64,000 nucleotides of DNA from Eledone cirrhosa. Taxonomy: Eukaryota. Location: positions 30,132,001 to 30,196,000 of the forward strand of contig OZ024749.1 of NCBI GenBank assembly GCA_964016885.1, read 5' to 3'. Position 1 is the first letter of the stretch. Every line of letters begins with the position of its first letter. The translations under genes and the position numbers were made by a program. Positions 1 to 64,000 of this stretch are shown here, piece after piece. The notes under the pieces were generated by a model that worked only from the letters and a program-made list of their open reading frames with translations, did no database searches and had not been told where the DNA came from.

Positions 1-28827: not shown

Positions 28828-28869
<42 letters not shown>

Positions 28870-28971
28870 GAGCTAAATATCTGATTGAGCACTAAGTACA
28901 CACTGAGATATATAGGGTGTCTACAATATAATTGTTGTTCTATTGTTCTAATTCGATCGAAATACCAGAAC

Positions 28972-29106
28972 TATAAAAATTGATGAGCAGAACAAACAAA
29001 CATTAAACAATCCTTTAAATAAATTAAAAAATAATTTAAATTAGATATTTAAATTATTTTTTAATTTATTTAAAGGATTGTTTAATGTTTGTTTGTTCTG
29101 TCATCA

Positions 29107-29115
<9 letters not shown>
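28972..29115. repeat. AT-rich palindrome (about 70-bp arms) in a TA-flanked cassette
   Basis: TATAAAAATTGATGAGCAGAAC.. / ..GTTCTGTCATCAATTTTTATA. Confidence 0.85.
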
Positions 29116-29137
<22 letters not shown>

Positions 29138-29233
29138 AATGAAGTAATTCCGTCGGAAAAGTCCAGGAAAAAAGAGTGCTCTATGTAGGTAACAGAGCTT
29201 AATAGTTATGTAATAAACAACATAAGGCAATTA

Positions 29234-29294
29234 TTTCATTTACCAGTGGTTTCATAAAAGCAAAAAAATGTTGCTTTCAATCATCAGAATGAAA
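29234..29294 (-). ncRNA. Type I hammerhead ribozyme motif
   Basis: TTTCATT-CTGATGA-T TGAAAGCAA..TTGCTTTTA T-GAAA-CCA C TGG-TA-AATGAAA. 7-bp stem I and 9-bp stem II, associated with 38-bp inverted repeats at 29202-29239 and 29340-29377. Confidence 0.8.
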
Positions 29295-29808
29295 AAATCC
29301 TGGTGTATTTATTGACGTTGGATTTTAAAAACCAACGTCATGAAATAATTGCCTTATGTTGTTTATTACATAACTATATATATATATAATTTACTTATTT
29401 AATTATATATATATTATTTAATCATATATATTTAATTATTCATGTTTATTTTCATAATCATTTAGACATTTTGCTGTATTTACAATATCTGCCAAACGCA
29501 ATATGCATTAGAACGTATTCGGAATGCAAATTATATGCACAAACACACACGCATATATATATATATATAAATATATATATAAAATTATTTTTGAAAAGCA
29601 TTAGAAATGCGCAACCGGTAAAACTTAAAACCAAAACTGAATACTAACCAATACTATTACTAATTTTTACTTATTCCTAATTAAACTATTTTTCACTGGG
29701 AACAATTTGTCAGCATTTTTTTTCCTTTTACCAATATATCATAACTTGTGTGTTACACCTCTATTCTTTTAAATATATATATATATATATACATATGTAT
29801 ACATATGT

Positions 29809-29884
<76 letters not shown>

Positions 29885-30144
29885 TTATAAGCAAGTGTTA
29901 CGTGGAGAAAAATATAAACATCTGCGTAAAGGAGATTAGGAAAGTATTTGCTTATACATATGTTTCTTGTGTCTATTAAATCCTCTACATATGCTGACTA
30001 CAATGTATATTGTTCAATTATATACAATACTTAATTATTTATCACGCTTCATCAGAAAGACTATAATTGAGGAAGTGACTATTTACTATATATATATAGT
30101 CATTTTATTAAGGCCTTAATAAAATGAATATTAAAACTCTGCTT

Positions 30145-30213
<69 letters not shown>

Positions 30214-30217
<4 letters not shown>

Positions 30218-30643
30218 TAAACGGAATAGAGAATGCTGACAAATTGTTCACAGTTGAAAAATGGTTTAATTAGGAATAAAAGAGTATTAGTGATTGTATG
30301 GGTTAGTATTCAGTTGTGGTTTTAAGTTTTTAAGTTTTTACCGGTTGCGCATTTCTAAATGCTTTTCAAAAATAATTTTGAGATAGAGTGTCCGTGCTGT
30401 TTGCTCAGATCAGAGCAAACAGCACGGACACTCTATCTCAAAATTATTTTTGAAAAGCATTTAGAAATGCGCAACCGGTAAAAACTTAAAAACTTAAAAC
30501 CACAACTGAATACTAACCCATACAATCACTAATACTCTTTTATTCCTAATTAAACCATTTTTCAACTGTGAACAATTTGTCAGCATTCTCTATTCCGTTT
30601 ACCAATATATAATAACTTGTGTGTTACACCTCTATTCTTTTAA
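30214..30643. repeat. Palindrome with 193-bp arms (30214-30605) plus extension; single-arm paralog at about 29580-29772
   Basis: Centre GCTC AGATCA GAGC; TA-flanked. Confidence 0.9.
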
Positions 30644-30644
30644 C

Positions 30645-30675
<31 letters not shown>

Positions 30676-31039
30676 ATATTGATGGTGGTCGAGAGATTAA
30701 GTACGCACATACAAGCACACACATACAAACATATATATATATATATATACATTTATATAAAAGGTACAAAAATAGACAGGTTTATTTACTCCTGGGACTG
30801 TGAAAGAAGCACCACCCGGCTACAGTCAGATCGTACAGCGAGACCTACATTCTATATATAGAGAAGAATGTTCGTTTCCCCGAGTGTCTGTCTATTGTAG
30901 TGTATAATGATAACATGGTACCTATACAACCGTATACATATCATTATCTTTTTATCTCTCTATCTTACCCTATATATACATAACCTAATTTTTTTTGCAT
31001 TCCTGTGTTTGTTTTGTTTCCTTCATTAACTACACACGC

Positions 31040-31076
<37 letters not shown>

Positions 31077-31379
31077 TACACACATACACACACAGACACC
31101 ACCACCGCTCTTATCACCATAACAAACATTGCCACCAACAACACCACCTCCAAGTTATACGAGTCACCATTGTAAGGTTGTGATTTCTATTCCTGGCGAC
31201 GCATAGTGTCCTTGAGCAAGTCACTTTATTTCGCCTTACTCCAATCCACTTTCCATAGAAAAGCCTTTGACGTCTCACAGGAATGGGCCACGAGGGAAGA
31301 AAATAATAAAGAGAAAGGCATTCTATGGTGAAGATTATAAGGCAATGGAAAATATCATAGATATAGATGAGATAAAGTG

Positions 31380-31620
31380 GAGGTCCGTGGCCTAGCGGTA
31401 AGGGTGTTGAACTTACGCTCATAATGCGCGTTGTGTTGTTGAGCTAAAACTCTAGATTACACGTTGCTCCAGTAAACTCAGTTGAATATAAGAACCAGCA
31501 ATATCTGGCAGTTTAGTCCTGCGATGGACTGGTGTCCTGTCCAGGGAAGTAGGTGTCTTGTACTCTCAATTACTTCACGTCACGTAAATCGGGATAAGCA
31601 CCGGCCTATTGCTAAGTAAG
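31380..31620 (+). mobile_element. SINE family 2 (tRNA head, conserved central domain of V/Meta type)
   Basis: GTGGCCTAGCGGTAAGGG head and CCTGCGATGGACTGG..CCTGTCCAGGG domain. Related pieces at 6110-6290, 23700-23775, 31170-31250, 33160-33650, 37258-37460, 39240-39465 and 56938-57090. Confidence 0.6.
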
Positions 31621-32306
31621 ATTTTAAATAACAGCTTACTAATGAAGAGGTGAGCTATCTCATTACATTCTTAAAATTTACAAAATCAATTGATACAAGC
31701 ACTTTCAGGTCTCGAATAATCACTGTCCCCACCCCATTATTTGGGACCTGAGAGTAGGAAAAATATGGTTCACAAAAAGGGTAAATTAAATACAGTCCCT
31801 AGTTTATCAAACCCAGATGAATTTAAACTAAGGGTTAAAGACATTTAACCCACCCTTCCCCCATTTTTGCTATTCCATAGTTAAAAAAATACCTGTTTTC
31901 AACATTAGCTAAAGGCCATGATTTAAGAGAAGGAGATTGAAACAGCCTCCAAGATTGAAACAAATCTCAACCCTGCGTTGGACTTCATGCCAGAGAAACC
32001 GGGATATGCACCGGCCTAATGAACATCTGAGCTCGAGAAAATTAGACAGATATAGATGAGATAAAAGCGAGATGTGAAAGAAAGCAATATAATATAAAAG
32101 ATGAGATTGAAATGTCGTAAACAGATGAGGTTGTTACAACATTAACGTAGGTTAGAAATACAGATAATTAGTTTCTATAAATCGGAAATATATGTTCTCT
32201 CTTAATTGAGAACTGAGAACATATAAAAGCTATTGATCCTATCTCATTGTCTGGTTGGTTCTATGGCTGGCTGGTTGGCTATATATATATATATATATAT
32301 ATATAG

Positions 32307-32498
32307 GTTTTAATATAGATGAGATTCTACAGGACTAGAACTGTTTCATTCTTTAGAAATCATCAGGATTCCTGATGATTTCTAAAGAATGAAACGGTTC
32401 TAGTCCTATAGAATCTCATCTATATTAAAACTTTTATACTCTGCAATGTATTGAGTACCTTACTTACTGTGGTTACCTCCGATTCAACCCGGAATAAC

Positions 32499-32499
<1 letters not shown>
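32307..32499. mobile_element. Palindromic hammerhead cassette, family P1 copy C (opposite orientation to copy A)
   Basis: Palindrome 32307-32431 centred on 32369 with the same CAGGATTCCTG centre; same unique tail as copy A. Confidence 0.8.
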
Positions 32500-32574
<75 letters not shown>

Positions 32575-33159
32575 ATATATGCATAAGACATAGTGAAATG
32601 TATATATATAATTATATACATAATTATATATATCATATATATGTGATGTGTGTGCAAATACACTCACACACACCTGTATGTTTATCTGCCTGTATATATG
32701 TATATATATATATGCATGTATATTTATATATATATTTATATATATATATATATATATATGTGTGTATATATGCATAAGACATTAATACATGCACACATAT
32801 ATAAATATACATAAATATACACACACGCGCGCACACATACATAGATACATATAGACAGAGAGTCGTGTAAATATATAACATGTCGGCTCAATGGAATTTA
32901 AATTAAAATGGTGGGGGGACGTTCTATATTGTCAGTAATTATTTAATGAGGATAAACGAGATAATGATGTAATTGTTCTTAGTAATATAAGACTTTATGT
33001 TTCAGCATATAAAGTTGGCTGCTGTCTTGAACAATAAAACAAGTATAATATATTGTCGTTTAAGCCAAACTAGTACCATGCTCGTTGGACAGTGGAGGAT
33101 TTAGGAAGGACTGTTGTAGCCAGGTCCAAAGTCTAAAGTCTCTCTTGAGCCCAAATGAG

Positions 33160-33495
33160 CTCAAATTTGGTTGGTGCTTATTCCGGTTTGGGTGACATGA
33201 AGCCGTTGTGAGTACAAGACTCTCACCTGGACAGGGCGCCAGTTCATTGCAGGGTTAAAGTCAGTCTCGAGCCACGAGGATCATCGGATGGTTCTTATGC
33301 CTGTTTCCGTGGCGGGAAGCGACTGAGAGTAGAAGACTCCACCCTGGATGAGTTCATTGCAGGGTTAATGTCTGTCTGGAGCTCGAAGGCTCATGACGCT
33401 GGTGCTTATCCAGGTTTCAGAGTAGGCGTGGAGCGGCTAGGAATGCAAGACTCCGTCTTGGAGAGGATGCCAGTCCATCGCAGGGTTAAACCCCC
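33160..33495 (-). repeat. Three tandem copies (about 115 bp) of the SINE family 2 3' domain
   Basis: GGTGCTTAT.C..GTTT..AAGACTC..CCTGGA..CATTGCAGGGTTAA repeated three times. Confidence 0.6.
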
Positions 33496-33742
33496 CAGCT
33501 ATTACTGGTACTCATTTTCAGCTGAATATATTGGAGGAACGTGAAATGAAGTGTTCTGCTAAATAAAACAAGACAGAACCCAGTCCAGAAATCGAACTCA
33601 CGTCATTATGTTCGTAATTCGAAGACCTTTACCACTAAGCCACGTACCTAGCCAATCGCAGCATCATATTTAAAGGATCTAAAACTAATTTTGTTGCACC
33701 ACCATAAAGAATATATATATATATGTGTGTGTGTGTGTGTTA

Positions 33743-33825
<83 letters not shown>

Positions 33826-33878
33826 TGAGTGTGTGCGTGTGAGTATATATGTATATGTATGTGGAAATATATGTATAT

Positions 33879-33942
<64 letters not shown>

Positions 33943-33951
33943 TATATATAC

Positions 33952-33991
<40 letters not shown>

Positions 33992-34268
33992 GCTTTTACA
34001 ATTACTGCTGTTGCTATACTGACTATTCGTTACAGGTCTCCCTTGTAAACAGACTTCATACATCTCTCTACATTTACTACTATAGCATATGTAGGTAAAT
34101 TGGCAGGTAGAAAGTAAAAACAAGAATATAAAAGTCTAGGCTTGATACATTGCTACATGTAGTACAATATATGTAGTATATATTATATATATACAGTTGT
34201 ATATATCTAGCGGATATGTACTATATAACCTATATGGTATACTATGCATAGTATATATATATATGTAT

Positions 34269-34329
<61 letters not shown>

Positions 34330-34331
<2 letters not shown>

Positions 34332-34446
34332 CGAAGGAAATGTGGTAAGGAACCAGATGGACCATAACGCACCAAAGTACTCAATACAGTCCAGAATTAG
34401 CCGTCGAAACGGCTTGAGCTCAGCCGTCGGGGTCCTACTCGTTCCT
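34330..34446. mobile_element. Family P2 cassette lacking its left palindrome arm
   Basis: Nearly identical to 41069-41126 joined directly to 41215-41272. Confidence 0.75.
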
Positions 34447-34447
34447 A

Positions 34448-34596
<149 letters not shown>

Positions 34597-34619
34597 ATAT
34601 ATATATGTATGTATGTTAT

Positions 34620-35513
34620 CTCTTTCTCTTAATTTTGAGTATATTTTTTTTGACCGGCGACCTTCCTGGTGGCAAGGTTGTAAAAGAAAAGAAATTGTCA
34701 TCCCTTGAATCGCAAGAATGTTTTGCAAATTTTGAAGGTGCCAACTATCGCAGTCATTTGTAGACTATGAATTAGGGAGCTGCGCTTTTTGTCCGCAAAT
34801 CCAAGTTCAGTCATACTTTGGTCCAAGCGGGTTGGTATATAACCCGTAGCTCCAATAATGATGGGTATGAAGCTAAAGGTGTATCTTGGATACTGGATTT
34901 GTAAACTGCTCATCAATGGTCCGTAGATGTCCTCCTTCTCCTGTATTTTTCTGACAACGTTTACATCAAGTGGGCAGCTGATCTCCACAACAGAACACGT
35001 TTTCAATGTGTCGTCCCAAACAACAATATCAGGCCGGTTTGCTTTAATTTGGTGGCAGTTTTTATTTTCAGGTTCCACCAGTATTCCTTAGTGCCATCTG
35101 TCTCAATATATTCTTCCTCGTTTGTTGTTAATTTTGTTTTCCGAACTGTGTTCCAGATGGTTCTAGCTATCCCATCGTGTCTTATGGGAGGTAGTAGCGA
35201 GATGACATTCTTTCGCAGCTGGCAACAATGTGGCTTACATCCTCGATCTTTGTTTTACATAGCCTACATTTATTGTCAGCTGCTGGCCCTCCTCTTTTGT
35301 GCAGCAGATATTTGGTAGGGAGTTCTTGTTCCTGTATTGCATAGGGATATCCCTCAAGGTGTGATGTCATAAACTTGTCGGAACTCCATGCCAGGCTTTT
35401 TGAGTGGTTTATCCTCTCTATGGTCTGTGTTTTACGTCTCAGGTATGCATGCACAACTTTTTCTGTAAATTGGTCAATTTTTTAATCTTGATTGAACATT
35501 GAATAGGATCTTC
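34620..35513 (-). mobile_element. Third RLE LINE 3' fragment (R4/Dong-like)
   Basis: AIQEQE..CRLC..EDVSHIVASC; NRPDIVVWD..VVEISCP..QEKEDIY..IPIIIGATG. Confidence 0.8.
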
Positions 35514-35834
35514 CGTATGTATGTATGTATGTATGTATGTATGTATGTATGTATGTATGTATGTATGTATGTATGTATGTATGTATGTATGTATATACAT
35601 ATATATATGGTGGCTGCCAATTCGTTTTCGAGTACGGCCCACACTTTATTTCCATGTAGGAGAACCCCTACCGATGCACTCTGGTACAAACACTACACTT
35701 GTGACAATTATTGACACATATATATATATATATAAATAATTAACCCACCAGTGAAAACAACATAAACTGACCAACATATAAAGGTTAGACTCTTTATATG
35801 CCATGTATATTCATTCTGCCATTACTACTACAGA

Positions 35835-35919
35835 GGTCCGACGAGCCTTTGATTCCAAAGTCGGACCAGATCAATACAGATCAAACGTTGAGCTGATCTG
35901 TAGCGAAACGCCCGTCACC
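35835..35919 (+). ncRNA. Hammerhead motif with branched stem II (core CCGACGA)
   Basis: GGT-CCGACGA-GC..(two hairpins)..GC-GAAA-CGCCCG-TC-ACC. Confidence 0.55.
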
Positions 35920-38900
35920 AAGTATTAAACGTAATGAAGGAGTAACCATTCGTACTTGTATTTATTATTTTATCAACCCCGTAAGGTTGAAAGACGAGGT
36001 TAACTTTGCCTTTCATCCTTACGTGGTTGATGAAATAAAGTACCATCACTGTTAATGCACTATATTGCCATATGTAGAACATTGTCACGTGCTGCTGCGA
36101 CAGAAATAAAATAACTTTTATCAGCTATTTTTTCGAATTTTATTAACAAATTCGATTCAGCTGCTGCTGTCGCATTGAACCCGAAAGACTGGAGTTACTT
36201 CTGTACAACTTCCTGTCCACATATTTACTTAAAACACGTCTATTTTGTTTTTTTTAAGAGATCAGTTTTGTATCCATGGTTATTGAAAATATGTCGTTCA
36301 TTGTGCTGTGTTAAGTGACATGACTTGTACCCGTCTTTAGTGAAAACCTGTAATGTATTGTGGTGTCTGAAGAGGTTGGTAGCGTTAGCCGAGGTAGTAA
36401 TGAATCCTGACCATATTTCTTATGAAACAAAATTTCTTTCAAATAACTAAAGAGAGATCAGTATGATTTACAAAGATATTGAAGGAATTTCCTAAGATAT
36501 TTAATTATTTCATTACTACGATATTAACTTAACACATGGTTCTCATATAAATTATGTTAGAAGCTTCAAGTTCTGATAGGCGCCATTTAAAACGGATAGT
36601 TTAGTTTCATAAAAGCAAAAGTCAGTTTGGGCCAGCTTTGCATTAAAAGGGTTAAATATCAATCTCTCATCCAACATTTACAGTTAAATATTAAAGTTAT
36701 ACAGGTGTCAAATTTGATTTTATATATCTTCAAATCAATCCCAAATAATAATAGTAATAAGAATAAGAATAATGAAAGGAAGAAATATTGACAGTAAAAG
36801 TTTGATTAGATATCCCCGATTGTAACACTTAAACGCCATCTTTTTTGTATGTTTTTTTTCCTCCATTTTTGAAACACATCAATATTGGTATCACATCATC
36901 TAGCACAAAGCAGTCTATTGGGAGAGAAGAAAGAATAAGATATTGTCATGTTGACCATATTCCAGTGGAGATTATCAATGGAAGTTAAGTAAAATAATTT
37001 CCAGCGGGAATCACAATCGATCGTAGACATCTCGTCGTGAGCTTATTTCTTAACGTTCGTCGTCTGACACCAGTTTAAAATCGATATTTTACTGTGATAA
37101 GGACAGTTAAGATAGCTGAAGCCATCGAAAACTAAACTGAATTGTTAACAAGATAAAGTATAGTTTTCTTTATACAAATTTTTATGTTAAAATCCCATCT
37201 ATGTTCAATATGTCATTCTTCGAGGGATTTCCACAGAATAATAATAGAGTGAATTATTGTGGCTTAATGGTTAGAGAATTGGATTGGCAATTGTGAAGTT
37301 GTAAGGTCGATTCCCGGAACAGGTGATGTTATATGTACTGGAGTCAGACACTTTATTTCACGTTGTTCTTTCTGTTAGATGTTGCGACCGATAGAAAGTA
37401 TCAGCAATTGTAAAGATCAATAGAAACAGATTCCTTGGTTCGATTTGTCGAGTTCCACTCCACTCGGTAAACGAAAGAGTTCTGGAATGTTCTCGATCTA
37501 ATCGATCGATAATACTGTGTAGGACGTCCATTACGTTGAGTGTTTCAAATGTTTGATTGATAAAAGAGGCTGTTCACAAAATTAACACGTGTGTGGCTCA
37601 GTATTCCACAGACATGAAGTATTCCACATTAATGAAGAGGTAGCGTGACACAGTGTATGACAAGGGTGGTCATTTGAATCCGAATTACAAATATAAGTGT
37701 TCTGTAGTAATGTGAAATAAAAGGTCTTGCTTAAAGAGACAATCCAACGCCCGGTCCGGGAATCAAACTCAGGACTCTACATTCGTGATCCCAACACCTT
37801 AAATATCTTAGACAAGCTTCACAAAAATTATAATAATATAAATTTGAAGCAGCATTGTGAAATATATTGTTTGGGGAAAGCAAAATCAATTTAGAAATCT
37901 AGGAGTGAAAACAAACTAAAGTAAAGTAAAGCAAATGTTAAAATAACATCTATTGGTGTCAGAATATTCCAACAATTTTGGGGGAGGGGAAAGTCTATTA
38001 AATCAACCCTGTATAAGTGGTGTTGATGCAGTAGTGGCCCATTTCTACCAGTCTTCCTGTTTTTGTGAAAATGGGTATAGCTTTTATTATGTAAAGCCTC
38101 CCCAGTTTGAGCAACCTTTTTTCATGGTACTCCCCGTTTGAGTTACTAGAGGTTGGCAGGTCTGTTTCTAATTTATTTAATGTCTCAAGGAATTATTTGA
38201 GTGCGATTTTGGCTTTTGATAGCATGCTTCTTAGTTTGCTTGCAATACATGTAGGGTTCTGTTCAGATTCGGGCCAAACCTGGTCGAGAAAACCTATGAT
38301 TAAATATATTTCAAATATAGCTATTTCGATTTGAAGGACTTTTTAATGTATATATATGACTAAATTAAATGTGTCTTGATTTGGTAGATTTAGGTGTAGT
38401 TGGTTGCTATTCCCTGCAGATTTAGCTGTAATGTACGAAAGGGATTTCTCGGTGTATCTATACAATTGTTTCCTACATAGGCATAAAGCTAGAAATTTCA
38501 CTGATGTATATTTGCAAACAATGTAAACATCGACCGGAAGAACACTCATATGTTAACAGTAATATTCGAGGCATTCATTTATGTTTCTTACATATCATTT
38601 CTACTCTCCCTTTTACGAACTACTATAAAACATCGACTGGATATTTGGAAGCGTACAACAAACGACACTATTGATAAAAAATCTATTATAAAATAAAACA
38701 GTGGAGATTTCTGGTGACCTTGGCTTTAGGACCACCTTCCTGTTCACCACAATCGAAACGGACTTGACTAAACGCAGGTGTGAGCCTGGCGACCTGGAAT
38801 GGCTCTTTCAACTCATCTTCCTCACCATCTTCCCAGGAAACATCTTCTCTATTCTGCCCACCGCGTTGGCCCCTATTTACTTATAATAGTGAGAGATGGG

Positions 38901-39574
38901 GAGAGTGAGAGAGACGGAGGAAACGAGTGAATGCATTTTATTATATCTTGTTTGGTGTATGACCAAAGATATAGAAGCAATATCTCAAATAGAAAACATG
39001 CCTAAATAAAAACATATGACCGTCGATTGGAACAGTTCATAATTCTACCGGAAATTTATATGACTTCGTTTCTTTACGTGCGTCCGTGAACCGGAACGTT
39101 GAGTCCGTGAACGTGGACGAAACTGCAACAGGAATAGAAGAAAACCTAGCGACATCTACACCAAACTGAAAATAAAACAACAGTCTTGAGAAAACGAAAA
39201 ACATATTGTATGAAACATATATATATATATATAATGGAACGATCGACTTTCGTCAAATCGGACTGAGGGAACAATGTTTCCGTTGGTCTTTCCAATTGCT
39301 AATACTATCTATCGGTCGCAACTCCAGGTAGAAGGAGCAACGTGAAATAAAGTGTCTTACTCAAGGAATCGTGAAATAAAGTGAAATAAAGTGTCTTACT
39401 CCAGGAATCGAACTCACAACCTTACGATTGCGAATCCAATTCTCTAACCACTCAGCCACACGCCTTTATATATGTATGTATGTATGTATGTATGTAGGAG
39501 GTGAGTTTTATTGTAGTACAATAAAGCAATGCAGATATCGGATAGTTAGCACTCTACAGTTTGTAGGACTGGAG

Positions 39575-39905
39575 TATAAATAATATATAAGATCAAAAGA
39601 TGGTTAAAAGAGTTCCATGTATTTTATTAAACGCATTTCAAAAACAAATATCATCATGCGATGACATTTGCATTTTCGTCAGATAAAATAGGGAGACATG
39701 ATATGAAGGTTAAAAAACACTTGTGAATAGTGCAGTTTTAAATCAACATAAAACTGCACTATTCACAAGTGTTTTTTAACCTTCATATCATGTCTCCCTA
39801 TTTTATCTGACGAAAACGCAAATGTCATCGCATGATGATATTTGTTTTTGAAATGCGCATAATAAAATACATGGAACTCTTTTAACCATCTTTTGATCTT
39901 ATATA

Positions 39906-39914
<9 letters not shown>
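39575..39914. mobile_element. Palindrome (166-bp arms) with a hammerhead in each arm
   Basis: + strand 39799-39869: TATTTTAT-CTGACGA-AAACGCAAATGTCATC GCAT GATGATATTTGTTTTT-GAAA-TGCGCA-TA-ATAAAATA, with an 8-bp stem I. Confidence 0.8.
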
Positions 39915-39986
<72 letters not shown>

Positions 39987-40323
39987 CACACATACTAGGA
40001 GTAAACCTCCTAAACAATTCAGGGACGGTGATGGCCAGCGGATTTAAGCTTGAATGCAGGCTAAGTAACAACAATGAAATCAAGAATGAAGACGGTTTCG
40101 AAAGTATTTCATTCATAAAGAATTCTCGGTGGTAGAGAAATATAGAAGGGAAATTAAACTGATAAACAAGACAGAAAGCAGAGTAAGAGAATGTAGATAG
40201 TAATGGAAATAAGAGAATAAATGAAAATAAAGAATTAGACTAGAAGAATTTTAGCGAAGCATCTGTTGGTTATGCAAAATATTTAGGAATATATCGAAGA
40301 TTGATTCTTTCACTCTCAATACC

Positions 40324-40437
<114 letters not shown>

Positions 40438-40451
40438 TATGTATACATATA

Positions 40452-40508
<57 letters not shown>

Positions 40509-40638
40509 ACATATCTTACCACTTCACAGAAAGAAAAATATTTCGTTTTAATCATTTTCTAACCCCCAAAAAAGAGAGAAATAAATAAAAAGGGAAACAT
40601 TTTTTTTTATTAAATCGATCTTTTTCTCCTATTTTCGT

Positions 40639-40696
<58 letters not shown>

Positions 40697-40939
40697 GTAT
40701 ATGTATGTATATATATAAAAATACAGGTAGTTAGATAGCTGCATGTTTATGTTTATATTTATAAGACGTATTTCCAACGGTATGTACATATTTAACGATG
40801 CATATACATGTGGAGGTTTTCATATTTCTACATAGACGGCTTGCGAATATAAACATGTATTTTCAATATTCCTATACTGTAAATGAACGAGTCACCCTTT
40901 CTCCCTGCATTTATTGACACACACACACACTCACACACA

Positions 40940-40986
<47 letters not shown>

Positions 40987-41068
40987 ATACATATATACAC
41001 ATATACGTATGTATATGCGCATATATACATATAAATACATATATATGTATATATATGTATATATATAT

Positions 41069-41270
41069 AACGAAGGAAATGTGGTAAGGAACCAGATGGA
41101 CCATAACACACCAAAGTACTCAATACTTAGGGTAGTGGAGTGGGTAATAGGAACGAGTAGGACCCCGACGGCTGAGGTCAAGACGTTTCGACGGCTAATT
41201 CTGGACTAAATTTAGTCCAGAATTAGCCGTCGAAACGGCTTGAGCTTAGCCGTCGGGGTCCTACTCGTTC

Positions 41271-41272
<2 letters not shown>
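41069..41272. mobile_element. Palindromic cassette family P2 (62-bp arms, 41149-41272) with the 3' half of a hammerhead
   Basis: GAAA-CGGCT..AGCCG-TC in the arms; related copies at 34330-34446 and 43718-43880. Confidence 0.7.
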
Positions 41273-41308
<36 letters not shown>

Positions 41309-41899
41309 TCGCGTGCGTGCGTGTGATTATATGTACATGTATGTATATATATGTGCTTCGTGTGTATGTATATACGCATGTATGTGCTTTTGTCTGTATA
41401 TATATATATATATTGTCTGTATATATATATATAAACGGAAAAAATGAAACGAAATTTCCTTTCCCACTCTTACTACGGCTGTTACTTAAATATAAGTATG
41501 TACACGTACATACATATATGTATGGAGACGTACAGTAGTATGTATATATATATATATATACATACATGCACACATATATATATGTACGTATGGATATATA
41601 AATATATATATATGTGTGTGTTTATGTGTGTGTGTGTTGGCGTGTATATATGCATAAATAATATATAAAACATTTCCAGATTAACGTTAATGGTTGGTTT
41701 GAAGCTCTCGTAATCTATAGAAATATTTTTCTAAAATATTGCAGGATGAATTTTAAATTACATTCATAAAAATGGAATAAAAGCTATTTCTAAACTTTTA
41801 AATTTCTTCACAGATTTTCTGCATAATATAATCACACGCACACATACACACATTCACACAGATACGTGTATATAATACCTATACGTATATAAACACACC

Positions 41900-41967
<68 letters not shown>

Positions 41968-42199
41968 TATATATACAGACACACACACATATATATATAT
42001 ATATGTATATATAAATATAGACAGATATATATATATATACACACACATATATATATGCATATATACACACACATATATATGTATATGTAAATTTATGTAT
42101 TAAATATTAATATATATATAGCTAGATACTGTCTGTACACACACACATATATATATACATATATATACATATACATATATATATATATTTATTAAAATA

Positions 42200-42231
<32 letters not shown>

Positions 42232-42504
42232 TATGTATATTAAAACTATAAAGCTATATATTTAATCCAAATTGTCTTACTTTGTCTATGTGGTATATAA
42301 CATTCTGAAGTAATATCCTTTGACTCAATCCGGTGCGTAAATGCCGGACTAGACGGAGGTAGAAACGGAAGTTAATCGGTAGAGGCAATGCTCTCTAGGT
42401 TTGGCCAATCAGGAGCTTATCCAGGATACACACACATACACACATACACAGAGGAGTACACACATATAATCTCCTCCCCTATCCTTCTACAGCCTTCCAC
42501 CCAC

Positions 42505-42647
<143 letters not shown>

Positions 42648-42648
42648 A

Positions 42649-42697
<49 letters not shown>

Positions 42698-42802
42698 GTA
42701 TATATATATGTATATATATATGTATATACATATGTATATATATATGTATATATATATGTATATATATATGTATATATATATATATATGTATATATATATG
42801 TG

Positions 42803-42895
<93 letters not shown>

Positions 42896-42932
42896 CGTAG
42901 TGTGAAATACATAATACTTCTGTGTATGTACG

Positions 42933-43020
<88 letters not shown>

Positions 43021-43202
43021 TTCAAAATATTAATAAATAAATATAGACATTCATGTAATCAAATATATTTTATTAGATATATTACGGATGTACTGTGCTG
43101 TTTCCTCAGTACGTCCTCATCAGATAAAATATATAAATTGATGTATGACATACCGCAACTGTGCTGATGGTTCAATTCCAGTCTTGGCAGTTTTATATAT
43201 AT

Positions 43203-43253
<51 letters not shown>

Positions 43254-43344
43254 TATAAACACATACTCTGTCGCTCTCACACACACACAAAGTCATACGC
43301 ACACAGACACACAGATATATATACACGTAAATATATATATATAC

Positions 43345-43415
<71 letters not shown>

Positions 43416-43476
43416 CACGTACATATATATATACGTATATATATATATATATATACACGTACATATATATATATAC

Positions 43477-64000: not shown

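Follow-up and report, generated by a model that had tools for sequence, protein, structure and literature searches.

Whether the hammerhead ribozymes of Penelope-like elements (PLEs) cut in vivo, and why they are retained, is the question raised by a short insertion in the genome of Eledone cirrhosa. The function of these ribozymes has been termed unclear (PMC8557442), and the available text of another study describes them as dispensable in vitro (PMC11167929). The insertion lies in a 64-kb window (the whole stretch of DNA analyzed, 64,000 nt) of microsatellite-rich animal-type DNA. An earlier note on this window proposed that one arm of an inverted repeat begins within 1 nt of the predicted cleavage site of a minus-strand hammerhead and may have been copied from a self-cleaved RNA. 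Short fold-back insertions, nine in the 64 kb, record where copying stops, and a genome-wide count of their junctions relative to the cut site would bear directly on the question.

The 38-bp inverted arms described in that note were confirmed, with positions 29202-29239 and 29340-29377 complementary at 38 of 38 positions (self-BLAST E 4e-12); the outer 3 nt of the arms are also common to the (TA)n run. The locus is ordered as (TA)n, tail, arm, center, arm and (TA)n. A (TA)n target microsatellite at 29112-29137 borders a 64-nt tail (29138-29201, minus strand), which is homologous to the tails of some other elements in the window and accompanies the long arm only. Next come the outer 38 nt of the long arm (29202-29239, minus strand), lying 3' of the predicted cut, and, across the center, the outer 38 nt of the short, inverted and tail-less arm (29340-29377, plus strand). 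The target microsatellite resumes at 29375-29388, its first 3 nt belonging to the arm as well, and the (TA)n on both flanks masks any target-site duplication. The whole insert, 29138-29377, is 240 nt long and non-coding; a search of it for ORFs found none. The claim that arm and ribozyme are parts of a single retroelement insertion also stands.

Two other element types were considered and rejected. In a MITE or TIR DNA transposon the inverted repeats would be terminal at both ends; here the left arm is flanked externally by the 64-nt tail, which other families conserve as well. A non-LTR retrozyme needs two or more hammerhead-bearing units in tandem, and 29138-29377 contains one hammerhead motif and no tandem array. 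The insert resembles non-LTR retrozymes in being non-autonomous and PLE-derived and in its type I hammerhead, but it differs from them in having no head-to-tail tandem of hammerhead units (bioRxiv 10.64898/2026.07.22.740005, available text).

The minus-strand hammerhead motif (29234-29294), which the earlier note had predicted to cut after GUA, is supported by its core and stems. The core CUGAUGA starts at 29287 (29287-29281), GAAA occupies 29253-29250, and the GUA triplet ends at 29241, placing the predicted cut between 29241 and 29240. Stem I pairs 29288-29294 with 29234-29240 (7 bp) and is open, as in type I hammerheads, while stem II has 9 bp. Stem III is a palindromic 9 nt (29250-29242) that forms 3 bp including A15.1-U16.1; it is self-complementary, with 8 of 9 pairs and a predicted -8.2 kcal/mol as a dimer. 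The motif agrees with the core rule C3 U4 G5 A6 N7 G8 A9, G12 A13 A14 A15, U16 H17. At 10.1/11.1 it carries U10.1.U11.1 (29280/29254) in the absence of a Watson-Crick pair, and U.U at this position is a tolerated natural variant (PMC3088659, available text). The minimum-free-energy fold is a three-way junction, with predicted pair probabilities of about 0.6, 0.95 and 0.33 for stems I, II and III.

A descriptor search returned six hammerhead matches in the window, all inside fold-back elements, against one match in 30 block shuffles, the descriptor having been composed after the motifs had been seen. For this descriptor, the predicted type I motif exceeds chance. An Rfam scan for hammerheads gave none at the gathering threshold and none among its 74 matches at E<=10, and for a 70-nt hammerhead fragment the folding energy lies within the spread of its shuffles (z -0.92; 35/200 shuffles as good). 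A lone hammerhead-core-like motif at 43123 (43018-43193, minus strand) failed the stem tests.

The position of the arm ends depends on where the element folds back. A second inverted repeat was found by BLAST at 29306-29347, and a palindrome scan identified a loop-less palindrome at 29314-29339, with 12 of 13 bp paired and its center between 29326 and 29327. Comparable loop-less palindromes occur at 8 sites in 55,688 non-simple positions (9/2000 shuffles); four are centers of long fold-back elements, one is the present site and three are short AT-rich cases. Global alignment about this center gives 50/51 matches (1 mismatch) and one 74-nt gap, which takes the ribozyme core out of the short arm. 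The 74 nt present in the long arm only are 29240-29313 on the minus strand (29239-29312 in an alternative register). Judging from sequence, the true fold-back center of the element is likely the point between 29326 and 29327. The arm goes on 13 nt inward to this point, so that 29340 is most simply a putative junction inside a 51-nt arm, left by an internal deletion or a template switch, and not a 5' end. The earlier note had the inverted arm start at 29340, as the 5' end of an RNA. The 38-nt match does begin there, but the palindrome, which had been overlooked, probably carries the arm further inward, which makes a 5' end an improbable reading of this position.

A literal form of the earlier proposal would treat 29314-29339 as a native hairpin, with the short arm running 38 nt to the cleaved 5' end and joined at the hairpin base. 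Native palindromes have been reported at pLTR 5' ends, with 18 bp in Pen2_Av and 38 bp in Pen3a (PMC3846280, available text), and the one mismatch of the locus lies in the inner palindrome, with none in the outer arms. However, the palindrome is dyad-symmetric right to its center, like other fold-back centers. Such a hairpin would be a long spacer, found in no other element of the nine (the centers of the other eight tail-plus-arms elements have none), and the long copy would have to end precisely at the hairpin base. We consider this form improbable and infer that the inner palindrome is likely the fold-back center. A fold-back directly through stem I would likewise place the start of an arm at the cut site, but the spacer is 41 nt longer than it predicts, and we rejected it.

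Our preferred explanation, at a probability of about 0.55 (a judgement and not a computed value, as for every explanation weighed here), is that a Hydra-type PLE inserted head to head into (TA)n and that the short arm lost its 74-nt core by a homology-guided skip for which RNA cleavage is not required. A head-to-head inverted truncated copy with a junction palindrome, a tail at one end and a (TA)n target is the form taken by EN+ PLEs (PMC8557442, PMC3846280), and inverted junction palindromes, tails and microhomology deletions have been reported for PLEs (PMC3846280). By analogy with published work on PLEs, the (TA)n would be cut by a trans-acting PLE RT/GIY-YIG protein, copying would begin at two RNA sites, one beyond a hairpin in the tail and one just before it, and the two copies would be joined at a self-complementary T4A4-type site. 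For the Anolis element PAc, the available text describes a tail that reflects two RT start sites, ribozyme mutants that insert normally and uncut RNA as the main substrate (PMC11167929). The step that we add here is that the polymerase would have slipped from 29232-29240 to 29306-29313 with the loss of one base, either as RT met the folded three-way junction or during later DNA repair or replication of an unstable 125-bp palindrome. Counting against this reading, the usual product of palindrome instability is not a deletion inside one arm with the 13-bp tip left intact. Long palindromes tend to break and delete (PMC7999016).

The sequence itself shows a tail on one side only, a loop-less palindrome at which the arms meet, a hammerhead motif in the long arm, and a 74-nt gap in the short arm that the best direct repeat of the arm brackets. 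Scoring end-anchored homology for every possible deletion of at least 20 nt within the long arm (4560 in all) ranked 29232-29240 with 29306-29313 (plus strand) first and as the sole pair with score 8, identical at 8 of 9 nt with one gap. This repeat ends exactly at the cut. By its definition, the 3' strand of stem I begins at the cut, and this strand happens to coincide with the repeat; the junction therefore falls at the cut. It follows that a homology-guided skip and a run-off from cleaved RNA predict the same junction.

Several observations count against the skip. The junction has an exact microhomology of 1 nt only and is one base shorter than the ideal slip product, or the ideal run-off product; 55 further pairs score 7/9; and an 8/9 match to the 9-mer starting at the cut is itself a 2-3% event (168/5000 shuffles, 82/4000 window tiles). 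By our own estimate, homology alone would pick the junction site perhaps 5-15% of the time. The skip also depends on the inner palindrome being the fold-back center, the one clear post-insertion deletion in the window (at 34331) removed the center instead, and the relatives compared below are other families and not paralogs.

The inner end of the short arm is the equivalent of 29239, or of 29238, since one base can be assigned to either side, and its offset from the cut is accordingly +1 or +2. The claim that the arm starts within 1 nt of the cut thus holds in one register and is exceeded by a base in the other. Deletions with an end in the same 4-nt window make up 304 of the 4560 (6.7%), or 34% over six elements, and the closeness of the junction to the cut weakly exceeds chance. 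A cleavage footprint at the 29340 junction, with n=1, is possible, at well below even odds.

Such a footprint could arise by a template jump. RT would start just before the tail, run off at the self-cleaved 5' end after 39 nt with one base lost, re-anneal through the 8/9 match to the upstream fragment or to uncut RNA, and copy 13 nt more before the two copies were joined between 29326 and 29327. The junction at +1 or +2 from the predicted cut, together with intact core nucleotides, is consistent with this route, as is the self-complementary stem III, a property that dimer cleavage in tandem PLE RNA requires. The PAc hammerhead cleaves in the presence of its protein (PMC11167929), and in R2 elements ribozyme cut sites can fix genomic junctions with the use of chance microhomology (PMC3774820). 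On the other side, the junction is one base off, no relative breaks at the cut (0/5, see below), chance closeness is 6.7% per element, and the motif combines U10.1.U11.1 with a weak monomer stem III (pair probability 0.33). This route also requires RNA as the template for the short arm; under the self-priming model the short arm would be a copy of the first arm (PMC3846280). For PAc, the available text places no junction at the hammerhead cut site and describes RNA-seq reads ending at the cut as absent, while the ribozyme cleaves when protein is present (PMC11167929). Cervera and de la Pena (2014, PMC4209133) describe minimal metazoan PLE hammerheads as showing no activity in monomeric form and weak activity in dimeric form. 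We hold this route to be doubtful. The proposal that the second arm was copied from self-cleaved RNA thus keeps its starting point, a junction that sits at the predicted cut, and faces a rival account free of cleavage, which the microhomology ending at the cut provides.

On a tentative view, then, the short arm may be a fossil cDNA of hammerhead-cleaved PLE RNA, from whose cut end RT ran off and jumped the break. If so, it would offer genomic evidence, the first of its kind, for in vivo cleavage by minimal PLE hammerheads in the course of retrotransposition, at a frequency countable across thousands of copies. Cut-site junctions would then be expected in a minority of Hydra-type fold-backs, and the tail hairpin would mark an RT start. 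A literature search of partial coverage yielded no account of PLE junctions located at hammerhead cut sites.

To compare breakpoints with the cut site, as the earlier note had suggested, we used the other insertions in the window. Of the 62 segments measuring 50-900 nt that lie between (TA)n runs, nine have the tail-arm-center-arm form, ordered as (TA)n-tail-arm-arm-(TA)n, located at 16709 (A1), 21020 (A2), 27646, 28867, 29138 (B, the present element), 30215, 32306 (A3), 39497 (C) and 41070 (D). Most of the nine show few differences between their arms. Measured upstream from the cut, the centers of A1, A2, A3, C and D are 41, 44, 41, 117 and 44 nt away, and the cut site is present on both arms. 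Of the five elements besides B that have a hammerhead or the 3' half of one, 0 have their junction at the cut (1/6 counting B). This count represents about 4 independent events, as A1 and A3 have a common center; it includes D with only the 3' half of the motif recognizable and omits the elements at 27644, 28867 and 30208, in which the descriptors find no hammerhead. These five relatives, which are distant families within the window and not paralogs of B, argue against a general rule that breakpoints fall at the cut site. No same-family copy of 29138-29377 was found in the 64-kb window, where the next BLAST match is 17 nt (E 0.003), and searching GTDB genomes for an exact 24-nt match returned 0, the outcome to be expected of a repeat from an animal.

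The other elements have features of their own. Families A and C (16709-16905, 21020-21220, 32300-32499 and 39497-39905) carry an intact-looking hammerhead on both arms, RNA across these fold-backs would form a long hairpin, and the A-family centers are placed within stem I, on its 5' strand, a few nt 5' of the core. Family D (41070-41275, 34331-34446 and 43719-43892) retains the 3' half of a hammerhead, in which stem III has 5 bp and the loop is palindromic, and its CUGANGA core is not recognizable. The copy at 34331-34446 lacks 87 nt of 41070-41273, including the fold-back center, and 41070 lacks 28 nt found in 43719; on sequence grounds, these internal deletions are unrelated to cleavage, and their occurrence in this class of element favors the skip, as do the relatives that read through the cut. 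The elements at 27644-27900, 28867-29115 and 30208-30644 have the tail-plus-palindrome form with arms of 109, about 70 and 202 nt, with no hammerhead or tail hairpin detected, and a truncated version of the 30208 element occupies 29581-29772.

The ends of the 74-nt gap also bear on the possibility that the ribozyme excised itself, by cuts at its own site and at an upstream GUC (29316-29314, minus strand), with the flanks ligated and the RNA then retrotransposed. Both gap ends do lie at NUH-type triplets, each followed by a stem-I-like strand. However, the alternative type III-like fold is predicted at -1.5 against -9.9 kcal/mol, with a pair probability of 0.0, the predicted product is one base longer than that observed, and the wider likeness of the two sites is not significant (206/2000 shuffles). 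We regard self-excision as extremely improbable. On the same lack of significant similarity, we also rejected the idea that the upstream region derives from a tandemly duplicated and since decayed 3' half of the hammerhead.

The tail provides a second line of comparison. The tail of B is homologous to those of A1 and A3 (0/1000 shuffles each) and weakly to that of A2 (28/1000 shuffles), and shuffle tests against the tails of five other window elements gave no significant homology. A MAFFT alignment of six elements misaligned the hammerheads and was used for tail similarity only. The tail of B opens with a bulged hairpin (29178-29198, minus strand), with a 4-bp stem, a 2-nt bulge, a 3-bp stem and a loop, that begins 4 nt past the short-arm end. 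Tails that start with such a bulged hairpin are those of A1, A2, A3, B, C and the D-family copy at 43719; inner stems differ among elements yet stay paired, and are thus covarying. In 6 of 6 elements the short arm ends 0-6 nt ahead of this conserved hairpin. A pattern search, with the pattern constructed after the hairpins had been seen, gave 8 matches in all and 6 with an inner stem of at least 3 bp, against 0 in 50 shuffles; tail hairpins are positioned at 16770, 21082, 29198, 39575, 41141 and 43777 on the minus strand and at 32438 on the plus strand. A weak tail-hairpin match also occurs at 6785-6997 (minus strand), a segment between (TA)n runs with a 15-nt tandem duplication.

Among published consensus sequences, the same hairpin can be seen by eye in Hydra-2_Amil, in Hydra-2_Ajap and at the 5' end of Hydra-1_Ajap, and a 14-nt word at 29172-29185 is identical, again by eye, to the 3' end of Hydra-2_Ajap. 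The hairpin is likely an RT-binding or initiation signal. Covarying, and present in four families of the window as well as in three Hydra consensus sequences from the literature, it is a concrete candidate cis signal for mobilization, and a literature search of partial coverage found no report of it.

Perfect inverted repeats can arise as sequencing artifacts. An assembly or chimeric-read artifact, or unrelated chance repeats, would have to account for nine elements with the same ordered form, most with few arm differences, and for short-arm ends that stop just ahead of a conserved hairpin in every one of the six elements compared. We find this very improbable.

Taken as an element, B is likely an ordinary PLE remnant of a known type with a suggestive junction. 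It looks like the Hydra type from the likeness of its ribozyme and tail, with no ORF left to show RT or EN motifs. Like the Hydra-clade PLEs (Craig et al. 2021, PMC8557442), it has a (TA)n target and a hammerhead near the 3' end; (TA)n targeting is also found in other PLE clades. By our own count in File S2 of that study, U10.1.U11.1 is shared with 14 of 25 Hydra-clade families, where it is the commonest state, and a 9-nt palindromic stem III with 19 of 25. Compared by eye, the stem III of B and that of Hydra-1_oBim differ by a single loop base (PMC8557442). In contrast to Hydra-clade PLEs, B has a longer stem II, a short arm with an internal gap and no remaining ORF (PMC8557442), whereas the marks of the clade are ORF-borne (RWK and DKT motifs, a CxCX5C linker and GIY-YIG without CCHH). 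Its tail, at 64 nt, also differs from the 30-40 bp quoted for PLEs.

In its inverted copy, junction palindrome, one-end tail and microhomology deletions, B resembles insertions of Adineta Pen2a/Pen3a (PMC3846280) and Anolis PAc (PMC11167929) but differs from them in that the whole insert is so short and non-coding. The type I form, long stem II and short palindromic stem III match minimal PLE hammerheads, although B lacks the G10.1-C11.1 pair that is highly conserved among them; opposite-strand hammerhead pairs 100-700 bp apart in Schistosoma offer a further likeness (PMC4209133, available text). Penelope-13_HM has a hammerhead on both its direct and its inverted copy (PMC8557442 supplement). 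The HDV-like ribozyme of R2 is a precedent for a cut site that sets genomic junctions, but there the cut is the element 5' end in all full-length copies, whereas B has one internal junction and belongs to another ribozyme and element class (PMC3774820, available text).

Elsewhere in the window, 26435-27452 (plus strand) contains the 3' end of a PLE-like ORF, 188 aa from stop to stop, with a Cys-rich linker and a GIY-YIG-like region by eye. Pfam and PDB searches with the ORF (26435-27001) gave no match, and its ESM Atlas neighbors at 0.97 include one set with PF01541 in 13% of members. After the ORF, near 27198-27240, comes a degenerate hammerhead-like motif, and the segment ends in (TA)n. An abundant 190-nt repeat with A- and B-box-like motifs, presumably a tRNA-derived SINE, occurs at 28510-28720 and in about a dozen further copies (e.g. 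13069, 13775, 18139, 48638 and 55979), some of them as inverted or tandem pairs. A non-LTR retrotransposon RT ORF of 815 aa lies at 896-3343 (minus strand; RVT_1 E 2e-19), with a broken second copy, 95% identical, at 50103-51759. Finally, 13960-15663 is a minisatellite of 58 copies of a 29-nt unit with strong strand skew.
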